From a virus, in IMG/VR virus record IMGVR_UViG_3300042890_000947, positions 1 to 64,000 of that record: 64,000 nucleotides of DNA. One strand, 5' to 3'. A model generated the notes under the pieces. It did not search any database. It was not told the origin of the DNA and worked only from the letters and a program-made list of their open reading frames with translations. How positions within the stretch are numbered: the first letter of the stretch is position 1; each line of letters begins with the position of its first letter. Of the stretch, positions 1 through 64,000 are shown in pieces. A program made the position numbers and the translations under genes.

Positions 1-35
1 CCAACAAAGCGGTTATTTTATTATGGAGTTATTGA

Positions 36-248
36 ATGTCTCAGATTCGTAAGGTTGCTAAGGTTCTCCGTCAGAATACCAAGGGTGCTGGCATCACTGT
101 TGCCCAGATTGCCCGTCTGACTGGTGTACCTAAGGCCAGCGTTTCCAAGCGTGTGTATGACCTACGCACTCTTGAAGGCCATCGCATCTATAGCAACTAC
201 CGTACTGTTAACGGTAAGCGCAAGATGTTTTATCGTTTTGCTGCCTAA
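36..248 (+). CDS. small HTH DNA-binding protein
   Basis: basic 70-aa ORF with HTH pattern ITVAQIARLTGVPKASVSKRV; GGAG SD. Confidence 0.6.
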   Translation: MSQIRKVAKVLRQNTKGAGITVAQIARLTGVPKASVSKRVYDLRTLEGHRIYSNYRTVNGKRKMFYRFAA

Positions 249-254
249 TTTTTA

Positions 255-305
255 TTGACATGTCCAAAAAGGGATGCTATATATAAGCGTAGCATCCCTT
301 TTTAT
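255..305 (+). promoter_or_regulatory. sigma70-type promoter overlapping an intrinsic terminator hairpin
   Basis: TTGACA(255-260)-N17-TATATA; inverted repeat AAAAAGGGATGCTA/TAGCATCCCTTTTT followed by T run. Confidence 0.65.
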
Positions 306-319
306 TATGGAGTACCCGC

Positions 320-1213
320 ATGGAATTATCAATCAAAGTTGAAGACCTGAGAAAGAACAAGCTGTTCATAGCAACGCCTATGTACGGTGGTGTTAATAAC
401 GGTCTTTACATGAAGGCTTGTCTAGACCTTCAAGCAATTTGTTTTCAATATGGAATTGAAAATAGATTCTCATTTCTGTTTAACGAATCCCTAATTACTC
501 GCGCAAGAAATTATCTCGTAGATGAATTCTTGCGTTCTGGTTATACTCACTTACTCTTTCTCGATTCCGATATTCATTTCGAGCCGCAAGATATTCTTGC
601 GATGATGGCCCTTGATAAGGACGTAATTGGTGCTCCTTATCCAAAGAAGGCAATTAACTGGAAAAATATAGTTGCTGCTCTAGCTAAAAATCCTGTAATC
701 AATCCAGGAGAACTTGAGGGTCTTGTTGGCGATTATGTCTTTAATCCTGTTCCTGGTACAAAGTCATTTAATGTGAGAGAACCTCTTGAAGTTCTTGAAC
801 TTGGAACTGGTTACATGATGGTCAAGAGAGAAGTTTTTGATAAGTTTAGAGAAGCTTATCCTAAGCAGAACTATAAGCCCGATCATATTGGTCAAGCAAA
901 TTTTGATGGCACTCGTTACATTCACGCATACTTTGATACCGTTATGGATAATGGTTATACATATGATGATTTGTATTCTCTTGTCTTGAAAGCTTCAAAT
1001 GGTGAAGATGTAAGTGGAGCCGCTAAGAAGTTTATGGAAGCAGAGAAGACGGCTTCTCATCGCTATCTCTCAGAAGATTATATGTTCTGTCAGTACTGGA
1101 GAAAGATGGGCGGTCAAATTTGGCTGTGCCCATGGATGAAAACTCAGCACGTTGGCACTTATGCCTTTACTGGAAACATGCAAGCAATCGCTAATCATAC
1201 AGGAAATCTATAA
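320..1213 (+). CDS. GT-A fold glycosyltransferase-like phage protein
   Basis: IATPMYGG, ESLITRARN, FLDSDI (DxD), YLSEDYMFC motifs. Confidence 0.65.
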   Translation: MELSIKVEDLRKNKLFIATPMYGGVNNGLYMKACLDLQAICFQYGIENRFSFLFNESLITRARNYLVDEFLRSGYTHLLFLDSDIHFEPQDILAMMALDKDVIGAPYPKKAINWKNIVAALAKNPVINPGELEGLVGDYVFNPVPGTKSFNVREPLEVLELGTGYMMVKREVFDKFREAYPKQNYKPDHIGQANFDGTRYIHAYFDTVMDNGYTYDDLYSLVLKASNGEDVSGAAKKFMEAEKTASHRYLSEDYMFCQYWRKMGGQIWLCPWMKTQHVGTYAFTGNMQAIANHTGNL

Positions 1214-1863
1214 TGATCATTGGTGTAATTGGTTTTATCGGTAGCGGTAAAGGAACTGCGGCTGATATTCTAGTTGAGAAACACGGCTTCGTAAAGCTTT
1301 CATTTGCGGATGCTGTTAAGGACGCAACTGCTGCCATCTTCGGATGGCAGCGGTCTCTCCTCGAAGGTGATACGGATGAAAGCCGTAGTTTCCGCGAGAC
1401 TAAGGACGAATGGTGGTCGACAAAGTTTGGCTATGATTTCTCTCCTCGCCTTGCTCTACAGCTAATGGGTACCGAAGCCGGTCGTGATGTATTTCATAAG
1501 GATGTTTGGGTATATGCGCTTGAGCGTAAGATGGAAATGTACAAGAATGTAGTTATCGCAGATGTTCGATTCCCAAATGAGATTGAATGGATGCGGTCAA
1601 AGGGCGGCTTCGCTGTTCGTGTTTGTCGTAATGCTGATCCTGTTTGGTATGATGAAGCAGTGAAAGCAAACGCAAATGATTCTATTGCTCAAGATAGAAT
1701 GGTAGATCATTACAAAGTCCACTATTCCGAATGGGCATGGGCAGGTCAGATTATGGATTATCAGCTTGATAATAATGGAAGCATTTCCATGCTTGAAGCT
1801 GATATTGGTCACATGCTAAAAGTCTTTACAGGCCCACAAAAGCCTGCTATACTAGCAGCCTAA
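1213..1863 (+). CDS. deoxynucleoside monophosphate kinase (T4 gp1-like)
   Basis: P-loop GFIGSGKGT, SFADAVK, PRLALQLMGTEAGR, IADVRFPNE. Confidence 0.9.
   Translation: MIIGVIGFIGSGKGTAADILVEKHGFVKLSFADAVKDATAAIFGWQRSLLEGDTDESRSFRETKDEWWSTKFGYDFSPRLALQLMGTEAGRDVFHKDVWVYALERKMEMYKNVVIADVRFPNEIEWMRSKGGFAVRVCRNADPVWYDEAVKANANDSIAQDRMVDHYKVHYSEWAWAGQIMDYQLDNNGSISMLEADIGHMLKVFTGPQKPAILAA
1825..1853 (+). promoter_or_regulatory. sigma70-type promoter upstream of the clamp gene
   Basis: TTTACA-N17-TATACT with TGC extension. Confidence 0.5.
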
Positions 1864-1888
1864 ACTAAAAAACACTGGAGATTATATT

Positions 1889-2554
1889 ATGAAGATTAGT
1901 GAAAACACCCTAAGTGTATTGAAGAACTTTTCTGCGATCAATTCCGGACTTGTCTTGCAGAAGGGAAATGTTCAGAAGACTATTTCCCCTGAGAAGTCCA
2001 TTCTTGTTGAAGTCGAACTTGAAGACGCGATTCCATCTCAGTTCGGCATCTATGATCTAAATCAGTTCCTGGGTAATGTTTCTACTCTTGGAAATCCTGA
2101 TCTAAGCTTTAGCGAAAACTCTGTAATGATGAATGATGGCGATATCGCTTTCAATTATTATTCTTGTTCGCCTAACCTTATCGTATCTCCTCCCGACAAG
2201 GAGTTGAAGCTTAAGCAGGTCGATGTTAGCTTCACTCTCACGAATGCCATTCTGACCAAGCTTCTTCGTTTGGCAGCTATGAACAATCTCACTCATCTTT
2301 CCGTTGTTGGTAAGAATGGTGAAATTCGTTTACAGACCCATGAGAAGGCAAACGACACTTCCAATTCAGCTTCGTTCAAGTTGAATGATTACAAGGGTGC
2401 TGACTTCATCGCATCGTTTAAGGTTGATAACATCAAGCTCGTTCCTGGTGACTATGATGTAGAGATGCAGCTTGGAGCATTTGCCAAGTTTACTTCTACA
2501 AGTGGCGTATTCAAGGACAAGATCAAGTATTTCATCGCATTGGAGACAAAGTAA
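1889..2554 (+). CDS. 45: sliding clamp (T4 gp45)
   Basis: MKISENTLSVLKNFSAIN, FGIYDLNQFL, YFIALE C-terminus. Confidence 0.95.
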   Translation: MKISENTLSVLKNFSAINSGLVLQKGNVQKTISPEKSILVEVELEDAIPSQFGIYDLNQFLGNVSTLGNPDLSFSENSVMMNDGDIAFNYYSCSPNLIVSPPDKELKLKQVDVSFTLTNAILTKLLRLAAMNNLTHLSVVGKNGEIRLQTHEKANDTSNSASFKLNDYKGADFIASFKVDNIKLVPGDYDVEMQLGAFAKFTSTSGVFKDKIKYFIALETK

Positions 2555-2555
2555 T

Positions 2556-2840
2556 ATGGCTGGTATCGGACACAATAAGCCTTTCGTGAGTATCAATTCT
2601 CTTACCGAAACTCAGAAGACAGACTTGAAGAATGCTATTCGTGAAATGAACGATAGCATGACGCGCGTGGCTTCCGAGCGAGACTTCCAGAAGAGCGCGT
2701 TGGATGGCGCAGTTGATAAGACTGGTGTGGATAAGAAGATCATTCGCCGCATGGCAAAGGTCTACTACAAGTCCAACTATGCCGAAGAGCAGGAAGAGAA
2801 CCGTCAGTTCGAAGAATTCTATGACGCCGTGATGAAGTGA
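2556..2840 (+). CDS. dsbA: T4 DsbA-like dsDNA-binding protein
   Basis: GVDKKIIRRMAKVYYK...EEFYDAV pattern; start moved to ATG 2556. Confidence 0.65.
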   Translation: MAGIGHNKPFVSINSLTETQKTDLKNAIREMNDSMTRVASERDFQKSALDGAVDKTGVDKKIIRRMAKVYYKSNYAEEQEENRQFEEFYDAVMK

Positions 2841-3043
2841 TGGATGATAGAAACAAATATGTTATTGAGGATTCACGGATAACATCTATAGATTTTCCGC
2901 CTAAATCTTCAGACTGGCAATGTCATTTGTTTGGTTCCAAAAGAGGTCTTGTCTACACTCCTTTTGAAGGACAAGAACCTAATTGGTTCCATCGTAAGAT
3001 GCAAGAGTTGATCTTAGGTTTTAAATGGAAAAAGGTAAAGTAA
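2837..3043 (+). CDS. hypothetical protein
   Basis: ORF coupled to both neighbours. Confidence 0.5.
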   Translation: MMDDRNKYVIEDSRITSIDFPPKSSDWQCHLFGSKRGLVYTPFEGQEPNWFHRKMQELILGFKWKKVK

Positions 3044-3547
3044 ATGGCAATCGATTTGTATGGTGATGTTTATGTTGACAATTGGGACTATGCCAGAAAG
3101 ATAGTCACTCTTGGTTACAGTAAACCTTTTTATCGCATAAATTCATTTATTACACCAAACAGGGAATGCTCAATCTCATTCCATGAAGAAGAATTTAATT
3201 TTATACAGCCAAAATATAGTGAGATAGATTGTCCAGGACTATACGCGATATATGAAAAGACGATCAACGATATGTCTTGTCTATACACTGGAGGAAGTAA
3301 TCATTCTATGAGACAACGAGTATATAGATTTGTGAAGGAACTTCATGGAGTTTCTAGACATGATGAAGATCATCCTGGAGCAAGAAAGGCTCGGCGTGCT
3401 GGTGTAAATCCTAATAATCTTTTGGTAAAGTTTTTTCCAAAAAGTGAATTTCCAAAAGTGGAAAATCTTGTTGTTGAGTATGAAACACTTGATGAAACAG
3501 TAGCAATAATGTTAAAGTCTAGGTTTAATACCAGAAAGAAAGCTTAA
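3044..3547 (+). CDS. GIY-YIG-like nuclease
   Basis: PGLYAIY...LYTGGSNHSMRQRV motif and later Glu. Confidence 0.5.
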   Translation: MAIDLYGDVYVDNWDYARKIVTLGYSKPFYRINSFITPNRECSISFHEEEFNFIQPKYSEIDCPGLYAIYEKTINDMSCLYTGGSNHSMRQRVYRFVKELHGVSRHDEDHPGARKARRAGVNPNNLLVKFFPKSEFPKVENLVVEYETLDETVAIMLKSRFNTRKKA

Positions 3548-3549
3548 TA

Positions 3550-3795
3550 ATGACCAAAGATGTAATAGCACGAATGGACGAACTCATGAAGCCTATTGAC
3601 AGGCAGATCATGATGTGCGATAATGTTGAAGACTTGCTAATGTTGGCTTCCAACATGATGGTTACCGCCAAGATGATCTATGTTCAGCAGCTTGGCGGTG
3701 AAGGTGCAAAACTCCTAATTCAAAAGATGGTGAATGAAATTGACGAACGAATCCTTCCTGTGGGTCGAGAAGTACCGCCCGAAGACTATTGCTGA
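3550..3795 (+). CDS. hypothetical protein
   Basis: ORF; 3' end overlaps the gp44 start. Confidence 0.5.
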   Translation: MTKDVIARMDELMKPIDRQIMMCDNVEDLLMLASNMMVTAKMIYVQQLGGEGAKLLIQKMVNEIDERILPVGREVPPEDYC

Positions 3796-4681
3796 TTGTA
3801 TTCTTCCTGATCGCCTGAAAAAGCCATTTCAGGAATATGTAGAGAAGCAAGAAATTCCAAATCTCATGTTGACTGGTTCTGCGGGTGTTGGTAAGACAAC
3901 CGTAGCGAAAGCTATGTGTGATGAGATTGGTATCAATCATCTGTATATCAATGCCTCTGAAAATCGTGGTATTGATATGCTGCGAACTACCATTCGCGGT
4001 TATGCTTCCACTGTGTCTCTGACTGGTGGTAAAAAGGTAATTATCCTAGACGAAGCTGACTATATGACTCCAGATGCACAGGCAGCGATGCGTGGTGCTA
4101 TCGAAGAGTTTTCTGCTAACTGTACATTCATCTTCACTTGTAACTTCAAGTCCAAGCTGATTGATGCTCTTCATTCTCGTTGTTCTGTCATTGACTTTGC
4201 TTTGAAGAATGATGAGAAGTCGAAGATGGCCATGCAGTTGATGAAGCGTATGGAAAACGTACTAACACTGGAAGGTATCACTTATGATAAGGCGGTTCTT
4301 GCGAAGATTATCGAAAAGTACTTCCCTGACTATCGCCGTACTCTTAATGAGCTACAGCGGTATAGTTCTTCTGGCTCTTTGGATGCAGGCATCGTTGCAC
4401 AACTCTCAGATGTTCGTAAAATTTCCGAGCTGGTTAAGTTTCTAAAGGACAAGAACTTTGGTGATATGCGAAAGTGGTGTGTAGCCAATTCTGATATTGA
4501 GCCAGCACGTATCTATCGCAAGGTCTATGATAGTCTGTATGAGTATTTCAAGCCTGAGAGTATTCCACAAGCAGTTGTGATTATCTCAAAGTATCAATAT
4601 CAGGCCGCGTTTGTTGCTGATCAAGAAATCAATCTAGTCGCTTGTTTGACCGAACTAATGGTGGACTGTGAATATGTCTAA
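3734..4681 (+). CDS. 44: clamp loader large subunit (T4 gp44)
   Basis: LWVEKYRP, Walker A GSAGVGKTT, DEAD, SRC motif. Confidence 0.95.
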   Translation: MKLTNESFLWVEKYRPKTIADCILPDRLKKPFQEYVEKQEIPNLMLTGSAGVGKTTVAKAMCDEIGINHLYINASENRGIDMLRTTIRGYASTVSLTGGKKVIILDEADYMTPDAQAAMRGAIEEFSANCTFIFTCNFKSKLIDALHSRCSVIDFALKNDEKSKMAMQLMKRMENVLTLEGITYDKAVLAKIIEKYFPDYRRTLNELQRYSSSGSLDAGIVAQLSDVRKISELVKFLKDKNFGDMRKWCVANSDIEPARIYRKVYDSLYEYFKPESIPQAVVIISKYQYQAAFVADQEINLVACLTELMVDCEYV

Positions 4682-5570
4682 TTACAAACTGATATGCTCT
4701 AACAATATCGCAGCAATGAAATCAATGGAAGCAAATTCCATTGATGCTTGTATTACTGATCCTCCTTATGGTATGGAAATTGCTGGTGTTGGTTGGGATC
4801 ATAATGTTCCTCCTGTTGATACTTGGAAAGAAATGAATAGGGTATTGAAGCCCGGCGCTTTTGTCTTGTCATTTTGTGCGCCTGAATTTTATCACCGCAT
4901 GGCAGTTAATGTTGAAGATGCTGGCTTCCGTCCTCTTGACATGATTGTTTGGATGATCACGACTAAGATGGCAAAAGCTAATCGTCTTAAGCCTGCTCAT
5001 GAACCAATCTTTGTAGCTCAGAAACCTATTGAGGGTTCTATTGAGAAGAACTTTGAGAAGTGGGGTTGCGGCAAGATTAATATTGATCGTGCGCGTATTC
5101 CTTGGGATGGTAAACCGCCAACTGGATGGATTAAGGGTGGATCAAAGCGTCGAGCATTTGGCAGTGATGTAGCTAAAGCTGCTGATCAAGCTGTGAAGGA
5201 AACAGAAGATGCTAATCCTACTGGACGTTATCCTTCAAATATCATCGGCCATTTTGATGACACTGAACACCAGAAATATTTCTACGCACCTAGAGTAACG
5301 AGAAAGGAACGCGGAGAATATAACGATCACCCGACTCCTAAGCCGATCTCTTTGATGCGATATCTTTGTCGTGTGTATGCGCCTGCTAATGGTCTTGTTA
5401 TTGATCCATTTATGGGATCAGGGTCTACTGGCATCGCAGCAATACAGGAAGGACAGAAGTTTGTTGGTATTGATCTAGACAAACACTATGTTGATATCTC
5501 AGAACGCCGTATTCAGGATCATTGTTTTAATAAGGAAAATACTCTAGAAAAGCTATTCGAGTATGAATGA
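4674..5570 (+). CDS. DNA amino-methyltransferase (N6-A/N4-C, beta class)
   Basis: ITDPPY, HPTPKP, DPFMGSGSTG in beta-class order. Confidence 0.9.
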   Translation: MSNYKLICSNNIAAMKSMEANSIDACITDPPYGMEIAGVGWDHNVPPVDTWKEMNRVLKPGAFVLSFCAPEFYHRMAVNVEDAGFRPLDMIVWMITTKMAKANRLKPAHEPIFVAQKPIEGSIEKNFEKWGCGKINIDRARIPWDGKPPTGWIKGGSKRRAFGSDVAKAADQAVKETEDANPTGRYPSNIIGHFDDTEHQKYFYAPRVTRKERGEYNDHPTPKPISLMRYLCRVYAPANGLVIDPFMGSGSTGIAAIQEGQKFVGIDLDKHYVDISERRIQDHCFNKENTLEKLFEYE

Positions 5571-5582
5571 AGTTCGTTGACA

Positions 5583-5590
5583 TATAAATA
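5583..5590 (+). promoter_or_regulatory. T4-type late promoter
   Basis: TATAAATA directly upstream of ORF 5596. Confidence 0.6.
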
Positions 5591-5595
5591 GAATT

Positions 5596-6774
5596 ATGCT
5601 AACATACGAAGAATATAAACAGATCAAGCTAACTGAATCTTTCCTATCGAAACTCTTTGGTTCGATAGTAGAAAAGTTTAAGTCTTTGTTGGCGTCACTG
5701 AGTTTTGGAAAACAAGTATCCATGAAAATCGATATACCCGATAGCAATTTGAATGAAGATATAGATTTAAAATCACGATTGGGATATCTTTCGGAATTTG
5801 CCTGTGCTTCAACTCTCTCTAGCGTAATCAAAAATAAAGGTCTGCGCTTAACGAGTAGATCAAATCCTAAGAAGCTTAATGATGAATTTCTAGCTAAAAA
5901 GAAAATAGTCCAAAAACTCGGTGCTTCTCAATCTGAAATTGATAGAATGGTAACAGCAGGTTCTATTATAGCAAAACAAATCTTTGAGGATGTTATCGTT
6001 AAAGACGAAGACCTACTTTTACTTACTTTTGATATTAATCTCACAGGAGATTCTGGCAAAGGTGTTACCAAAGCAGATTTAATATTGACTGTCACAAAGG
6101 ATTCAGAAAAAGTGGTTGTTGATAAGATTGTGGCTTCTTTGAAAGCATATAAGTCGGCATCTATCAATCTTTCAAATTCTACTTTCATTAGCTTAATTAA
6201 GACCTTGTTCTATGATGCCGATGCTGACATTTCAGGTAGTACGGAAAAGTTCATTCTCAAATTTGCCAAAGACTATGGTTCTGAAAAAGATTTGCGTCAA
6301 CTTTATGATTATCAGAATATCATTGGAACTGAAATGAAAAAAGGCAAATCAAAAGAAGATGCCCGTAAGAAAGCTAAGAAAACACATGGAGATGTGATCG
6401 AAATAATTGCCAAAATCTTTCAGAAATATTATCCTAAACACAAGAAAGTGATGAATGAAAGAGTTCTGCGTATGTTAGGTTTCGATGGTGAGGATGATTT
6501 CTACGCTGCTATTGGTGAAGCGGGTAAACAGAAGATCATTTCTTCTCGCAAGAGTGAAGAATTACAAAGGATGATTTCACAACTGTCGAAGAATTTCACT
6601 CTCACAGTAAAGAGAAACGGCAAAACAAATAACGCGAATATTCTGTTCATAGCGCCTAATGGCGAAGTTATTACCAAAGCTAACATCACATTTGCTGATA
6701 CTGGTGGACCTTCGGCACAAGGTAAGACTAATGCCTTTGTGGACTTCAAAAAATTCATCCTCAAGAGAGACTAA
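5596..6774 (+). CDS. putative PD-(D/E)xK nuclease-like protein, possibly virion-packaged
   Basis: GYLSEFA...KADLILTV...IVASLKAY pattern; N-terminus resembles the T4 capsid-targeting sequence. Confidence 0.45.
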   Translation: MLTYEEYKQIKLTESFLSKLFGSIVEKFKSLLASLSFGKQVSMKIDIPDSNLNEDIDLKSRLGYLSEFACASTLSSVIKNKGLRLTSRSNPKKLNDEFLAKKKIVQKLGASQSEIDRMVTAGSIIAKQIFEDVIVKDEDLLLLTFDINLTGDSGKGVTKADLILTVTKDSEKVVVDKIVASLKAYKSASINLSNSTFISLIKTLFYDADADISGSTEKFILKFAKDYGSEKDLRQLYDYQNIIGTEMKKGKSKEDARKKAKKTHGDVIEIIAKIFQKYYPKHKKVMNERVLRMLGFDGEDDFYAAIGEAGKQKIISSRKSEELQRMISQLSKNFTLTVKRNGKTNNANILFIAPNGEVITKANITFADTGGPSAQGKTNAFVDFKKFILKRD

Positions 6775-6775
6775 T

Positions 6776-7195
6776 ATGACTGACCTTTTCAAAGACATTA
6801 TACCTTCCATTCATGTGACTAAGAAGGTAGTTATCACCACTGAAAACGAACGGGACTATGTCCCGTTCGTCGTTAACCGTTCCATATCCTTCCACCTGGA
6901 TATGGTAATGGCAGCAAACCAGATGAATATGAACCCATCGACCGACAATCTCCTACAATATCACTATCTGCTAAATACTGTAAGAGCCTATAAAAGGCCT
7001 TTCCAGAAATGGCAAAAGCGTGATATTGTAGAGAATTTGGAAGCGGTGAAAGAATTTTATAACTATTCCAACGAGAAGGCTAAGGAAGCCTTGTCCTTAT
7101 TGTCTGACACGCAGATACAAGAGATTAAGAAGTATTTAAATAAAGGTGGTTTGAATGTTAGACATAAACGAACTAGTGGAGGTAACGCTACCTAA
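6776..7195 (+). CDS. 62: clamp loader small subunit (T4 gp62)
   Basis: YVPFVVNRSISF, ANQMN, YNYSNEKAKEAL; synteny 44-62-regA. Confidence 0.9.
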   Translation: MTDLFKDIIPSIHVTKKVVITTENERDYVPFVVNRSISFHLDMVMAANQMNMNPSTDNLLQYHYLLNTVRAYKRPFQKWQKRDIVENLEAVKEFYNYSNEKAKEALSLLSDTQIQEIKKYLNKGGLNVRHKRTSGGNAT

Positions 7196-7559
7196 CCCAG
7201 ATAATTTTTTAAAGGTTCGTGAGACGCTTTCGCGTATTGGAGTAGCCTCAAAGAAAGATAAAACGCTGTATCAGTCCTGTCACATACTACACAAGCAGGG
7301 TAGATATTACATCGTTCATTTTAAGCAATTATTTCTATTAGACGGGAAGCAGTCAGACTTCGTAGAAGATGACCGCGCCCGTCTTAATACTATTGCCAAC
7401 CTACTGTCCGAGTGGGAACTGGTAAGTTTGGTAGATGAAAACAAAAGTGCAGTGCCTGTAGCCCCACTATCTCAAATCAAAATTATTTCTCATAAAGAAA
7501 AGATTGATTGGAATCTTGTGGCTAAATATAACATAGGTAAAAAGCGCAAGGAAGAATAG
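7155..7559 (+). CDS. regA: RegA translational repressor
   Basis: FLKVRETLSRIGVAS, LYQSCHILHKQGRYYIVHFK. Confidence 0.95.
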   Translation: MLDINELVEVTLPNPDNFLKVRETLSRIGVASKKDKTLYQSCHILHKQGRYYIVHFKQLFLLDGKQSDFVEDDRARLNTIANLLSEWELVSLVDENKSAVPVAPLSQIKIISHKEKIDWNLVAKYNIGKKRKEE

Positions 7560-7562
7560 ACT

Positions 7563-8903
7563 ATGGCACAGTTCCGTAAAGATACTAATCAGTATTTAAA
7601 CCAAGAAAAAACAATATTTGAAGTTGTTATGTTGGCTGATCAATATGGAAGTGTTATCGGTCCCGCTAATCCATCAGGCATGGCAGTTGATGCTTTTGGT
7701 AGAGCAAGAGTTTCACAGCCTATGACCCTGTTTGATTCGTTTCATCGATATCAGGATAATGGAAAAGTAGGTACTGCCAATTCTGCAGGCACGACTGTTA
7801 CACATGACGCAAATTCTTCGTCTGTAGTATGTTCTGTAGGAACTGCAAATAACAATTATGTTTATCGTGAATCGAATCGCGTATTTGCTTATCAGCCAGG
7901 CAAATCATTACAAATCTTACAGACATTTGTTATGGCACCAGCACAGACTGGACTAAGACAAAGATATGGATATTTCGATACAGAGAATGGTGTGTTTTTA
8001 GAACAAGACGGACATAACATATATTTTGTTAGACGCTCAAAATCTAGCGGTACAGTCACAGAGACAAGAGTCGCGCAATCCAATTGGAACATAGACAGAG
8101 TTGATGGTTCAAATGTTCCTGGTAGTTCAGAAGGTAATCCTGCAGCAAATAAAAATCCATCTGGATATACTTTAGATTTGTCAAAATCTCAAATTCTATT
8201 TCATGATATTGAGTGGTTAGGCGTAGGTTCAGTAAGAGCAGGGTTTGTTATTGACGGTAAGTTCATACACTGTCATACATGGAATCACGCAAACATTCTT
8301 GATAACACATACATGACTACAGCATGTTTACCTATTCGCTGTGAAATACAAAATACAGCAGATACAGCAAACAACAGTAATCTTCGCATCATATGTACTT
8401 CTGTAATGTCCGAAGGTGGATACGAAATGCGTGGTAGACCAAAGACTATTGGTCAATTACCCAATACATCTTATACATTATCTACTGCTGGACGATTCTA
8501 TCCTGTGGTTGCTATTAGATTGAAATCAGATAGAAAAGATGCTATAGTAGTTCCAAAGAATATTAGTGTCTTGGGACTTACAGGTAATGGAACAAGACTT
8601 GCTTATAGAGTTATAACAGGCGCAGAGATAACTGGCGGCACTTGGGTAGACGCAGGTAGTGATTCCGCTGTACAATATAATATAACAGGAACAGCACTTG
8701 CAAATGGAACATCACATATAAATGGTTATACATATGTGGCTCAGCAAGGCGGTTCTCCTGGCGAATTGAGCGACGGTCAATTCCAATTTCAATTAGAGAG
8801 AAATAATTTTACAGGAACAAATACAACATTTGTTTTAGCAGTTGCAGGATATGGAGCAGGAGATACTTGTGTCGGCTCTATTGATTGGCAAGAAATAACT
8901 TAA
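7563..8903 (+). CDS. probable virion structural protein (beta-rich)
   Basis: DAFGRARVS, YQPGKS, DIEWLGVGSVRAGF motifs recalled from large myovirus proteins. Confidence 0.5.
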   Translation: MAQFRKDTNQYLNQEKTIFEVVMLADQYGSVIGPANPSGMAVDAFGRARVSQPMTLFDSFHRYQDNGKVGTANSAGTTVTHDANSSSVVCSVGTANNNYVYRESNRVFAYQPGKSLQILQTFVMAPAQTGLRQRYGYFDTENGVFLEQDGHNIYFVRRSKSSGTVTETRVAQSNWNIDRVDGSNVPGSSEGNPAANKNPSGYTLDLSKSQILFHDIEWLGVGSVRAGFVIDGKFIHCHTWNHANILDNTYMTTACLPIRCEIQNTADTANNSNLRIICTSVMSEGGYEMRGRPKTIGQLPNTSYTLSTAGRFYPVVAIRLKSDRKDAIVVPKNISVLGLTGNGTRLAYRVITGAEITGGTWVDAGSDSAVQYNITGTALANGTSHINGYTYVAQQGGSPGELSDGQFQFQLERNNFTGTNTTFVLAVAGYGAGDTCVGSIDWQEIT

Positions 8904-8920
8904 TAACAACGGAGTATATC

Positions 8921-9529
8921 ATGAATAGATTGAATGTATATAAGACAAATCCAAATATCGTATTGCCGAGATTTGGTACCAAGCAAGCTGCTTGTTTTGA
9001 CATTTCATTTCAAGCGGAAGGCAAAGCAACATATAGTGGATACAATTCTTTTAATGCGCCATTCACAAGAGCTTTGACCAGTTCTGGCGCGATTCGTATT
9101 ATGCCAGGTGATCGTATCCTTGTTCCTACTGGATTGATCTTCGATATTCCAGAGGGCTATTCAGTTCGTATTCATCCACGCTCAGGGCTATCTTATAAGC
9201 AGGGTCTTATTCTTGCTAATCTCGAGGCTGTAATCGATTCTGATTACATCCAAGAAACTTTTATTCTGCTCACTAATCGTTCCGAAGTGGATCAGACGAT
9301 AAATAATGGTGATAGAATTGCACAGGCCGAACTTGTAAAGAAGGAAGAATATGTGCTTTGGGAAATTATGGAAGCGCCAACGCAAAAGACTGATCGAATC
9401 GGTGGTCTTGGCTCAACTGGCGTTGCTGTATTTGTACCAGATGAGATAAAAACTGAACCAGTTGTTCTTAACGAAGAAGTTCAACCAGAAGTCAAGCGCG
9501 GTAGAGGAAGACCAAGAAAGGTAGCATAG
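8921..9529 (+). CDS. dut: dUTPase with C-terminal AT-hook-like tail
   Basis: PRSGL, IDSDY, GDRIAQ, RIGGLGSTG; tail KRGRGRPRK. Confidence 0.9.
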   Translation: MNRLNVYKTNPNIVLPRFGTKQAACFDISFQAEGKATYSGYNSFNAPFTRALTSSGAIRIMPGDRILVPTGLIFDIPEGYSVRIHPRSGLSYKQGLILANLEAVIDSDYIQETFILLTNRSEVDQTINNGDRIAQAELVKKEEYVLWEIMEAPTQKTDRIGGLGSTGVAVFVPDEIKTEPVVLNEEVQPEVKRGRGRPRKVA

Positions 9530-9852
9530 TGCCAGGAGCCCATAGAGATACAGACAAAAGATTTTGCGGTGCCAAAACAAATGTAACAGGACAAGATAAG
9601 GTTCTTGTTAACGGATTGTTATGGGCTGTTGAAGGCGATAAAAACGATCATTGTAATCAAGGTGCTTTATCTGCTGTATATGGATCAAAGTGTGTTGAGA
9701 TATCTGGAAAAAAGATCATATGTGCGATGGGAGATGCTGCCGCTGGGGATCTTGAGGATTGTATTTATGAACATCCGGCAGGATCTACTAATCCACTAGG
9801 ACACTCATACCAGGTTCTTGTCTATGGTGGAGCAGCTGGTGGTGGTAAATGA
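9529..9852 (+). CDS. PAAR-like spike tip protein (gp5.4-like)
   Basis: MPGAHRDTD start, VNGL-AVEGD, His/Cys ligands. Confidence 0.7.
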   Translation: MPGAHRDTDKRFCGAKTNVTGQDKVLVNGLLWAVEGDKNDHCNQGALSAVYGSKCVEISGKKIICAMGDAAAGDLEDCIYEHPAGSTNPLGHSYQVLVYGGAAGGGK

Positions 9853-10187
9853 ATTGGAACTTCAATGAGACCGTAAGATCAGGTAATACTACAGCAAGAG
9901 TAAAGAACTTTTATCCTGATACTGGCTTAGTAGTTCTTTATGATATATACGGTCCTGTATTTGAAGTGGGCGATGTTATTATCGGTGATGAATCAGGAAC
10001 AGAATTGACTGTTTCTGAGTTTAATATTTCTTACGATTACGATATGTATTATGAACCTACATATTGGGAAGTGATATTACCGATTGTTATATATGATGGA
10101 AATGGAAAAATCGTGGCAGAAGACTATCACTTCACTGGTCTACCTAGCCAAGATTATCAAACAACACATTTGGTGGTAGAAGATTAA
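9849..10187 (+). CDS. hypothetical (probable structural) protein
   Basis: coupled ORF in fibre module. Confidence 0.5.
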   Translation: MNWNFNETVRSGNTTARVKNFYPDTGLVVLYDIYGPVFEVGDVIIGDESGTELTVSEFNISYDYDMYYEPTYWEVILPIVIYDGNGKIVAEDYHFTGLPSQDYQTTHLVVED

Positions 10188-12043
10188 TGGCAGTACCTTT
10201 ATCTAATTTAGGCGCGACATGGATAACATCATCCGTATCTGTAAACAACGCCATAAGAATGAGTGTCAACGATGTTAACTCATCCGCAAATTCTACTCTT
10301 TTAAACTTCGAAGTAAATTCAAATTCAAAGTTTGTAGTATACAAATCAGGTGATCTTCGTGTTGGTAATACAGCCACAAGAAATCCTGCTGCTGTTATTG
10401 AAGCATGGTCAAAGAATCAGGGTATTCTTTTTCCTCGTCTAACAACTCTCGAAAGAGAAAGTGTTCCTAATCCACCAGACGGTCTTGTTATCTATAATGA
10501 AGAGACAGACTTTCTACAAATTCGTCGCGCAGGTGTTTGGGTAAACGTTGGTGATGTTGGTCTACCTGGTGCTCTTCCATCAATCGCAAAAACGATATAT
10601 GTTGCTACATCAGGTAGTGACACAGCAAATGATGGTTCAAGTGAATATGCTCCTTTCCAAACTATAGAAAAAGCCGTTGAAGTTGCTACGCTAAGAAATG
10701 AACTAACAATCATTAAAGTGGGACCTGGCATCTATGAAACACATGGGCATATAGACCTTCCTGACAATTGTATTCTTCAAGGCGTTCATAGAGCAGTATT
10801 TATTCGTCCTAAAGCTGGATCCGAAGTAAAAAATGTATTCCGTATGGGATCAGGTTGTTTCATCGAAGGGTTCATTATTGAAAACTTTAGACTTGATAGT
10901 CTGACAAATCCAACAGAAGGATTTGCTTTTAGTTTTAGACCTGGTGCAGTCATCACGCGCGTACCGTACGCGCACAAGTGTGCTGTTCGTAGCGCACAAC
11001 CTGAAGGGTTTACTGGCGGCACTTTAGATCCATTATCGAATCCTCCTAATCCAGGATTTCCATTAGGCGCAGGCGTTTGTCTTGCTGACGGTATGGTCTG
11101 TTCTCAATATTCAATCTTCCCTAACATCATGACATGGGGTGCTACTCCCGTTTCTTACAACGGTATTGGCTACTGTGCGAAGAACGGTGGTCTGATCAAC
11201 GCTGTTAACGCTATCTCTATGTGGGCACACAAACACTTCTTGGCCATGAGTGGCGGACAAATTATTCTCAGTTCATGTTCTACACAGTTTGGCGACTATT
11301 CATTAGTTGCTGATGGATCAAGAAGAATTGGTATTCCTTATGATACTGTTGTAGATGTCACATCAAACACTACAGCCGCAAATCTAATTTCTACAAATAG
11401 AACAACAATCGTAGATGGATTGTGGAGCAATTTGGTTTCCCAAGGATATATTACTGGTAGTTGGACTTTACCTGACGATGAAAATTACACACGATTTGAT
11501 TCCGATGTGTGGCTTCGCTCAGTAGAATATATGATAAAAGGCGGCTCTACTGATATGATCGACAGATTCCAATCTGTTCTATTTGATGCCACTGGTAATT
11601 TAGTATTTACTGCCGATAAAACAGCAGCCTTCAATCATAGTTATAATTTTATGAGAGATGAACTTAATAAACTCCCACTAAATACTAATGCTAGACAGGC
11701 TATAAATACAGCAACAGCAAGTGTTCAATCAACTATATTGAGTCCTGTAACTAGAGTTGAACCAAGTAGAATTGAAGCTATTGGTCATACTTGGACTGCT
11801 ACAATGATTGGTGTTTGGGCAATCAAGATTCCTCCTGCTGAGGCTAGATTGCCAATTCGAGATAGCATCCTAGAATCGAATGGTGCTATTGTTATTGCGA
11901 CAGGACAAGATAGTGATGGTAATGCTATCTTTGCTGGTGATGTTTTAATTGATGCTAGATTTGGTATGGGCGGAAGAGGTTTTATTGCGCCAACTAAACG
12001 TGAAGCCATTCGTGCGGCTATTACATTCGGAGGATTTGGATGA
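10187..12043 (+). CDS. tail fibre/tailspike-like protein with possible beta-helix
   Basis: GILFPRLTTLER and GLVIYN fibre motif; IYVATSGSD...PFQTIEKA...VGPGIY beta-helix cap. Confidence 0.55.
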   Translation: MAVPLSNLGATWITSSVSVNNAIRMSVNDVNSSANSTLLNFEVNSNSKFVVYKSGDLRVGNTATRNPAAVIEAWSKNQGILFPRLTTLERESVPNPPDGLVIYNEETDFLQIRRAGVWVNVGDVGLPGALPSIAKTIYVATSGSDTANDGSSEYAPFQTIEKAVEVATLRNELTIIKVGPGIYETHGHIDLPDNCILQGVHRAVFIRPKAGSEVKNVFRMGSGCFIEGFIIENFRLDSLTNPTEGFAFSFRPGAVITRVPYAHKCAVRSAQPEGFTGGTLDPLSNPPNPGFPLGAGVCLADGMVCSQYSIFPNIMTWGATPVSYNGIGYCAKNGGLINAVNAISMWAHKHFLAMSGGQIILSSCSTQFGDYSLVADGSRRIGIPYDTVVDVTSNTTAANLISTNRTTIVDGLWSNLVSQGYITGSWTLPDDENYTRFDSDVWLRSVEYMIKGGSTDMIDRFQSVLFDATGNLVFTADKTAAFNHSYNFMRDELNKLPLNTNARQAINTATASVQSTILSPVTRVEPSRIEAIGHTWTATMIGVWAIKIPPAEARLPIRDSILESNGAIVIATGQDSDGNAIFAGDVLIDARFGMGGRGFIAPTKREAIRAAITFGGFG

Positions 12044-12543
12044 CAACAATAAAATGCAGACAACCATCTACAGGTAAACCTATAAGCGTTCAAAACAATA
12101 GTGTAGGTACAGAGTGGATTAACATAGCAGAAGCACCAGATTTTTCAGTTCCTGATCCTTCACGTTCAGCTTATCCGGGTAGTCGTGATCTTGCTGATGG
12201 AACAAGAGGTATTGCAGCAGGAGAATTATTCTTTCTTACTCCATTAGTTGCTAAGAATATTACAGCAGGAACAGATTGGATTGAAGTTAGATTTAGACCT
12301 GAAGGCGGAACTGCTAACAACGATGCTTTTGGAAGAATAACTGTGCCTGCGGGCGAATCTGTTGCTATACCTATCCAAGGACGTTCCCTTGTTAAAAGAA
12401 ATGTATTAAATGCTAATGGTATCACCACTTTTACTACTAACGGTGATATTCTTTACGTTAGAGCAGGCAATACTGCTAGTTTTCAAGTGTGGGCATCAGC
12501 AAATGAACAAGCATCAGCAGAACATGTAGGTGTTATTCCGTGA
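12040..12543 (+). CDS. hypothetical structural protein
   Basis: coupled ORF in fibre module. Confidence 0.5.
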   Translation: MTTIKCRQPSTGKPISVQNNSVGTEWINIAEAPDFSVPDPSRSAYPGSRDLADGTRGIAAGELFFLTPLVAKNITAGTDWIEVRFRPEGGTANNDAFGRITVPAGESVAIPIQGRSLVKRNVLNANGITTFTTNGDILYVRAGNTASFQVWASANEQASAEHVGVIP

Positions 12544-15500
12544 TTGAAAAGTTCTTATCAGGCCGCAGCTATCCTGCTGACGATGGTCTCTACATCATAC
12601 CTTTGGCGTCTTTGGCAGATTTAGATCCTGCTGCTTATGTTGGTAAGCAGGTTCAAACTGACGATGGCATTCGTTGGCATAGTGATGGTATTATTTGGAG
12701 AAATAGTGGCGGCGCTCAAGGTATCCAAGGTATCCAGGGCATTCAAGGACTTCAAGGCGATCAAGGCATTCAAGGTGTTCAAGGCGATCTAGGTTTTCAA
12801 GGCATTCAAGGTCCACAAGGCACAACTGGTACTCAGGGTCTTCAAGGTACTCAGGGACTTCAAGGCGATTTAGGTATTCAGGGCACTCAGGGTACTCAAG
12901 GACTCCAAGGAATTCAGGGTCTACAAGGTATCCAGGGTGAAACCGGTACTCAAGGTCTACAAGGTATTCAAGGCGATTTAGGTATTCAGGGTCTACAAGG
13001 TATCCAAGGTGAAACTGGTACCCAAGGTATTCAAGGTATTCAAGGTGATTTAGGCATTCAGGGTATTCAAGGTATCCAAGGTGCCAATGGATTCCAGGGT
13101 ATTCAAGGAACTCAAGGCCTACAAGGACTTCAAGGCGATTTAGGTATTCAAGGCATTCAGGGTATACAGGGTATACAGGGTGAAACTGGTACTCAAGGTA
13201 TTCAGGGTATACAGGGTGAAACTGGTACTCAAGGTATTCAGGGCATCCAAGGCATTCAAGGTGTTAATGGTTTTCAAGGCATTCAAGGTACTCAAGGCAC
13301 TCAAGGCATTCAGGGCGATTTGGGTATTCAAGGCATCCAAGGCATTCAGGGTGATTTAGGTATTCAGGGCACTCAAGGTATTCAAGGACTTCAAGGACTT
13401 CAAGGACTTCAAGGTACTCAAGGACTTCAAGGCGCTAATGGTATTCAAGGCATTCAAGGCATTCAAGGCGCTAACGGATTCCAAGGCATACAAGGTACAC
13501 AGGGACTTCAAGGAAGACAAGGTATCCAAGGCGCTAACGGATTCCAAGGTATTCAAGGCACTCAAGGCGCTAATGGTATACAGGGCATTCAAGGTACTCA
13601 AGGTACACAGGGTATTCAAGGACTTCAAGGCGCAAATGGTTTCCAAGGTATTCAGGGAACTCAAGGTATTCAGGGAACTCAAGGTATTCAGGGTGCTAAT
13701 GGTATTCAAGGCATCCAAGGTACTCAGGGTGCCAATGGATTCCAAGGTATTCAGGGAACTCAAGGTATACAGGGAACTCAAGGTATTCAGGGCGCTAATG
13801 GTTTCCAAGGCATACAAGGCACTCAAGGTATACAAGGCACTCAAGGGGCTAATGGTATTCAGGGTATTCAAGGCACTCAAGGAATTCAGGGCGCGAATGG
13901 TATACAGGGTATACAGGGAACTCAGGGTGCAAATGGATTCCAAGGCATACAAGGTATTCAAGGCATACAAGGCATCCAAGGTGCTAATGGATTCCAAGGC
14001 ATACAAGGTACACAGGGTATTCAGGGTCGTCAAGGCACTCAAGGTATTCAAGGCACACAAGGCGCAAATGGATTCCAGGGACTTCAAGGAACTCAGGGTC
14101 TACAAGGAGCAAATGGATTCCAAGGCATTCAAGGCGCAAATGGATTCCAGGGTATTCAAGGCACTCAAGGTGCTAACGGTATTCAGGGTATCCAAGGCGC
14201 CAATGGATTCCAAGGCATTCAGGGTACTCAGGGATTTCAAGGCACACAGGGTACCCAAGGTGCAAACGGATTCCAAGGCATTCAAGGCACTCAAGGTATT
14301 CAAGGTGCTAACGGATTCCAAGGTATTCAAGGTGTACAAGGACTTCAAGGTACTCAAGGTATTCAAGGCATTCAAGGCGCTAACGGATTCCAAGGCATAC
14401 AAGGCACTCAAGGTATACAGGGTCGTCAAGGTACTCAAGGTATTCAAGGCATTCAAGGCGCTAACGGATTCCAAGGCATACAAGGCACTCAAGGTATACA
14501 GGGTCGTCAAGGCATTCAAGGCATTCAAGGCGCTAATGGATTTCAAGGCATCCAAGGAACTCAGGGTATCCAAGGAGCAAATGGTATACAAGGTATCCAA
14601 GGTGCTAATGGATTCCAAGGCATTCAAGGTACTCAGGGCGCAAATGGCATTCAAGGTATTCAAGGTGCTAACGGATTCCAAGGTATTCAAGGTACTAGAG
14701 GCTCTCAGGGTATACAAGGCATTCAAGGTGCTGATGGTCTTCAAGGACCAAAGGGTGAGGCAATAGACGGTGTAAATGGTGTACAGGGCGCCCAAGGTAT
14801 ACAAGGTATACAAGGTCTTCAAGGCGCTAACGGATTCCAAGGTATTCAAGGCACACAAGGCGCAAATGGCACTCAAGGTATTCAAGGTGCTAACGGATTC
14901 CAAGGTATTCAAGGCACACAGGGACTTCAAGGAAGACAAGGTATTCAAGGCGCTAATGGGTTTCAAGGCATTCAAGGAGCCAATGGTTTTCAGGGTATCC
15001 AAGGTGTACAAGGACTTCAAGGTCGTCAAGGTACTCAAGGCGCTAACGGATTCCAAGGTATTCAAGGCACTCAAGGTGCTAATGGCATTCAAGGTACACA
15101 AGGTCTTCAAGGCGCAAATGGATTCCAGGGTATTCAAGGAACTCAAGGCGCTAACGGATTCCAAGGTATTCAAGGTACTCAAGGTGCTAACGGATTCCAA
15201 GGTATTCAAGGCACTCAAGGTGCTAATGGCATTCAAGGTACACAAGGTCTTCAAGGCGCAAATGGATTCCAGGGTATTCAAGGTGTACAAGGACTTCAAG
15301 GTCGTCAAGGCATCCAAGGCTCAAATGGATTCCAAGGTATTCAAGGTACACAAGGTCTTCAAGGCGCAAATGGATTCCAGGGTATTCAAGGTGTACAAGG
15401 ACTTCAAGGTCGTCAAGGCATCCAAGGAACTCAAGGAGCTAATGGCACTCAAGGTATTCAAGGTGCTAACGGATTCCAGGGCATTCAAGGTGTACAAGGA

Positions 15501-18236
15501 CTTCAAGGTCGTCAAGGCATCCAAGGAGCTAACGGGTTCCAGGGTATCCAAGGTACTCAGGGTGCCAATGGTTTCCAAGGTATTCAGGGAACTCAAGGTG
15601 CTAACGGATTCCAAGGTATTCAAGGAACTCAAGGTATTCAAGGTCGTCAAGGCATTCAAGGTGCCAATGGATTCCAGGGTATTCAGGGAACAAGCAATCA
15701 AGGTATTCAAGGCATTCAAGGCATCCAAGGCTCAAATGGATTCCAAGGCACTCAAGGCATTCAAGGCGCTAACGGATTCCAAGGTATTCAAGGAACTCAA
15801 GGTATTCAAGGTCGTCAAGGCATTCAAGGTGCCAATGGATTCCAGGGACTTCAAGGCACTCAAGGCATTCAAGGAGCTAACGGGTTCCAAGGTATTCAGG
15901 GAACAAGCAATCAAGGTATTCAAGGTCGTCAAGGCATCCAAGGCGCTAACGGGTTCCAAGGTATTCAGGGAACAAGCAATCAAGGCATTCAAGGTATTCA
16001 GGGCATCCAGGGCGCTAATGGTATACAAGGTCTTCAAGGCGCTAACGGGTTCCAAGGTATTCAAGGAACTCAAGGTATTCAAGGTCGTCAAGGCATTCAA
16101 GGAGCTAACGGGTTCCAGGGTATTCAAGGAACAAGCAATCAAGGTATCCAAGGTATACAGGGTATTCAAGGCACTCTAGGTATACAAGGTCATCAAGGTA
16201 TACAGGGTATACAGGGTCGTCAGGGCATTCAAGGTACTCAGAGTATTCAGGGTATCCAAGGACCATCTGGTACTTCTCAAGGCATTCAAGGCATTCAGGG
16301 CGCTAATGGCATTCAAGGCATTCAAGGCACTTTAGGTATACAAGGCCATCAAGGTATTCAAGGTATACAGGGTCGTCAAGGCACTCAAGGTATCCAAGGA
16401 ACTCAAGGCGCTAATGGATTCCAGGGTATTCAGGGCACTCAAAGCACTCAGGGTATCCAAGGACCATCTGGCACTTCTCAAGGTATACAGGGTATACAGG
16501 GTCGTCAAGGTATTCAGGGCACTCAAGGCACTCTAGGTATACAAGGTCATCAGGGTATACAGGGTCGTCAAGGTATTCAGGGCACTCAAGGCATTCAAGG
16601 CATTCAAGGCACTCAAGGAACACAAGGACTACAAGGTCGTCAAGGTATTCAAGGCGCAAGTGTTCAAGGAGCATCCGGCACTTCTCAAGGTATACAGGGT
16701 ATTCAAGGTATCCAAGGACTAAGTATTCAAGGTCCCGCTGGCACTTCTCAAGGTATACAGGGTATTCAAGGTATTCAAGGTCTAAGTATTCAAGGATCAT
16801 CTGGCACTTCTCAAGGTATACAGGGTCTTCAAGGTATTCAGGGTATTCAAGGTCCTCAAAGCATTCAAGGTCTTCAGGGCGCATTTGGTACCCCTGGTTG
16901 GACTCCAATTATGACAGGCGGTGTTACACAAACCGGTCCATCAACATTTGTTAAAACTTCAGGTTTCGATAATGTATTTGATGGCCAAGTGTATTCTCAA
17001 CAAGGTTATGCTAGAGGAGTTTATGTTACAGCATCAGCATCGCAAGCCGATTCTGATGTAATTTTTGGACTTAACTCTGATCCGGCCGCAGATGCTGGTT
17101 TCGCAAGTACAGACTATGCTTGGTACCTTCTTGGTGATGGACCAGGTACAGACTATCAATGTGAAATTCGTGAAAGTGGAGTATATGTTAGTGCTCATGG
17201 CAGCCATATTGGTTCAACTTTCACGATCACATACGATGGCGCAAATATTCGTTATTTTAAAGATGGTTCACTTATAAGAACTGTTGCTAGAGCAATAGGT
17301 AGTGCGTTATATCTTGATAGCTCTTTCAGCAATGTAGGAGGCGGTCTTACCTCTCTTAACTTTGGTCCAATGGGCGAGGTTGGCGGGGCAACAACTATTA
17401 CAGCAACAAACGATACAACTACAACAACGCTTTATCCAGTTATGGTTGGTGCTGCGGGTAGTTCTGAGGTTCCTAAAGTTACAACAACAAAACTAAGTTT
17501 CAATGCTGCGACAGGATATGCGTATTCTAATTCATTCAATTGTGGAGACTGGTTCCGTTCAACCGGTGATACTGGTTGGTTTAGCTCAACTCACGGCGGC
17601 GGCATCTATATGAATAATAGTAGTCAAGTCAAAGTTTATAATAATAAAACGTTCTGGGCTGGTGCTTTTGGTGCTAGTACAGCAGGATCAAATGATTCTT
17701 CCGGACAAATTATGATAGAAAATGGTGGCGGTACCGGCGAAGCTGCCGCAGCCGTTCTCGCTTTTCATTGTTCTGGTCAATATGGCGCGAAACTACATCT
17801 TCGTCCTGATGGATATATGGGTATGGGTGGTTGGTCGGCATCTTCATGGAGATGGTATGTATATCTAGCAACTGGTGATATGACAGCGGCAGGTAATATT
17901 ACTGCGTATTCGGATATTCGTCTCAAAGAAAATATTACACCGCTTGAGAATTCTCTATATAAAATTAAGAAGCTCAACGGCGTTCGATTCACGTGGAAAG
18001 ACCTTCCAGATATAGTGGGTTCACCTGGAAAAGCAGACTTTGGTATACTCGCGCATGAAGTAGCATATGTTGCTCCTGAACTTATAAGTGATAGCGTACA
18101 TATATCTCCTGATGGAGATCCATATAAAACAGTTGCTTATGATAAACTTGTGCCCCTGCTTATTGAAGCTATTAAAGAAATGTCAAATAAGATTGATGAT
18201 CTTCAAGAACAAATAGAAGAACTTAGAAATAAATAA
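12540..18236 (+). CDS. collagen-like long fibre protein with C-terminal S74 intramolecular chaperone
   Basis: ~1,390 residues of Gly-X-Y repeat; AYSDIRLKENI...LIEAIKEM S74 motif with coiled coil. Confidence 0.85.
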   Translation: MIEKFLSGRSYPADDGLYIIPLASLADLDPAAYVGKQVQTDDGIRWHSDGIIWRNSGGAQGIQGIQGIQGLQGDQGIQGVQGDLGFQGIQGPQGTTGTQGLQGTQGLQGDLGIQGTQGTQGLQGIQGLQGIQGETGTQGLQGIQGDLGIQGLQGIQGETGTQGIQGIQGDLGIQGIQGIQGANGFQGIQGTQGLQGLQGDLGIQGIQGIQGIQGETGTQGIQGIQGETGTQGIQGIQGIQGVNGFQGIQGTQGTQGIQGDLGIQGIQGIQGDLGIQGTQGIQGLQGLQGLQGTQGLQGANGIQGIQGIQGANGFQGIQGTQGLQGRQGIQGANGFQGIQGTQGANGIQGIQGTQGTQGIQGLQGANGFQGIQGTQGIQGTQGIQGANGIQGIQGTQGANGFQGIQGTQGIQGTQGIQGANGFQGIQGTQGIQGTQGANGIQGIQGTQGIQGANGIQGIQGTQGANGFQGIQGIQGIQGIQGANGFQGIQGTQGIQGRQGTQGIQGTQGANGFQGLQGTQGLQGANGFQGIQGANGFQGIQGTQGANGIQGIQGANGFQGIQGTQGFQGTQGTQGANGFQGIQGTQGIQGANGFQGIQGVQGLQGTQGIQGIQGANGFQGIQGTQGIQGRQGTQGIQGIQGANGFQGIQGTQGIQGRQGIQGIQGANGFQGIQGTQGIQGANGIQGIQGANGFQGIQGTQGANGIQGIQGANGFQGIQGTRGSQGIQGIQGADGLQGPKGEAIDGVNGVQGAQGIQGIQGLQGANGFQGIQGTQGANGTQGIQGANGFQGIQGTQGLQGRQGIQGANGFQGIQGANGFQGIQGVQGLQGRQGTQGANGFQGIQGTQGANGIQGTQGLQGANGFQGIQGTQGANGFQGIQGTQGANGFQGIQGTQGANGIQGTQGLQGANGFQGIQGVQGLQGRQGIQGSNGFQGIQGTQGLQGANGFQGIQGVQGLQGRQGIQGTQGANGTQGIQGANGFQGIQGVQGLQGRQGIQGANGFQGIQGTQGANGFQGIQGTQGANGFQGIQGTQGIQGRQGIQGANGFQGIQGTSNQGIQGIQGIQGSNGFQGTQGIQGANGFQGIQGTQGIQGRQGIQGANGFQGLQGTQGIQGANGFQGIQGTSNQGIQGRQGIQGANGFQGIQGTSNQGIQGIQGIQGANGIQGLQGANGFQGIQGTQGIQGRQGIQGANGFQGIQGTSNQGIQGIQGIQGTLGIQGHQGIQGIQGRQGIQGTQSIQGIQGPSGTSQGIQGIQGANGIQGIQGTLGIQGHQGIQGIQGRQGTQGIQGTQGANGFQGIQGTQSTQGIQGPSGTSQGIQGIQGRQGIQGTQGTLGIQGHQGIQGRQGIQGTQGIQGIQGTQGTQGLQGRQGIQGASVQGASGTSQGIQGIQGIQGLSIQGPAGTSQGIQGIQGIQGLSIQGSSGTSQGIQGLQGIQGIQGPQSIQGLQGAFGTPGWTPIMTGGVTQTGPSTFVKTSGFDNVFDGQVYSQQGYARGVYVTASASQADSDVIFGLNSDPAADAGFASTDYAWYLLGDGPGTDYQCEIRESGVYVSAHGSHIGSTFTITYDGANIRYFKDGSLIRTVARAIGSALYLDSSFSNVGGGLTSLNFGPMGEVGGATTITATNDTTTTTLYPVMVGAAGSSEVPKVTTTKLSFNAATGYAYSNSFNCGDWFRSTGDTGWFSSTHGGGIYMNNSSQVKVYNNKTFWAGAFGASTAGSNDSSGQIMIENGGGTGEAAAAVLAFHCSGQYGAKLHLRPDGYMGMGGWSASSWRWYVYLATGDMTAAGNITAYSDIRLKENITPLENSLYKIKKLNGVRFTWKDLPDIVGSPGKADFGILAHEVAYVAPELISDSVHISPDGDPYKTVAYDKLVPLLIEAIKEMSNKIDDLQEQIEELRNK
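12711..16880 (+). repeat. coding 9-bp-period repeat (GGN-NNN-CAR; Gly-X-Gln and Gly-Ala-Asn-Gly-Phe-Gln)
   Basis: directly visible tandem repeat with synonymous variation. Confidence 0.95.
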
Positions 18237-18270
18237 CAACTGTCAACGTTTTCATTGAGGAAAAAAATAA

Positions 18271-18570
18271 ATGGCAACTTTTACTATTGAATTTTCTGTA
18301 GCAGATGAACATATGGATAGAATTAGAGCAGCTTTAAGAAAGCACTTTGGTCCTGCCTTTGAAACTATAACAGAAGAAGTAGCAAATCCGTTAACTGGCG
18401 AACTTGAGACGCGACAGATACCAACAACTAGGGAACTTACTCCTGAAGAGTTGCTTGCAAAAGTTCGCCAAATGTCTATCGATAATATTAAAACTATTGT
18501 AATGAATTATGAAGCAAATGAAGCAATTGCTATTGCTAGAGCTTCAGTTAATGCTGTTATTGTTGAATAG
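18271..18570 (+). CDS. hypothetical protein (fibre module)
   Basis: ORF with GAGG SD. Confidence 0.55.
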   Translation: MATFTIEFSVADEHMDRIRAALRKHFGPAFETITEEVANPLTGELETRQIPTTRELTPEELLAKVRQMSIDNIKTIVMNYEANEAIAIARASVNAVIVE

Positions 18571-18592
18571 ATTAAGCGTAAGTTGTAAATAA

Positions 18593-19696
18593 ATGGTACT
18601 ACCAACATCACCTAATGCAATTAGCCTCAATAATGTAAACACCGAGTTTGGTCGAGCAAGTCAAACTCCAATTGCTATGAGTGATATTTACCTAAGAACA
18701 TTGTTTAGTGAATGGGTAAATCCTATTTCAATGTCAAGTGGTTGGGGTAAATCATGGCCTCCTGCTTATTCGACAGTATATACTACCGCCGGTCAATCAA
18801 CTCTTGTCGTACCAGCAGGAACATTGTTGGTTGGTATAAAAGCATGGGGTGGCGGAGGTGGTTCAGGAGGCAGAGGTTCTGGTTCTTTAAATGTATCAGG
18901 GCCTGGCGGCGCTGGTGGTTTTGTGTGGGGCATATGTGATGCGGTTGCCGGCGAAACTCTGTCCTTTAATGTTGGTGGTAAAGGAATTCGCGGAGACGCT
19001 GCCGGTGTATCACCATTTGCTGGTGAAGGCGGATCCGGCGGAGGCGCTTCATGGGTAAGAAATAACTCGCGGGCTGGCCAACCCTATATTTGTATTATTG
19101 CCGGCGGTGGCGGCGGTGGCGGCACTGGATCTGCTTCTAACGATAGTGGTGGTCCTGGCGGTGGTGGTAGCTCAAACGGTGTGGCCGGTCAGAATGCAGG
19201 AGCAACCGGTTCTTCGGCTGGAGGTTCTGCGGCATCTGGAGGAACTGCTGGTGCTGGAGGTAGTGGTACTGGAGGTAGTGGTCAAAGCGGCACTGGCGGC
19301 ACCGGCGGATTTTTGGCAGGTGGTATTGCCGCATATGCCAACAATACTGGTCCACTCGGCGGCGCAGGCGGCGGCGGTCGTGGCGGCCAGCGCGGCAATG
19401 AAGGCGGCGGCGGAGGTGGCGGCGGTTCCGGTTGGTACGGTGGAGGTGGCGGCGGTTGGTCTGCCAACCAAGGCGGTGGTGGCGGCGGTGGCGGCTCTAA
19501 TTATTTTGCAGGCTCATATCTCCTATACAGTCTTTCGGGTCAGACGGGCACAGTAGGCCAGACATCTTATACCTATCCAAATTTTGGTGGTCCAGACTGG
19601 AATAATTATGGTATAGGTGGTTATGGAAAAAACACAGTAGGATCAGGTATAGATGGCTTTAATGGAGCCATTGCTTTTCAATTCTACACAACCTGA
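18593..19696 (+). CDS. glycine-rich adhesin (gp38-like fibre tip)
   Basis: ISLNNVNTEFG N-terminus; AWGGGGG and IIAGGGGGGG polyglycine blocks; follows S74 fibre. Confidence 0.7.
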   Translation: MVLPTSPNAISLNNVNTEFGRASQTPIAMSDIYLRTLFSEWVNPISMSSGWGKSWPPAYSTVYTTAGQSTLVVPAGTLLVGIKAWGGGGGSGGRGSGSLNVSGPGGAGGFVWGICDAVAGETLSFNVGGKGIRGDAAGVSPFAGEGGSGGGASWVRNNSRAGQPYICIIAGGGGGGGTGSASNDSGGPGGGGSSNGVAGQNAGATGSSAGGSAASGGTAGAGGSGTGGSGQSGTGGTGGFLAGGIAAYANNTGPLGGAGGGGRGGQRGNEGGGGGGGGSGWYGGGGGGWSANQGGGGGGGGSNYFAGSYLLYSLSGQTGTVGQTSYTYPNFGGPDWNNYGIGGYGKNTVGSGIDGFNGAIAFQFYTT

Positions 19697-19720
19697 TAAG
19701 TCATATCTATCATAATTAGC

Positions 19721-19749
19721 TTGCATCTATAAAGTGTTTGCTATATAAT
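19721..19749 (+). promoter_or_regulatory. sigma70-type promoter at the start of the glycan island
   Basis: TTGCAT-N17-TATAAT. Confidence 0.6.
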
Positions 19750-19778
19750 AGTGTGAATTTTTATAATGAAGGTATATT

Positions 19779-20753
19779 ATGATCCACTTTGCGAAGTATG
19801 TTTTGAATAATGGCGGTATTGTCAAACCGCTTCTGTTAGATTCCTCACTTACAAATGGAACAGGTCTGTTTAATCCAAGCGTATATGTTGATGGCGATAA
19901 GATTTTAGTTAATGTTCGACACTGCCAATATACTCTATATCATTCCGAGCTAAATCGTTTTGAACATACTTGGGGTCCTCTAGTCTATCTCAATCCTGAA
20001 AATGATGTAAGTCTTACAACAACAAACTATCTCGGTGAGTTGAACGAAGACTTATCTTTTAAATACTGTCACAAAGTTGATACAAGCGCATTTGATATTA
20101 AACCTGTATGGGAATTTGTTGGATTAGAAGATGCTAGAATAGTTAGATGGAATGATAAGCTATATATTTCTGGTGTTAGAAGAGATGTGAAAACTAATGG
20201 TGAAGGTCGTATGGAACTTTCAGAGATAGAAATTTCTGAGAGTGGTGTCAAAGAGATTTCTCGATTCCGTATTCCTGCACCAAATGGTGATGGTTCTTAC
20301 TGTGAAAAGAACTGGATGCCTATAACAGATATGCCGTATCATTATTTGAAGTGGTGTAATCCAGTAGAAATCGTTAAAGCAGATCCTGAAGATAGGAGTT
20401 GCGTGACAAGTTTCTTAGGAAACAAAATATTCTTTGATAGAGATCAACGCGGCGGCGGTCAAGTTATTCCATTTGAAGACGGATATCTAGCACTCATCCA
20501 TGAAACAAATCTATATGTTAGTGCCCAAGGAAGAAAAGATGGAACATATCGTCATCGATTCATCTACTGGAGTAAGGACTGGGAACCAATACATAGATCG
20601 AAAGAGTTCTCGTTCATGGAAGCAAAGATAGAATTTGCCTGCGGGCTTGCTAAAAGAGATAATGATATCTTCATAACATTTGGCTTTCAAGATAATGTCG
20701 CATATGTATTAAAGACGGATGTGAATGTGATTAAGGAATTTATTTATGCTTGA
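19779..20753 (+). CDS. beta-propeller glycoside hydrolase/phosphorylase-like protein
   Basis: FNPSV, GLEDARI, EKNWMP, IEFACGL motifs. Confidence 0.55.
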   Translation: MIHFAKYVLNNGGIVKPLLLDSSLTNGTGLFNPSVYVDGDKILVNVRHCQYTLYHSELNRFEHTWGPLVYLNPENDVSLTTTNYLGELNEDLSFKYCHKVDTSAFDIKPVWEFVGLEDARIVRWNDKLYISGVRRDVKTNGEGRMELSEIEISESGVKEISRFRIPAPNGDGSYCEKNWMPITDMPYHYLKWCNPVEIVKADPEDRSCVTSFLGNKIFFDRDQRGGGQVIPFEDGYLALIHETNLYVSAQGRKDGTYRHRFIYWSKDWEPIHRSKEFSFMEAKIEFACGLAKRDNDIFITFGFQDNVAYVLKTDVNVIKEFIYA

Positions 20754-22908
20754 GTCTTTGCTTATTGAATATATTATGGATACCGAAAACCCAATTCTTA
20801 ACTACAAGATGGGTCTCGAATATGAAAAGATTGGACAGACTGCGGCTGCTGTATCGTATCTACTACGCGCGGCTGAAAGATCAAAAGACAATCTTCTATC
20901 ATATGAATGTTTGTTGAGAGTTGGTAGATGTTTTGAAAAACAGAAAAACAGAAACTATACTGTTAAGTCTATGTATCGAAATGCTATCGATCTTTGCCCT
21001 GATAGACCAGAGGCATATTATCTTCTAGCAAGAAATTATAATTCCGAACAGAACTATGCTGACTCTTTTCTAATGTGTAGTATGGCACAACGCAACTGTA
21101 AAGAAAACTCATATTCAGATATAGGATCAGACTATCCTGGTAGATGGGGATTATATTATCACGAAGCAATCGCATCATGGTGGTATGGTAAAAATGAAAG
21201 GTCTAGAAGACTATTCAAAAGATTGAAAAGATTATATTGGAATGACATGGATAATTCTCATAGAGAAGAGGTTGATAATTATATGAGCACTATTGAATCT
21301 AAACTTGGCCCAGAACAAATCAAAACTGTAGATTGTTTCACATTCTATGCACCAACGATGAAAGAAATTCTTCGACTGAGACTTAATATACTAAAAGACC
21401 ATGTTGATGAGTTTGTTATTTCCGAATGTAATAAGAGTCATAGTGGCGCGCCTATGGAATATCAACTTGAAAACGTTCTAAGAGAAATAGGATGTGATCA
21501 TCTCAATATTAGAATTATTAAGGTGGATATTCCAGAAACAGAAAATCTTGTTATAGAAGATATCGATAGAGTTAATGCTTCCTACAACATCGATAACATC
21601 AATACTCTAAAAGCAAAGGTTAGAGAGCGTATGGGCATTGATTCTCTTGTTTCTGTACTGGACAGTTATAACGACGATACGGTCTTTATCATTAGTGATG
21701 CTGATGAGATTATTAAGCCACAAGCAATAGAATTCATGTCTTCTATTGTTAAGCAAAATCAAAATTGTATCATAAGAATTCCAATGGTATTGCTTGAAGG
21801 TAGAGCTGACTATCGTGTTTACAATAGAGATTCGAATACACCCGCTGAATGGACTGGCGCTGTTATCACAACAAGACAGCATTTGAGAAGAGCCACTCCA
21901 GCACAAATGAGAACCAATGTAAATAATCCTTTCCCTATAAACTATGTAACACAAAACGATCAAATGATACAGGACTTGGGATGGCATTTTAGTTCTATGG
22001 GCGGCAGAGATGTTGTCAAGCACAAGTATAAGACCTTTGTTCACTATGATGATACTTTTACCACATCATCGGTAAACGGTAAAGTTGCTTCCGTAAAGAA
22101 AATGGATTACATCGACAATGTTCTTATCGAAGAAGGATCGATGGGAGTCAGTGCTGAAAAAAATAGAATCCTCAAAAAGTATCCTATTGAAGATTTGCCT
22201 TCTATAATTTTTGAATTACCTACAGTTAAAGAGTTTTTATTTCCAACTTATGAGCCGACATCAAAAAATCAAACGAAACATAAGATTGAAAGAATATATC
22301 CAGAATATGATGCGAAGTATGGCGAATGGGGATGGATTTCACTCGACAAGGCCGGATGTTTAATCGACTATGTAGATGAAATTTGTAGAGATGTTGACAA
22401 TCCTATCTGCGTTGAAATTGGAGTTTATGCGGGTAAGAGTATTTTGCCTGTTGCTTTGGAATTAAAGAGAAATTACAAAGGTCAAATCTATGCCATTGAT
22501 CCTTGGACAAATGAAGAAGCGACCAAAGGATATGAGGGTCCGCACTATGAATATTGGAGTCAAATCAATCTACAAGAAAAATTTCAATTGTTTAAGACGG
22601 TAATTAAGGAATTTGAATTAGACGAATATGTTGTAACACTCAAAGAAACAAGTGATAATGCTCCTGAACTAAAGAATATTAACTTGCTACATATCGATGG
22701 TCAGCATACCGATCAAGCTCTACGCGATGCGAAAAAGTATGCTGTGAATGTTGAACTGAATGGATACTGTATTGTCGATGATGTTGATTGGGGTCAAGTT
22801 GAAAATGTACCTAAGTTCTTAGAAAAGATAGGATTCGTGCCTATTCATTCGGTAGGCTCTACGGCAATCTTTAAGAAACTTTGTTACAGAACAGATGTGG
22901 AAATTTAA
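20746..22908 (+). CDS. TPR + GT17-like glycosyltransferase + class I methyltransferase fusion
   Basis: TPR-like N-terminus; DCFTFY, SDADEI, GWHFSSMG; VEIGVYAGKS, HIDGQH. Confidence 0.7.
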   Translation: MLESLLIEYIMDTENPILNYKMGLEYEKIGQTAAAVSYLLRAAERSKDNLLSYECLLRVGRCFEKQKNRNYTVKSMYRNAIDLCPDRPEAYYLLARNYNSEQNYADSFLMCSMAQRNCKENSYSDIGSDYPGRWGLYYHEAIASWWYGKNERSRRLFKRLKRLYWNDMDNSHREEVDNYMSTIESKLGPEQIKTVDCFTFYAPTMKEILRLRLNILKDHVDEFVISECNKSHSGAPMEYQLENVLREIGCDHLNIRIIKVDIPETENLVIEDIDRVNASYNIDNINTLKAKVRERMGIDSLVSVLDSYNDDTVFIISDADEIIKPQAIEFMSSIVKQNQNCIIRIPMVLLEGRADYRVYNRDSNTPAEWTGAVITTRQHLRRATPAQMRTNVNNPFPINYVTQNDQMIQDLGWHFSSMGGRDVVKHKYKTFVHYDDTFTTSSVNGKVASVKKMDYIDNVLIEEGSMGVSAEKNRILKKYPIEDLPSIIFELPTVKEFLFPTYEPTSKNQTKHKIERIYPEYDAKYGEWGWISLDKAGCLIDYVDEICRDVDNPICVEIGVYAGKSILPVALELKRNYKGQIYAIDPWTNEEATKGYEGPHYEYWSQINLQEKFQLFKTVIKEFELDEYVVTLKETSDNAPELKNINLLHIDGQHTDQALRDAKKYAVNVELNGYCIVDDVDWGQVENVPKFLEKIGFVPIHSVGSTAIFKKLCYRTDVEI

Positions 22909-22910
22909 TT

Positions 22911-24383
22911 ATGAAGACAGTACTATTTTATCATATCTATTTGGACGATCTGGGTCATTGGTCATCAATTGTTAATGAACAGTTTTCCTGTGCTGTAGAT
23001 TCGGGTCTATTTGATGCTACAGATGAAATGTATATCACATGTGTCAGCAACAGTTATTGGAAAACAAAGTGGTTTAGTGTTCTAGCTAATTCTTATTTTA
23101 AGAAAGCGGTAATCGAGGAAGTACCAGATCCTTTTGTTTCAGATCAAGATATGTTGAACCACTATCCTGATTTTACAAAAAATCAAGGCAATCATGGCGG
23201 AAATAAAAATACTGAATCCTATACCCATAGTAAAATCTATAATATGGCTCAAAAAGAAGACATGAAGATTTTGTATTTTCATGCGCGTGGTATAACTTTC
23301 AGTTTGAGAGGACTGTATGAGGCAAGAGATAACAACAATGTTAAGTGGGCATATGATAATCAATATCAAAAGTCAACATATCTTTCTAGACAATTTTTAA
23401 ATTGGGGAGCAATTGAAAATTGGAAAACATTACATAAAGCTCTTGATACATATGATGTAGCCAGTTTCAATTACCAAACATATCTTATACCACATTTTGC
23501 TGGTAATACTTGGTGGGCAAAATCAAGCTATCTGAGAACTCTCGGTGATCCTTCAAATCTAAATTGGTGGAACAGTTTTCTAGATAATTTAGGAGATGTT
23601 AGATCGATAATAGGATCTAACAGATATAGAGATGAATTCTGGATCAATTCAAATCCAGAGGCCAAGTTGTATAACTTTGTTGATATAAAAGAGAACGAGA
23701 ATCCCCTTAAGAACATAGTTCATAGACCAGTGTATGAGAATAAGGCTCATCATCCTCTTCCAGAACCTGAAAAGCCTAAGCCCACTGAACAAGAATTAAT
23801 GTTCAATGTGAACAAAGGCATGAACAAGAGAGCCTTTATAGTAGACAACTTCTATTCAGATCCTCTTGCTATTCGGGCTTTCGCGCAGCAGCAAGAATAT
23901 GTCGAAGGTGGTTTTGGTCGTGGGTTTATAGGAAAAAGAACAGTTAAGCAGTTTCTTTTTCCTGAAGTCAAGAGATCATTCGAATCTATTTTAAATATGA
24001 AAATTACCAAGTGGGAAGACTATGGTATGAATGGTAGATTCCAACTCAATACCGCAGGAGAACCAGTAGTATATCACTGTGACTTCCAAAAATATGCTGC
24101 TATGATCTTTCTAACACCAGATGCTCCGCCATCGTGTGGAACATCTACTTTCATGCATAAAAAGAGTAGAGTTCATCATAACTCTAGTCCACGCATCAAT
24201 GAAGTTTTCTATGGTAGCAACCACCTTGATGGAACTCCATTTGAAAGAGTTGATAAGTTCGGAAACATATTCAATAGATTGGTCATCTTTGACGGCGGAT
24301 GCATCCATGCTGCCAGCGAATATTTTGGCATAACTATGGATGATGCTAGACTGTGGCATATGTTCTTCTTTGACGCAGAATAA
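22911..24383 (+). CDS. GT-like domain fused to 2OG-Fe(II) oxygenase
   Basis: ILYFHARG, PHFAGNTWWAK; C-terminal VDNFYSDP, HCD, FNRLVIFDG..IH..R. Confidence 0.65.
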   Translation: MKTVLFYHIYLDDLGHWSSIVNEQFSCAVDSGLFDATDEMYITCVSNSYWKTKWFSVLANSYFKKAVIEEVPDPFVSDQDMLNHYPDFTKNQGNHGGNKNTESYTHSKIYNMAQKEDMKILYFHARGITFSLRGLYEARDNNNVKWAYDNQYQKSTYLSRQFLNWGAIENWKTLHKALDTYDVASFNYQTYLIPHFAGNTWWAKSSYLRTLGDPSNLNWWNSFLDNLGDVRSIIGSNRYRDEFWINSNPEAKLYNFVDIKENENPLKNIVHRPVYENKAHHPLPEPEKPKPTEQELMFNVNKGMNKRAFIVDNFYSDPLAIRAFAQQQEYVEGGFGRGFIGKRTVKQFLFPEVKRSFESILNMKITKWEDYGMNGRFQLNTAGEPVVYHCDFQKYAAMIFLTPDAPPSCGTSTFMHKKSRVHHNSSPRINEVFYGSNHLDGTPFERVDKFGNIFNRLVIFDGGCIHAASEYFGITMDDARLWHMFFFDAE

Positions 24384-24396
24384 TTTTTTTAAACAC

Positions 24397-24427
24397 TTGA
24401 CTTGAGACATAGGATGTGATATAAATA
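24397..24427 (+). promoter_or_regulatory. composite sigma70/late promoter
   Basis: TTGACT-N17-TATAAATA; GGATGTGATATAAATA identical to 52443-52458. Confidence 0.6.
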
Positions 24428-24432
24428 TGTAT

Positions 24433-24491
24433 GTCTTCGCCTGAATGGGAAGACTTAAACAACTAACTTGCTAAACAGGAGTTAACACATG
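24433..24491 (+). promoter_or_regulatory. ROSE-like RNA thermometer in the sHsp 5' UTR
   Basis: 5' hairpin GTCTTC/GAAGAC, then TAACTTGCT pairing with SD AGGAGTTA with bulged G. Confidence 0.6.
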
Positions 24492-25022
24492 ACTATCAAT
24501 AAAATCCCCTTTTTCGATCCTATGTCTTTTTCTCTTCCGAAGCAGTTCAATACCACAATTGGATTTGAACCAATCTTGAAGAGACTTTCGGAAATGTCAG
24601 AAACCCTTCCTAAGATTCCTACTTATCCGCCTTACAATATCAGACAGACTGGTGAAAACACCTACGTTATTGAAATCGCTGTTGCTGGTTTTGGCAAGCA
24701 GGATCTGGAACTTGAGCTAGAAGATGGTAAGCTTACCGTCAAGGGCAATATTCATACAAATGACACCGACGACAATTATATCTTCAAGGGAATTGCAGAA
24801 CGTGCTTTCACTCGCCAGTTCGCTCTGGCCGATACAATTGAAATTAAGAATGCTGATTTGATTAACGGTATGCTAAAGATTTGGCTTGAACGCTTCATTC
24901 CTGAAGATAAGAAGCCAAAGAAAATCAACATCGGCGAAAAGACTGAATCCAAGAAAGAACTTCTCAACGAGGATGGCAATACTGCCACCAAAGAGTATCT
25001 ACAAGATAGATCGGAGAAGTAA
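24489..25022 (+). CDS. small heat shock protein (Hsp20/IbpA family)
   Basis: YPPYNI, IAVAGF, GIAERAFTRQF, NGMLKI, IPEDKKPKKI. Confidence 0.95.
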   Translation: MTINKIPFFDPMSFSLPKQFNTTIGFEPILKRLSEMSETLPKIPTYPPYNIRQTGENTYVIEIAVAGFGKQDLELELEDGKLTVKGNIHTNDTDDNYIFKGIAERAFTRQFALADTIEIKNADLINGMLKIWLERFIPEDKKPKKINIGEKTESKKELLNEDGNTATKEYLQDRSEK

Positions 25023-25171
25023 TGATAAGAACACTGAAGAAACTATTCACTCGCAAGAGTGAGCATGATCGTATGTATGATTATCTTTGTCAAGCTACCG
25101 ATCAAGCTCACTTAGAATGGCTTCAGCGTGAATGGGACCGCAAGTCCTATAACGATAGGAGACATTGGTAA
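25022..25171 (+). CDS. small protein, DUF3563-like (49 aa)
   Basis: TAATG-coupled ORF MIRTLKKLF...YLCQATDQAHLEWLQREW; below ORF-track cutoff. Confidence 0.55.
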   Translation: MIRTLKKLFTRKSEHDRMYDYLCQATDQAHLEWLQREWDRKSYNDRRHW

Positions 25172-25226
25172 TGGCTCCTTATACTAATGAAGAAGCTGAT
25201 TGGCTATCTGGCCAATGACACTACAT

Positions 25227-25257
25227 ACTGAGGAGCAATAACGCTCCTCAGTTTTTA
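25227..25257 (+). terminator. intrinsic terminator
   Basis: ACTGAGGAGC-aataac-GCTCCTCAGT followed by T run. Confidence 0.75.
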
Positions 25258-25271
25258 TTATGGAGAAATGT

Positions 25272-26243
25272 ATGAATAAGACTATGCTTACTCTTGCTGC
25301 TGTTCTGTTTGCTTTTGGTACCAGTTCAGTTTATGCTACCAGTGATGTTATCCGTATTGTAGGATCATCTACAGTTTATCCCTTCACAACCACTGTCGCA
25401 GAACAGTTCGCTAAGAAGAATGGTGTTTCAGCACCAATCGTTGAAGCAACTGGCACTGGTGGTGGTATCAAGATGTTCTGTGCTGGTAACGGTCCGGATA
25501 CTCCTGATGCTGTGAATGCTTCTCGTAAGATGAAGGATGAAGAGAAGAAGATTTGTGCTGAGAATGGTGTAGAAAACATCACCGAAATGGCAATCGGTAT
25601 TGATGCCATTGTAGTCGCAATGTCTAAGGATCATCCTGGCATCAACCTATCAACAAACGATATCTATCGCGCTCTTGCGAAGTATGTGGTTGTTGATGGT
25701 AAGTTTGTCGAAAATCCAGTAAAGACTTGGAATGAGGTTCGTTCTGATCTTCCTTCTGACAAGATTGAAGTTCTTGGCCCGCCGCCAACTTCAGGTACGC
25801 GCGACTCATTTGTAGAGTTGGTATTTGAGAAGGAATGCAAGGCTGACATTAAGAATAACAACTTGATCGTTTCAGAAGAAGATACAAAGGCATTCTGTCA
25901 ATCAGTTCGTGAAGATGGCGCATACATCGAAGCGGGTGAGAATGATAATCTAATCGTTCAGAAGCTTCAATCGAATCCTGCTGCTCTCGGTATCTTTGGT
26001 TATTCATTCCTTGAAGAGAACCTAAACACTATTCAGGGCGCAACAATCAATGATGTTGCACCAGAATATGATGCTATCGCTGCTGGTAATTATCCAATCG
26101 CTCGTAAGCTCTATGTTTATTTCAAGGGATCACACTTTGAATCAAATCCAGACTTGAAGAAGTTTATGGATGAATATCAGAGCGACGAAGCTATTGGCGA
26201 AGAAGGATATTTGGCTGAGAAGGGTCTTATCCCGCTTAAGTAA
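25272..26243 (+). CDS. pstS: phosphate ABC transporter substrate-binding protein
   Basis: signal peptide, IVGSSTVYPF, TGTGGG, SGTRDSF, ENDNLIVQKL, YPIARKLY. Confidence 0.9.
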   Translation: MNKTMLTLAAVLFAFGTSSVYATSDVIRIVGSSTVYPFTTTVAEQFAKKNGVSAPIVEATGTGGGIKMFCAGNGPDTPDAVNASRKMKDEEKKICAENGVENITEMAIGIDAIVVAMSKDHPGINLSTNDIYRALAKYVVVDGKFVENPVKTWNEVRSDLPSDKIEVLGPPPTSGTRDSFVELVFEKECKADIKNNNLIVSEEDTKAFCQSVREDGAYIEAGENDNLIVQKLQSNPAALGIFGYSFLEENLNTIQGATINDVAPEYDAIAAGNYPIARKLYVYFKGSHFESNPDLKKFMDEYQSDEAIGEEGYLAEKGLIPLK

Positions 26244-26246
26244 TAC

Positions 26247-26294
26247 TTGACAATCTGGAGAGGATGATATATACTATCATCTTCTCCTTTCTTT
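26247..26294 (+). promoter_or_regulatory. sigma70 promoter overlapping a terminator hairpin
   Basis: TTGACA-N17-TATACT; GGAGAGGATGATA/TATCATCTTCTCC stem with the -10 in the loop, then TTTCTTT. Confidence 0.65.
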
Positions 26295-26305
26295 ATAGGT
26301 ATATT

Positions 26306-27055
26306 ATGAAACTCATTATTGAAAAGTCTGTGGTCGTTGTTACCCCTACAGTAGGTTCAGCAAAACTTGCTGATGCTGTTGAGAGCGTTGCGAATCAGAC
26401 ATATAAAAATCTCACACATCTTTTGGTTCTAGATGGAACTGAACATCTAGAACGTTTTAATAAAAATCTTGTGCACCAAGATAAGGATCATTGGAATCTT
26501 CAATTTATGTTTCTACCTTGGAACACTGGAGGGACTGGTGGCAAATTCTACGGGCATCGCATCTATGCTGGTGTTCCTCATTTTCTCAATGCTGATTATG
26601 TCTTTTTTCTTGATGAAGATAATTGGTATGAACCCGATCATGTGAGAACTCTTGTAGAGGTGCTTGATCGTGGTAACGATTTCGCATACTCATTCCGCAA
26701 AATATACTCCCCCGATAAGACATATATCGCAGACGATAACTGTGAAGCACTAGGCAAATGGCCAATCTATTTCTCTCACAATGATCCGCAGTATCTTGTT
26801 GATACATCTTCGTTTGCCTTCAATACAAAATTCCTACAGAAGACTTGTCATTTATGGCATTCTGGTTGGGGCGGTGATCGCAGATATCTTTACAGTGTAT
26901 TAGCTCAGAATCCTAAGTGGGATACAAGTTATAAACACACTCTCTGTTATAGAACAGACGCAAATCCAAATTCTCCTGATGCTGATTTCTTCATCAAGGG
27001 CAACGAACAACAGCTTGAACATTATAATGGAGCATTACCATGGATTACAAATTAG
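26306..27055 (+). CDS. GT2-family glycosyltransferase
   Basis: VVTPT, SVANQTY, FLDEDNW (DxD). Confidence 0.8.
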   Translation: MKLIIEKSVVVVTPTVGSAKLADAVESVANQTYKNLTHLLVLDGTEHLERFNKNLVHQDKDHWNLQFMFLPWNTGGTGGKFYGHRIYAGVPHFLNADYVFFLDEDNWYEPDHVRTLVEVLDRGNDFAYSFRKIYSPDKTYIADDNCEALGKWPIYFSHNDPQYLVDTSSFAFNTKFLQKTCHLWHSGWGGDRRYLYSVLAQNPKWDTSYKHTLCYRTDANPNSPDADFFIKGNEQQLEHYNGALPWITN

Positions 27056-27621
27056 TACTACCCGGCCAAGAAGTGATAGAATCAAACAGTCTTTCTCATT
27101 TAACATTAGAATACTTAAAAACGTATGCTTCAGGTGATATTTTTGTTGAAACTGGCACATATCTCGGTGATACTGTAAGACTTGCTCTTGAGCATGGTTT
27201 TAAGAAGATACATTCGATTGAGTTGAACAAGAAGCTTTATGATGATGCTGTAGAAATGTTTAAGGATGAACCAGCCGTGAAGATTTGGCTTGGCGATTCT
27301 GCCGAGATTCTTCCTGTTATCATTAATGAGATTGGAGATAACCGTGCTACTTTCTGGTTAGACGCTCACGCATCTGGACCTCTTGTTGGTGGCAAGAGCG
27401 GAGGTTCTCCTGTGGTAGATGAGTTAGCTATCATTAATGCTAGTGTTTGTAAAGAACACACTATCTTTATTGATGATAAGAGATTATTTGGTTCGGCCGA
27501 ATGGTCTTATGTGAGTTTATCAAGTGCTATGGAAAATCTTTTAAAGATAAATCCAAAATATAGAATTGAATTTCTTGATGGACACATTCCTAATGATGTG
27601 ATTTGCGCGAGAGTAGAATAA
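27040..27621 (+). CDS. class I SAM methyltransferase-like protein
   Basis: FVETGTYLG, SIEL, GDS, FWLDAH, IDD. Confidence 0.65.
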   Translation: MDYKLVLPGQEVIESNSLSHLTLEYLKTYASGDIFVETGTYLGDTVRLALEHGFKKIHSIELNKKLYDDAVEMFKDEPAVKIWLGDSAEILPVIINEIGDNRATFWLDAHASGPLVGGKSGGSPVVDELAIINASVCKEHTIFIDDKRLFGSAEWSYVSLSSAMENLLKINPKYRIEFLDGHIPNDVICARVE

Positions 27622-28526
27622 TGGGTAAAGACTTAATTATTGGTGGCGCTTCTGGCTACACCTGGGATCAATTGAAGTACTGGGTCAATTCAATTCAGCT
27701 TTCTGGTTTTGCTGGTGATGTTGTTCTAGTCGCAACAAACATCACTAAAGAGACAATTGATAAGCTCACAAGCAAGGGTGTTATTCTTGAATTGTATGGC
27801 AATAAGGATGCTGAAGGCAACTTTACAGCACACACAAATGGTGCGCCTCATGTAGAACGCTTCTTCTATATCTGGAACTACATCAGACAAAATCTAGATT
27901 TATATGATTTCGTGATCACGACGGACACGCGCGATGTTGTGTTTCAGCAGAATCCCTCTGCTTGGCTTGATGAGATGATTTTCTCTGGTCGTGAAACTAT
28001 TGTTGTAGCTTCTGAGGGAATGAAATATGAAGACGAGCCTTGGAGCAATAACAATTTATTAGAATCTTTCGGACCATATTTCCATAGCATATATAAGTCG
28101 AATCCAATTTTCAACGTTGGTACTATTGCGGGCGAAGCTGCGTACATTGCTGACTTACTATTTTTGATCTTCCAGTTGTCTATCAACAGACCTATTCCGA
28201 TTGTTGATCAAGCTGTATTCAATATCATTCTTCAACAGAAGCCGTATAAGGATATTGTTAAGTTCTCATACAACTCTGATGGGTGGGCAATTCAGCTTGG
28301 CACAACAATTGAGGCGGTAAAGTCTGGCGCTGGTGATATTGGCATGAGCGTAGCACAGAATCCATCAAACATGATTCTATATCAAGCTAAGTATTTTGAT
28401 GAGCAACCGCGACTAACTGCTGATGGTTATGTTGAGAACGAAAAAGGCAATAGATTTGTAATTGTTCACCAATATGATCGCACTAATTCTTGGAAAAATA
28501 AGATTATGGAGAAGTATAATGACTAA
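27621..28526 (+). CDS. glycosyltransferase-like protein (GT-A)
   Basis: TDTRDVVFQQNP, NVGTIAG, DQAVFN, HQYDR. Confidence 0.6.
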   Translation: MGKDLIIGGASGYTWDQLKYWVNSIQLSGFAGDVVLVATNITKETIDKLTSKGVILELYGNKDAEGNFTAHTNGAPHVERFFYIWNYIRQNLDLYDFVITTDTRDVVFQQNPSAWLDEMIFSGRETIVVASEGMKYEDEPWSNNNLLESFGPYFHSIYKSNPIFNVGTIAGEAAYIADLLFLIFQLSINRPIPIVDQAVFNIILQQKPYKDIVKFSYNSDGWAIQLGTTIEAVKSGAGDIGMSVAQNPSNMILYQAKYFDEQPRLTADGYVENEKGNRFVIVHQYDRTNSWKNKIMEKYND

Positions 28527-29544
28527 GACTGTATTGATTACTGGCGGCGCTGGCTTTATCGCACACCATGTTGTGGGACATTTATTGGATAATACAGACT
28601 GGAATATTATCACATTAGATAGACTTGATTATTCTGGCAATTTGAATAGATTATATGAAGTCACTCATGATCGTCCTTCCGATCAAACAAAGAGAGTTCG
28701 TACTGTTTTTCATGATTTGAAGGCTGAACTTAATCCTCTCGTACAGAATTTTGTTGGTAAGCCAGATATCATTCTTCATTTGGCAGCAGCTTCACATGTG
28801 GATCGTTCTATTTCACATCCTATAGAATGTATTACAGATAATGTCATGGGCACAGCTAACTTGCTTGAGTACGCGCGTAGACTTGATAATCTTGAAATGT
28901 TCCTTTATTTTAGTACTGATGAAATCTTTGGTGTAGCACCTCCCGGTGTTGCGTACAAGGAACGTGATCGTTACAACTCGACCAATCCTTACTCAGCATC
29001 TAAGGCAGGCGCAGAAGAACTGTGTGTTGCGTATGAGAACACATACAAGATGCCAATGATGGTCACTCACACAATGAACGTGTTTGGCGAACGTCAGACT
29101 CCAGAGAAGTTTATTCCTCTGTCTATTAAGAAGGTACTACACGATGAAGTAGTGACTATTCATGCTGATCCCACAAAGACAAGAGCAGGATCTCGTTTCT
29201 ATGTTCATGCTAAGGATGTGGCTGACGCACTGTTATTCTTATTACAGAATAATCCACAGATTGAACCAGATTTTGGTATGGCAAAGTGTCGCAAATTTAA
29301 TATTGTTGGTAAAGAAGAAGTGGACAATCTTTCTCTTGCTAAGATGATTGCTGCCGCTCAGAATAAGGAACTAAAATATGAGATGGTTGATTTTCATACT
29401 TCTAGACCAGGTCACGATCTTAGGTATGCTCTCTCTGGTGATCTTATGCGGTCACTTGGTTGGGAACCTAGACTTGCTTTAAGTGAGCGCATCAAGGAAG
29501 TATCTGATTGGTATATGAATAATACCAAATGGTTAGGAATGTAA
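28519..29544 (+). CDS. dTDP-glucose 4,6-dehydratase (RmlB-like)
   Basis: TGGAGFI, HLAAASHVDRS, STDE, YSASK, RPGHDLRY. Confidence 0.85.
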   Translation: MTKTVLITGGAGFIAHHVVGHLLDNTDWNIITLDRLDYSGNLNRLYEVTHDRPSDQTKRVRTVFHDLKAELNPLVQNFVGKPDIILHLAAASHVDRSISHPIECITDNVMGTANLLEYARRLDNLEMFLYFSTDEIFGVAPPGVAYKERDRYNSTNPYSASKAGAEELCVAYENTYKMPMMVTHTMNVFGERQTPEKFIPLSIKKVLHDEVVTIHADPTKTRAGSRFYVHAKDVADALLFLLQNNPQIEPDFGMAKCRKFNIVGKEEVDNLSLAKMIAAAQNKELKYEMVDFHTSRPGHDLRYALSGDLMRSLGWEPRLALSERIKEVSDWYMNNTKWLGM

Positions 29545-29545
29545 T

Positions 29546-30739
29546 ATGGAAAACTGCGTAGAAATTAAAGAATGTATTGCGTGTGGAGGCAATCATTTAA
29601 AGTCTCTACTTGATCTTGGAATACAGCCTCTAGCTAATTCGTTTGTTAAGACAGACAATGAACCAGAGGCTGTGTATCCTCTCGCTACCAATTATTGCGA
29701 AGAATGCTTTCATGTACAATTGACACATAAAGTTAATCCTGATCTTTTGTTCAAGAACTATCTCTATGTGTCTGGTACTACAAAGACTCAGTTAGAATAC
29801 TTTGATTGGTTTGCTCAGTTTGTTATGGAAAACCATAAAGCGGATCGTGTTTTAGATATCGGCTGCAATGACGGCTCACAACTTGACGCATTCAAGAAGT
29901 ATGGCGCATTGACTTTCGGTGTTGATCCTGCAGAAAATCTATATCAGATCAGTTCCAAGAATCATCATGTACATTGTGGCTATTTTGATAGCACTTATCC
30001 TAGAATTGGATGTGGTGCTGTTATCTGCCAAAATGCTTTTGCTCACAACTATGACCAGCTTACATTCTTAAAGAATATGGCTAACGTTGTGTCAGATGAA
30101 GGGTACATCTATATTACTACATCACAGGCCGACATGGTCTTGAACTGTGAGTTTGATACTATCTATCACGAACATCTTTCTTTCTATAACGTTCGTTCTA
30201 TGAATGAACTGTGTAAAAGGGCTGGACTAAATCTAGTAGAAGTATTAAAGCATCCGATTCATGGCACTAGCTTTATCTTTGTTATATCAAAGTCAAAAGC
30301 TAGACCTTCATATATCAATCTTCTTATTAAGAATGAAGAAACATATCATCTTTATGATGAGAACACCTATGAAGCTTACGTTGAGGAATGTAAGAATATT
30401 ATAGAAGCGTTTGGTATTGAAGTTAGAAACCACAAGGCAGCGGGTAAGACTGTTATTGGCTATGGTGCTCCAGCTAAGGGCAACACTCTACTAAACGCAG
30501 CAAACATCATACTTGATTTCATCATTGATGATAATCCTATGAAGCAAGGATTGTTTACTCCTGGTATGCGCGTTCCTATCTTCTCTTCGGAAAAGATGAA
30601 TGAATATGCCAATGAAGATGTTGTATTCGTGCCTCTTGCTTGGAACTTCTTTGAAGAGATTCAAGCTAAGATTAAAAAGCTTCGTCCTGACAAGAAGGAT
30701 TCTTTTGTAAGATATTTTCCATACGTGTTTACGGAATAA
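29546..30739 (+). CDS. NDP-sugar C-methyltransferase
   Basis: CxxC...CxxC Zn domain, DIGCNDG, FDTIYHEH, GYGAPAKGNTL. Confidence 0.85.
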   Translation: MENCVEIKECIACGGNHLKSLLDLGIQPLANSFVKTDNEPEAVYPLATNYCEECFHVQLTHKVNPDLLFKNYLYVSGTTKTQLEYFDWFAQFVMENHKADRVLDIGCNDGSQLDAFKKYGALTFGVDPAENLYQISSKNHHVHCGYFDSTYPRIGCGAVICQNAFAHNYDQLTFLKNMANVVSDEGYIYITTSQADMVLNCEFDTIYHEHLSFYNVRSMNELCKRAGLNLVEVLKHPIHGTSFIFVISKSKARPSYINLLIKNEETYHLYDENTYEAYVEECKNIIEAFGIEVRNHKAAGKTVIGYGAPAKGNTLLNAANIILDFIIDDNPMKQGLFTPGMRVPIFSSEKMNEYANEDVVFVPLAWNFFEEIQAKIKKLRPDKKDSFVRYFPYVFTE

Positions 30740-30751
30740 GTGAGGTATAAT

Positions 30752-31630
30752 ATGAAGAAAAAACTTAAATTAGGTTTTACCGATGCGTATGATAATGCTA
30801 AGAAAACTCTAACCGATATTCTCGGTAGATACTACGAAATTATTCGAGATGATACCAATCCAGATTATCTTATCTTTTGTGATCCTACATTTGGTACCAA
30901 CAACTACACATATAAAAACTGCAAGAAGATTTTATTTACAGGCGAAAATTATCGTCCAACATATTTCACATATGATTATGCTATCACATTTGATCATGAG
31001 AGTAGTCCAAAGCACTATCGTTTACCGCTATATGTTGCTGAAATGTTGTCGGCAACATATGATACAGACTACAAGGACTTCTATCATGTACTGAATAGAA
31101 AAGTTGATATTGAATATGAATGGGACAGAAAAACAGAATTTTGTTCTTTCGTTCAAAGTAATCCCAACTGTGAAACTCGCAATATTTTCTTTGATCTTCT
31201 CTCAGAATATAAGAAAGTGAATTCGGCAGGGCCGCACAAGAACAACATAGGATATACTATTCCTAAAAAGCTTCAAGCAAAAATTGATTTTGTTTCTAAA
31301 CACAAGTTTAACATTGCTTTTGAGAACGGTAGTTATCCTGGGTATGTAACCGAAAAGATATTGAATACTTTCTATTCGAATACAATACCTATATACTGGG
31401 GGAGTCTAACTGTTGTGCGTGATTTTAATCCAAAAGCATTTATCAATAGTCATGAGTATGTAAATTTGGGTGAGGTCGTTGATCGTGTTAGAGAACTGGA
31501 CAATAACAAGAACCTGTATCTTGATATGCTTTCACAATCTGCTGTCAAAGATAACAGACCAAATGAATGGATGAACTTTGATGAATTTTATAAGTGGTTC
31601 GATACTTTTGTTTATGAGGATAAATTGTAA
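30752..31630 (+). CDS. GT10 alpha-1,3-fucosyltransferase-like protein
   Basis: FTGEN, KFNIAFEN, GYVTEKI, IPIYWG. Confidence 0.85.
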   Translation: MKKKLKLGFTDAYDNAKKTLTDILGRYYEIIRDDTNPDYLIFCDPTFGTNNYTYKNCKKILFTGENYRPTYFTYDYAITFDHESSPKHYRLPLYVAEMLSATYDTDYKDFYHVLNRKVDIEYEWDRKTEFCSFVQSNPNCETRNIFFDLLSEYKKVNSAGPHKNNIGYTIPKKLQAKIDFVSKHKFNIAFENGSYPGYVTEKILNTFYSNTIPIYWGSLTVVRDFNPKAFINSHEYVNLGEVVDRVRELDNNKNLYLDMLSQSAVKDNRPNEWMNFDEFYKWFDTFVYEDKL

Positions 31631-32577
31631 TGAGTAACGCTCGTATTATGTTTGTGGTACATCGATATGCTCCATTTCCTGGTGGCTCTGAGTATTATGT
31701 GAGAGATATGGCAGAAGAATGTGTGAGACGTGGCTATGATGTTACCGTACTTGCTCATGAGCATCAGGGCGACTTAAACGGCGTTAAAGTTACAAACGAT
31801 TATAACATTCTTAATCAGCGATGGAATCTCATAGTTGTTCATGGCGGCGATGTTATCTCTCAGAATATTGTTCATGCGAATGCCTATGCTTTAAGAAAAA
31901 CACCTGTTGTCTATATGATTATCAAACCGAGCGAAAGCGAAATTTGTTACAATGGATTAAAGCATCATCGATTCATAGCATATTCAACTTCTGTCGATAT
32001 CAATCATATCAAGAAATTTGGATATCTTAATAAAGCTCGGCGCATTCGTCATGGAATGAATGTTGGGCAAACCATAAAACCAAAATTGAAATATCCTAAG
32101 ACAACTTTCGTTTCTGCTGGTGGTTTTTGGCCAAATAAGGCAATGGTGCCTCTTGCTCAAGAATTCATACATGCGAACATACCAAATACAGAACTCCATC
32201 TATACGGATATCATCCTGGAGAAATGCCACCGAATACAAGTAATGTTAAGGTATTTCTTGGCAAACCAAAAGATGAAGTTGCTCAAGCTATCGCAAGTGC
32301 GGATGCTTATATTATGAATAGCTATGATGAAGGATTCGGTCTTGTTCTTTTGGAAGCAATGATGAATAAGACACCTTGGTATGCTCGTAACATTGCTGGA
32401 GCTAAAGATATGTCATCATATGGTAAAATCTATGATAACGAATCAGAACTTATGTTGATGCTGATGAGATTTAAAAGAGTTGACAAAGAGATTGAAGATA
32501 GCTATAATTACGTCATGGCAAATCACACAATCGAACAAACGGTAAATGATATCGAAGATATTCTATGGGAAATTTAG
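31630..32577 (+). CDS. GT4 (GT-B) glycosyltransferase
   Basis: GGSEYY, EGFGLVLLEAM. Confidence 0.8.
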   Translation: MSNARIMFVVHRYAPFPGGSEYYVRDMAEECVRRGYDVTVLAHEHQGDLNGVKVTNDYNILNQRWNLIVVHGGDVISQNIVHANAYALRKTPVVYMIIKPSESEICYNGLKHHRFIAYSTSVDINHIKKFGYLNKARRIRHGMNVGQTIKPKLKYPKTTFVSAGGFWPNKAMVPLAQEFIHANIPNTELHLYGYHPGEMPPNTSNVKVFLGKPKDEVAQAIASADAYIMNSYDEGFGLVLLEAMMNKTPWYARNIAGAKDMSSYGKIYDNESELMLMLMRFKRVDKEIEDSYNYVMANHTIEQTVNDIEDILWEI

Positions 32578-33344
32578 AAGTTTCATTTGGCATCTGCCTT
32601 TCTCCAGAGTATGATGTTAATCAATTACAAAATCTCGTAGACAGTATTGGAAAACAATCTGATGCTGTCTACGAAGTTAATCTTATTGGAAAATTTAGAA
32701 ACGATGTGAATCTTCCTAAAAATTCAAACATTATTGATTTTGATGAAACACAGAAAAAGGGTTGGATCACAAAGAAGAAGAATATACTCGTCAATAATTC
32801 AAAGTATGATATTGTCTGTCTCATACACGATTACTATATATTACATCTCAATTGGCATGAAGGCATGAGACGTTATAATGATGAGAATCCTAATTGGAAT
32901 ATTCTTATGAATAGGGTGCATCGATATGAGGGTGATCGTCATAGTGACTGGCTTGTAAATCAAAAATATATGGATAAGCTTTTAGAAAAATATCCTAGTC
33001 TACATAATGAATTATACTCTGTTGCTCCCGATAACTGGAATGGCGCGAGATGGGTTTGCGGTCTGCCTTACTCCGAACAAGGTCTCACGCATCTACAATA
33101 TATAAGTGGTGGATACATTCTAGCAAAGAAGAAGGTACTCACAGATGTTGTGCTAGATGAATCGTTTGTTTGGGGTCAAGCAGAAGATTTGGCATGGAGT
33201 GAAAGTGTTATTGATGCTGGTTACAAATTTCAATTTAATCCTTATTCAGACGTTTCTATACAGAAGCCTAATAAGTGGAAAGTTGGACAGATGACCGACG
33301 AATGTGTTAAAAGGCTTAAGGAGATATTTGATAATGGCCACTGA
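32565..33344 (+). CDS. GT2-like glycosyltransferase
   Basis: WITKKKN, IHDY, ED motif. Confidence 0.55.
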   Translation: MGNLEVSFGICLSPEYDVNQLQNLVDSIGKQSDAVYEVNLIGKFRNDVNLPKNSNIIDFDETQKKGWITKKKNILVNNSKYDIVCLIHDYYILHLNWHEGMRRYNDENPNWNILMNRVHRYEGDRHSDWLVNQKYMDKLLEKYPSLHNELYSVAPDNWNGARWVCGLPYSEQGLTHLQYISGGYILAKKKVLTDVVLDESFVWGQAEDLAWSESVIDAGYKFQFNPYSDVSIQKPNKWKVGQMTDECVKRLKEIFDNGH

Positions 33345-34716
33345 ATATAATAAACTAATGATATTTGATCTTGATGGTGTTTTGATCGAAAGCCGAGAAC
33401 TTCATTATGAAACTCTCAATGATGCTCTGAATGCGATTGATCCAAAATATATCATTACCCGTGAAGAACATCTTTCAACTTATGATGGATTATCAACAAC
33501 AACTAAGTTGAAAATTCTTGCTGCTAACAAGGGTCTACCTTCTTCCTATTTCGATCAGATTTGGCAAGATAAGCAGAAGCACACTTTTGAACGATTGAAG
33601 TCTATTTCAAAGTCATCTAAACTTATTGAAATTTGCGAATGGCTTAAAAGCAAAAACTATCGAATAGCTGTAGCATCAAACAGTATCCGAGAAACAATTA
33701 AGATTAGTCTCATGTCTCTTGGTATAATGGAATACGTTGAATACATCATGAGCAATGAAGATGTTCGACGTACAAAGCCTTATCCTGAGATGTATTGGAA
33801 TTGTATGAATGCTCTTAATGCGATTCCTCGAACTACGATTATCGCAGAAGATAGTCATATTGGTAGACAGGGCGCAATAGATAGTGGTGCTGTTTTGCTT
33901 CCTATAGAAAACAGTTATGATCTAACATTAGAAAGAATACAGGATATTGTAATGAAGTTAGAAAGTGGTAGTAAGAAGTCTATTCCATGGCGTGATCAAA
34001 AACTCAATGTTCTTATTCCAATGGCAGGAGCAGGATCACGCTTCGCGGCTGCTGGATATACTTTCCCTAAGCCTCTTATCGAGGTACGTGATAAGACTAT
34101 GATCCAGACAGTGGTTGATAACCTAAACATGGAAGCAAATTATATCTTTATCGTACAGAAGGATCACTACGAGAAGTATAATCTTAAGTCTCTTCTATCT
34201 GCCATCAAGCCCGGTTGTAAAATTGTACAAGTTGAAGGCATGACAGAAGGTGCGGCTTGTACTACTCTTCTTGCGAGAGAATTGATCGACAATGATCATC
34301 CTCTTATTATGGCAAACTCCGATCAATTTGTTGAATGGAATACTAACGAAGTCATGTACGCTTTCAATGCGGATTCGATTGATGGTGGTATCCTAACATT
34401 TAAGGCAAATCATCCAAAGTGGAGCTACGCAAAACTGGATGATAATGGTTTTGTTAGTGAAGTGGCAGAGAAGAATGTGATCAGTGAAAATGCTACTGTT
34501 GGTATATATTTCTGGAAGAAGGGATCCGATTACGTAAAATATGCCGACCAAATGATTGCGGCAAATGATAGAACAAACAACGAGTTCTATGTGTGTCCAG
34601 TATTCAACTACGCAATCAAAGACAATAAGAAAATTCGTATCAAGCAGATTGAGCGTATGTGGGGCATCGGCACTCCTGAAGACCTCAAGTATTTCTTGGA
34701 AAATCATAAAGAATGA
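33334..34716 (+). CDS. HAD phosphatase + sugar-nucleotidyltransferase fusion
   Basis: FDLDGVL, KPYP, EDS; PMAGAGSRF, PKPLI, GIGTPEDL. Confidence 0.85.
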   Translation: MATEYNKLMIFDLDGVLIESRELHYETLNDALNAIDPKYIITREEHLSTYDGLSTTTKLKILAANKGLPSSYFDQIWQDKQKHTFERLKSISKSSKLIEICEWLKSKNYRIAVASNSIRETIKISLMSLGIMEYVEYIMSNEDVRRTKPYPEMYWNCMNALNAIPRTTIIAEDSHIGRQGAIDSGAVLLPIENSYDLTLERIQDIVMKLESGSKKSIPWRDQKLNVLIPMAGAGSRFAAAGYTFPKPLIEVRDKTMIQTVVDNLNMEANYIFIVQKDHYEKYNLKSLLSAIKPGCKIVQVEGMTEGAACTTLLARELIDNDHPLIMANSDQFVEWNTNEVMYAFNADSIDGGILTFKANHPKWSYAKLDDNGFVSEVAEKNVISENATVGIYFWKKGSDYVKYADQMIAANDRTNNEFYVCPVFNYAIKDNKKIRIKQIERMWGIGTPEDLKYFLENHKE

Positions 34717-35429
34717 CAAACATCGCTGTAGTTCTAACTGGACATATGAGATGTTGGAAACAAGTGTTTCCAAACTTTCAAGAGAGGATTATACAGCCTT
34801 ATCAGCCCGATATTTTCATTCATACATGGAATGAAGAGGGTTGGTGGATTCCTGGCGATAAGACCAATGTAAAAGGATTTCATGAAAATACTCCTGATGT
34901 AAATCATCAAGAGGTTTTTGATACATATCTTCCTAAGAGTATGGTCACAGAAGACTGGGAAGATTACAACGAGCATTTTGAAAAGTTAGGGGACACCTTT
35001 CCTAACTTTGCCCATCGCCGAAAGAATATTCTAAGCATGTTTTATAAGATACAGCGAGGCATGTCTTTAGTTGAAGAGTATTCTGCGCGAACTGGAAAAA
35101 CATACGATTTCGTAATTCGCATAAGGCCGGATATGATCTTACATCAACCGTTGCCGAGTTTTGATCCTAAAAAATTCTATACAGCAGTACATAGAAATCA
35201 TTTGGGTCAAGGCACAGGAGATATGTTTCAAGCAGGGAACATGTTGAATATGGTCTTGTTTTCAAAACTATCATGTTATATTAATCACATATATAAGCAG
35301 ACAGATACTCTTTGTCCACATCTTCTTTCAGAAGCATGGATTAAGATGCTTAATCTTAATTGGCAAGAAATACCTCTCAATAAAACAATACAACATACTC
35401 CACTAGGTGAATATAAGGAAATAGCATGA
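34713..35429 (+). CDS. glycan-cluster protein (GT-like)
   Basis: IAVVLTGHMR, DIFIHTW, YDFVIRIRPD. Confidence 0.55.
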   Translation: MTNIAVVLTGHMRCWKQVFPNFQERIIQPYQPDIFIHTWNEEGWWIPGDKTNVKGFHENTPDVNHQEVFDTYLPKSMVTEDWEDYNEHFEKLGDTFPNFAHRRKNILSMFYKIQRGMSLVEEYSARTGKTYDFVIRIRPDMILHQPLPSFDPKKFYTAVHRNHLGQGTGDMFQAGNMLNMVLFSKLSCYINHIYKQTDTLCPHLLSEAWIKMLNLNWQEIPLNKTIQHTPLGEYKEIA

Positions 35430-36109
35430 GCAATTACTTTGAACAAATTTTAGCATTAAATGACGGCCCTGTTTCTTATGAGTCCGTAAGTGGTGGAAAT
35501 CTTAAGATGAAGAATCACCAGTATCCATATTCAATTAAGCAAAGCGAATTTGACTTCTTAACTGATCTAGTGACGAAGTATAATCTCCAACGCGGATATG
35601 AATGTGCCACAGCATTTGGTATCAGCAGTCTTGCTATCGGCCTAGGATTTAAAAATACTGGTGGCAGATGTGTTACAATGGATGCCTATGTCGAAGAGGT
35701 ATTAGATAATCCAGGCGCATACGAAAATATTGACCCTCTTGTGTATGAAAAGTCTGATGGATATAAGTCTGTTAACTATCTTATCGATAAGTTTGGATTG
35801 AGAGATATTTTGTATCCAGAAATTGGATGGAGTCCATATGATACAGAAAAATCTATTCGTAAGTGGATTAAAGAACCTCTTGATTTTGTATTCATTGACG
35901 CGGGCCACTTTGAGCATCAAATGATTAAAGACATTAGTTCGTTTGTTCCTTTACTTGGAGAAAAATATGTAATCGCATTTCATGATGTGTATCCATGGAG
36001 TTTCACAGACAAAGTACATGAACACCTTTACAATCTAATAGGTAAGAGAGTTGAAATTATGTTGCCTCAGCCACACGGTGAAAATCTAGGAGTCGTGATT
36101 AACGTATGA
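35426..36109 (+). CDS. class I SAM methyltransferase (Methyltransf_24-like)
   Basis: ECATAFGIS, FIDAGH, AFHD. Confidence 0.7.
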   Translation: MSNYFEQILALNDGPVSYESVSGGNLKMKNHQYPYSIKQSEFDFLTDLVTKYNLQRGYECATAFGISSLAIGLGFKNTGGRCVTMDAYVEEVLDNPGAYENIDPLVYEKSDGYKSVNYLIDKFGLRDILYPEIGWSPYDTEKSIRKWIKEPLDFVFIDAGHFEHQMIKDISSFVPLLGEKYVIAFHDVYPWSFTDKVHEHLYNLIGKRVEIMLPQPHGENLGVVINV

Positions 36110-36606
36110 GAATTGTATCGCACAGAGGCAATCTTACTGGCCCAGATAAAGAAAAAGAAAATACCGAATCGTATCTAATCGAAGCCCTCGAAAGGGGCTT
36201 CGATATTGAATTTGATATTTGGTATATGGGCAGCAAGTTTTGGTTAGGACATGATAATCCTGTCAAATCATTTTCAATCGATACTCTTTTACACTGGTCT
36301 ACTGTTTACATGAATCAGAATTTTTATGTTCATTGTAAAAATATGTGGGCATTAGAAGAGATGGTAAAGATTAGTAAGAGAAATATAATTCCATTCTTTC
36401 ATGATATTGATCAGTGTATTCTTCTAAAAGATAATACTATCTGGGTTCATCCAAATGCTGTTAATTCCGCATCAGTAAGAGAAAATTGTATTGCTGTATT
36501 TCCTGCTTGCAAAACAATCAAATATGATATAAACTATGATGTAGATTTTGAAAGATTTCATGGAATCTGTACAGACTATCCACTCACTTTAAGGAATAAT
36601 TTGTAA
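36106..36606 (+). CDS. PLC/GDPD-like phosphodiesterase
   Basis: SHRGN, EN, EFDIW, LGHD, HCKN, GICTDY. Confidence 0.7.
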   Translation: MRIVSHRGNLTGPDKEKENTESYLIEALERGFDIEFDIWYMGSKFWLGHDNPVKSFSIDTLLHWSTVYMNQNFYVHCKNMWALEEMVKISKRNIIPFFHDIDQCILLKDNTIWVHPNAVNSASVRENCIAVFPACKTIKYDINYDVDFERFHGICTDYPLTLRNNL

Positions 36607-37826
36607 TGAAGGTAGCTGTTATTGGTGCAGCAGGACATGTTGGATTTCCTTTCTCACTTGTTCTAGCGGATGCTGGACATGATGTTATAGGCATTGATTG
36701 TAATCCAGCAGCATGTGTACAACTATTAGGCGGTTTTGTTCCTCATAAAGAAGAGGGAGCAAAAGAATTATTAATGAGTTTACTTAATACCAATCGCTTG
36801 ACATACACAACAGATACCGAGCGATTAGAAGAATGTGATGCTGTCGCAATCATGATCGGCACTCCGGTTGATGGCGAAAGTAATCCTCGAGTTGATGATA
36901 TCTTAGACTTTGTAAGATATTCTCTTGCTCCAAGCATTCGTGATAATACTCTTGTGGTTCTTCGTAGTACAGTTGCTCCTGGTACTACAGAACTTATTGA
37001 GAAAATCTTGAAAGAGGAATCATCTGTTTCTACACATGTCGTATTTGCTCCAGAACGTGTAGCGCAGGGCGTTGGCATATTGGAAAGTAAAAAGTTCCCA
37101 CAACTTATTGGTGCTAGTACAGAAGACGCATATAATCGCGCGTGTGAGCTATTTAATTTCGTGCCAGAATGTATGTGGCTAACGCAACGCGAAGCTGAGT
37201 TTGGTAAGCTCATTACTAATATGTATCGTTATGTGACATTTGCTCTTGCTAATGAATTTTACATGATCGGTACAGATCAGGGCTTAGATGTTCATAAGGT
37301 AATCGATGCTGCGAATAAAGGATACTCGCGCATGGCATTACCTAAGCCTGGACCAAACGTGGGCGGCCCATGTTTATTCAAAGATGGCAAGTTTTTACTT
37401 GAAGATGTACACTATCCAGAATTGATTCAGTCTTCATTTTTGATCAATGAAGGTATGCCACAATATATGTTTAAGATGATGATGAAGGAAAATCCTAATA
37501 TCAGTAAGATTGGTATTCTTGGTGCGACATTCAAGGCTGATTGTGATGATGCTAGAAATAGTTTAAGTTTTAAATTCGCAAAGATTTGTAAAAGAAATGG
37601 TATTGAATATGCTTTTTTTGATCCATATCTCCGTCATCCAGATAATTGGTGGCCATTAGATCACCTATTAGAAGAATTTGATGCGTTCATTGTCATGACA
37701 CCTCACACAGTATTTCAGAAATTCTTTGATAAACATATCGCTAAGAATCGCGGCACTGTGATTGCTGATGCTTGGAAATTCTTAAATCAAAGTAAAGAGA
37801 CAACAGACGGAGTTTATACATTATGA
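36606..37826 (+). CDS. nucleotide-sugar dehydrogenase (UDP-glucose/GDP-mannose/WecC family)
   Basis: GAAGHVG, GTP, RSTVAPGTT, PER, GGPCLFKD, FKADCDD. Confidence 0.9.
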   Translation: MKVAVIGAAGHVGFPFSLVLADAGHDVIGIDCNPAACVQLLGGFVPHKEEGAKELLMSLLNTNRLTYTTDTERLEECDAVAIMIGTPVDGESNPRVDDILDFVRYSLAPSIRDNTLVVLRSTVAPGTTELIEKILKEESSVSTHVVFAPERVAQGVGILESKKFPQLIGASTEDAYNRACELFNFVPECMWLTQREAEFGKLITNMYRYVTFALANEFYMIGTDQGLDVHKVIDAANKGYSRMALPKPGPNVGGPCLFKDGKFLLEDVHYPELIQSSFLINEGMPQYMFKMMMKENPNISKIGILGATFKADCDDARNSLSFKFAKICKRNGIEYAFFDPYLRHPDNWWPLDHLLEEFDAFIVMTPHTVFQKFFDKHIAKNRGTVIADAWKFLNQSKETTDGVYTL

Positions 37827-38809
37827 AAATTTTAGTTACTGGATCCGAAGGCAGTTTGATGCAGGCTGTTATTCCCTATTTGATTGCTAACGGTCATGAA
37901 GTTGTTGGTGCTGATAGTCTATTTCGTTATAATGAAAGAATGAATTTAGCAAAGGGTTATGACTTTGAGAAGATCGACCTTACAAATCCATTCGATGTTG
38001 ACACTCTTATTGGTAGAATAAGACCCGACTATATCATTCAAGCTGCTGCTCGAATCTTTGGCGTTGGTGGATTCAACAAGTACTGTGCGGACATTCTATA
38101 CAATGATCCTATGCTACATGGTAATATTCTCCAATCTGCTGTTAATTGGAACGTAAAGCGCGTTGTCTATATATCATCAAGTATGGTGTATGAGAACTGT
38201 CCACAAAGTGTCGATGTTCCTGTATACGAAGATATGGTAGACAAGTATCCTGCTCCTTATACCGAATATGGAATGTCCAAGTATGTTGGTGAACGTATGT
38301 CTATCGCATACAAAAAGCAATATGATTTGGATTATACAATCTGGCGTCCATTCAATATCATTACGCCTTATGAAAAGTCTGAAGGTGATATTGGCACTTC
38401 GCATGTGTTTGCGGATTACATCAAGCATATTGTAATTGAAAAAAAGAATCCTCTACCAATCATCGGTGATGGATCGCAGATAAGATGCTTCACTTGGATT
38501 GATGATGTAGCCCGAATGATTGGCACGGAATCTTTTAATGTTAGATCACTTAATGAAACGTTCAATATAGGTAATCCTGAACCTTTAACCATGAAGCAGT
38601 TAGCATATACCATTCATGATGAAGCAGTAGAGCGCGGTCTTATTCCGCCGAGTGATCTTTCTTTCGAAACTGTTGCGGATTATTATGCTGACGTTAAAGT
38701 TCGTATTCCAGATATAAGCAAGGCGGAAAAAATGCTAAATTTCAAGTCAACAAAGAAACTTCAAGAGAGCATCAAGTACTGTCTGGATAATTTGAAAAAC
38801 AATGAATAA
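37823..38809 (+). CDS. NAD-dependent epimerase/dehydratase
   Basis: TGSEGSL, SSSMVY, YGMSK, RPFN, GDGSQIRCF. Confidence 0.85.
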   Translation: MKILVTGSEGSLMQAVIPYLIANGHEVVGADSLFRYNERMNLAKGYDFEKIDLTNPFDVDTLIGRIRPDYIIQAAARIFGVGGFNKYCADILYNDPMLHGNILQSAVNWNVKRVVYISSSMVYENCPQSVDVPVYEDMVDKYPAPYTEYGMSKYVGERMSIAYKKQYDLDYTIWRPFNIITPYEKSEGDIGTSHVFADYIKHIVIEKKNPLPIIGDGSQIRCFTWIDDVARMIGTESFNVRSLNETFNIGNPEPLTMKQLAYTIHDEAVERGLIPPSDLSFETVADYYADVKVRIPDISKAEKMLNFKSTKKLQESIKYCLDNLKNNE

Positions 38810-39011
38810 TTCCATTTGTAGAAAGGTATGTGAATATGAAGACGATCAAAGAATATGCCGAGGGTGCGGCCGCACGGCTGAGGAGATCACCGAGTGGTTC
38901 TATGCCACCAAAGAACGGAAAGTTGAAATCGCAAAAGCCGCAAGGAAACGTTCCAAAGCCACCAAGAAAGCCAACGAGCAGAGGCAGATGATTTCACTTG
39001 ACTTAGTTTAA
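38802..39011 (+). CDS. DUF1289-like small Cys protein
   Basis: SICRKVC...CRGCGRTAEEITEW. Confidence 0.7.
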   Translation: MNNSICRKVCEYEDDQRICRGCGRTAEEITEWFYATKERKVEIAKAARKRSKATKKANEQRQMISLDLV

Positions 39012-39026
39012 TTCCTATGGTATAGT
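38998..39026 (+). promoter_or_regulatory. sigma70-type promoter
   Basis: TTGACT-N17-TATAGT. Confidence 0.55.
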
Positions 39027-39058
39027 ATACAAACTGACAAACACACAGAGGAAATGAG

Positions 39059-39286
39059 ATGGCTAGAGTTATTACCGAAGTTGAAGTTGAAGTTGACCTT
39101 GACGAGTTTGATGATCAGGAATTGATTGAGGAAGTTGAAGCTCGAGGTTTCTATGTTAGCGATGCTGATCATAACGATATCATAGCAATTGAGTACCACT
39201 GGAATCGTGGTGATAAGAAGGAAGCACTTATTCTTCTTGAAAGAAAATTTCGTGAGTTGCGTGGCATTTCACAGTTAGCAGACTAA
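39059..39286 (+). CDS. hypothetical protein
   Basis: ORF with GAGG SD. Confidence 0.6.
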   Translation: MARVITEVEVEVDLDEFDDQELIEEVEARGFYVSDADHNDIIAIEYHWNRGDKKEALILLERKFRELRGISQLAD

Positions 39287-39297
39287 ATACAAATATC

Positions 39298-39371
39298 GCG
39301 GGGTTGGTATATGGGTTGTGCCCTAGCCTTCCAAGCTAGAGAAACGAGTTCGAATCTCGTACTCCGCTCCA
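39298..39371 (+). tRNA. tRNA-Gly(TCC)
   Basis: CTAGC-CTTCCAA-GCTAG arm, TTCGAAT T-loop, CCA. Confidence 0.9.
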
Positions 39372-39390
39372 TTCATTATGAGGTGACATT

Positions 39391-39633
39391 ATGTCCATTT
39401 GGTATATCATTCTTTTTACAGTTCTGGCTGACGGTAAGGCTACCGTTGATACCAGATATCCTAACACTCCCGAATACAACAACGAGAAGACTTGTAATGA
39501 TGTAGGCAACTATCTCATGGAACAAGAACAGGCCAAGATCGGCACTGATGCTGGTTCTGTCTATTACATTTGTAAGGAAATTACTGGCGAAGAAATCAAC
39601 AAGGCAATTGGCAAGACTGGAAGCGGCACCTAA
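39391..39633 (+). CDS. hypothetical exported protein
   Basis: hydrophobic N-terminus, GAGG SD. Confidence 0.55.
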   Translation: MSIWYIILFTVLADGKATVDTRYPNTPEYNNEKTCNDVGNYLMEQEQAKIGTDAGSVYYICKEITGEEINKAIGKTGSGT

Positions 39634-39800
39634 TGAATAACTTTACTCTAGATGAGTTCATTGAGAATGAAGATGGCAGTGCGACTATTGCCGTGACTAT
39701 GGATTACGATACTCTTTTAGTGTTCGCGCGAAAGGGTATTTTAGCCACTCTGATTGAATCTGCTAATAAGATTATTGAAGAACAGGAAACTAAAGAGTGA
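39633..39800 (+). CDS. hypothetical protein (55 aa)
   Basis: TAATG-coupled ORF MNNFTLDEFIENEDGSATI. Confidence 0.55.
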   Translation: MNNFTLDEFIENEDGSATIAVTMDYDTLLVFARKGILATLIESANKIIEEQETKE

Positions 39801-40393
39801 AGGTTTATATCGGCCCATATTGTAACTGGATTGGTCCATACCAGATCGCAGAAAAGATCCTGTTCTGGATGGACAAAGAGAAAGACGAGCGTGTTCATAA
39901 TTTTGGCTCTTGGCTCGCTGATACATGGGTTGGCAATTTTTGTGATTGGATACACAGTAAGAAGGAACGCAATGTCAAGGTTCGTATTGATAAGTATGAT
40001 ACTTGGAATATGGATCATACTCTCGCTCTTATCGTTCTTCCTATGTTAAAGCAACTCAAAGCTACCAAGCACGGTTCTCCTTATACTGACGATGAAGATG
40101 TGCCTGAGCATCTTCGGTCTAACGCAGATCGTATTAAGATGGGTGATCCTGATATTCGTGAGACTGAAATCTGGGATCCTGATGACACTATTCATGTTCG
40201 TTGGAATTGGGTTATGGATGAAATGATCTATGCTTTTGAAATGGAACTTGATGAAGATTGGGATTTGCGAATCTATGAAAAGCATGGCAAAGATTGGCCA
40301 CCCGAAGCATTAGCAGAACGCAAAGTAATCAATGATCGTATCGCAAACGGCTTTCGTCTCTTTGGCAAATATTATCAAGGACTATGGGACTGA
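39797..40393 (+). CDS. conserved T4-like hypothetical protein
   Basis: MKVYIGPY, DTWNMDHTLA, GFRLFGKYYQGLWD. Confidence 0.65.
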   Translation: MKVYIGPYCNWIGPYQIAEKILFWMDKEKDERVHNFGSWLADTWVGNFCDWIHSKKERNVKVRIDKYDTWNMDHTLALIVLPMLKQLKATKHGSPYTDDEDVPEHLRSNADRIKMGDPDIRETEIWDPDDTIHVRWNWVMDEMIYAFEMELDEDWDLRIYEKHGKDWPPEALAERKVINDRIANGFRLFGKYYQGLWD

Positions 40394-40647
40394 TGAAGTG
40401 TAATACCTGTGAACAAGAGTTCTATTCTTCAACAAAACAAAACATGGAACATAGTCATGGGTGTGCCGCAACTCTCTATTTGATGAATGGAGACTTTTAT
40501 ATTATCGCTCAGTATGGCTCTTTCTATGATATGCAAAAATTTGCCTTGAAGAAAGATAAATATAAGACAGGTAATGTTTGTGATGATTGTATTGGTAAAC
40601 TTATAGAGAATGGTCGCGCGTGGGTAATAGAAGACGGAGTATGGTAA
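40393..40647 (+). CDS. hypothetical Zn-ribbon protein
   Basis: CNTC...CDDC. Confidence 0.5.
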   Translation: MKCNTCEQEFYSSTKQNMEHSHGCAATLYLMNGDFYIIAQYGSFYDMQKFALKKDKYKTGNVCDDCIGKLIENGRAWVIEDGVW

Positions 40648-40668
40648 CCCTTTAGAAGGAATAGAACT

Positions 40669-40869
40669 ATGACTTATCAAACTATTTCCGAAGAAATTAT
40701 TAAACAAGCAGCAGAACTATCCGGCCCCGACAGCAACTTCCATATAGCAATAAAATACGCAGAAGACTATAGACAAGCAGGGTTAAACCCTGTATACTAT
40801 ACTGATGACAGCGAACGAATGATATTCGTTACCACCGAAGAAAAAATGAACGGCACAATATTTAATTAA
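40669..40869 (+). CDS. hypothetical protein
   Basis: ORF. Confidence 0.5.
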   Translation: MTYQTISEEIIKQAAELSGPDSNFHIAIKYAEDYRQAGLNPVYYTDDSERMIFVTTEEKMNGTIFN

Positions 40870-40885
40870 TTTGGAGAAGTATATA

Positions 40886-41068
40886 ATGAATATTCTTGAA
40901 ACTCAGTTCGTACAACGCGCTTATGATGGTAAGTGGGAGAAGCTTGCTAAGGTTATGGACTATGATAACAAGTGTGTCTATAAGACCGAGAGTGGTAATC
41001 GGATGACATATGTCCCTGAAAAGTGGATGACAGTTGGAGTGTTTGATTACATGATGGAGTTGGAATAA
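40886..41068 (+). CDS. hypothetical protein
   Basis: ORF with GGAG SD. Confidence 0.5.
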   Translation: MNILETQFVQRAYDGKWEKLAKVMDYDNKCVYKTESGNRMTYVPEKWMTVGVFDYMMELE

Positions 41069-41388
41069 TGGCCGCTAATGTAAAGATTCTAAGACTTGTT
41101 ACAGGTGAAGAGTTACTTGGTGAAGTTACGGAATCATCACCTATTCCAACAAGTGTGATAATCAAGAATCCTGTTCGTATCGTTGTAATGCCTAACAAGG
41201 TTGATCCTAAGACTCCAAATGTAGGCTTTGCTCCATGGGCAGAATTTAGTGATGACAAGACATTTACTATTGACAAGTCTCATATTCTTGCTATAATCAA
41301 TCCTATCAAAGAGTTTATCAATCAATATAATTCCATGTTTGGTGGACTTGTTGTACCTTCCAGTAATCTTATCATGCCAGGAGCTTAA
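41068..41388 (+). CDS. Sm-like conserved T4-like phage protein
   Basis: VKILRLVTGEELLG...KNP...GFAPW; position upstream of gp43. Confidence 0.6.
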   Translation: MAANVKILRLVTGEELLGEVTESSPIPTSVIIKNPVRIVVMPNKVDPKTPNVGFAPWAEFSDDKTFTIDKSHILAIINPIKEFINQYNSMFGGLVVPSSNLIMPGA

Positions 41389-43944
41389 ATGAAATCTTTC
41401 TATACTAATGTTCAGGTCTACGGTTCTCGTATCCTGTATCGCGGTGTAGAAGACGGAAGAAAAGTCAAGCGAAAGATTGATTATTTCCCAACCCTGTATG
41501 TTCCAGCAAAAGAGCATACAGGGTTTTCTTCCGTTTCTGGTGAAGCTATGGCTGAAATGAAGCCAGGCAACATCCGCGAAACAAGGGACTTTGTTGAAAC
41601 ATACAAAGATGTACAGAACTTCAAAATTTATGGCAATCAAAAGTATGAGTATGCTTTTATCGCAGATCATTTCAGTGATGATGTGGACTGGGATCTAAGT
41701 CATATCAATGTTACCAATATCGATATCGAGGTTGGATCCGAGAATGGATTTCCTGAGCCTGGTCAGGCCAGTGAGCCTATCACTGCTATCACATTCAAGA
41801 ACAATCAAGGCAAGTTTATTGTATTGGGTTGTGGCAAGTTTGATAACAAGCGCGATGATGTTTGGTATATTCAGTGCCGTGATGAAATCGATCTAATCAA
41901 GCGATTCATTGATGAGTGGGCTGACAACTATCCAGATATCATTACTGGTTGGAATGTTGAGCGTTTCGATATTCCCTATCTTGTCAATCGTATTCGTAAT
42001 GTCCTTGGTGAAGACGCAACGAAGCGTCTGTCTCCTTGGATGATTGTGAATGAGCGTAAGATTCGTGGATATAATGGTGCAGAAGAACAAGCCTATGATC
42101 TAATGGGTATTGCTGTTCTGGACTATCTCGCAATGTATAAGAAGTTTGCTCCAGGTGGTCAGTCTCAGGAATCATATAAGCTTGATGCTATCGCTAATGT
42201 AGAAGTTGGTGAGCGTAAGCTTTCGTATGAAGAGTACGGTAATCTTCATACTCTCTACAAGGACAACTATCAGTTATTCATTGAGTATAACATTAAAGAC
42301 GTTGAACTGGTAGAAAAGATTGACGATAAGATCAAACTGATTGAACTTGTTCTAACTCTTGCGTATGATTCCAAGACAAACTACATGGACGCATTCTCTC
42401 AGGTGCGTATGTGGGATGCTATCGTTTATAATCATCTCCGTAAGAAGAATATTGTTGTTGATCCTATCATCAAGCACCATAAGGATGAAGCATATGTTGG
42501 CGCATTCGTCAAGGATCCAATCCTTGGCATTCACAAGTGGGTTGCTTCATTCGACTTGAACAGTCTGTATCCGCATTTGATTATGCAGTACAATATCAGC
42601 CCAGACACTATTATTGAACCGGAAAAATATAATGATGCTCAAAGAAATATTTTGCGTAATCGCGTGGATGTTGACAGCCTATTATCTCGCAATGTTGAGC
42701 TTGGCAGCTTGGCAACATCTAATTGCACCTTAACTCCCAATGGGCAGTTCTTTACAAAAGAACGCCATGGGTTCTTGCCCGAAATTATGGAGACAATGTA
42801 CAATGACCGCTCTGCGTACAAGAAGAAGGCTATTACGGCTAAGAAAGAACTTGAGAAAGAGACCGACTCATCAAAACGCTATGAGATTGAAAAACGCATT
42901 GCACGATATAACAATCTCCAACTTGCGAAGAAGGTTTCGCTCAATTCTGCTTACGGCGCTCTTGGCAACCAATATTTCAGGTACTTTGACGTTCGACAGG
43001 CCTCGGGTATTACCACGGCCGGTCAACTTTCTATTCGATGGATAGAAAACAAGATAAACGAGTATCTGAACAAGTTACTCAAGACAAAGGATCACGATTA
43101 TGTCATTGCGTCAGATACGGACTCGATTTACCTATCGCTTGATAAATTGGTCAGCGAGACTATTGTTAAGCAGAAGCCGAATGCTACTACAAGAGAAATC
43201 ATCACCTTCATGGACAAGGCGTGTGAAGATCGGATTCAACCGTTTATTGACAAGGCTTATTCTGAGCTTGCTGAGTATGTAAACGCCTACGAACAGAAGA
43301 TGCAGATGAAACGCGAAGCTTTGGCCGACAAGGGTATCTGGACAGCCAAGAAGCGTTACATTCTGAATGTGTATAACAACGAAGGTGTTGAGTATACGCA
43401 TCCTAAGATAAAGATCATGGGTCTTGAAATGATCAAGTCTTCGACTCCAGCCTATTGTCGTAAGATTCTTTGGGAAGCAATTGATATTGTTCTCAACAAG
43501 ACTGAGGATGATATGATCAGTATGGTCGAAACATGGCGTCAAGAGTTCCGTCATCAAAATATTGCTGACATTTCATTCCCTCGCGGCGTGAATGGTCTTG
43601 CAAAGTTTTCTGATGTGAACATGGTGTATGGTAAAGGTTGTCCAATTCATGTGAGAGGTTCATTGCTGTATAACGCATTTGTCGTTGTCAACAATCTTGA
43701 TAAGAAGTTGCCTCTTATCAAAGAAGGCGAGAAGATCAAGTTTCTTTTCCTGAAAGAACCGAATCATCTTCATTCGAATGTAATTGCTTTCCCGCAATCG
43801 CTGCCAGATGAATTTGAATTGAAATCGTATATCGACCATGATACACAATTCGAGAAGTCTTTTGTGGAACCATTGAAGATCATCCTTGATAGTATTGGTT
43901 GGAAGACAGAACAAGTTAGTTCACTAGAGGATTTCTTTTCATGA
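41389..43944 (+). CDS. 43: family B DNA polymerase (T4 gp43)
   Basis: DIE, GWNVERFD, SFDLNSLYP, KVSLNSAYG, SDTDS, KKRY, SLEDFF clamp-binding tail. Confidence 0.98.
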   Translation: MKSFYTNVQVYGSRILYRGVEDGRKVKRKIDYFPTLYVPAKEHTGFSSVSGEAMAEMKPGNIRETRDFVETYKDVQNFKIYGNQKYEYAFIADHFSDDVDWDLSHINVTNIDIEVGSENGFPEPGQASEPITAITFKNNQGKFIVLGCGKFDNKRDDVWYIQCRDEIDLIKRFIDEWADNYPDIITGWNVERFDIPYLVNRIRNVLGEDATKRLSPWMIVNERKIRGYNGAEEQAYDLMGIAVLDYLAMYKKFAPGGQSQESYKLDAIANVEVGERKLSYEEYGNLHTLYKDNYQLFIEYNIKDVELVEKIDDKIKLIELVLTLAYDSKTNYMDAFSQVRMWDAIVYNHLRKKNIVVDPIIKHHKDEAYVGAFVKDPILGIHKWVASFDLNSLYPHLIMQYNISPDTIIEPEKYNDAQRNILRNRVDVDSLLSRNVELGSLATSNCTLTPNGQFFTKERHGFLPEIMETMYNDRSAYKKKAITAKKELEKETDSSKRYEIEKRIARYNNLQLAKKVSLNSAYGALGNQYFRYFDVRQASGITTAGQLSIRWIENKINEYLNKLLKTKDHDYVIASDTDSIYLSLDKLVSETIVKQKPNATTREIITFMDKACEDRIQPFIDKAYSELAEYVNAYEQKMQMKREALADKGIWTAKKRYILNVYNNEGVEYTHPKIKIMGLEMIKSSTPAYCRKILWEAIDIVLNKTEDDMISMVETWRQEFRHQNIADISFPRGVNGLAKFSDVNMVYGKGCPIHVRGSLLYNAFVVVNNLDKKLPLIKEGEKIKFLFLKEPNHLHSNVIAFPQSLPDEFELKSYIDHDTQFEKSFVEPLKIILDSIGWKTEQVSSLEDFFS

Positions 43945-44399
43945 AGTTAGATTTTTGTGCGGTATGTGGTACAACAAACGATTTACATCAACATCATATT
44001 GAGCCTGTTGTTTACAGTAGAATAAACAGAAAAGCAAAAAATAAGAATTATGATTCTAACAAAAAATTAAAGGATTGTACTTCAATAGAAGTCTTTGCGT
44101 GGCTTTTTGACAAAGGGATTATTACGGAAGATGAAACAATTACTGTATGTTCATATCATCATAATTTGATGCATGGTCTCATAAGATTTCAAAAATATGA
44201 ACATAGTAATATGATCAAAGAAGGACAAAAGACTGCCAAAGAGAAGGGCATTAAAATAGGCAGACCGACGAAATTAACAGAAGAATTAAAATCTAAAATT
44301 AGTATCATGAGAAATTCCGGAATAGGTATAAAGAAGATCGCAAAAGATTGTTGTGTTGGCGTAGGAACTGTGTATGAGGTATTAAGAACTTCTAAATAA
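43941..44399 (+). CDS. HNH endonuclease with resolvase-type C-terminal HTH
   Basis: CAVC...HHIEP...CSYHH; GRPTKL...GIKKIAKDCCVGVGTVY. Confidence 0.65.
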   Translation: MKLDFCAVCGTTNDLHQHHIEPVVYSRINRKAKNKNYDSNKKLKDCTSIEVFAWLFDKGIITEDETITVCSYHHNLMHGLIRFQKYEHSNMIKEGQKTAKEKGIKIGRPTKLTEELKSKISIMRNSGIGIKKIAKDCCVGVGTVYEVLRTSK

Positions 44400-44402
44400 G
44401 AG

Positions 44403-45188
44403 ATGAAACAACATTTCTTAAACTATCTGGTCTTTCTAACAGGACTAATCATATCAGGCGTTGCTGCTTACTACTCAATCATAGGTCTTACTGCTATCTT
44501 TGCAGGAGCATTTTGGCCTGTGGTCATTATGGGCACTTCACTTGAGTTTGGCAAACTCGTCGCAGTATCATGGCTATACAATAACTGGAAACAAACGCCG
44601 TTTCTAATCAAGTCATATCTCACAATATCAATAGTGGTTCTCATGCTGATAACAAGCATGGGAATCTTTGGCTTTTTATCAAGAGCGCACATAGAACAGA
44701 CACTAACAATGAACACTGGTGTTAGTGATCAAATTGAAATTGTTGATAACGATATAAAGTTTCAAGAGGAACGTATCGCAGATTTGGATAAACAGATAAA
44801 AGTCATCGATGATTCCATTTCAAAGATGATTGAAAAGGGGCAAACTAAATCTTCCTTACAGGCTGCAAAGCAACAAAAGGAAACTAGACAAACTCTTGTG
44901 GATGAAAAAAGAGCAGAGATTGATAAGATCGGCAAATTAAAGACAGATAAAATCAAATTACAATCCAATCAAAAAAAGATTGAAGCGGAAGTCGGCCCAC
45001 TAAAATATGTGGCCGAACTTATCTATGGGTCAGATGATCAACAATTACTTGACAAAGCCGTTAGATTTGTTATAATAGTTCTCATATTTGTATTTGATCC
45101 TTTAGCGGTATTGCTCCTATTAGCATTCAATATATCGATGAGCAGATCAAGACGAATGGAATACTTAACAATGGATGAGTTGGAATAA
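44403..45188 (+). CDS. membrane protein with coiled coil
   Basis: three N-terminal TM segments, coiled coil, FVFDPLAVLLL. Confidence 0.6.
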   Translation: MKQHFLNYLVFLTGLIISGVAAYYSIIGLTAIFAGAFWPVVIMGTSLEFGKLVAVSWLYNNWKQTPFLIKSYLTISIVVLMLITSMGIFGFLSRAHIEQTLTMNTGVSDQIEIVDNDIKFQEERIADLDKQIKVIDDSISKMIEKGQTKSSLQAAKQQKETRQTLVDEKRAEIDKIGKLKTDKIKLQSNQKKIEAEVGPLKYVAELIYGSDDQQLLDKAVRFVIIVLIFVFDPLAVLLLLAFNISMSRSRRMEYLTMDELE

Positions 45189-45556
45189 TGGATAGTTATG
45201 ATGATTTGAATGATAGGAATCAACCGATGTTACATGAATCGATGAAGCGCCCATGGGGTGAATGGCATGTACTTGATGTAGATCAGGGATATAAGGTAAA
45301 GCGCCTACACATTCTACCTGATCAGGCTATTTCACTACAGTATCACAATCATCGTTCGGAACATTGGACGATTGTGCAGGGTGAAGGCAAGGTCATCGTT
45401 GATGGTAATATCTTTACTGTTAGTAAGGGCGAATCATTTCATGTGCCTCGCATGTCTTTACACAAGATTACGAATACTCACCTACATGAAACTTTGATTG
45501 CTATTGAGGTTCAGATGGGGGAGATATGTAGCGAAGAAGATATCGTTCGCTGCTAA
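45188..45556 (+). CDS. mannose-6-phosphate isomerase type II-like cupin
   Basis: RPWG, SLQYHNHRSEHW, IEVQMG, EEDIVR. Confidence 0.85.
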   Translation: MDSYDDLNDRNQPMLHESMKRPWGEWHVLDVDQGYKVKRLHILPDQAISLQYHNHRSEHWTIVQGEGKVIVDGNIFTVSKGESFHVPRMSLHKITNTHLHETLIAIEVQMGEICSEEDIVRC

Positions 45557-45607
45557 ATACGGCGTCACGGAGATTCGTGACTTAACACATAATATTGGAG
45601 AATCAAT

Positions 45608-46660
45608 ATGAGTAATATGTTTAACTCCCTATTAAAGGAGATTGATAATGAGTATGCGGGTATCGCAGAAGACGGCGTTGAAGCTGGTGATGTTACTGGG
45701 TTCATTGGTACCGGCAGCTATAGCCTCAATGCTTTGCTTTCTGGTAGTATATACGGCGGCCTCCCTGCTAACAAGGTTACCGCACTTGCAGGTGAACCTT
45801 CAACCGGAAAGACCTTTTATGCGATTAACATCGTTCGACAGTTCCTCAGGGACAACGAAACAGGGTTCGTCTTCTACTTCGAATCCGAATCCGCTATATC
45901 TAAGCAAATGCTGGCAGATAGAGAGATTGACACAAAGCGAGTTGCTGTTGTGCCGGTCGCAACTATCCAAGAGTTCCGCACTCAAGCCGTAAAAATCCTC
46001 GACAAGTATATTGAAAGCAAGAATGAAAAGGATCGTCCTCAGATGCTTTTTGTTCTCGACTCACTTGGCAATCTTTCTACTACGAAAGAGATGGAGGATA
46101 TTGCTGATGGTAAAGACACACGCGATATGACACGCGCACAACTTGTTCGTGGTGCTTTCCGTGTTCTCACTCTAAAGCTTGGCAAGGCCAAAGTTCCTCT
46201 CATCGTGACAAATCACGTTTATGATGTTGTTGGTGCTTATGTCCCAACTAAGAAGATGGGTGGTGGTTCTGGTCTTGAATATGCTGCGTCTACTATTCTC
46301 TTCCTGTCTAAGAAGAAGGATAAGGACAAGTCCGATAACTCCATTACTGGTGCTATCATCACCGCAAATCTCAAGAAGGCGCGTTTGACAATCGAGAATA
46401 AGAAGGTCGAAACTCTTCTTGACTATGCAACTGGTCTTGATCCATACTATGGTCTTCTGGACTTGGCAGAGAAGTTTGGTATCTTCAAGAAGGTAACAAC
46501 TCGTTACGAACTTCCTAATGGAACTAAAGTCTTTGAATCAGCCATCGAAAAGAATCCTGAGAAGTATTTCACTAAGGATATTCTCGACCAGATTGATGAA
46601 AAGTGTAAGGATGAATTCCTCTACGGCAAGTCTAATGTTGCAGCAGTGGAGGAAGAATAA
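45608..46660 (+). CDS. uvsX: RecA-like recombinase UvsX
   Basis: [29 protein letters not shown]. Confidence 0.95.
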
Positions 46661-46851
46661 TGAGTTTCCTTGAAAAAGCTAATGACAAATACGGCGCCAT
46701 CTTCATAGTTTGTGCCGCAGTAACTCTAATACTACTTCTATTAGTCTGTGTTGGCATTGCAATTCTGACGAATGGTTTATTCCTTTTGTTGTTTCCATTA
46801 GGATTCATCTACATGCTGTATAAGACCTATCGTGAGGGAGATAATCAATGA
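46660..46851 (+). CDS. small membrane protein
   Basis: two hydrophobic segments. Confidence 0.55.
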   Translation: MSFLEKANDKYGAIFIVCAAVTLILLLLVCVGIAILTNGLFLLLFPLGFIYMLYKTYREGDNQ

Positions 46852-47171
46852 TCATCGGTAAAGACTATCTCCTAAGAGATGATTTGTACGAAGAAGATAA
46901 GACGATGCCCATTCAGTTATTGACTGGGCCGTATAAAGATGTTATACTTCGCTATACAACCGTGTCCATCAAAGAGATGGAGAATGATCAAGCCAAGATG
47001 TTGTTTGATTATGATCTACTTGAGATGGGCGATCACACCGAAACATCGCTTCGGAAAGATGTGAAGTTCACACAACATGTTGGACTTGTATTGAATACGA
47101 TGATTCTGGAAACTTTGGAGGAAAAGTATGCAACTGGAGAAAACGATCCTACGGAATTTGTTGAGGAATGA
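46848..47171 (+). CDS. probable gp40-like head vertex assembly chaperone
   Basis: synteny uvsX-40-41; IQLLTGPYKDVILRY. Confidence 0.55.
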   Translation: MIIGKDYLLRDDLYEEDKTMPIQLLTGPYKDVILRYTTVSIKEMENDQAKMLFDYDLLEMGDHTETSLRKDVKFTQHVGLVLNTMILETLEEKYATGENDPTEFVEE

Positions 47172-48519
47172 TGACTATACCCGCAAGGTATTGCCATTCA
47201 TTAAGAACGAATATTTCTCGTCGGAAGAAGATCGGGTTCTCTACAAGGAGATAAAGGACTTTGTTATCAAGTATAACAAGGCTCCTACCTATGATGCTTT
47301 ACAGATTGAAGTTGATTCCCTTCCATCTTTGAAAGAAGATCAGGTCAAGAGTATCAATACCACAATCAATGACTTTCGTTCTAACACAGACGATACAAAC
47401 ATTGATTGGCTTGTTGATAGCACTGAAAAGTTCTGCCAAGAAAAGGCTCTGTATCATGCTATCATGTCCTCAATCGAAATCATGAACAACAAGAATGGCT
47501 CCCTTACAACGGGGGCCATTCCCTCTATTCTTTCGGATGCTTTGGCTGTATCGTTTGATCCAAATGTTGGTCACGATTATCTTGAAGATTTCGATAAGCG
47601 ATATGATTATTACCATCGTGTGCTTGAGAAGATTCCATTTGACCTTGAATTCTTCAACAAGATCACCAAAGATGGTCTACCAAAGAAGACTTTGAATATC
47701 GCACTGGCTGGTACTGGTGTCGGTAAGTCTTTGTTCATGTGTCATGTTGCTGCTTCGTGTTTGAACCAAGGCAAGAATGTATTGTATATCACTCTTGAGT
47801 TGGCCGAAGAAGAGGTAGCAAAGCGTATTGATGCCAATCTTATGAACATTACCTTTGAAGACCTAATGGCTCTATCGAAGGATATGTATGAGAAGAAAGC
47901 CAATATGATCAAGTCTAAGACAAATGGCAAGTTGATCGTTAAGGAATATCCAACAGCTGGCGCATCCTCGATGCATTTCAAGGCATTGTTGAATGAGTTG
48001 AATTTGAAGAAGTCATTCAAGCCAGATATTATCTTTATCGATTATCTCAACATTTGTATGTCCTCGCGCGTGAAGCCTGGTTCCAATATCAATTCATATA
48101 CCTACATTAAGTCTATCGCAGAAGAGTTGCGTGGTCTTGCTGTAGAGTTTGAAGTGCCAGTTGTTTCAGCCACACAGACAACCAGAAGCGGCTTCACATC
48201 TTCCGATGTTGGTCTTGAAGATACTTCCGAATCATTTGGTTTGCCAGCAACGGCTGACTTCATGTTTGCCTTGATATCTACCGAAGAACTACAAGCACTC
48301 GGTCAGATTATGGTAAAGCAGTTGAAGAACCGATACAATGATCCTACAATGAACAAGAGATTTATGTTGGGTATTGACAGATCAAAGATGAAGTTGTATG
48401 ATGTAGAGAACACCGCACAGATGGATATCATCGATAGCGGGCAGACTTCTAATACACCTAAGATTCCACAGAAACAGTTTGGCAACAATAAAGATAAGTT
48501 CAAAGGATTCAAAGTATGA
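47128..48519 (+). CDS. 41: replicative helicase (T4 gp41)
   Basis: AGTGVGKS, IDYLNI, IAEELRG, SESFGLPATAD, KQLKNRY. Confidence 0.97.
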   Translation: MQLEKTILRNLLRNDDYTRKVLPFIKNEYFSSEEDRVLYKEIKDFVIKYNKAPTYDALQIEVDSLPSLKEDQVKSINTTINDFRSNTDDTNIDWLVDSTEKFCQEKALYHAIMSSIEIMNNKNGSLTTGAIPSILSDALAVSFDPNVGHDYLEDFDKRYDYYHRVLEKIPFDLEFFNKITKDGLPKKTLNIALAGTGVGKSLFMCHVAASCLNQGKNVLYITLELAEEEVAKRIDANLMNITFEDLMALSKDMYEKKANMIKSKTNGKLIVKEYPTAGASSMHFKALLNELNLKKSFKPDIIFIDYLNICMSSRVKPGSNINSYTYIKSIAEELRGLAVEFEVPVVSATQTTRSGFTSSDVGLEDTSESFGLPATADFMFALISTEELQALGQIMVKQLKNRYNDPTMNKRFMLGIDRSKMKLYDVENTAQMDIIDSGQTSNTPKIPQKQFGNNKDKFKGFKV

Positions 48520-48761
48520 AAATGACCAAGTATGATGTAGTACCGTTCAAGGAAAATGATGATTACATGTGGGGAGTTTTTGAACTTGCTACCGAACAAG
48601 TGATTGAAACTTTTTTCTTTGAGGAAGATGCCATGAGAATGGCAAAGCATTTAGACCGCGGTGCTGGATTCTCTGGCTGGACTCCAGGCTTTCTTCTAAC
48701 AAAGGTTGTAGTCAAGGAAGATATCAACCAGAAGTTTAGTGAGCTGGTTTTGAGCAAGTAG
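48516..48761 (+). CDS. hypothetical protein
   Basis: coupled ORF; GAGFSGWTP motif. Confidence 0.55.
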   Translation: MKMTKYDVVPFKENDDYMWGVFELATEQVIETFFFEEDAMRMAKHLDRGAGFSGWTPGFLLTKVVVKEDINQKFSELVLSK

Positions 48762-48795
48762 CAGCACCCCAGAACCGCTCAGATTTGACAGATTT

Positions 48796-48873
48796 GGAAG
48801 CGGCTGGAGACGGGTCTGGAGAGCGGTTGGTACGATTACGCCAAGCCTCAAACCACCCGTTCCAGCCGCTTCC
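48796..48873. repeat. long GC-rich inverted repeat
   Basis: GGAAGCGGCTGGA-g-ACGGGT ... ACCCGT-TCCAGCCGCTTCC. Confidence 0.8.
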
Positions 48874-48899
48874 TATTGCGTCTGGATTCGACCCAATGA

Positions 48900-48939
48900 T
48901 ATCAATGACTTAGCCGGACGAGAAATCAATGACTTAGCC
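48900..48939. promoter_or_regulatory. 15-bp direct repeat matching the IHF consensus twice
   Basis: ATCAATGACTTAGCC at 48901 and 48925; fits WATCAANNNNTTR. Confidence 0.6.
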
Positions 48940-48940
48940 C

Positions 48941-49016
48941 ATGCGGCCAGAGCATAGCAGGTATGCGGAATGAACCCTTGAAAATCGGGGTTGCCATCCC
49001 CATCTATAGTATATGA
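48941..49016 (+). promoter_or_regulatory. 76-bp promoter element, copy 1 (LysR-type box plus sigma32-like promoter)
   Basis: ATGC-N7-GCAT-N7-ATGC; TTGAAA-N14-CCCCATCT; collinear with 52642-52717. Confidence 0.6.
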
Positions 49017-49456
49017 TGACGGAGACTACCATGACCCTCGCTGAACACCTCGCTGCCCTCAATGCTGAGAAGCTGGCTTGGATCGCCGAAGATCCCGATA
49101 ATCGCTGGACTGGTCTTTATGTCGAGGAACTCGATTTCTGGGCTGAGATGGGCGTCACGACCGTGGCTCAGTTCAAGCGATACGAAAACGAAAGTTTCTT
49201 CTGGGAGATGTACAAGGACGTTACGGGTTGTCGCCCGCGCCACATCAACCTAAAGGACATGTCCGACGAGGAACTGGAACATGAGATTAACCTTCTCAGC
49301 CGCATGATGGAAGACGAAATCAAGCGCGAGGAAGAATGGCGCGCTCAGGAGATGATCTACATTCAGGAAGACGCTGAGGAAGAAAACATCAAGCGCGATG
49401 AAGCTCCGCTTCCGATTGACTATGTGGCTCACAACTATCAGGATGGATGGCTCTAA
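49013..49456 (+). CDS. hypothetical early protein
   Basis: EMYKDVTGCRPR motif; start could be 49031 (GGAG SD). Confidence 0.65.
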   Translation: MMTETTMTLAEHLAALNAEKLAWIAEDPDNRWTGLYVEELDFWAEMGVTTVAQFKRYENESFFWEMYKDVTGCRPRHINLKDMSDEELEHEINLLSRMMEDEIKREEEWRAQEMIYIQEDAEEENIKRDEAPLPIDYVAHNYQDGWL

Positions 49457-49551
49457 TGGCCCTTGAAATTTTTGTTCGCGTTTCGCTCTTTATTGCGCTA
49501 ATCGCATATCTTGTCTGGTTCTGGTCAACGGTTTATTCGTGGGTGCTCTAA
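49456..49551 (+). CDS. small membrane peptide (31 aa)
   Basis: TAATG-coupled hydrophobic ORF. Confidence 0.45.
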   Translation: MALEIFVRVSLFIALIAYLVWFWSTVYSWVL

Positions 49552-49691
49552 TGCTTAGATTTCTACTCGGTATGGTTCTGGGCGCTTCGGCCACGACTGG
49601 TCTTGGCTTACAGATTGTGATGGGTACCATCGGCTTCGGCTTCATGGCTTGGGGCTTCTATTCAATGCTTATGCATGGAGAATTGGAATGA
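49551..49691 (+). CDS. small membrane protein (46 aa)
   Basis: TAATG/ATGA-coupled hydrophobic ORF. Confidence 0.5.
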   Translation: MLRFLLGMVLGASATTGLGLQIVMGTIGFGFMAWGFYSMLMHGELE

Positions 49692-49876
49692 CCGTTTCTG
49701 AAAAGATTAAAGCGCGAATTGCGTTTCTGAAAACTCGGATTTCTAATCTCTCGGAAGATTATGAAGATTATTCCGATGGTAAGATTGCAGCGTTTGAGGA
49801 AGATATCAACTTTCTCATAGAAATGCTGGATGAAATTGAGTGTAAGGCTCTGAAGGAAGAGGGTTACAATGTTTAG
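49688..49876 (+). CDS. hypothetical protein
   Basis: ATGA-coupled ORF. Confidence 0.5.
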   Translation: MTVSEKIKARIAFLKTRISNLSEDYEDYSDGKIAAFEEDINFLIEMLDEIECKALKEEGYNV

Positions 49877-50126
49877 CACCGATAAAAATGCCTATATGAA
49901 CGGCTTTCATATGACTTTCGCAAACGGTTGGACTGTCTCGGTTCAATTCGGCAAGGGTAACTATATCTCGGATCGTGGTCATCACGGCCAGAGTGTAGAT
50001 GCCGAGATTGCCGCTTGGGACAAGGATGGCGCTTGGTATCGTTTTGCCGATCAGGGCGATAATGTCAAGGGTTGGGTTAAGGCCGACGAGGTCGCGGACT
50101 TCATGGCGATGATAAAGGCAAAGTAA
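49869..50126 (+). CDS. hypothetical phage protein
   Basis: GFHMTFANGWTVSVQFG...AEIA motif. Confidence 0.6.
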   Translation: MFSTDKNAYMNGFHMTFANGWTVSVQFGKGNYISDRGHHGQSVDAEIAAWDKDGAWYRFADQGDNVKGWVKADEVADFMAMIKAK

Positions 50127-50315
50127 ATGAAAGTTTATGCTGCGGTTGGTCTAACGGCTCGAATTGATTGGGCTTCTAGATCCGATATCAAAATTCTCGG
50201 CTACTACAAAACGAGAGAAGGCGCCGAGAGAAAAATTACAAAGATGAAAGAAAGTAATTCGTGGTACATGGACTGGGAAGAGTTCGGTATTGATGCAATT
50301 ACAATTGAGGACTAA
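50127..50315 (+). CDS. hypothetical protein
   Basis: ORF. Confidence 0.5.
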   Translation: MKVYAAVGLTARIDWASRSDIKILGYYKTREGAERKITKMKESNSWYMDWEEFGIDAITIED

Positions 50316-50320
50316 AACTA

Positions 50321-50830
50321 ATGGACATTAAGATCATCGGCAAGGCCAAGCACATGTGTAAGGCCGAAATCAAGTTCGCTACCGCCTTCTTTGCCAACTA
50401 TGTGATGGGTGAGCGTCTAGCCAAAAACCTTGACTTTGAAATCCGTTTCGAGGATCAGGGTAAGATGGCCGAAGGGCATTGTAATCCTATTGATGCTGAA
50501 CGGCGTCCTCGTTCGTTTGAGATTGGTATCAATCCAAGACTCCAGCGTTATAAGATGCTCCAGTGTCTCGCGCATGAGATGGTTCATGTGAAGCAGTATG
50601 CCCGTGGTGAGTTGTCTTCCGAATTGATCACCGCGAAGTGGCAGGGTAAGGTCTACAAGATTACCAATTCGTTTGAGGACTATCTCAACTATCCTTGGGA
50701 AGTGGAAGCTTATGGGCGTGACCGTTCGCTCTACCTGTTCTATCAGGTGATGTTGAAGTCGGAAAAGGTCAAGTTCAAGAACGGAAAACTTTACATCGGC
50801 GGTAAGCTGATGCGTTTCAACAAGACTTGA
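50321..50830 (+). CDS. HEXXH zinc metallopeptidase-like protein
   Basis: LAHEMVHVKQY, YPWEVEAY. Confidence 0.7.
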   Translation: MDIKIIGKAKHMCKAEIKFATAFFANYVMGERLAKNLDFEIRFEDQGKMAEGHCNPIDAERRPRSFEIGINPRLQRYKMLQCLAHEMVHVKQYARGELSSELITAKWQGKVYKITNSFEDYLNYPWEVEAYGRDRSLYLFYQVMLKSEKVKFKNGKLYIGGKLMRFNKT

Positions 50831-50855
50831 CAAACCGATTGGATAGTGCTAATAT
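50827..50855 (+). promoter_or_regulatory. sigma70-type promoter
   Basis: TTGACA-N17-TAATAT with TGC extension. Confidence 0.55.
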
Positions 50856-50861
50856 ATAAAC

Positions 50862-51089
50862 ATGATGACAAAGCAACGGAATATTCAAGTCGGTGATCTG
50901 GTTCATGTTCGTACGGAATACAAGTACGGCGCACGACACAGTGTCTCTATCAAGTCTGGAAGGGTTATTAAAAGTGAGCGACATGATCATAAAGATACTT
51001 TTCGTTTATACACTGGCAATCCTCAGTACCCCGTTTCTGTTATCGCATTTGAACGGGTCACTGGTATTAAGCTTCGCGAGGTCGCGTAA
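50862..51089 (+). CDS. hypothetical protein (SH3-like)
   Basis: IQVGDLVHV; probably leaderless after the promoter. Confidence 0.5.
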   Translation: MMTKQRNIQVGDLVHVRTEYKYGARHSVSIKSGRVIKSERHDHKDTFRLYTGNPQYPVSVIAFERVTGIKLREVA

Positions 51090-51277
51090 TGGTTAGGTCT
51101 TATGATGTAGATTTTTATGTTCTTGACAATCGTGCTGGATTCATGCTATACTGTTTTGAAGAAGATGATTGTGTCCATGAGCAGTTCTACCGCAATTCGG
51201 ATGATGCTCACTATGTTGGCCATAAGTTTCTTGATGGATGTTATGTCAAGGGTTATATTCTTGAGGATGTAGCATAA
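51089..51277 (+). CDS. hypothetical protein
   Basis: TAATG-coupled ORF. Confidence 0.5.
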   Translation: MVRSYDVDFYVLDNRAGFMLYCFEEDDCVHEQFYRNSDDAHYVGHKFLDGCYVKGYILEDVA

Positions 51278-51287
51278 ATAAAAAACT

Positions 51288-51364
51288 GGTTCCGTAGTTC
51301 AACTGGATAGAGCAGTCGCCTTCTAAGCGACGAGTTGGGGGTTCGAATCCCTCCGGAACCGCCA
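51288..51364 (+). tRNA. tRNA-Arg(TCT)
   Basis: GTCGC-CTTCTAA-GCGAC; canonical cloverleaf, CCA. Confidence 0.92.
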
Positions 51365-51365
51365 T

Positions 51366-51448
51366 GTCCCCTTGGTGTAATCGGTAGCCACGGCAGACTT
51401 AAAATCTGCTTCTTCGGAGTGCCAGTTCGAGTCTGGCAGGGGACACCA
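51366..51448 (+). tRNA. tRNA-Leu(TAA)
   Basis: GCAGA-CTTAAAA-TCTGC; V-arm; CCA. Confidence 0.9.
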
Positions 51449-51453
51449 ATCAA

Positions 51454-51529
51454 GCGCCTATAGCTCAATGGTTAGAGCTGACGGCTCATAACCGTCTGGT
51501 TCCGGGTTCGAATCCTGGTGGGCGCACCA
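51454..51529 (+). tRNA. tRNA(CAT), probably Ile2
   Basis: GACGG-CTCATAA-CCGTC; body resembles bacterial Ile2. Confidence 0.85.
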
Positions 51530-51545
51530 AATAATGAGGAAAGTA

Positions 51546-51761
51546 ATGAGAGTCCAAATGTCTGTTTTTCGTTCCGATGATATGGATCTCAAAGCTATTG
51601 TATATTACAATCCTCATAATGATCAGTATGAAATCGATTATTGTAAAAATGGATTCTTAGTAACGACCGAATCATATCAAGATCGAGGTCTTATTCATCA
51701 TGAAGATGCGGCCGAGAACTATGTATATGGAATCAAAAAGATTGAAGGTAAAATGTCCTAA
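51546..51761 (+). CDS. hypothetical protein
   Basis: GAGGA SD; EDAAENYVYGI motif. Confidence 0.55.
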   Translation: MRVQMSVFRSDDMDLKAIVYYNPHNDQYEIDYCKNGFLVTTESYQDRGLIHHEDAAENYVYGIKKIEGKMS

Positions 51762-51854
51762 ATGTAAGAAGACTTTCAAAGGAGATGATTATATCGATGC
51801 TCTTTTGAATTGTCCGTACTATACATGTGGACTGAAACAATCTACAGTGAATAA

Positions 51855-51946
51855 TGGCGTGGGTGTTGGTACACAAGAGGGCCTTATAAACCCTTTAGCA
51901 GTAGATGACTGTTCTCGACTAGGATCGAAACCTAGCACGCCAACCA
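51855..51946 (+). tRNA. atypical tRNA-Ile(TAT)-like RNA with long variable arm
   Basis: TGGCGTG/CACGCCA-A-CCA; mini D arm; CTTATAA loop; CTAGG-ATCGAAA-CCTAG. Confidence 0.7.
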
Positions 51947-51956
51947 AATTAGGAAG

Positions 51957-52163
51957 ATGAAGATGATTACGAAGATGGAAATGAATATCGGTGAGATTTT
52001 GGATCTTGCTGCTTGGCTTGAAAAGCACGGCCTAAAGCGAACACACCGAGTTGTAATCGAACAGGAATGTGGCAACGGTATTGGTACCGCGACACAGGCC
52101 AGAGTTAAGACTACTGAATCGGAAGGCATCTTTATCGATATCACCGATTATGATGTATGGTGA
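51957..52163 (+). CDS. hypothetical protein
   Basis: GNGIG...IDITDYDVW motif. Confidence 0.55.
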   Translation: MKMITKMEMNIGEILDLAAWLEKHGLKRTHRVVIEQECGNGIGTATQARVKTTESEGIFIDITDYDVW

Positions 52164-52167
52164 TGAT

Positions 52168-52347
52168 ATGAACGAATGGCTTGATAAAGGACTTTTCTGT
52201 ATTGGTTGGGTCAGCTTTATGTGGATTGCTGATTTGCTTTTGAGTAATACTGGCGTTACGAGTTATGGCGCTCTAATGATTGGTGCTCTATCTATTACAG
52301 CGGTAGGACTTATTAAACAATATCGGGCGAGTGTGGTGAAACGGTAG
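52168..52347 (+). CDS. small membrane protein; stop codon lies inside tRNA-Leu
   Basis: two hydrophobic segments. Confidence 0.45.
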   Translation: MNEWLDKGLFCIGWVSFMWIADLLLSNTGVTSYGALMIGALSITAVGLIKQYRASVVKR

Positions 52348-52408
52348 ACACAGTGGTCTCAAAATCCACCGCGTAAGCATGGGGGTTCAAGTCCCTCCAC
52401 TCGCACCA
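52327..52408 (+). tRNA. tRNA-Leu(CAA)
   Basis: GTGGT-CTCAAAA-TCCAC; CCA. Confidence 0.88.
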
Positions 52409-52427
52409 AAAATAAATTTTATAATAC

Positions 52428-52458
52428 TTGACAATCCAGATTGGATGTGATATAAATA
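52428..52458 (+). promoter_or_regulatory. composite sigma70/late promoter
   Basis: TTGACA-N17-TATAAATA. Confidence 0.7.
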
Positions 52459-52495
52459 AGAATACAAGTTAATAAGAGAATCGTTCCAACAAAAA

Positions 52496-52579
52496 ATGAA
52501 ACACCATTATTGCCCCATTGCGAATAATCAACCAAAAGGTCGTCCATCATGGGCAGGCAACGGGGGTTCTATGATTTGA
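52496..52579 (+). CDS. putative attenuator leader peptide (27 aa)
   Basis: MKHHYCPIANNQPKGRPSWAGNGGSMI between promoter and terminator; contains the antiterminator arm. Confidence 0.55.
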   Translation: MKHHYCPIANNQPKGRPSWAGNGGSMI

Positions 52580-52605
52580 GTCTTGTTACAGACTTAGATT
52601 CTTAA

Positions 52606-52637
52606 AGAACCCCGATGAGGAAACTCTCGGGGTTTTT
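52606..52637 (+). terminator. intrinsic terminator (attenuator)
   Basis: AGAACCCCGA-t-GAG-GAAA-CTC-TCGGGGTTTTT; 5' arm also complementary to 52561-52570. Confidence 0.75.
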
Positions 52638-52641
52638 AGTT

Positions 52642-52717
52642 ATGCGAAATAAACATAGCTGCCATGCAAAACAAAACATTGAAAAACAGACTTGCAGGCA
52701 TTATCTATAGTATGTGA
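52642..52717 (+). promoter_or_regulatory. 76-bp promoter element, copy 2
   Basis: ATGCG-N7-CATAGC-N3-CATGC-N11-TTGAAAA-N6-TTGC-N7-ATCTATAGTAT; same spacing as 48941-49016. Confidence 0.6.
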
Positions 52718-52739
52718 GAGATTGAGAGAAGGAGGGGCG

Positions 52740-52934
52740 ATGCTTCACTTCGTAGGGTTTAAAGGCGACGAATACCTTCGGGCTTGTCGCGTGTTTGGTT
52801 TACCAGATTTCATCCATCCGGGATGGGATCTTCGTGCTCGACGGGAGATAACTCCCGATGATACCGTTGTCTTTGCTACTGGCTCTTTTAATCAGGAGCC
52901 GCGTAGTCGATCCTTTAGTGATCTCAAAGAATAA
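52740..52934 (+). CDS. hypothetical protein
   Basis: AAGGAGG SD; HFVGFKGDEY...FGLPDFIH..WD. Confidence 0.6.
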   Translation: MLHFVGFKGDEYLRACRVFGLPDFIHPGWDLRARREITPDDTVVFATGSFNQEPRSRSFSDLKE

Positions 52935-52985
52935 CGGCTTGCTGATTTACATTGTTAAGTTCCTAGAGATAACGAAAGTTATCTC

Positions 52986-53078
52986 TTCCGAGACACACCA
53001 GACAGGACGACAGGTTGGTTCGAAACGTCTGCGTCCGATACTAGCTTATCGAACTAAACTAGCTGGTGTGTCGCGGAA
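52986..53078 (+). ncRNA. structured spacer RNA (three-way junction, complementary loops)
   Basis: TTCCG-GACACACCAG/CTGGTGTGTC-CGGAA closing stem; loops GGTTCGA and TCGAACT. Confidence 0.5.
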
Positions 53079-53092
53079 GTGATAAGTTTTAT

Positions 53093-53169
53093 TCCCTTGG
53101 AGCCGGGTTGGTACCGGCACCTGACTGTTAATCAGGCCGTTATAGGTTCGAATCCTATTAAGGGAGCCA
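53093..53169 (+). tRNA. tRNA-Asn(GTT)
   Basis: CCTGA-CTGTTAA-TCAGG; CCA. Confidence 0.88.
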
Positions 53170-53173
53170 ATAT

Positions 53174-53248
53174 GCGGGTATAGCTCAGAGGTAGAGCGTC
53201 ACGTTGCCAACGTGAATGTCGTGGGTTCGATCCCCATTTCCCGCTCCA
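53174..53248 (+). tRNA. tRNA-Gly(GCC)
   Basis: TCACG-TTGCCAA-CGTGA; CCA. Confidence 0.9.
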
Positions 53249-53252
53249 ATAC

Positions 53253-53327
53253 GCGCCAGTAGCTCAGTGGTAGAGCAGCGGTCTCTTAAACCGACGGTCA
53301 AGAGTTCAATTCTCTTCTGGCACACCA
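53253..53327 (+). tRNA. tRNA-Lys(CTT)
   Basis: GCGGT-CTCTTAA-ACCGA; CCA. Confidence 0.85.
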
Positions 53328-53333
53328 ATCCAT

Positions 53334-53407
53334 GGTCTTGTAGTGAATGGATATCACACCTCTCTGTCTAAGAGGAGTAACGAGTTTGAGCCTCGTCAAG
53401 ATCGCCA
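53334..53407 (+). tRNA. tRNA-Asp(GTC)
   Basis: CCTCT-CTGTCTA-AGAGG; atypical T-loop TTTGAGC; CCA. Confidence 0.8.
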
Positions 53408-53413
53408 ATAACA

Positions 53414-53567
53414 GCCCACCTCTTGACAATGTGGGTGCCTGACATACGGGCTTGGGGAGAGATATAAAGTATTAAGATATGAAACTCCTCCACCATTTAG
53501 TACGCCGAGCATCCTTCGGGATACGCTGGGTAGGGTTGACGGCACCCTCGCAGTACGAAAGCCGTTA
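53414..53567 (+). ncRNA. two adjacent structured spacer RNAs with possible pseudoknots
   Basis: CCCAC/GTGGG, GCCTG/CGGGC, GGGGAG/CTCCTC-CACCA; UUCG hairpin; loop TGACGGC complementary to GCCGTTA. Confidence 0.4.
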
Positions 53568-53600
53568 TTCTATTAGCGACACAGTGTAACGCTACAGTTT

Positions 53601-53625
53601 TATAAATACTCTCAAAAGGAGTATT
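53601..53625 (+). promoter_or_regulatory. late promoter overlapping an SD-sequestering hairpin
   Basis: TATAAATA; AATACTC/GAGTATT stem covers part of the AGGAG SD. Confidence 0.65.
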
Positions 53626-53627
53626 CT

Positions 53628-53948
53628 ATGAAAATCTGTAAACACTGTGGAGAAGAACACAACATGCGCGGCCTATCGTGTAGAGTTTGTAAGGACAATC
53701 TGTATAACTATAACATGAACAGAAATGATGTTCTTACTCTACATGAGAGTCAAAATGGCAAATGTGCTTTGTGTGATAAAGAAGTTAAGATGTTTAATGG
53801 TGGTAGTTACAAAAGCGGTAACGTTGACCATTGCCATAAAAATGGAACAGTAAGAGGCATACTTTGCCATCAATGTAACACTTTCGTTGGTTACATGGAA
53901 AATAAAGTTCCGTTCTATAAGTTAAAAAGTTATCTGGGTGTAGCGTAA
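53628..53948 (+). CDS. endonuclease VII-like HNH endonuclease (free-standing)
   Basis: QNGKCALC...VDHCH..GTVRGILCHQCN. Confidence 0.85.
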   Translation: MKICKHCGEEHNMRGLSCRVCKDNLYNYNMNRNDVLTLHESQNGKCALCDKEVKMFNGGSYKSGNVDHCHKNGTVRGILCHQCNTFVGYMENKVPFYKLKSYLGVA

Positions 53949-54011
53949 TCTGGTTATCGCGTCTGCTTTGGGAGCAGAAGACTGAGGGTTCAAATCCTTC
54001 CACCCAGACCA
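53934..54011 (+). tRNA. tRNA-Pro(TGG)
   Basis: TCTGC-TTTGGGA-GCAGA; CCA. Confidence 0.9.
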
Positions 54012-54085
54012 ATTTAGTAAGCCCCTAAAGGGAACGCCGGGTCACTCCCGAGCCGAAGCGAAGGAAACTTCGCCGAGTTTTAAAA

Positions 54086-54164
54086 CAGTGTGTAGGGGAG
54101 TCTGGCCGTCCCCACTACCCTTGGAAGGTAGGGATCGGTGGTTCAAATCCACCTACACTGACCA
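54086..54164 (+). tRNA. tRNA-Pro(TGG), second divergent copy (A37)
   Basis: CTACC-CTTGGAA-GGTAG; C1-G72, A73; CCA. Confidence 0.8.
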
Positions 54165-54167
54165 ATC

Positions 54168-54256
54168 GCTGGATTACTATAGAGATGGTAGGTGCACTCT
54201 GTCTCTTGTGCGTACCAGTAGAGGACAGGCTGACACCTCTATAAAAACGCGCCAGC
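54168..54256 (+). ncRNA. structured spacer RNA (three-way junction, complementary loops)
   Basis: GCTGG/CCAGC and TATAGAG/CTCTATA closing stems; loops CTGTCT and GGACAG. Confidence 0.45.
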
Positions 54257-54262
54257 AATTCT

Positions 54263-54337
54263 ATCAGTGTGGTGTAGCGGTAACATGCCGGTCTCCAAAA
54301 CCGTGCGTCTAGGGTTCAAATCCTTACACTGATGCCA
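54263..54337 (+). tRNA. tRNA-Trp(CCA)
   Basis: CGGT-CTCCAAA-ACCG; CCA. Confidence 0.85.
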
Positions 54338-54342
54338 ATAAT

Positions 54343-54417
54343 GGGGTGCTGATGATAACGGGAGCATGCCGCCCTTGCAAGGCGGACGACAGGGTTCGAT
54401 TCCCTGGCATTCCACCA
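54343..54417 (+). tRNA. tRNA-Ala(TGC)
   Basis: CCGCC-CTTGCAA-GGCGG; G3:U70; CCA. Confidence 0.85.
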
Positions 54418-54535
54418 GTTTGACTTGATTACTTACGCTTGAGACACCATCCGCTTGAGGTTGGAATAATGTTATCAAGATAAGTCGCCAAATATCAAGC
54501 ACATTCGTACCGACCGCGTGAGGTACAGCAGTTTT

Positions 54536-54621
54536 GGGTGAGCGGCAACGACGGCGAGTTGCGGCGGACTGTAAATCCCCTGTCTAGTACTTAGTTGGTT
54601 CGAATCCAACCTCACCCACCA
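54536..54621 (+). tRNA. tRNA-Tyr(GTA)
   Basis: GGA-CTGTAAA-TCC; long variable region; CCA. Confidence 0.85.
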
Positions 54622-54627
54622 AATTAT

Positions 54628-54839
54628 CCAGTATTCTAGACATGCTGGAGAGACCTCGCAAGACTATCAGAGGGGAATGCTTGCTAATATCGGATTGCTT
54701 ACCTCAATAAGCGCAATGGGCTGAACCGATAGGGTGTAAAGAATAAGAACTTGCCGAAAGGCATACGAAGCAGGCCTAGTGGTCGGTAGAAATGGCAGGG
54801 CATGAGCCCGTGCGCTCTGGGTGTAGAAATACCCGACCA
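54628..54839 (+). ncRNA. candidate structured ncRNA (~210 nt)
   Basis: multiple hairpins (TCCAG/CTGGA, ATCGG/CCGAT, TGCC-GAAA-GGCA, TGGTCGG/CCGACCA) in an ORF-free spacer. Confidence 0.4.
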
Positions 54840-54849
54840 ATTAATTTAC

Positions 54850-54924
54850 TGGCGCATAGCTCAGAGGTAGAGCACTGTCCTGATAAGACAGGGGTGGAAG
54901 GATCGTTACCTTCTGTGCCAACCA
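54850..54924 (+). tRNA. tRNA-Ile(GAT)
   Basis: CTGTC-CTGATAA-GACAG; T-loop ATCGTTA; CCA. Confidence 0.82.
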
Positions 54925-54925
54925 A

Positions 54926-55315
54926 TTACTGCTGACTTGGAGCAATGTCGTATGGAATACGCTTCTTCTTTTTCTTCGGTGGCGGTGTAGGCTTAGGCAC
55001 AGGCATTACAACAGGCTTCTGCTTTGCTGCCTTAAGTTCCTTGTTGAGTTGATTGATAACAAGTCTTTGATCCTCAACCTTTGTATTAAGATAATCAACA
55101 TCTTCCGTTAGAGTTGTGATCTGACCTTCAAGATCAGTCTTCTCTTTGATAACAACTTCAAGGTTATGTTGTGCTATTGATGCTTGTTCCTGATATTGCT
55201 TAGCCGAGGCATAATAGTTTCTGGCTTCAAATAAAAGATAGAACGTTGTGAAAACTGAAATGGCACAAAGCAAAAGTAATAACAGTGTTGGCATAGTTCT
55301 AAGTCCTTTTTTCAT
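54926..55315 (-). CDS. membrane-anchored coiled-coil protein with Pro/Lys tail
   Basis: N-terminal TM, heptad region, PVPKPTPPPKKKKKR; AGGA SD on the minus strand. Confidence 0.65.
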   Translation of the reverse strand: MKKGLRTMPTLLLLLLCAISVFTTFYLLFEARNYYASAKQYQEQASIAQHNLEVVIKEKTDLEGQITTLTEDVDYLNTKVEDQRLVINQLNKELKAAKQKPVVMPVPKPTPPPKKKKKRIPYDIAPSQQ

Positions 55316-55358
55316 AGTGCTAATCCTGTAGTAGACATTTAAAGTATATAGTTAATAT

Positions 55359-55432
55359 TGGGAGATCGTCTAAAGGTAGGACGCAGGATTTTGATTCCTG
55401 CTATCTAGGTTCGAATCCTAGTCTCCCAGCCA
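55359..55432 (+). tRNA. tRNA-Gln(TTG)
   Basis: CAGGA-TTTTGAT-TCCTG; U1-A72; CCA. Confidence 0.9.
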
Positions 55433-55435
55433 ATT

Positions 55436-55510
55436 GAACCCTTAACTCAGTGGTAGAGTAGCGGGCTTTTAATCCGTCTGTCCTGGGTTCGAATCCCAGA
55501 GGGTTCTCCA
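55436..55510 (+). tRNA. tRNA-Lys(TTT)
   Basis: GCGGG-CTTTTAA-TCCGT; CCA. Confidence 0.88.
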
Positions 55511-55515
55511 AATAT

Positions 55516-55590
55516 GGTTCCATCGACTATCGGTTAGGTCAGGTCCCTTTCAAGGATCAGAGGCGGGTTCGACTCCCGCTGGAACTACCA
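55516..55590 (+). tRNA. tRNA-Glu(TTC)
   Basis: GGTCC-CTTTCAA-GGATC; CCA. Confidence 0.9.
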
Positions 55591-55601
55591 ATCAAGGAGT
55601 T

Positions 55602-55736
55602 ATGATGTTCAAACTCACTTCATTATCTGCTATCGGAGCTAAGTCGTTGGCCAAGCAGTATGTGAGATTCGGTTACAAACTGGTCTCACAAATTTATGAC
55701 AAGAAGAAAGAGATATACATTAGTACATTTAAGTAA
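55602..55736 (+). CDS. small basic protein (44 aa)
   Basis: AAGGAG SD; MMFKLTSLSAIGAKSLAKQY. Confidence 0.5.
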   Translation: MMFKLTSLSAIGAKSLAKQYVRFGYKLVSQIYDKKKEIYISTFK

Positions 55737-55739
55737 TAA

Positions 55740-55815
55740 GGCGGATAGGACAAAGAAGGTAAGTCGTCGGTCTCATAAGCCGAAGGAGTTGGGGCAGATC
55801 CAACATCCGCAACCA
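55740..55815 (+). tRNA. tRNA-Met(CAT), initiator-like
   Basis: TCGGT-CTCATAA-GCCGA; 1:72 mismatch; atypical T-loop GGCAGAT. Confidence 0.7.
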
Positions 55816-55816
55816 A

Positions 55817-55891
55817 CCCGTTTTAGTTCAATGGTTAGAACGCATGTCTGTGGAACATGATACGGTGGTTCGATTCCACCACTCGGGACCA
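55817..55891 (+). tRNA. tRNA-His(GTG) without G-1, A73
   Basis: CATGT-CTGTGGA-ACATG; two acceptor-stem mismatches; CCA. Confidence 0.8.
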
Positions 55892-55944
55892 CTTTGTTCA
55901 TTCATTTGTACATATAGACGCTTCGCGTACAAACGAATAGACAT

Positions 55945-56018
55945 TGCCGGGTCGTCTAACGGTAGGACGCATGACTCTGACTCATGCTATCGTGGTTCGA
56001 ATCCATGCCTGGCAGCCA
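55945..56018 (+). tRNA. tRNA-Gln(CTG)
   Basis: CATGA-CTCTGAC-TCATG; CCA. Confidence 0.9.
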
Positions 56019-56034
56019 GAATAAATAAGTTAAT

Positions 56035-56110
56035 GGAGCCGTAGCAAAACGATTAATGCGCGGGACTGCAAATCCTTGAGGTATCAGTTTGAATCTGATC
56101 GGCTCCTCCA
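56035..56110 (+). tRNA. tRNA-Cys(GCA)
   Basis: GGA-CTGCAAA-TCC; U73; CCA. Confidence 0.82.
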
Positions 56111-56115
56111 ATAAT

Positions 56116-56207
56116 GCATTCGTATCCCCCTCCGCTACGAACGGAGAGAAAGGTAACTGGAAATGGTATAACAACTAATGCAGGTTCGAATCCTGTCGAA
56201 TGCTCCA
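56116..56207 (+). tRNA. D-armless tRNA-Arg(ACG)-like RNA with 33-nt variable region
   Basis: GCATTCG/CGAATGC-T-CCA; CTCCG-CTACGAA-CGGAG; GCAGG-TTCGAAT-CCTGT. Confidence 0.7.
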
Positions 56208-56223
56208 TTAAAGGAAAAAATTA

Positions 56224-56571
56224 ATGAAGCTTATTAAAACTTTAATTGCTACATCATTTTTATTTGTGGCAATGCCTTCTGCTCATGCTACCGTTGCTTC
56301 CTGGTATGATTGTGTGAAACCGGGTGAATGTAGTAAGAGCAAGATTACTGCTAACGGGGAAAGATTTAACCCCAATGCGTTGACAGCGGCGCATAAGACT
56401 CTTCCTTTCGGTACAAAAGTTCGTATTACCTATAAGGGAAGGTCAGTTGTCGTGAGAATAAATGATCGCGGCCCATTTATTAAGGGTCGTCATATTGATC
56501 TTTCCAGGGCTGCTGCTCGGAAGATTGGATGTCATGGAGTTTGTAAAGTACAAATAGCTGTGATAAAATAA
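56224..56571 (+). CDS. RlpA-like DPBB lytic transglycosylase
   Basis: signal peptide; [32 protein letters not shown]. Confidence 0.9.
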
Positions 56572-56670
56572 TATGTGTTAGAGGTTTGTGAGTGGACTGT
56601 AATTGACTGGAAACTCTCGTTAATCATAAAAGTGGAGGGCGTAACCACTATAAGAAATCGCATCGAATTT

Positions 56671-56758
56671 GGATAGATGGCCGAGCGGCTGAAGGCGCCA
56701 GTCTTGAAAACTGGAGAACAGAAATGTTTCGTGGGTTCGAATCCTACTCTATCCGCCA
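56671..56758 (+). tRNA. tRNA-Ser(TGA)
   Basis: CCAGT-CTTGAAA-ACTGG; V-arm; G73 CCA. Confidence 0.92.
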
Positions 56759-56761
56759 CTT

Positions 56762-56867
56762 TCGGGACGCAGCCAGAGTAACTGAGACAACTGGCTTAAT
56801 GAGTAACTGCTGGCAAAGCCGCTAAATGACTTTCTCAGGTCGTGCAGAGGCTCACGTACCCGATCCA
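56762..56867 (+). ncRNA. CCA-terminated structured RNA with complementary loops
   Basis: TCGGG-ACG/CGT-a-CCCGA-TCCA closing stem; loops CTGAGA and TCTCAG. Confidence 0.5.
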
Positions 56868-56884
56868 ATTAAAAGGAAAACAAT

Positions 56885-57031
56885 ATGAGTAAAGACTGTG
56901 GTTGCGGAAGAAGTCCAACTGGAAAATGTATTGGTTGGCATGGGTTGACAAACGAAGATTATTCTGCTAAACTTAAAGAATACGAAAAGAAGCAGTTAAT
57001 GGAATCTGCCCCACAACTACTAAAGGAATAA
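56885..57031 (+). CDS. CDGSH-like iron-sulfur domain mini-protein (48 aa)
   Basis: CGCGRSPTGKCIGWH (3Cys-1His); AAGGA SD. Confidence 0.65.
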   Translation: MSKDCGCGRSPTGKCIGWHGLTNEDYSAKLKEYEKKQLMESAPQLLKE

Positions 57032-57033
57032 AT

Positions 57034-57109
57034 GTGTTCTTGGTGAAGCTGGTGCTCACGTTCGCCTGAAGAGCGAAAGAACTCTGTTCGATCCAGAGAG
57101 AACACACCA
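57034..57109 (+). tRNA. tRNA-Phe(GAA)
   Basis: TTCGC-CTGAAGA-GCGAA; CCA. Confidence 0.82.
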
Positions 57110-57121
57110 AATCGCATATAT

Positions 57122-57129
57122 TATAAATA
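57122..57129 (+). promoter_or_regulatory. T4-type late promoter
   Basis: TATAAATA upstream of ORF 57188. Confidence 0.5.
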
Positions 57130-57187
57130 AGTATATACACTATGTTGTATGTTACTAATACGTAATCGTGAAAAGAGGAATACAAAA

Positions 57188-57814
57188 ATGAAGTTTATTG
57201 TTTTAATCGGCGCAGTAGCACTGGCCGCAACTACTTTCACTCCACTCGCTCATGCCAGTGCCGCTCTTGGCGGCCTTGACAAGCAATGTTATAATGCTCT
57301 TCGCAAGGAATGGTCTGGTTGTAATAAGGGATCAGGCGCAGATAATAAGAATCTTCCAGACTTTAAGTTTAATCCGAAGTCTCACGGCAAGCCAGGAAAG
57401 CCAGGCGGTAACGGTGGCAATGGTAATGGCAACGGCGGTACCGATAACGGCGGTGATGGCAACAACGGCGGTGGCGATAATGGCAACGGAGGCGACAACG
57501 GTAACGGAGGCGACAATGGAGGCGATAACGGTAACGGTGGTGATAACGGTAATGGCGGTGACAATGGCAACGGTGGCAATAATGGCGGCGATGGTGGTTG
57601 CCAAGGAGCTGGCGGCGGTAACTGCGGCATAGGAAACGGTGGCGGTGGTGGTAATGGAACCGGCAACGAAGGTAATGGCAACGGCCCTGGAGATAATAGC
57701 AATCAGCCCGACAATAACAACGGCGGTGGTAATAACTCAAACTCTCCTCAACTCAACAGCAATGACATAAAGGGTTTTGATCCTTCCACCGGTCTATACG
57801 GCCCTGGTACCTAA
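57188..57814 (+). CDS. secreted Gly/Asn/Asp-rich low-complexity protein
   Basis: signal peptide ending AHA; GGDNGN repeats. Confidence 0.65.
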   Translation: MKFIVLIGAVALAATTFTPLAHASAALGGLDKQCYNALRKEWSGCNKGSGADNKNLPDFKFNPKSHGKPGKPGGNGGNGNGNGGTDNGGDGNNGGGDNGNGGDNGNGGDNGGDNGNGGDNGNGGDNGNGGNNGGDGGCQGAGGGNCGIGNGGGGGNGTGNEGNGNGPGDNSNQPDNNNGGGNNSNSPQLNSNDIKGFDPSTGLYGPGT

Positions 57815-57823
57815 TCACACAAA

Positions 57824-57899
57824 GCGTCTTGGGAGGTGTTGGCAATCTCATCGGTCTCATAAGCCGAACAACCCAGTTCGAAACTTGGAAGACGCACCA
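57824..57899 (+). tRNA. tRNA-Met(CAT)
   Basis: GCGTCTT/AAGACGC; TCGGT-CTCATAA-GCCGA; CCA. Confidence 0.75.
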
Positions 57900-57945
57900 A
57901 ACTAAATACTTCACGGTCAATCAAGGCCAATAATGAGGTATTAAC

Positions 57946-58119
57946 ATGCTAAACACACTCGTTGTATTAGTTCTAGTCGCTGCCGTTCTCTGGGTTCTCT
58001 GGGAAATGTGGCAGAATGGTTGGGATCTTAAGAAGGGTGGCGCTGCTATCGTAGCCGCTGCTGCTGCTTGGTGGGTCTGGGTTCACGATTCAGTATCTTC
58101 ACTAATTTCTGGAATGTAA
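57946..58119 (+). CDS. small two-TM membrane protein (57 aa)
   Basis: GAGGT SD; CTAAATA upstream; Trp-rich TM segments. Confidence 0.55.
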   Translation: MLNTLVVLVLVAAVLWVLWEMWQNGWDLKKGGAAIVAAAAAWWVWVHDSVSSLISGM

Positions 58120-58135
58120 ATAAAGAACCGTCGTT

Positions 58136-58230
58136 GGCCCGTGACGGTATATAAATCCTCGGGGTGTAAGTTCCTGCCTTGACCCTTCCATAAGGAATCA
58201 CTGATCGCAGTAACCGCTAACGGGCCTCCA
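58136..58230 (+). ncRNA. CCA-terminated RNA with a tRNA-like acceptor stem
   Basis: GGCCCGT/ACGGGCC-T-CCA; interior is not a cloverleaf. Confidence 0.45.
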
Positions 58231-58238
58231 ATTTAAAT

Positions 58239-58437
58239 GCCGATTCCGACGGGAATCGGTCGAGTGCAAGGAAATGGCTGGACGCAAAGACCGGCTAACT
58301 TGGCTAGATGGTGTGGTGCCCGCGCGTGATCTACGAGAGTAGAAGACGTGTCGTTTCCGACCAAGAAAATCTAGGCTGTCGCGTTGAACAGGTATCTGGG
58401 CCGTGACTTGTGGGTGTACCCGAATCCCACCTCACCT
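58239..58437 (+). ncRNA. candidate large structured ncRNA (~200 nt)
   Basis: dense GC-rich hairpins in an ORF-free spacer (CCGATTCC/GGAATCGG, CTAGAT/ATCTAG, CTAC-GAGA-GTAG, GTGGG/CCCAC). Confidence 0.45.
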
Positions 58438-58457
58438 TATTAACTATAGGAGCATTA

Positions 58458-58955
58458 ATGCCTGGACCATTATGGGAAGCGACTAGAGACTTACACCATG
58501 CTTGTGAAGCGCATCCTGTTGGTGCTGCTATGGCAAGTGGTAGTCCACCTATGAAATGGTATGCTGACTGGCTTTCCGCTCTTTACACTATACACTGGGA
58601 AGTTGATCAACATATTCCGAAAGTCATCCATAGAACGGAAAGAGTTCAAAATGACTTGACAGCCACAAACTGTCCTGCTAATATAATACGTGCTGCTAAC
58701 AAATATACCAATTCCTTGATAACGGAAAAAGATATTGCAGGCGCTGCTTATGTTCTTACTGGAGCGCACCTGATGGGCGGCGAGATTATGCGTAGGCGTC
58801 TTGTTGGTTATCCTACTACACATCTGGAATGGGATGATCGTAAAGCTGCACTTGTGGAACTAAACAAGTTTAGAGAGCGTGAAGAGATTGCAGAGGAATC
58901 TAAAAACTGTTTTCATGCTCTTCTAAAGATTATGGACGAAATTAAGGCCGATTAG
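58458..58955 (+). CDS. heme oxygenase-like protein
   Basis: LWEATRDLHHACE proximal His; AYVLTGAHLMGG distal helix. Confidence 0.7.
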   Translation: MPGPLWEATRDLHHACEAHPVGAAMASGSPPMKWYADWLSALYTIHWEVDQHIPKVIHRTERVQNDLTATNCPANIIRAANKYTNSLITEKDIAGAAYVLTGAHLMGGEIMRRRLVGYPTTHLEWDDRKAALVELNKFREREEIAEESKNCFHALLKIMDEIKAD

Positions 58956-59021
58956 CTCAGTGGTAGTAGCGTCTCGTTTACACCGAGAATGTCGGGAGTT
59001 CGAATCTCTCATCGGCTACCA
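58946..59021 (+). tRNA. tRNA-Val(TAC)
   Basis: TCTCG-TTTACAC-CGAGA; CCA. Confidence 0.9.
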
Positions 59022-59026
59022 ATAAC

Positions 59027-59108
59027 GCGGATATGGTGAAATGGCAGACACGCTAGTCTTAGGAACTAGTGCTTCGGCGTGGGGGTTCAAGTCCCTCTAT
59101 CCGCACCA
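59027..59108 (+). tRNA. tRNA-Leu(TAG)
   Basis: CTAGT-CTTAGGA-ACTAG; V-arm; CCA. Confidence 0.92.
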
Positions 59109-59113
59109 ACTAC

Positions 59114-59187
59114 GCCTCTATAGTATAAAGGTAGTACACGGCTTTGGTAAAGCCGAGACACAGGATCGATACCTGTTAGAGGCACCA
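59114..59187 (+). tRNA. tRNA-Thr(GGT)
   Basis: CGGCT-TTGGTAA-AGCCG; T-loop ATCGATA; CCA. Confidence 0.85.
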
Positions 59188-59202
59188 TATAAATAGTTAC
59201 AT

Positions 59203-59289
59203 GCTGGCTTGGCTGAACGGCTGAAGGCAACGGTTTTGTAATCCGTCGGAGTAATCCCATTGCAGGTTCGAATCCTGTGGCCAGCACCA
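59203..59289 (+). tRNA. tRNA-Thr(TGT) with class II-type variable arm
   Basis: ACGGT-TTTGTAA-TCCGT; GGA-GTAA-TCC V-arm; CCA. Confidence 0.8.
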
Positions 59290-59308
59290 TTTTTTTAGGA
59301 ACTTAATA

Positions 59309-59803
59309 ATGATTAGAAAGCATCTCGACCTAGACGCCGTTCGTGCGTTTATTCAATCACAATCTCCAGAAACAAAGGTATATCTTGGTGGCGACTCCGA
59401 ACGCTTTCAAATCGATGGCGTGTGGTATGCTGACTACATCAATGTGGTAGTTGTTCATAAGAACGGCAAGAACGGTTGTAAGGTATTTGGTGGTATCGTG
59501 CGTGAGCGCGACTATGACCAGAACAAGGACAAGCCACGGATGCGTTTGATGAATGAAGTAATGAAGACTGCTTCGCTATATCTGGAACTATACGATGTGC
59601 TTGAGGATCGTGAAACAGAAATCCACTTGGACATTAATCCAGACATGAAGCATGGTTCTTCATGCGTTATCAACGAAGCTGTTGGCTACATTCGTGGTAT
59701 GTGTAACATCATACCTCTGGTTAAGCCAAATGCTTGGGCCGCATCTTACTGTGCGGATCGATATAAGGACGCTATTCAACACGCACATAAGGCGGTAGCA
59801 TAA
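59309..59803 (+). CDS. RNase H-like YkuK (DUF458) family protein
   Basis: YLGGDS, RLMNEV, EIHLDIN, KPNAWAASYCAD. Confidence 0.8.
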   Translation: MIRKHLDLDAVRAFIQSQSPETKVYLGGDSERFQIDGVWYADYINVVVVHKNGKNGCKVFGGIVRERDYDQNKDKPRMRLMNEVMKTASLYLELYDVLEDRETEIHLDINPDMKHGSSCVINEAVGYIRGMCNIIPLVKPNAWAASYCADRYKDAIQHAHKAVA

Positions 59804-60000
59804 TGTTTATCAAGTTAACGAATATGGTTCCTGAACGAAAAGGTGATCCTCTATACCTCAATGTAAATCATATCAAGGTGGTATATGAGGATCACGTTGA
59901 AGGAGGCAGTCTTTTGACTCAAGTCCATGCAGAGAATGTTACATGGTCTGTCGAAGAAAGTCTTGGTGAAGTAATGAAGTTGATTGGAGAAGCAGTTTAA
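59803..60000 (+). CDS. FlbD-like small protein
   Basis: MFIKLT...LYLNVNHI...VEESLGEV. Confidence 0.5.
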   Translation: MFIKLTNMVPERKGDPLYLNVNHIKVVYEDHVEGGSLLTQVHAENVTWSVEESLGEVMKLIGEAV

Positions 60001-60001
60001 A

Positions 60002-60427
60002 ATGGCAAGATTTTTCGTTATGATTTGTGTTGTTATCTTCGCAATCTTTACGTTGGTTGTCGGAGCTAAAGCGGAAGTATTCATTACGATTGATAAGTCG
60101 GATCAAACAATGTATGTTGAAACTTTGACCGATACATATGAATGGCCAATTTCTACGGGTCGAGAAGGATACAATACACCGTCTGGAGAATATCGTCCGT
60201 ATCTACTTAAGAAACTTCACTATAGCAAGAAGTATGATAATGCGCCGATGCCTTGGTCAATCTTCTTTCACGAAGGATACGCAATTCATGCGACTGGCGA
60301 AGTAGAGCGTCTTGGATCTCCAGCATCTCACGGTTGTGTTAGACTTGAACTGAGAAATGCTCGTTGGTTATATCGCCTAATAGATGAAAGTGGCAAAGAG
60401 AATACATATATACGTGTAATAGAATAA
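60002..60427 (+). CDS. L,D-transpeptidase (YkuD family)
   Basis: ISTG, TPSG, MPW, AIHAT, SHGCVRL. Confidence 0.9.
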   Translation: MARFFVMICVVIFAIFTLVVGAKAEVFITIDKSDQTMYVETLTDTYEWPISTGREGYNTPSGEYRPYLLKKLHYSKKYDNAPMPWSIFFHEGYAIHATGEVERLGSPASHGCVRLELRNARWLYRLIDESGKENTYIRVIE

Positions 60428-60428
60428 T

Positions 60429-60518
60429 GGAAGGTTGGCCGAGTGGTCTAAGGCACCTCACTGCTAACGAGACGTACCTTAATCGGTACCGAGGGTTCGA
60501 ATCCCTCACCTTCCGCCA
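60429..60518 (+). tRNA. tRNA-Ser(GCT)
   Basis: CTGCTAA loop, weak anticodon stem, GTACC/GGTAC V-arm, CCA. Confidence 0.82.
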
Positions 60519-60550
60519 TATAAATAGTGATATAATTTAGAGGAAATAAA

Positions 60551-60994
60551 ATGGAAGAATTAGTAGAAAAGATGAAGGCGGTATTAGCAAGTACCTTTGC
60601 TGCTGGACTTAAAGCTCAGTCGTATCACTGGAATGTAATTGGTTCCGATTTCCCACAACTACATGATTTCTTCGCAACTATCTATGAGGACTATCAGGGT
60701 GCAGTAGATCCACTAGCGGAACACATTCGTCAGTTGGACGCTTTTGCACCTCAGACATTGACAAGGATGAAAGAATTGTCTATAATAATGGAGGATGAGA
60801 AAATTCCTACTGCGGAAAAGATGATTGCCAATCTTCAGACCTGTAACGAGAATCTTTCTAACTTAGTTATTGAAGCGTATGAAATGGCAGAAGCACAGAA
60901 GATGTATGGTCTTTCCAACTATCTTCAGGATCGTATTACTGCTCAAATGAAACTTAACTGGATGATCAAGGCAACAATGGGCAAGAAGTCCTAA
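60551..60994 (+). CDS. dps: Dps/ferritin-like DNA protection protein
   Basis: HWNVIG, LHDFF, DPLAEHIR, WMI; late promoter TATAAATA at 60519. Confidence 0.9.
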   Translation: MEELVEKMKAVLASTFAAGLKAQSYHWNVIGSDFPQLHDFFATIYEDYQGAVDPLAEHIRQLDAFAPQTLTRMKELSIIMEDEKIPTAEKMIANLQTCNENLSNLVIEAYEMAEAQKMYGLSNYLQDRITAQMKLNWMIKATMGKKS

Positions 60995-61008
60995 AAAGGA
61001 TATTTATT

Positions 61009-61677
61009 ATGAACGAACTTATGCAGATACACCAAAATGTAGATCATCCATCAGACAAGTGGAGCAACTACTTTGACATTTACGAAAAGCACCTTAAAGA
61101 TTATCGAGGTAAAAACGTTACACTAGTTGAAGTTGGTGTACAAAAAGGTGGATCATTGGATATGTGGCACACATACTTTGGGCCACATAGTAAAATTATT
61201 GGTATTGATGTGGATCCCGAGTGTGCCAAGTTAATATATCCAAATAAAAATATTAGTGTGACTATAGGCAATCAAGAAAGTCCTGCTTTTTGGGATGAGT
61301 TTTTGAGCAACAATACTGATATTGACATATTCATTGATGACGGCGGTCATACGATGGGTCAGCAGATTGTGACTTTTGAAAAAGTTTTTCCTAAGCTGAA
61401 AACAGGAAGCATCTTTATATGCGAAGACACTCACACATCTTATTGGCCTGAATTGGGCGGTGGTCTTAGAAGAGAATCATCATTCTTAGAATATGCTAAA
61501 GACTTTGTTGACGTTCTTCACAACAATTGGAAAAGAGAAACAACCGAATCTTTAGAAAAGAAAAGCGCCATGGCGTTTGATGGCTTATCTGGTCTATATT
61601 TCTACGATAGTGTGGTTGTTTTTGAAAAGTTTGGCAAACAACCTATGAATAGAATACTGATACCTGGCAAACAATAA
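61009..61677 (+). CDS. class I SAM-dependent (sugar O-)methyltransferase
   Basis: VEVGVQKGGSL, IDDGGH, EDTHTSY. Confidence 0.8.
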   Translation: MNELMQIHQNVDHPSDKWSNYFDIYEKHLKDYRGKNVTLVEVGVQKGGSLDMWHTYFGPHSKIIGIDVDPECAKLIYPNKNISVTIGNQESPAFWDEFLSNNTDIDIFIDDGGHTMGQQIVTFEKVFPKLKTGSIFICEDTHTSYWPELGGGLRRESSFLEYAKDFVDVLHNNWKRETTESLEKKSAMAFDGLSGLYFYDSVVVFEKFGKQPMNRILIPGKQ

Positions 61678-61679
61678 TT

Positions 61680-62492
61680 GTGAAAAACAAATTATATTAT
61701 CATATATTTTTGTCTGATGATTATGGTACGTGGTCTTCCATTTTTATGGAACAAGTTAAACTAATGGAAGACCACAATCTAATTGACGCTCTAGATGAAA
61801 TCAATATAGGTTGCGTATACACATCAGATCACGCTAAGGAAACTTTTGAGCTTTTAGCGACCTCCATATTTAAAAATCCAAATATAACTTACTATCCTAA
61901 TACTATAGGATCTAGTGAAGATGTATATTTCGATTCGAAACTAAATTCTTACTATCATTCGGCTGTTACTGAAAACGTAACTATGAAAAAGATATTTGAT
62001 GATAGTCAGAAAGAAGACTTTAACATTTTATATCTTCATAGTAAAGGTGTAACGTCAGTCGCAAGACATTTAAAAACACACAACATATTTGCTTATCTGT
62101 TATATTTCAATTGGAGACAATATTTACAATGGGCAGTTATTGAAAATTGGAAAAAATGTGTCAGGGCTTTAGATAAAGGCTATGACATAGCATCCGCAAA
62201 TTTTATGACTGATCCAGCTCCACATGTAAGCGGCGATATTTGGTGGTCAAAAGCATCATATATAAGAAATTTAGATGACCCTACTGAACTTGATTGGTAT
62301 TTTAATATGAGAGAAAGGTCTCATAATCAGGATTTTAAATATAACGGATCTTTGAGACATAGAGATGAAATGTGGATTTGCTGTCGAAACAATTTCAAGT
62401 TTTATCATATACATCTTCTAGATGAGAAAGATAATCCCGCTTATAATATTCTGCCTAGAAAAAACTACACAACAACAGGAGAAAAGTCATGA
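61680..62492 (+). CDS. GT-like protein, paralog of the N-terminal domain of ORF 22911
   Basis: shared YHI, WSSI..EQ, ILY.H..G, IENWK, PH..G..WW.K.SY, RDE.WI motifs. Confidence 0.65.
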   Translation: MKNKLYYHIFLSDDYGTWSSIFMEQVKLMEDHNLIDALDEINIGCVYTSDHAKETFELLATSIFKNPNITYYPNTIGSSEDVYFDSKLNSYYHSAVTENVTMKKIFDDSQKEDFNILYLHSKGVTSVARHLKTHNIFAYLLYFNWRQYLQWAVIENWKKCVRALDKGYDIASANFMTDPAPHVSGDIWWSKASYIRNLDDPTELDWYFNMRERSHNQDFKYNGSLRHRDEMWICCRNNFKFYHIHLLDEKDNPAYNILPRKNYTTTGEKS

Positions 62493-62800
62493 GAAAGTTT
62501 ATAGTCGCGGGAGTAGTTCTTTTGACTATGCTTGCAGGATCCGTACCAGCCTATGCGGATAATTCCGAAGAAGTGATTATTGGAATTTTAGGCGGTGCTC
62601 TTGGCGGTTTAATTATCGGTGAGGCTATCGGTAATGGTAATCGTGTTTACGCTGCGCCACAATACTACCTACCGCCTCCTATTGTGTATGAAGAATATGT
62701 AGAACCAGCGCCAGTGCGTTGTGTATACAAAAAGAAGCGAGTATATAATCCGGAAGCGGATGAGTATGCTGTTGTAAAAAAGCGCGTATGTTATAGATAA
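62489..62800 (+). CDS. secreted/membrane protein with Gly-zipper and Pro-Tyr segment
   Basis: signal peptide ending AYA; GILGGALGGLIIG; terminal Cys pair. Confidence 0.6.
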   Translation: MRKFIVAGVVLLTMLAGSVPAYADNSEEVIIGILGGALGGLIIGEAIGNGNRVYAAPQYYLPPPIVYEEYVEPAPVRCVYKKKRVYNPEADEYAVVKKRVCYR

Positions 62801-62805
62801 GAGAC

Positions 62806-62827
62806 GGGCACCTTCGGGTGCCCTTTT
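62806..62827 (+). terminator. intrinsic terminator
   Basis: GGGCACC-TTCG-GGTGCCC-TTTT. Confidence 0.85.
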
Positions 62828-62832
62828 GTATT

Positions 62833-63021
62833 ATGAACCCATTCGAACAAAGAAGAGTAATCAAAGAAAAACGATTAGAAATCTGTAACTCCTGCGAACG
62901 CTATGATAAGGATCAGAAGCGTTGCAGGGAGTGCGGATGCTTTATGGAATACAAGGCTTTCATGCCATACACTTCTTGTCCTTTAGATAAGTGGAAAATA
63001 TTGAATCTGGAAAAGACATAA
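62833..63021 (+). CDS. small Cys-rich protein
   Basis: RLEICNSCE...RCRECGCFM...CPLDKW. Confidence 0.65.
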   Translation: MNPFEQRRVIKEKRLEICNSCERYDKDQKRCRECGCFMEYKAFMPYTSCPLDKWKILNLEKT

Positions 63022-63051
63022 ATAAGTAGAACCCTAATTTTGGATTGAAAT

Positions 63052-64000
63052 ATGTCTAGTACTGGCGCAAATAAATGGCAAAAATACTTTTCTAAAGGCG
63101 ATGTGGCCACAGCTATCATTAAAGGTCCCGCAAAAATATATGATAGCACGAACAGCATAATTGATACTTTAGCTGACGGTACGTCTATAACTGTCCTAAA
63201 GATGAAAACTTTTTCTTCGAAATATGCCATATCTTACACTAAAAGATCAAAAGCGGTTGAGGGTTTTGTTTCAGATAAAAACGTAGGCAAACCTATCGCT
63301 AAGAAAGGCGCTACAGAAAATTTAGGTGTTAGAGCGGAAACTCTTACCAAATTAGGAGTAAGAAAGCAGATTAGTTTTGGTGGTAAAAAAGTTGAATGTA
63401 TGACATTCAATAGTCATGTAACGCTTATGCGCTCACTCATTAGTGGACTAAAAACTAATCCAAAAGTATCAGAAAGTATCGTTGAGGTTTTTGAAGATTT
63501 TGCAAAAACCAATTACACTACATTAAAGTGGCAAAAACAGATACCAGATTCTGATATCAATGAACTTGGCAAATACGCAGGCGAAATCATAATCGGGCTC
63601 TTAGGACTTAAAGGAAACAAAACTCCATTTAATACCAACTTCTATAAAGGAAAAGTTTTTAGTTTTTGTATTCCTACTGATCCTTCTTTTTCAGGCGTTG
63701 ATAGTTTTTTTATTCTTGGAGATAAAACAATTGTCCCTATCAGTTCAAAATATGGTGTTGGTGCTAAAGCATCTTTCTTTTCAAATCTACTGAACAAAGC
63801 AATAGACGCGGGTGTGCCTCCTAGAACAGTGATAGGTGAAGTTGTAGATTCTGCCAAAAGAGCAGGAGTATCATCATCATCATTAACATCAAAGCAAGGT
63901 TCAAAAGAAGTTTTGTATGAATATGGAGTTAGAAAAGTTTTGAACATGTCTAGAAATGCTGTTAAAGATCCGTATGCTGTATATACAAATGTAAAAACAA
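63052..64000 (+). CDS. partial ORF, possible PD-(D/E)xK nuclease-like late protein
   Basis: open to the window end; CATAAATA upstream; YAGEI...GVDSF...PISSKYG pattern. Confidence 0.45.
   Translation, partial: MSSTGANKWQKYFSKGDVATAIIKGPAKIYDSTNSIIDTLADGTSITVLKMKTFSSKYAISYTKRSKAVEGFVSDKNVGKPIAKKGATENLGVRAETLTKLGVRKQISFGGKKVECMTFNSHVTLMRSLISGLKTNPKVSESIVEVFEDFAKTNYTTLKWQKQIPDSDINELGKYAGEIIIGLLGLKGNKTPFNTNFYKGKVFSFCIPTDPSFSGVDSFFILGDKTIVPISSKYGVGAKASFFSNLLNKAIDAGVPPRTVIGEVVDSAKRAGVSSSSLTSKQGSKEVLYEYGVRKVLNMSRNAVKDPYAVYTNVKT

Follow-up and report, generated by a model that had tools for sequence, protein, structure and literature searches.

Bacteriophage T4 carries two RNAs of unknown function, RNAC and RNAD, which adjoin its tRNAs (PMC9697503). 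ROOL and GOLLD RNAs also lie in tRNA arrays and are described as self-assembling via kissing loops, with a tRNA embedded in some GOLLD RNAs (PMC12990946). According to the account in PMC4201824, YrlA RNAs, some of them phage-borne, illustrate tRNA-mimicking modules in small RNAs. The dimerization initiation site (DIS) of HIV-1 is described in PMC7357161 as a palindromic hexamer, GUGCAC, with conserved flanking purines.

Here we analysed a window of 64,000 nt (positions 1 to 64,000 of IMG/VR virus record IMGVR_UViG_3300042890_000947), for which ARAGORN called 29 tRNAs, all on the + strand. Six spacers (A to F), flanked by tRNAs or small ORFs, had been taken in the initial annotation as ORF-free and as one class of RNAs, each with a closing stem and two hairpins whose loops are complementary. 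All twelve loop motifs were found where they had been placed. Frames of the mechanical ORF list do cross the spacers (e.g. 52858-53082 and 54088-54312), yet the same frames run through tRNA genes. No terminator-like site was detected on the + strand anywhere in 52400-58500, and no sigma-70-like promoter was detected on that strand inside the spacers. Spacers A to F had no Rfam match at E ≤ 10, nor did the tRNA model RF00005 match any of them at this threshold in a 10-kb scan; the tRNA model searched against short stretches of A and D and a 75-nt D member was likewise without a match (E ≤ 10). ARAGORN called no tRNA in A to F, and a 7-bp acceptor stem with discriminator and CCA was absent in A and B. 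What stands of the earlier description is that the spacers hold compact, conserved and structured non-tRNA RNAs, none of them in Rfam. We consider it likely that the six spacers do not share one fold and that B, C and D belong to three unrelated families of conserved small RNAs, which differ from one another in their higher-order pairing. Their conservation, the covariation of their helices and their absence from Rfam are direct observations.

B, C and D recur in tRNA arrays of related uncultured phages, on the tRNA strand, and most of these phages come from lake and other freshwater samples. The fetched loci gave 10, 20 and 22 distinct sequences of B, C and D by nhmmer, and pattern scans gave additional members. 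Because members of B and C were collected with patterns that fix parts of their sequences, conservation of those parts is inflated, though that of the tested loops is not. The setting is T4-like, a non-tRNA RNA gene on the same strand within a phage tRNA cluster; RNAC (species 1) and RNAD (species 2), about 120-140 nt long, lie in the same way beside tRNA genes, and RNAC ends in a T-arm-like hairpin. Profiles of B and C searched against T4 found nothing in rnaC or rnaD, the one weak match of C (E=8.6) lying elsewhere. Like manA, GOLLD and ROOL, the three families are structured non-coding RNAs of tRNA arrays; they differ in size (50-105 nt, versus about 190 nt for manA and 550-830 nt for ROOL/GOLLD). 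A manA RNA (58.1 bits; gathering 55.2) directly follows D, which has no ORF directly downstream, and this site at 58242-58438 was the only match to manA, the Rfam models of manA, GOLLD and ROOL giving none on A to F. Bacterial Y RNA-like RNAs, as described, resemble them in having tRNA-mimicking modules in a small RNA. The YrlA model (RF02553) matched only true tRNAs in the region (23.3 and 19.5 bits; gathering 69) and nothing on A. A TROVE/Ro protein was not found in the 86-kb record, an absence that is weak because the record is about half a genome (~52% complete).

Contigs from RNA libraries of relatives extend over D (58009-58234 and 58018-58399) and E (53319-53501); these metatranscriptome contigs show no ends or amounts, and DNA carry-over is possible. 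The neighbouring gene at 56115-56208 is an odd tRNA-like gene, and an RNA-library contig of a relative (56119-56264) covers it.

Table 1. Features of spacers A to F in the window.
Feature	Position	Strand	Details
RNA A	52986-53078	+	two-part closing stem, 15 bp in total: 52986-52990 and 52992-53001 pair with 53063-53072 and 53074-53078
A hairpin 1 stem	53005-53009/53032-53036	+	
A hairpin 2 stem	53041-53044/53059-53062	+	
A loop motifs GGTTCGA/TCGAACT	53015-53023 and 53049-53057	+	within TTGGTTCGA and TCGAACTAA; 9 bp possible
Spacer E	53414-53495	+	MFE: three local hairpins
E motifs	TCTTGA 53421-53426; TTAAGA 53472-53477	+	pairing requires a G-U
RNA B	54168-54256	+	4 nt from the upstream tRNA-Pro, 7 nt from the downstream tRNA-Trp
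B domain 1	54168-54219	+	P1 54168-54172/54215-54218
B conserved internal loop	54173-54179 and 54207-54214	+	
B stem Pa	54181-54188/54199-54206	+	G-U pair invariant in 13 aligned rows
B apical loop, 10 nt	54189-54198	+	palindrome GTGCAC 54192-54197
B domain 2	54219-54256	+	hairpin TAGAGG 54219-54224/CCTCTA 54236-54241, variable loop, then conserved ATAAAAACGCG
B initial motifs	CTGTCT 54199-54204; GGACAG 54223-54228	+	
Spacer F	56574-56662	+	no stable global fold (z=+0.6)
F motifs	CTCTC 56614-56618; GAGGG 56635-56639	+	
F conserved hairpin	56632-56635/56645-56648	+	loop GCG 56639-56641, complementary to CGC 56659-56661 immediately before tRNA-Ser
RNA C	56762-56863	+	P1 56762-56766/56859-56863
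C P2	56771-56776/56791-56796	+	14-nt loop
C invariant core	56805-56826	+	
C P3	56807-56810/56844-56847	+	
C P3a	56811-56814/56818-56821	+	
C P3b	56827-56830/56839-56842	+	
C pseudoknot CTGAGA/TCTCAG	56782-56787 with 56833-56838	+	
RNA D	58127-58230	+	S1 58127-58132/58143-58148, loop strand GGCCCGT 58136-58142
D S2, acceptor-like	58136-58142 with ACGGGCC 58220-58226	+	then T and CCA 58227-58230
D conserved junction	58149-58157	+	
D inner helix	58170-58177/58207-58214	+	by eye and constrained folds
D hairpin loop TTCCATA	58186-58192	+	
D conserved GCTA	58216-58219	+	
D initial motifs	TCGGGG 58159-58164; CCTTGA 58177-58182	+	

Among the 22 distinct D members, helices S1 and S2 were 91.7% and 100% paired, each with two pairs changed on both sides, and the S1/S2 score was reached by none of 500 shuffles. 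S1 had six contiguous pairs in 16 of the 20 members having upstream sequence. The acceptor-like helix GGCCCGT/ACGGGCC followed by N and CCA was present in all 22 rows, with two compensatory variants, and D alone among the spacers carried it. The loop pair formerly assigned to D, TCGGGG/CCTTGA, did not hold up, as the CCTTGA partner occurred in only three of the 22 rows, those near-identical to the window. D is thus predicted to be a three-way junction, with its hairpin loop paired to the 3' strand by a pseudoknot. The 7-bp acceptor-like helix and the 6-bp hairpin stem could form one continuous stack, which with its N-CCA end would mimic the top half of a tRNA. Judged only from loop lengths, the interleaved S1 and S2 would form at the same time; they could instead be alternative. 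A cut by RNase P at the acceptor-like helix would split S1.

The tRNA-like structure of tymoviruses has an acceptor helix formed by a pseudoknot and an N-CCA end. D resembles this type of plant virus structure in its pseudoknotted acceptor-like helix and N-CCA; it differs in that the long loop of its pseudoknot is the whole RNA body and in that it is a gene of a DNA phage within a tRNA array, with no anticodon arm identified. RF00233 did not match D at E ≤ 10. T4 rnaD, unlike D, is without the 5' strand for an acceptor-like helix. The D profile had its sole match in 5 kb of T4 within rnaD (E=0.41), homology thus not being detected, and an rnaD profile from five phages matched none of the 22 D sequences at E ≤ 10.

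RNA C scored 107.9 bits with covariance model R1 and was its sole match in the window. Pairing across the alignment was 87.6%, versus 76.9% in shuffles (reached by 0 of 500). The pseudoknot helix was 89.4% paired and both sides had changed in three of its six pairs, the compensatory changes in C, like those in D, stemming from few lineages. The complement of a member's own P3b loop was present in 26 of 26 members, versus 27 of 130 non-cognate pairs. The loop-loop pairing originally described for C therefore covaries. Eight distinct members (the L193 group) had no clear pseudoknot partner. With its motifs held unpaired, C gave −31.5 kcal/mol plus −6.5 for the duplex, versus an MFE of −35.4. From these comparisons C is predicted to be a widespread RNA of several helices, locked by a 4-6 bp pseudoknot between two of its own loops. 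Its 5' end lies 4 nt downstream of tRNA-Ser. In the window and in closer relatives, C precedes a ribosome-binding site and a small ORF; other members have a tRNA downstream or are free-standing in a cloverleaf, and in L209 and L286 the core is enclosed by a cloverleaf that has acceptor, D-like and T arms. CCA after C was not kept (TCCA, TCTA, TTCA and TTTC variants).

All cells (100%) of B domain 1 pair in the 13 aligned members, with both sides changed in five of the eight pairs of stem Pa and covariation in three of three position pairs of the apical palindrome. The domain 2 stem, read by eye from the alignment, is AGTGG/CCACT or CGAG/CTCG in relatives. A C-G/U-G pair lies beside the invariant G-U pair, and the G-U pairs of the stem fit an RNA of the + strand only. 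The fold first given for B is wrong because CTGTCT, one side of its proposed kissing pair CTGTCT/GGACAG, is the 3' strand of the covarying stem; GGACAG occurred in two of 11 aligned rows. B is predicted to be a long irregular hairpin with a loop layout as in kissing-loop homodimers. Its apical loop, 9-10 nt long across members, contained a 6-nt palindrome in all 22 distinct members, compared with 1280 of 20000 shuffled loops. The fact that the palindrome is always present and is of six different types points to kissing between molecules, and the earlier remark that the spacers might encode oligomerising RNAs fits B in this respect. Two tandem copies with differing palindromes were found in L012 (GTGCAC and CTGCAG) and in L013/L075 (GTGCAC and CCATGG). 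The likeness to the HIV-1 DIS, as far as that source describes it, is the six-nucleotide apical-loop palindrome, and the B loop of the window also holds GUGCAC. However, conserved purines were not present beside the B palindrome in the 22 distinct members, the flanks being mostly pyrimidines (5' TT, TGT, TAG, ACG, TCG, TCA or TTT; 3' T, once C). The DIS is part of a viral genome, whereas B would be a kissing loop of a small phage RNA.

Spacer A probably encodes a fourth RNA of this kind. Its two distinct nhmmer versions are joined by that in L302, where the closing stem has compensatory changes and the interior is identical. The constrained fold (−35.2 kcal/mol plus −9.3 for the duplex, versus an MFE of −39.7) reproduced the junction of the initial annotation. 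The 3' end of A lies 15 nt upstream of tRNA-Asn; in L301 and L303, the corresponding slot is occupied by RNAs in which a T-arm adjoins the closing stem. Spacer E was found in three near-identical versions. The 3' part of F was conserved in 25 loci, also where the 5' part differs; its hairpin keeps a constant distance to tRNA-Ser, and in all 20 distinct sequences a G or C in the loop goes with a C or G, respectively, downstream.

Chance pairing was assessed by a brute-force search for a closing stem, two hairpins and a loop-loop run (Watson-Crick and G-U pairs), with 150 dinucleotide shuffles per spacer. The best run was 9 bp in A (reached in 0 of 150 shuffles), 7 bp in B (20), 6 bp in C (80), 6 bp in D (59), 4 bp in E (113) and 7 bp in F (48). 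Since runs of at least 6 bp were common in shuffles (A 74, B 72, C 80, D 59, E 25 and F 100 of 150), only A beats chance on a single sequence, and B to F do not; the predicted C structure was established only by comparison with relatives. The pairs TCTTGA/TTAAGA of E and CTCTC/GAGGG of F were thus at chance level, and in F a change from GAGGG to GAGGC was without compensation in CTCTC. Compared with 200 shuffles, fold stability gave z=−4.8 for A (0 as stable), −2.6 for C (3), −2.4 for D (5), −1.8 for B (10), −1.7 for E (12) and +0.6 for F (145). In the plain MFE folds, neither A nor B had its two motifs in distinct hairpin loops; with the motifs held unpaired, A and C folded as a closing stem with hairpins. 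That fold, the covariation in C and the 9-bp run of A agree with a single structural class in which all six spacers, unrelated in sequence, have an intramolecular kissing loop. We regard this as very improbable given the frequency of such runs in shuffles (25 to 100 of 150) and the failure of the C model to match anything else in the window. Loop-loop covariation was found for C and not for the pairs proposed in B, D and F, and for these three a single class is largely refuted by the B motif being a stem strand with its partner in 2 of 11 rows, by the D partner being confined to three near-identical rows and by the uncompensated change in F.

The spacers are tRNA-sized and occupy tRNA slots, D retains a 7-bp acceptor-like stem with N-CCA, a cloverleaf surrounds some C members, RNAs in the A slot of L301 and L303 have a T-arm by the closing stem, and an odd tRNA-like gene (56115-56208) is a neighbour. 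All this would fit decaying tRNA genes or tRNA-derived relics that lie in former tRNA slots and themselves lack a function. The spacers may have arisen from tRNA genes, but covarying non-tRNA helices and invariant cores persist in distant contigs, ARAGORN calls no tRNA, and the tRNA model has no match even on short stretches (E ≤ 10); a lack of function is unlikely, and we hold the relic explanation to be quite improbable. A 15-bp duplex such as the closing stem of A is of the sort cut by RNase III. Cis-acting signals of a polycistronic transcript (sites for RNase III or RNase E, elements controlling translation of the next ORF, or processing guides), rather than free RNAs, might explain this stem, the position of C upstream of a ribosome-binding site and small ORF in the window and closer relatives, and the F hairpin at its fixed distance to tRNA-Ser. 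This is unlikely, as other C members precede a tRNA or stand free in a cloverleaf, B copies lie in tandem between tRNAs, and D ends in N-CCA with the manA RNA next, not an ORF. All six B hexamers are perfect DNA palindromes and could in principle act in DNA, as sites of dimeric proteins or restriction-site-like sequences. They lie, however, in the loop of a covarying stem whose G-U and C-G/U-G pairs would be mismatches on the other strand or in a DNA cruciform, and their sequence varies freely while staying self-complementary, which leaves very little room for this explanation.

If B, C and D are three families of small RNAs, they would, by analogy with RNAC and RNAD of T4, be transcribed within the tRNA precursor, and the activities that process the tRNAs on either side, namely RNase P and 3' trimming, may set them free, again as in T4. 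Our best guess is that they would then bind factors, of the host or of the phage, whose usual targets are tRNA ends or bodies. D may be recognised through its acceptor mimic, and B, from its sequence alone, may pair with a second copy of itself. It is conceivable, though doubtful, that phage tRNA arrays contain a toolkit of small modular RNAs, which exploit the tRNA processing line and afterwards work by programmed RNA-RNA pairing, with B self-dimerising, D an acceptor-end mimic and C a pseudoknotted aptamer or small ribozyme. If true, the palindrome of B would set partner specificity, D would engage or soak up enzymes or defence nucleases that act on tRNA 3' ends, and C could even take the place of the anticodon arm in a tRNA body. 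Together, the three RNAs would then add a new level at which phages control the tRNA machinery of the host, or would serve in counter-defence.

The spacers of the tRNA array in this record are, on comparative sequence grounds, the site of three new covariation-supported RNA families (B, C and D). The source is an 86-kb uncultured virus record, about half complete, whose DNA was present almost in full in several metagenome runs from lake water and freshwater. Judged by its PHROG matches (family-B-type DNA polymerase, DnaB-like helicase, baseplate wedge protein, virion proteins), the virus is a large tailed phage. ARAGORN placed 28 of the 29 tRNA genes of the window within 51.2-60.5 kb, all on the + strand. 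The six intervals A to F within this array are flanked by tRNA or manA genes and a few small ORFs.

Spacer RNAs and neighbouring features of the tRNA array
Feature	Coordinates	Strand	Remarks
Spacer A	52986-53078
Spacer E	53414-53495
Conserved small RNA	53497-53568	+	9 distinct versions
ORF-poor spacer	54012-54085	+
RNA B	54168-54256	+
ORF-poor spacer	54418-54535	+	relatives in 4 loci
ORF-poor spacer	54622-54849	+	relatives in 8 loci
Weak tRNA, CAT anticodon	55740-55812	+	35.5 bits; Rfam, not called by ARAGORN
tRNA-like gene	56115-56208	+	called neither by ARAGORN nor by the Rfam tRNA model
Spacer F	56574-56662
3' hairpin of F	56632-56661	+	5' of tRNA-Ser(TGA)
RNA C	56762-56863	+
RNA D	58127-58230	+
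manA RNA (RF01745)	58242-58438	+	58.1 bits, gathering 55.2; directly 3' of RNA D; 58250-58420 covered by RNA-library contigs
ORF 3' of manA RNA	58458-58955		no PHROG match

An Rfam scan of the whole window at gathering thresholds returned the tRNAs, one manA RNA and nothing else. Known Rfam families, whose exclusion was a check named in the initial annotation, were matched by none of the spacers A to F. A scan of 51000-61000 at E<=10 gave on them only a sub-threshold sX4 match (21.1 bits against a gathering score of 70), which runs across tRNA-Ser into C, of which it takes in the first 26 nt. When A, D and a 75-nt D member were scanned as short stretches, the output was noise alone, and no family, tRNA included, matched D or that member. 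Comparison of the region, D and C with 50,697 phage records by blastn gave nothing beyond a tRNA shared with an Agrobacterium phage and 33 nt matched within a cyanophage ORF; C was without a match. The idea that A resembles Y RNA was dropped, since no model matched and no TROVE protein was found in the record. The idea that D is homologous to T4 rnaD, raised by short strings seen by eye, came down to one weak one-way match and failed in a reciprocal profile search; as a sequence likeness it is a lead only. Full-text literature searches returned no account of B, C or D. A 2023 catalogue of 8,495 candidate structured RNAs from IMG/VR (PMC10690425) may list B, C or D under a number in its candidate tables.

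The initial annotation had proposed one fold for all six spacers, a closing stem and two hairpins with complementary loops. Every loop motif that it named lies at the position it gave, and the observation is real as sequence, but the complementarity is mostly at chance level. For each spacer, 150 dinucleotide-preserving shuffles were searched for any closing stem, any two inner hairpins and the longest loop-loop run, with G-U allowed. Runs of 6 or more arose in 25 to 100 of the 150 shuffles, depending on the spacer, so this criterion cannot tell signal from chance on one sequence. The observed run was reached by 20 (B), 80 (C), 59 (D), 113 (E) and 48 (F) shuffles; only the 9-bp run of A stood above chance, being matched by none of the 150. 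The caveat attached to the proposal, that short matches can arise by chance, was well placed, and loop complementarity of 5-6 bp from a single sequence should be read as chance level. Against shuffles, the predicted fold was far more stable for A (z=-4.8), moderately so for C (z=-2.6), D (z=-2.4) and B (z=-1.8), weakly for E (z=-1.7) and no better than random for F (z=+0.6). The unconstrained minimum free energy (MFE) folds of A and B did not place the motifs in two separate loops. When the motifs were forced unpaired, A and C adopted the drawn fold, and with the loop duplex energy added these constrained folds were competitive with the MFE.

Relatives were fetched with three nearby proteins, a fourth protein adjoining A, and degenerate patterns from conserved parts of D, C and B; the C core was also scanned once each against metagenome and genome contigs. 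Iterated nhmmer on the loci then gathered gave 2, 10, 20, 22 and 3 distinct sequences for A, B, C, D and E, respectively.

RNA C consists of closing stem P1, hairpin P2, whose loop is about 14 nt long, and a 22-nt core, which is invariant in the collected set, partly because the search pattern fixed core letters. Within the core, helix P3 encloses a tiny hairpin (P3a), in which U-A or C-G closes an AAA loop, and a second hairpin (P3b), whose loop is mostly 4 nt. From 11 sequences a covariance model was built, which recovered 19 convincing members in 772,894 bases. In the window it matched C alone, and a single fold shared by all six spacers is wrong. In the model-made alignment of the 11 sequences, 87.6% of structure cells were paired against 76.9% in shuffles, a score reached by 0 of 500. 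The proposed loop-loop helix of C does covary in relatives, with 89.4% of cells paired and 3 of 6 pairs changed on both sides. With metagenome members included, the partners fall into six classes (GAGA/TCTC, TAGG/CCTA, TGGG/CCCA, GTGG/CCAC, TGAC/GTCA and CTAAG/CTTAG). All 26 distinct members outside the L193 subgroup, named after one fetched locus, carry, 5' of the core, a sequence complementary to the P3b loop of the same member; among non-cognate combinations, only 27 of 130 had such a match. The fold drawn for C was thus essentially right, with two further helices added. As to pattern specificity, 81 of the 100 distinct stretches found by a loose C pattern in all DNA collected were chance matches; a strict pattern gave 53 distinct stretches when pooled, 9 of them, by eye, chance matches in coding-like DNA.

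The C core occurs in several settings. In the L193-type subgroup (8 distinct members, often two copies per contig), P2 contains a nested hairpin with a GGGA loop, and no convincing pseudoknot partner was found in these 8. At two loci, L209 and L286, the core takes the place of the anticodon loop in a cloverleaf that has acceptor, D-like and T arms, as it does by eye at L320 and L345. The pseudoknot partner of these cloverleaf-type members lies in the linker 3' of the D-like arm, and ARAGORN called none of them. In the window and closer relatives, C is followed by a ribosome-binding site and a small ORF, in other members by a tRNA, and in free-standing ones by nothing recognisable; the neighbourhood of the latter held small unnamed ORFs with no common theme. 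Relatives do not retain the CCA that follows C in the window. An invariant core with a pseudoknot would fit a binding pocket or a small catalytic RNA, which is speculation.

In relatives of RNA B, GCTGG pairs with CCAG, followed by a conserved internal loop and a stem, Pa, with an apical loop of 9-10 nt. Pa covaries (AGAGA/TCTCT, AGAAA/TTTCT, TCGT/ACGA, GGAG/CTCC, TCGA/TCGA, TCTT/AAGA) and ends in Y-G-G/C-U-R, with G-U pairs. The drawn fold of B did not survive this comparison: CTGTCT is the 3' strand of Pa, and GGACAG occurs in 2 of 11 aligned rows. The family was drawn from at least 93 distinct pattern matches, 71 of which were excluded as unrelated since they lack the stem and the conserved 3' junction. 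Among the matches listed, the loop holds a perfect 6-nt palindrome in 22/22 distinct family-like sequences (CCATGG 6, TCTAGA 5, CCTAGG 4, GTGCAC 4, CTGCAG 2, CCGCGG 1); chance gave such a palindrome in 1280 of 20000 composition-matched shuffled loops. Every structure cell pairs in the 13 members with 10-nt loops, with both-side changes in 5 of 8 Pa pairs and in all 3 palindrome position pairs. Such a hexamer is unable to fold on itself, and the simplest reading of these sequences is that two copies of the B RNA pair through their loops. That the loop gives dimers is nonetheless speculative. Where a contig has two B copies in tandem, their palindromes differ, which would prevent cross-pairing of the two RNAs. 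PMC7357161 describes the HIV-1 DIS as a palindromic loop with the hexamer GUGCAC. The putative B dimer shares this layout, and in some members the hexamer itself, but the bases flanking the B hexamer break the DIS rule.

RNA D has 22 distinct members, which keep GGCCCGT...ACGGGCC followed by N and CCA, the junction GGTATA-N-AAGTC, a first hairpin that varies and frequently has a UUCG or GUAU loop, and a second arm capped by the 7-nt loop N-TCCA-W-N. The pair TCGGGG/CCTTGA proposed for D falls in variable parts, and the CCTTGA partner is present only in 3 rows near-identical to the window. The acceptor-like helix (S2) formed by GGCCCGT and ACGGGCC is 100% paired with two compensatory variants. 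In a second helix (S1), the six bases (ACCGNN) 5' of a 3-nt spacer pair with the six (NNCGGT) that directly follow GGCCCGT, leaving no linker on that side. Among the 20 members with upstream sequence, 16 have six contiguous pairs and one has five; the other three can be fitted only by lengthening the loop by one base. The formal count for S1 was 91.7% paired with two covarying pairs (C-G, U-A, U-G, G-C), and none of 500 shuffles reached the covariation score of D. S1 and S2 are interleaved, which leaves two options, an H-type pseudoknot or alternative states. Reasoning from loop lengths, by the rule familiar for pseudoknots, simultaneous S1 and S2 stacked as a 13-bp helix ending in N-CCA look feasible. 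The acceptor arm of tymovirus tRNA-like structures is a pseudoknot, and RNase P recognises the acceptor/T stack. Speculatively, acceptor mimicry could make D a substrate of enzymes that recognise the 3' end of tRNA, or a trap for them.

Spacer A forms a 15-bp closing stem with a 9-bp loop-loop option. The versions found are the window form, a one-base variant and that of L302, in which the closing stem has compensatory changes around an identical 63-nt interior; a kissing arrangement is plausible. At the same slot, two other loci (L301:3246-3355 and L303:3320-3415) hold different RNAs, in which a 13-15 bp closing stem surrounds a multi-hairpin interior with a T-arm-like hairpin at the end (ACGG TTCGATT CCGT and ACGG TTCAAAT CCGT); ARAGORN called neither. 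RNase III prefers long duplexes. The three versions of E are near-identical. For F, no fold of the whole spacer was found, and the pair CTCTC/GAGGG proposed for it is contradicted by many relatives in which GAGGG becomes GAGGC with CTCTC unchanged. Its 3' part is present in 25 loci, even where a different gene lies upstream, and holds the hairpin GTGG-AGGGCGTAA-CCAC. Loop base 56639 (G or C) matches 56661 (C or G) in 20/20 distinct sequences, which suggests a 3-bp pseudoknot just 5' of tRNA-Ser.

Further structured elements lie nearby. The tRNA-like gene has an acceptor (GCATTCG/CGAATGC, then T and CCA), a T-arm (GCAGG TTCGAAT CCTGT) and a 5-bp hairpin with the 7-nt loop CTACGAA (anticodon ACG). 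The TCC after position 9 appears paired with a GGA after the D-loop-like AAAGGTAACT, and a GNRA-capped extra hairpin follows. Compensatory changes were seen across ten distinct relatives and affect the acceptor, the anticodon-like stem, the extra hairpin and TCC/GGA; an RNA-library contig of a relative covers 56119-56264. The small RNA next to E has the closing stem AGTACGC/GCAGTAC (compensatory variants AGTGCGC/GCAGCAC and AGCACAC/GGTAGTGC) around two hairpins. A loop, ACGGC, can pair with GCCGT just 3' of the closing stem; in one variant lineage, two of these pairs have both sides altered and a third is broken. Beyond B, C and D, further such families are probably present in the region.

Ever since T4, small RNAs have been known from the gaps between phage tRNA genes. 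The three conserved structures lie on the tRNA strand, B and C at 4-7 nt from tRNA ends, and by analogy we infer that the RNAs would be parts of a tRNA precursor, freed when the neighbouring tRNAs are trimmed. Promoters or terminators as an explanation of the spacers were rejected: no terminator-like site was found on the + strand across 52400-58500, and a scan for the sigma-70-like type found no + strand promoter inside the spacers. By eye, TATAAATA-like strings recur in array spacers (window 52452, 57127, 58150, 59192, 60521 and others), and we take them to resemble the late-promoter box of T4-type phages. Expression is weakly shown for D together with the manA RNA, for E and for the 56.1-kb tRNA-like gene, all of which are covered by RNA-library contigs from relatives; some bins of the RNA runs had no cover. 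T4 RNAC and RNAD hold the same kind of position in their tRNA cluster, and their functions are still unknown (PMC9697503). The spacer RNAs are of the same general kind as T4 RNAC/RNAD, manA, GOLLD and ROOL, structured RNAs in phage tRNA arrays; when tested, they belonged to none of these families. Both ROOL and GOLLD occur in tRNA arrays, and their assembly is by kissing loops (PMC12990946).

The initial interpretation was right for one spacer, C, and right in spirit for the region, but not in its one shared fold. The three families have testable features, namely a loop-loop pseudoknot (C), an acceptor-end pseudoknot with CCA (D) and an always self-complementary loop (B), and the dozens of natural variants in each provide ready-made compensatory mutants. 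Self-associating RNAs linked to tRNA arrays, so far represented by the very large ROOL and GOLLD, would thereby extend to hairpins of about 50 nt.

What the first reader, a model, noticed from the sequence alone, without database searches (positions are those of the whole stretch)
56116..56207. D-armless tRNA-Arg(ACG) with a D-loop-like motif placed after the anticodon arm
Seen: a perfect 7-bp acceptor stem with T-CCA, a perfect anticodon arm (ACG) and a canonical T arm. Only 7 nt (TATCCCC) replace the D arm, and a 33-nt variable region follows the anticodon arm. That region contains AACTGGAAA, resembling the D-loop AACTGGATA of tRNA-Arg(TCT) at 51288, and TATC can pair with its GGTA. Established: D-armless tRNAs are typical of mitochondria, and bacterial ArgRS reads D-loop A20. 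Inference: a topologically rearranged tRNA that rebuilds the elbow from the 3' side, or a tRNA mimic. It is the only CGN-reading candidate in the window.
Basis: partly seen in the sequence, partly recalled or inferred. Interest (0 to 1): 0.7.

Follow-up and report, generated by a model that had tools for sequence, protein, structure and literature searches.

The report
Rewired non-cloverleaf phage arginine tRNA
This 92-base gene of a freshwater phage is very probably a working arginine tRNA that reaches the usual L-shape by a different wiring, with the anticodon hairpin nested inside the helix that replaces the D stem, a design that gene finders miss and that I found in no paper.

Summary
Window 56116-56207 (+) has a 7-bp acceptor stem, encoded CCA, an ACG anticodon arm and a T arm. 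It has no D hairpin, and ARAGORN and the Rfam tRNA model both miss it.

It belongs to a large family. I collected 113 distinct sequences plus 18 divergent ones from phage, virus, metagenome and a few bacterial records.

- The three classic stems are 99.8-100% paired across 90 distinct sequences, with many compensatory changes.
- The linker after U8-A9 pairs with the bases just before a D-loop-like UAAYUGGA that lies after the anticodon arm. This helix covaries in 11 forms.
- A Levitt-type pair covaries without exception (86/86 A with U, 4/4 G with C).
- 128 of the 131 anticodons are arginine (ACG, UCG, GCG, UCU, CCU). Three are isoleucine.
- In four phage genomes examined whole (three complete, plus the 52%-complete record the window lies in), it is the only CGN reader.

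Charging and decoding are inferred, not shown. Why the wiring differs is unknown.

The scan noted this family before on other DNA. New here are the isoleucine members, the chromosomal copies, and the covariation evidence for the helix and the Levitt-type pair.

The parts
56116..56122 (+). acceptor stem, 5' strand (7 nt)
   Evidence: Pairs 7/7 with 56197-56203. All 7 pairs show compensatory changes in the family, 99.8% paired.
56123..56125 (+). U8, A9 and a variable base (T here)
   Evidence: T8 and A9 are invariant in 90 distinct sequences. Position 10 is T/A/G/C.
56126..56129 (+). 5' strand of the helix that replaces the D stem (CCCC): 56126-56127 pair with GG 56153-56152. 56129 can pair with G56148.
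   Evidence: CC/GG is invariant in the main clade. In divergent members it is replaced by GC/GC, CAC/GTG, CGG/CCG, CTC/GAG, CAG/CTG and others. Column 14-33: CG 57, GC 8, UG 2, unpaired 23.
56130..56146 (+). anticodon arm: 5-bp stem and loop CTACGAA, anticodon ACG at 56137-56139
   Evidence: The stem is 100% paired and 5/5 pairs show compensatory changes. The loop is CTACGAA in 84 of the 90 distinct sequences, but the retrieval patterns fixed it.
56147..56151 (+). linker AGAAA between the anticodon stem and the GG strand (G56148 may pair with C56129)
   Evidence: The first three positions vary and partly covary with 56128-56129. AA is nearly invariant.
56152..56153 (+). 3' strand of the D-stem equivalent (GG)
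   Evidence: Invariant in the main clade and covaries with the 5' linker in divergent members.
56154..56161 (+). D-loop equivalent TAACTGGA: the likely counterparts of A14, A15, G18, G19 and A20
   Evidence: AACTGGA is identical to the start of the D loop of the window's tRNA-Arg(TCT). The motif ARYTGGA occurs in 19/48 ordinary Arg tRNAs against 18/1379 other tRNAs of the same loci. The third letter (A or G) covaries with the base before the T stem.
56162..56177 (+). variable insert with a weak hairpin (TGGT 56164-56167 / ACTA 56174-56177)
   Evidence: 23 of 90 distinct sequences carry a hairpin here with compensatory changes. The other 67 have only 4-9 nt.
56178..56179 (+). AT before the T stem. 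T56179 is the likely counterpart of U48.
   Evidence: AT in 113/113 distinct sequences, although no search pattern fixed it. T goes with TAA (86/86) and C with TAG (4/4).
56180..56196 (+). T arm (5-bp stem with one G-T, loop TTCGAAT)
   Evidence: 100% paired, 4/5 pairs show compensatory changes.
56197..56207 (+). acceptor 3' strand, discriminator T56204, encoded CCA
   Evidence: CCA is encoded in 106/113 distinct sequences. Discriminator: T 57, G 22, A 10, C 1 of 90.

Best explanation
It is a gene for a functional arginine tRNA (anticodon ACG) that reads CGU, CGC and CGA after the usual A34-to-inosine editing by the host. It folds into the normal L-shape from a different strand order.

In a cloverleaf the order is: D-stem strand, D loop, D-stem strand, anticodon arm, variable loop. 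Here the chain runs:
1. Acceptor stem, then U8-A9.
2. Straight into the strand that corresponds to D-stem positions 22-25 (CCCC).
3. Directly on into the anticodon arm.
4. After that arm, a short linker, then the partner strand (GG, like 10-13).
5. A D-loop-like UAACUGGA (like A14, A15, G18, G19, A20).
6. A linker ending in AU (U48), then the T arm.

The anticodon hairpin is therefore nested inside the D-stem equivalent, and the secondary structure is a three-way junction. The elbow contacts (GG with the T loop, U8 with A14, 15 with 48) and the ArgRS identity elements (A20, C35, G36) are kept.

Shown here: the conserved anatomy, the helices, the tertiary-pair covariation, and the distribution of anticodons and genomes. 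Inferred: processing by RNase P, charging by host ArgRS, editing by TadA, and use on the ribosome.
For: **Family size and selection**
- 149 full-length copies lie in 148 loci, giving 90 distinct sequences. Adding genome and metagenome hits and named phages gives 113 distinct sequences. The covariance model found 18 more divergent ones.
- Classic stems: acceptor 99.8% paired, anticodon 100%, T 100%. 17 of 21 pairs show double changes, and 0/500 shuffles reach the observed values. RNAalifold finds 16 of 17 pairs with compensatory changes.

**D-stem equivalent**
- It occurs in 11 covarying forms. Matched strands pair over 2.89 bp on average, against 1.23 for shuffled strands (0/2000 shuffles reach the observed mean) and 1.92 for cross-paired strands.

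**Tertiary core**
- TAA goes with T before the T stem in 86/86 sequences, and TAG goes with C in 4/4.

**Identity**
- 128 of 131 anticodons are Arg and all of those have C35.
- GG is followed by A in 88/88 Arg members.
- The 3 Ile-anticodon members all have A73, and 2 of them have T after GG. This matches Table 1 of PMC9976931 (passages read).

**Role in genomes**
- All 89 family loci that ARAGORN scanned are tRNA arrays. ARAGORN calls the element in 0 of 89.
- In four phage genomes examined whole (X1 with 41 tRNAs, RHph_I1_18 with 24, G001 with 39, and the 52%-complete G000 with 29), no ordinary CGN-reading Arg tRNA exists.
- The window's ORFs use 321 CGT+CGC+CGA codons out of 646 Arg codons.
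- No phage ArgRS was found in 5 records.

**Reality of the DNA and a hint of RNA**
- 14 DNA runs from 12 studies hold half or more of the stretch's words.
- Metatranscriptome contigs from 3 studies carry a relative. One 221-nt contig runs unspliced across 56119-56264.
Against: - There is no direct evidence of a mature RNA, of charging, of inosine, or of ribosomal use. The RNA-library contigs could derive from DNA, and they mostly belong to a relative.
- The single-sequence fold is not better than shuffles.
- Nearest-neighbour thermodynamics gives the CC/GG pairs only 0.26 mean probability. RNAalifold does not predict them.
- In the main clade CC/GG never varies, so the helix rests on the divergent members.
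- Stenotrophomonas phage DLP_6 and Microbacterium phage Zooman also carry an annotated ordinary tRNA-Arg(ACG). The element is therefore not always needed as the sole CGN reader.
- The search patterns fixed some of the motifs counted. CTACGAA, AAGGTA and TGGA were each fixed in some scans.
Confidence: 0.8

Rival explanations
1. It is a tRNA-like decoy or mimic that is not used in translation. On this reading it is made and folded like a tRNA-Arg and serves to bind or divert a protein that recognises tRNA-Arg, such as an anticodon nuclease, ArgRS, TadA or a defence sensor.
For: - No charging or decoding data exist.
- Two named phages carry it beside an ordinary tRNA-Arg(ACG). It also occurs as an accessory copy in bacteria that keep their ordinary tRNA-Arg(ACG). 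It must therefore offer something beyond plain decoding, or else be redundant.
- The unusual core would fit a molecule selected for binding rather than for the ribosome.
Against: - A decoy has no need for an encoded CCA (106/113), a canonical T loop, a conserved elbow, a 15:48-type pair, and a discriminator drawn from the set allowed for Arg.
- Anticodons drift only within NCG/NCU.
- The Ile-anticodon members change the discriminator to A in 3 of 3 and the position-20 base to T in 2 of 3. That pattern is expected from selection by synthetases.
- In four phage genomes examined whole (three complete, one 52% complete) it fills the only gap in an otherwise full tRNA set.
Confidence: 0.1
2. The gene is a precursor that is cut and rejoined, or spliced, into an ordinary cloverleaf, as permuted or intron-bearing tRNA genes are.
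For: The 33-nt insert is unusual. Permuted and split tRNA genes do exist in algae and archaea (recalled, not checked here).
Against: - The acceptor 5' and 3' strands already sit at the two ends, so circular permutation cannot restore the D arm.
- Removing the insert would remove the only GG/A20 equivalents.
- Short family members have only 4-9 nt after the motif, so no intron is there to remove.
- No joint lies inside 56116-56207 in the RNA-library contigs. One contig crosses the whole element unspliced.
Confidence: 0.02
3. It is a decaying tRNA pseudogene or an assembly artefact.
For: Gene finders and Rfam reject it. One family copy, L076, is truncated and fused to another tRNA.
Against: - There are 131 distinct sequences with near-perfect stems and compensatory changes.
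- The core positions are invariant.
- The same sequence is present in 14 DNA runs and in several identical viral contigs, including L033, L067, L068 and L071.
Confidence: 0.01

Closest known systems
Ordinary bacterial and phage tRNA-Arg (class I cloverleaf, Rfam RF00005), e.g. this window's tRNA-Arg(TCT) at 51288-51364
   Same: - A 7-bp acceptor stem and CCA.
- The anticodon loop CTACGAA. That this equals the loop of bacterial tRNA-Arg(ACG) is recalled.
- T arm with loop TTCGAAT.
- The D-loop letters AACTGGA.
- U8, A14/A15-like bases, U48-like base, and C35/G36.
   Different: - No D hairpin lies 5' of the anticodon arm. One D-stem strand lies before the anticodon arm and the other after it, so the anticodon arm is nested in the D-stem equivalent.
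- The D loop is open-ended and runs on to the T arm.
- There is no separate 4-5-nt variable loop.
- RF00005 gives no hit at E<=10 and ARAGORN gives 0/89.
Mitochondrial D-armless tRNAs (e.g. mammalian mt tRNA-Ser(AGY), nematode mt tRNAs). Sources: review PMC7609411 (passages read) and PMC9427863 (search listing only).
   Same: No D hairpin. A short connector lies between the acceptor and anticodon stems. The anticodon helix is extended.
   Different: - By the review's account, those RNAs have lost the D loop and are shortened and flexible. This family keeps a GG and A20 equivalent, a canonical T loop and a 15:48-type pair.
- It is as long as or longer than a normal tRNA (78-96 nt).
- It occurs in phages and bacteria, not organelles.
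Class II tRNAs with a long variable arm (Leu, Ser, bacterial Tyr)
   Same: 23 of 90 distinct family sequences, the window's among them, carry an extra hairpin between the anticodon and T arms.
   Different: Class II tRNAs keep a normal D arm. Here the hairpin is optional: 67 of 90 lack it. It follows the relocated D-loop motif.
Permuted, split or intron-bearing tRNA genes (Cyanidioschyzon merolae, Nanoarchaeum; recalled, not read here)
   Same: The order of tRNA segments in the gene differs from the textbook order.
   Different: Those genes are processed into an ordinary cloverleaf. Here both termini are already in place, and no cut-and-join can produce a cloverleaf.
Laboratory-evolved non-canonical tRNA in E. 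coli (PMC11551756; start of the abstract, seen in a search listing)
   Same: A structurally non-canonical tRNA acting, or meant to act, in bacterial translation.
   Different: That tRNA is engineered. [quoted passage not shown] This family is natural and widespread.

Membership tests
tRNA (functional class) | 7-bp acceptor stem, discriminator and 3' CCA | tested here: met
   56116-22 pairs with 56197-203, T at 56204, CCA at 56205-07. The family is 99.8% paired and CCA is encoded in 106/113.
tRNA (functional class) | Anticodon arm: 5-bp stem, 7-nt loop with U33 and a purine at 37 | tested here: met
   CTCCG-CTACGAA-CGGAG. 100% paired in the family.
tRNA (functional class) | T arm with the GTTCRA-type loop | tested here: met
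   GCAGG-TTCGAAT-CCTGT. 100% paired in the family.
tRNA (functional class) | Tertiary core: U8, A14, the 15:48 pair, and G18-G19 reaching the T loop | tested here: inconclusive
   All candidate bases are present and invariant. The 15:48-type covariation holds in 90/90. The three-dimensional contacts themselves cannot be tested with these tools.
tRNA (functional class) | Aminoacylation and use on the ribosome | not testable with these tools
   Indirect evidence only: the anticodon and identity pattern and genome complementation.
Canonical cloverleaf tRNA (Rfam RF00005) | A D hairpin (positions 10-25) between the acceptor stem and the anticodon arm | tested here: not met
   Only 7 nt lie between the two stems. 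Their partner strand lies after the anticodon arm.
Canonical cloverleaf tRNA (Rfam RF00005) | Score at or above the RF00005 gathering score (29 bits), or detection by ARAGORN | tested here: not met
   No RF00005 hit at E<=10 on this strand. ARAGORN does not call it in the window or in any of 89 loci.
Bacterial tRNA-Arg identity set (PMC9976931 Table 1) | C35 and G36 or U36 | tested here: met
   ACG here. All 128 Arg-anticodon members are NCG or NCU.
Bacterial tRNA-Arg identity set (PMC9976931 Table 1) | A20 in the D loop | tested here: inconclusive
   An A follows the second GG (A56161), as in 88/88 Arg members. That this A takes the place of A20 is inferred from the motif's identity with ordinary Arg D loops, and from its change to T in 2 of 3 Ile members.
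Bacterial tRNA-Arg identity set (PMC9976931 Table 1) | Discriminator A, G or U at position 73 | tested here: met
   T here. The family has T 57, G 22, A 10, C 1.
Mitochondrial-type D-armless tRNA | Loss of the D loop and of the D-loop/T-loop contact; a shortened molecule | tested here: not met
   A D-loop-like UAACUGGA and a canonical T loop are kept. Length is 92 nt.

The most novel reading that the evidence does not exclude
The rewiring is a second natural solution to the tRNA L-shape. Phages maintain it because it escapes a host factor (or a phage's own factor) that recognises the D-arm side of cloverleaf tRNA-Arg, such as a tRNA-cleaving defence nuclease or a modification enzyme. Translation of Arg codons then continues when ordinary tRNA-Arg is attacked.

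The scaffold is general and mobile. It has been re-used for isoleucine. As a small two-gene module (ordinary GCG plus rewired UCG) that would need no A-to-I editing, it has also entered bacterial chromosomes.
Probability: 0.2. Interest if true: 0.95.

Novelty: new variant of a known kind. Interest (0 to 1): 0.85.

Why it matters
The cloverleaf is treated as universal outside organelles. A 2024 paper's abstract states that all known bacterial tRNAs adopt it (PMC11551756, start of the abstract, seen in a search listing).

This family suggests otherwise. A different strand order keeps the helices, the elbow candidates and the synthetase identity elements, and it is common in phage tRNA arrays.

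- **Annotation.** Phage tRNA sets are undercounted. Seven named phages carry the gene unannotated, and 'missing' CGN readers are not missing.
- **tRNA biology.** It is a natural experiment on what RNase P, ArgRS, IleRS, TadA, EF-Tu and the ribosome really need from the tRNA core.
- **Synthetic biology.** It offers a natural non-cloverleaf scaffold that might be orthogonal to D-arm-dependent enzymes.
- **Phage-host conflict.** A rewired core is a candidate way to evade tRNA-targeting defences. This is untested.

Tried and rejected
1. The near-identity search of phage records found nothing. The first relatives came from the sensitive mode.
2. Rfam gave no family. The minus-strand Plastid-ycf2 match (18 bits, E 1.1) is chance.
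3. Single-sequence folding is uninformative (z -1.23).
4. It needs position 10 to pair with an invariant G, but position 10 is T/A/G/C. The divergent members (GC/GC, CAC/GTG and others) fit only the register shifted by one.
5. RNAalifold and base-pair probabilities do not recover the D-stem equivalent. I rely on covariation instead.
6. No phage-encoded ArgRS (PF00750) was found in 5 records.
7. 'Arg-only' is rejected. L401 has two copies with GAT and TAT anticodons, and L353 4640-4721 has GAT.
8. 'Phage-only' is rejected. 9 of 88 pattern hits in bacterial assemblies are true members. One lies between uvrC and pgsA in a Rhodobacteraceae chromosome.
9. Vertical inheritance there is rejected. 1 of 301 genomes of that family has the pair, and the flanks are unrelated between carriers.
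10. Strict mutual exclusion with ordinary tRNA-Arg(ACG) is rejected. Both occur in DLP_6 and Zooman. Among the 148 family loci, ARAGORN made five distinct tRNA-Arg(ACG) calls (L046, L063, L099, L183, L207), and those in L046 and L099 are themselves odd.
11. RNA runs hold small shares (0.06-0.18). Parts of the stretch without cover mean nothing. The adapter letters abutting 56119 and 56123 in one run are only a hint of a molecule end.
12. Literature searches found no description.
   - Review PMC7609411 has 0 mentions of phage or virus.
   - The XacN1 paper PMC5852040 used tRNAscan-SE 1.3.1 and does not mention the element (passages read). Its Supplementary Table S3, the tRNA list, could not be seen and may bear on whether the element was listed as a pseudogene.
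   - Subscription journals are not covered.
13. My looser parser also returned four false candidates (L184, L042, L058, L435). I excluded them by eye before giving the 86/86 and 4/4 counts.
Full report
**What is in the window.**
- A perfect 7-bp acceptor stem (56116-22 with 56197-203), T at 56204, and CCA at 56205-07.
- An anticodon arm at 56130-46 with loop CTACGAA (anticodon ACG).
- A T arm at 56180-96 with loop TTCGAAT.
- Only seven bases (TATCCCC) where the D arm should be.
- 33 bases between the anticodon and T arms.

It lies in a tRNA array (51.2-60.5 kb) where ARAGORN tRNAs but not this one. The only Arg tRNA called is TCT. Rfam's tRNA model finds four neighbours in the 1-kb stretch searched but nothing here at E<=10. 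On its own the sequence folds no better than shuffles (z -1.23), so the window alone cannot exclude chance.

**The host genome.** The window belongs to an 86-kb virus record that is about 52% complete. It has a DNA polymerase of PHROG family 262, tail-fibre genes and a DnaB-type helicase. 14 DNA runs from 12 lake, freshwater and drinking-water studies hold half or more of the stretch's words.

**It is one member of a large family.**
- A sensitive search of named phages found the same element, unannotated, in Xanthomonas phages X1 and BUDD and in Rhizobium phage RHph_I1_18. These copies show compensatory changes in all three stems.
- A pattern made from the conserved letters found 89 stretches in IMG/VR, of which 86 are clearly the same thing.
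They added 6 and 52 further loci.
- A parser that demands acceptor, anticodon and T pairing found 149 copies in 148 loci, giving 90 distinct sequences.
- With hits from bacterial assemblies and metagenomes, and with four more named phages, the count is 113 distinct sequences. The four phages are Stenotrophomonas DLP_6, Microbacterium Zooman, Xanthomonas XacN1 and Mesorhizobium Cp1R7A-A1.
- A covariance model built from the 90 (R1) scores the window's copy at 92.8 bits. Among the hits I inspected below the divergent group, the best is an ordinary tRNA-Arg(TCT) at 37.9 bits.
- R1 also revealed 18 more divergent members at 40-77 bits.

**The classic helices are under selection.** On the alignment of 90 distinct sequences:
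- The acceptor stem is 99.8% paired, and the anticodon and T stems are 100% paired.
- 17 of 21 tested pairs show changes on both sides.
- None of 500 shuffles reaches the observed values, and sliding the partners by 1-3 columns collapses pairing to 31-44%.
- RNAalifold independently predicts the three stems, with 16 of 17 pairs compensated.
- T8, A9, C11, C12, the GG, the TAA and the AT before the T stem are invariant. AT occurs in 113/113 distinct sequences even though no search pattern fixed it.
- 23 of the 90, the window's among them, carry an extra hairpin in the insert, with compensatory changes. The other 67 have only 4-9 bases there.

**The D stem is not lost but rewired.**
- In the main clade, the two C's after T-A-N and the GG before TAA never vary, so they cannot be tested there. 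The next two bases covary in part with the bases after the anticodon stem (C-G 57, G-C 8, U-G 2, unpaired 23; A-U 8, G-U 3, unpaired 79).
- The divergent members settle it. The linker and the bases just 5' of the TAA/TAG motif change together: GC/GC, CAC/GTG, CGG/CCG, CTC/GAG, CG/CG, CGAG/TTCG, CGGT/ACCG, CCG/CGG, CGA/TCG and CAG/CTG.
- Matched strands pair over 2.89 bp on average. Shuffled strands give 1.23 (0 of 2000 shuffles reach the observed mean) and strands cross-paired between members give 1.92.
- The supported register in the window is C56126-G56153 and C56127-G56152, with C56129-G56148 next to the anticodon stem.
- The anticodon arm is thus enclosed by the D-stem equivalent. The molecule is a three-way junction, not a cloverleaf.

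**The tertiary core looks canonical.**
- The segment after the GG strand, TAACTGGA, matches the D loop of ordinary Arg tRNAs. The window's own tRNA-Arg(TCT) has D arm GTTC-AACTGGATA-GAGC. The motif ARYTGGA occurs in 19 of 48 ordinary Arg tRNAs of the family loci but in 18 of 1379 other tRNAs.
- Reading the motif as A14, A15, Y16, U17, G18, G19, A20, the base before the T stem should be the partner of 15. It is T in 86 of 86 members with TAA and C in 4 of 4 members with TAG (after I removed four false candidates by eye). A15:U48 and G15:C48 are the two classic forms of the Levitt pair (the pair is named in PMC9976931; the rest is recalled).

**It behaves as an arginine tRNA.**
- Scans that excluded A34 found the same architecture with UCG, CCU, GCG and UCU anticodons.
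- Of 131 distinct sequences, 128 have Arg anticodons: ACG 93, UCG 10, UCU 18, GCG 4, CCU 3. All keep C35 and G36 or U36.
- The base after the second GG is A in 88 of 88 Arg members parsed. Discriminators are U, G, A and once C.
- Table 1 of the identity review lists A20, C35, U/G36 and A/G/U73 for bacterial Arg (PMC9976931, passages read).
- Three members carry Ile anticodons: GAU and UAU side by side in L401, and GAU in L353. All three have A73, and two have U after GG. The same table lists A73 and U20 for bacterial Ile. That is the pattern expected if cognate synthetases select these RNAs.

**It fills a gap in tRNA sets.**
- All 89 family loci first examined are tRNA arrays. ARAGORN calls the element in none. 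80 have another tRNA within 300 nt, and only 2 hold an ordinary tRNA-Arg(ACG).
- In four phage genomes examined whole, no ordinary CGN-reading Arg tRNA exists. These are X1 (41 tRNAs), RHph_I1_18 (24), a 344-kb IMG/VR genome (39), and the 52%-complete genome the window lies in (29). In the 344-kb genome the rewired ACG gene sits next to Arg TCT and CCT.
- The window's 53 long ORFs use CGT 172, CGC 94 and CGA 55 times, out of 646 Arg codons.
- None of five records encodes an ArgRS, so a host enzyme would have to charge it.
- Against a purely gap-filling role, DLP_6 and Zooman also have an annotated ordinary tRNA-Arg(ACG).

**It is not confined to phages.**
- Of 88 pattern hits in one-genome-per-species assemblies, 9 are true members.
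- Five sit in tRNA arrays (Marinifilum, Methyloligellaceae, Bradyrhizobium, Cellvibrionaceae and others).
- In three alphaproteobacterial assemblies, a rewired UCG gene lies immediately beside an ordinary tRNA-Arg(GCG) (1 nt apart in L222). In the Rhodobacteraceae chromosome the pair sits between uvrC and pgsA, with no phage genes in 8 kb.
- The 160-bp pair is 93-94% identical in L231, and a 264-bp stretch around it is 90% identical in L293, while the flanks are unrelated. It is found in 1 of 301 genomes of that family. The carriers keep an ordinary tRNA-Arg(ACG)-like gene. It is therefore a small mobile accessory module.
- The same GCG-plus-rewired-UCG pairing recurs in viral contigs L096 and L100. 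Such a pair could read all CGN codons without A-to-I editing. This is inference.

**RNA evidence is weak.**
- Four metatranscriptome runs from three studies hold contigs matching 56122-56162 that continue into the sequence of a relative (the L165 type).
- One 221-nt contig covers 56119-56264 with 8 differences and no joint.
- Adapter letters abut 56119 and 56123 in that run.
- Contigs cannot prove transcription, and DNA may be present in such libraries.

**Mechanism, with what is shown and what is inferred.**
- Shown: a conserved RNA gene with acceptor, anticodon and T helices. It also has a covarying helix that joins the post-U8-A9 linker to the strand preceding a relocated D-loop motif, a covarying 15:48-type pair, and anticodons and identity positions that track Arg (rarely Ile).
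- Inferred: the D-stem equivalent stacks on the anticodon stem as in a normal tRNA, and the strand after it rises to the elbow so that GG meets the T loop and A20 is offered to ArgRS. The chain then returns through U48 to the T stem. The transcript is processed, edited at A34 and charged by host enzymes and is used for CGU, CGC and CGA codons.
- Why this wiring is kept is unknown. Escape from a factor that recognises the D-arm side of tRNA-Arg is an attractive but untested idea.

**Comparison with what is known, and novelty.**
- It works like a tRNA-Arg, but it fails the defining cloverleaf feature (a D hairpin 5' of the anticodon arm) and the Rfam and ARAGORN models.
- It differs from mitochondrial D-armless tRNAs, which have lost the D loop and are shortened (PMC7609411, passages read).
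- Seven literature searches found no description. The XacN1 paper did not report it.
- The scan's own notebook holds at least eight earlier notes on other genomes with the same reading. I saw them only after reaching my reading and do not count them as evidence. Two of them call the family Arg-only or phage-only, which my contradict.

**Verdict.** It is most likely a functional rewired tRNA-Arg(ACG) (0.8). The rivals are a decoy (0.1), a processed precursor (0.02), and a pseudogene or artefact (0.01).

Noticed in passing
window 55740-55812 (+): Rfam's tRNA model scores 35.5 bits here for a tRNA with a CAT anticodon and an odd T loop (GGCAGAT). ARAGORN does not call it, so the window holds at least 31 tRNA-like genes.
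   Followed up: no
L401 (metagenome contig, minus strand, two adjacent copies) and L353 4640-4721: Three members of the rewired architecture carry isoleucine anticodons (GAT, TAT, GAT). All have discriminator A, two have T instead of A after the GG, and none has an encoded CCA.
   Followed up: partly
L222 6987-7146 (-), L231 7150-7308 (-), L293 124-283 (-): A two-gene module, ordinary tRNA-Arg(GCG) followed 1 nt later in L222 by a rewired tRNA-Arg(UCG), lies in three alphaproteobacterial assemblies with unrelated flanks. In L222 it sits between uvrC and pgsA. The module could read all CGN codons without inosine.
   Followed up: partly
L076 about 2990-3125 (+): A family copy is cut off inside its T stem and runs straight into another odd tRNA-like gene with an ACG anticodon and a two-base CC connector. 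ARAGORN makes similar odd Arg calls (connectors CC, GA, AC) in L044, L046, L057, L058, L098 and L099. This may be a second unusual Arg tRNA type.
   Followed up: no
L251 6606-7943 (+), Bradyrhizobium sp. BR13661: An RtcB RNA ligase gene (Pfam PF01139, E 4e-66) lies right after a 17-tRNA array that contains a rewired tRNA-Arg(ACG).
   Followed up: no
L005 (Rhizobium phage RHph_I1_18), 1501-1584 and 951-1274: In the feature table, locus tags jump from EVB91_036 to EVB91_034 exactly where the rewired gene lies. ARAGORN also calls a tmRNA-like gene at 951-1274 and a tRNA with a 4-base anticodon at 1344-1417.
   Followed up: no
L124 (viral contig): One contig holds four rewired Arg genes: ACG, UCG, UCU and CCU. 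That is a nearly full isoacceptor set in the new architecture.
   Followed up: partly
window 56225 onward (+): An ORF starts 18 nt after the tRNA's CCA and opens with a signal-peptide-like N-terminus. Several relatives keep the same tRNA-then-ORF arrangement. I did not identify the protein.
   Followed up: no
I did not examine it.
   Followed up: no
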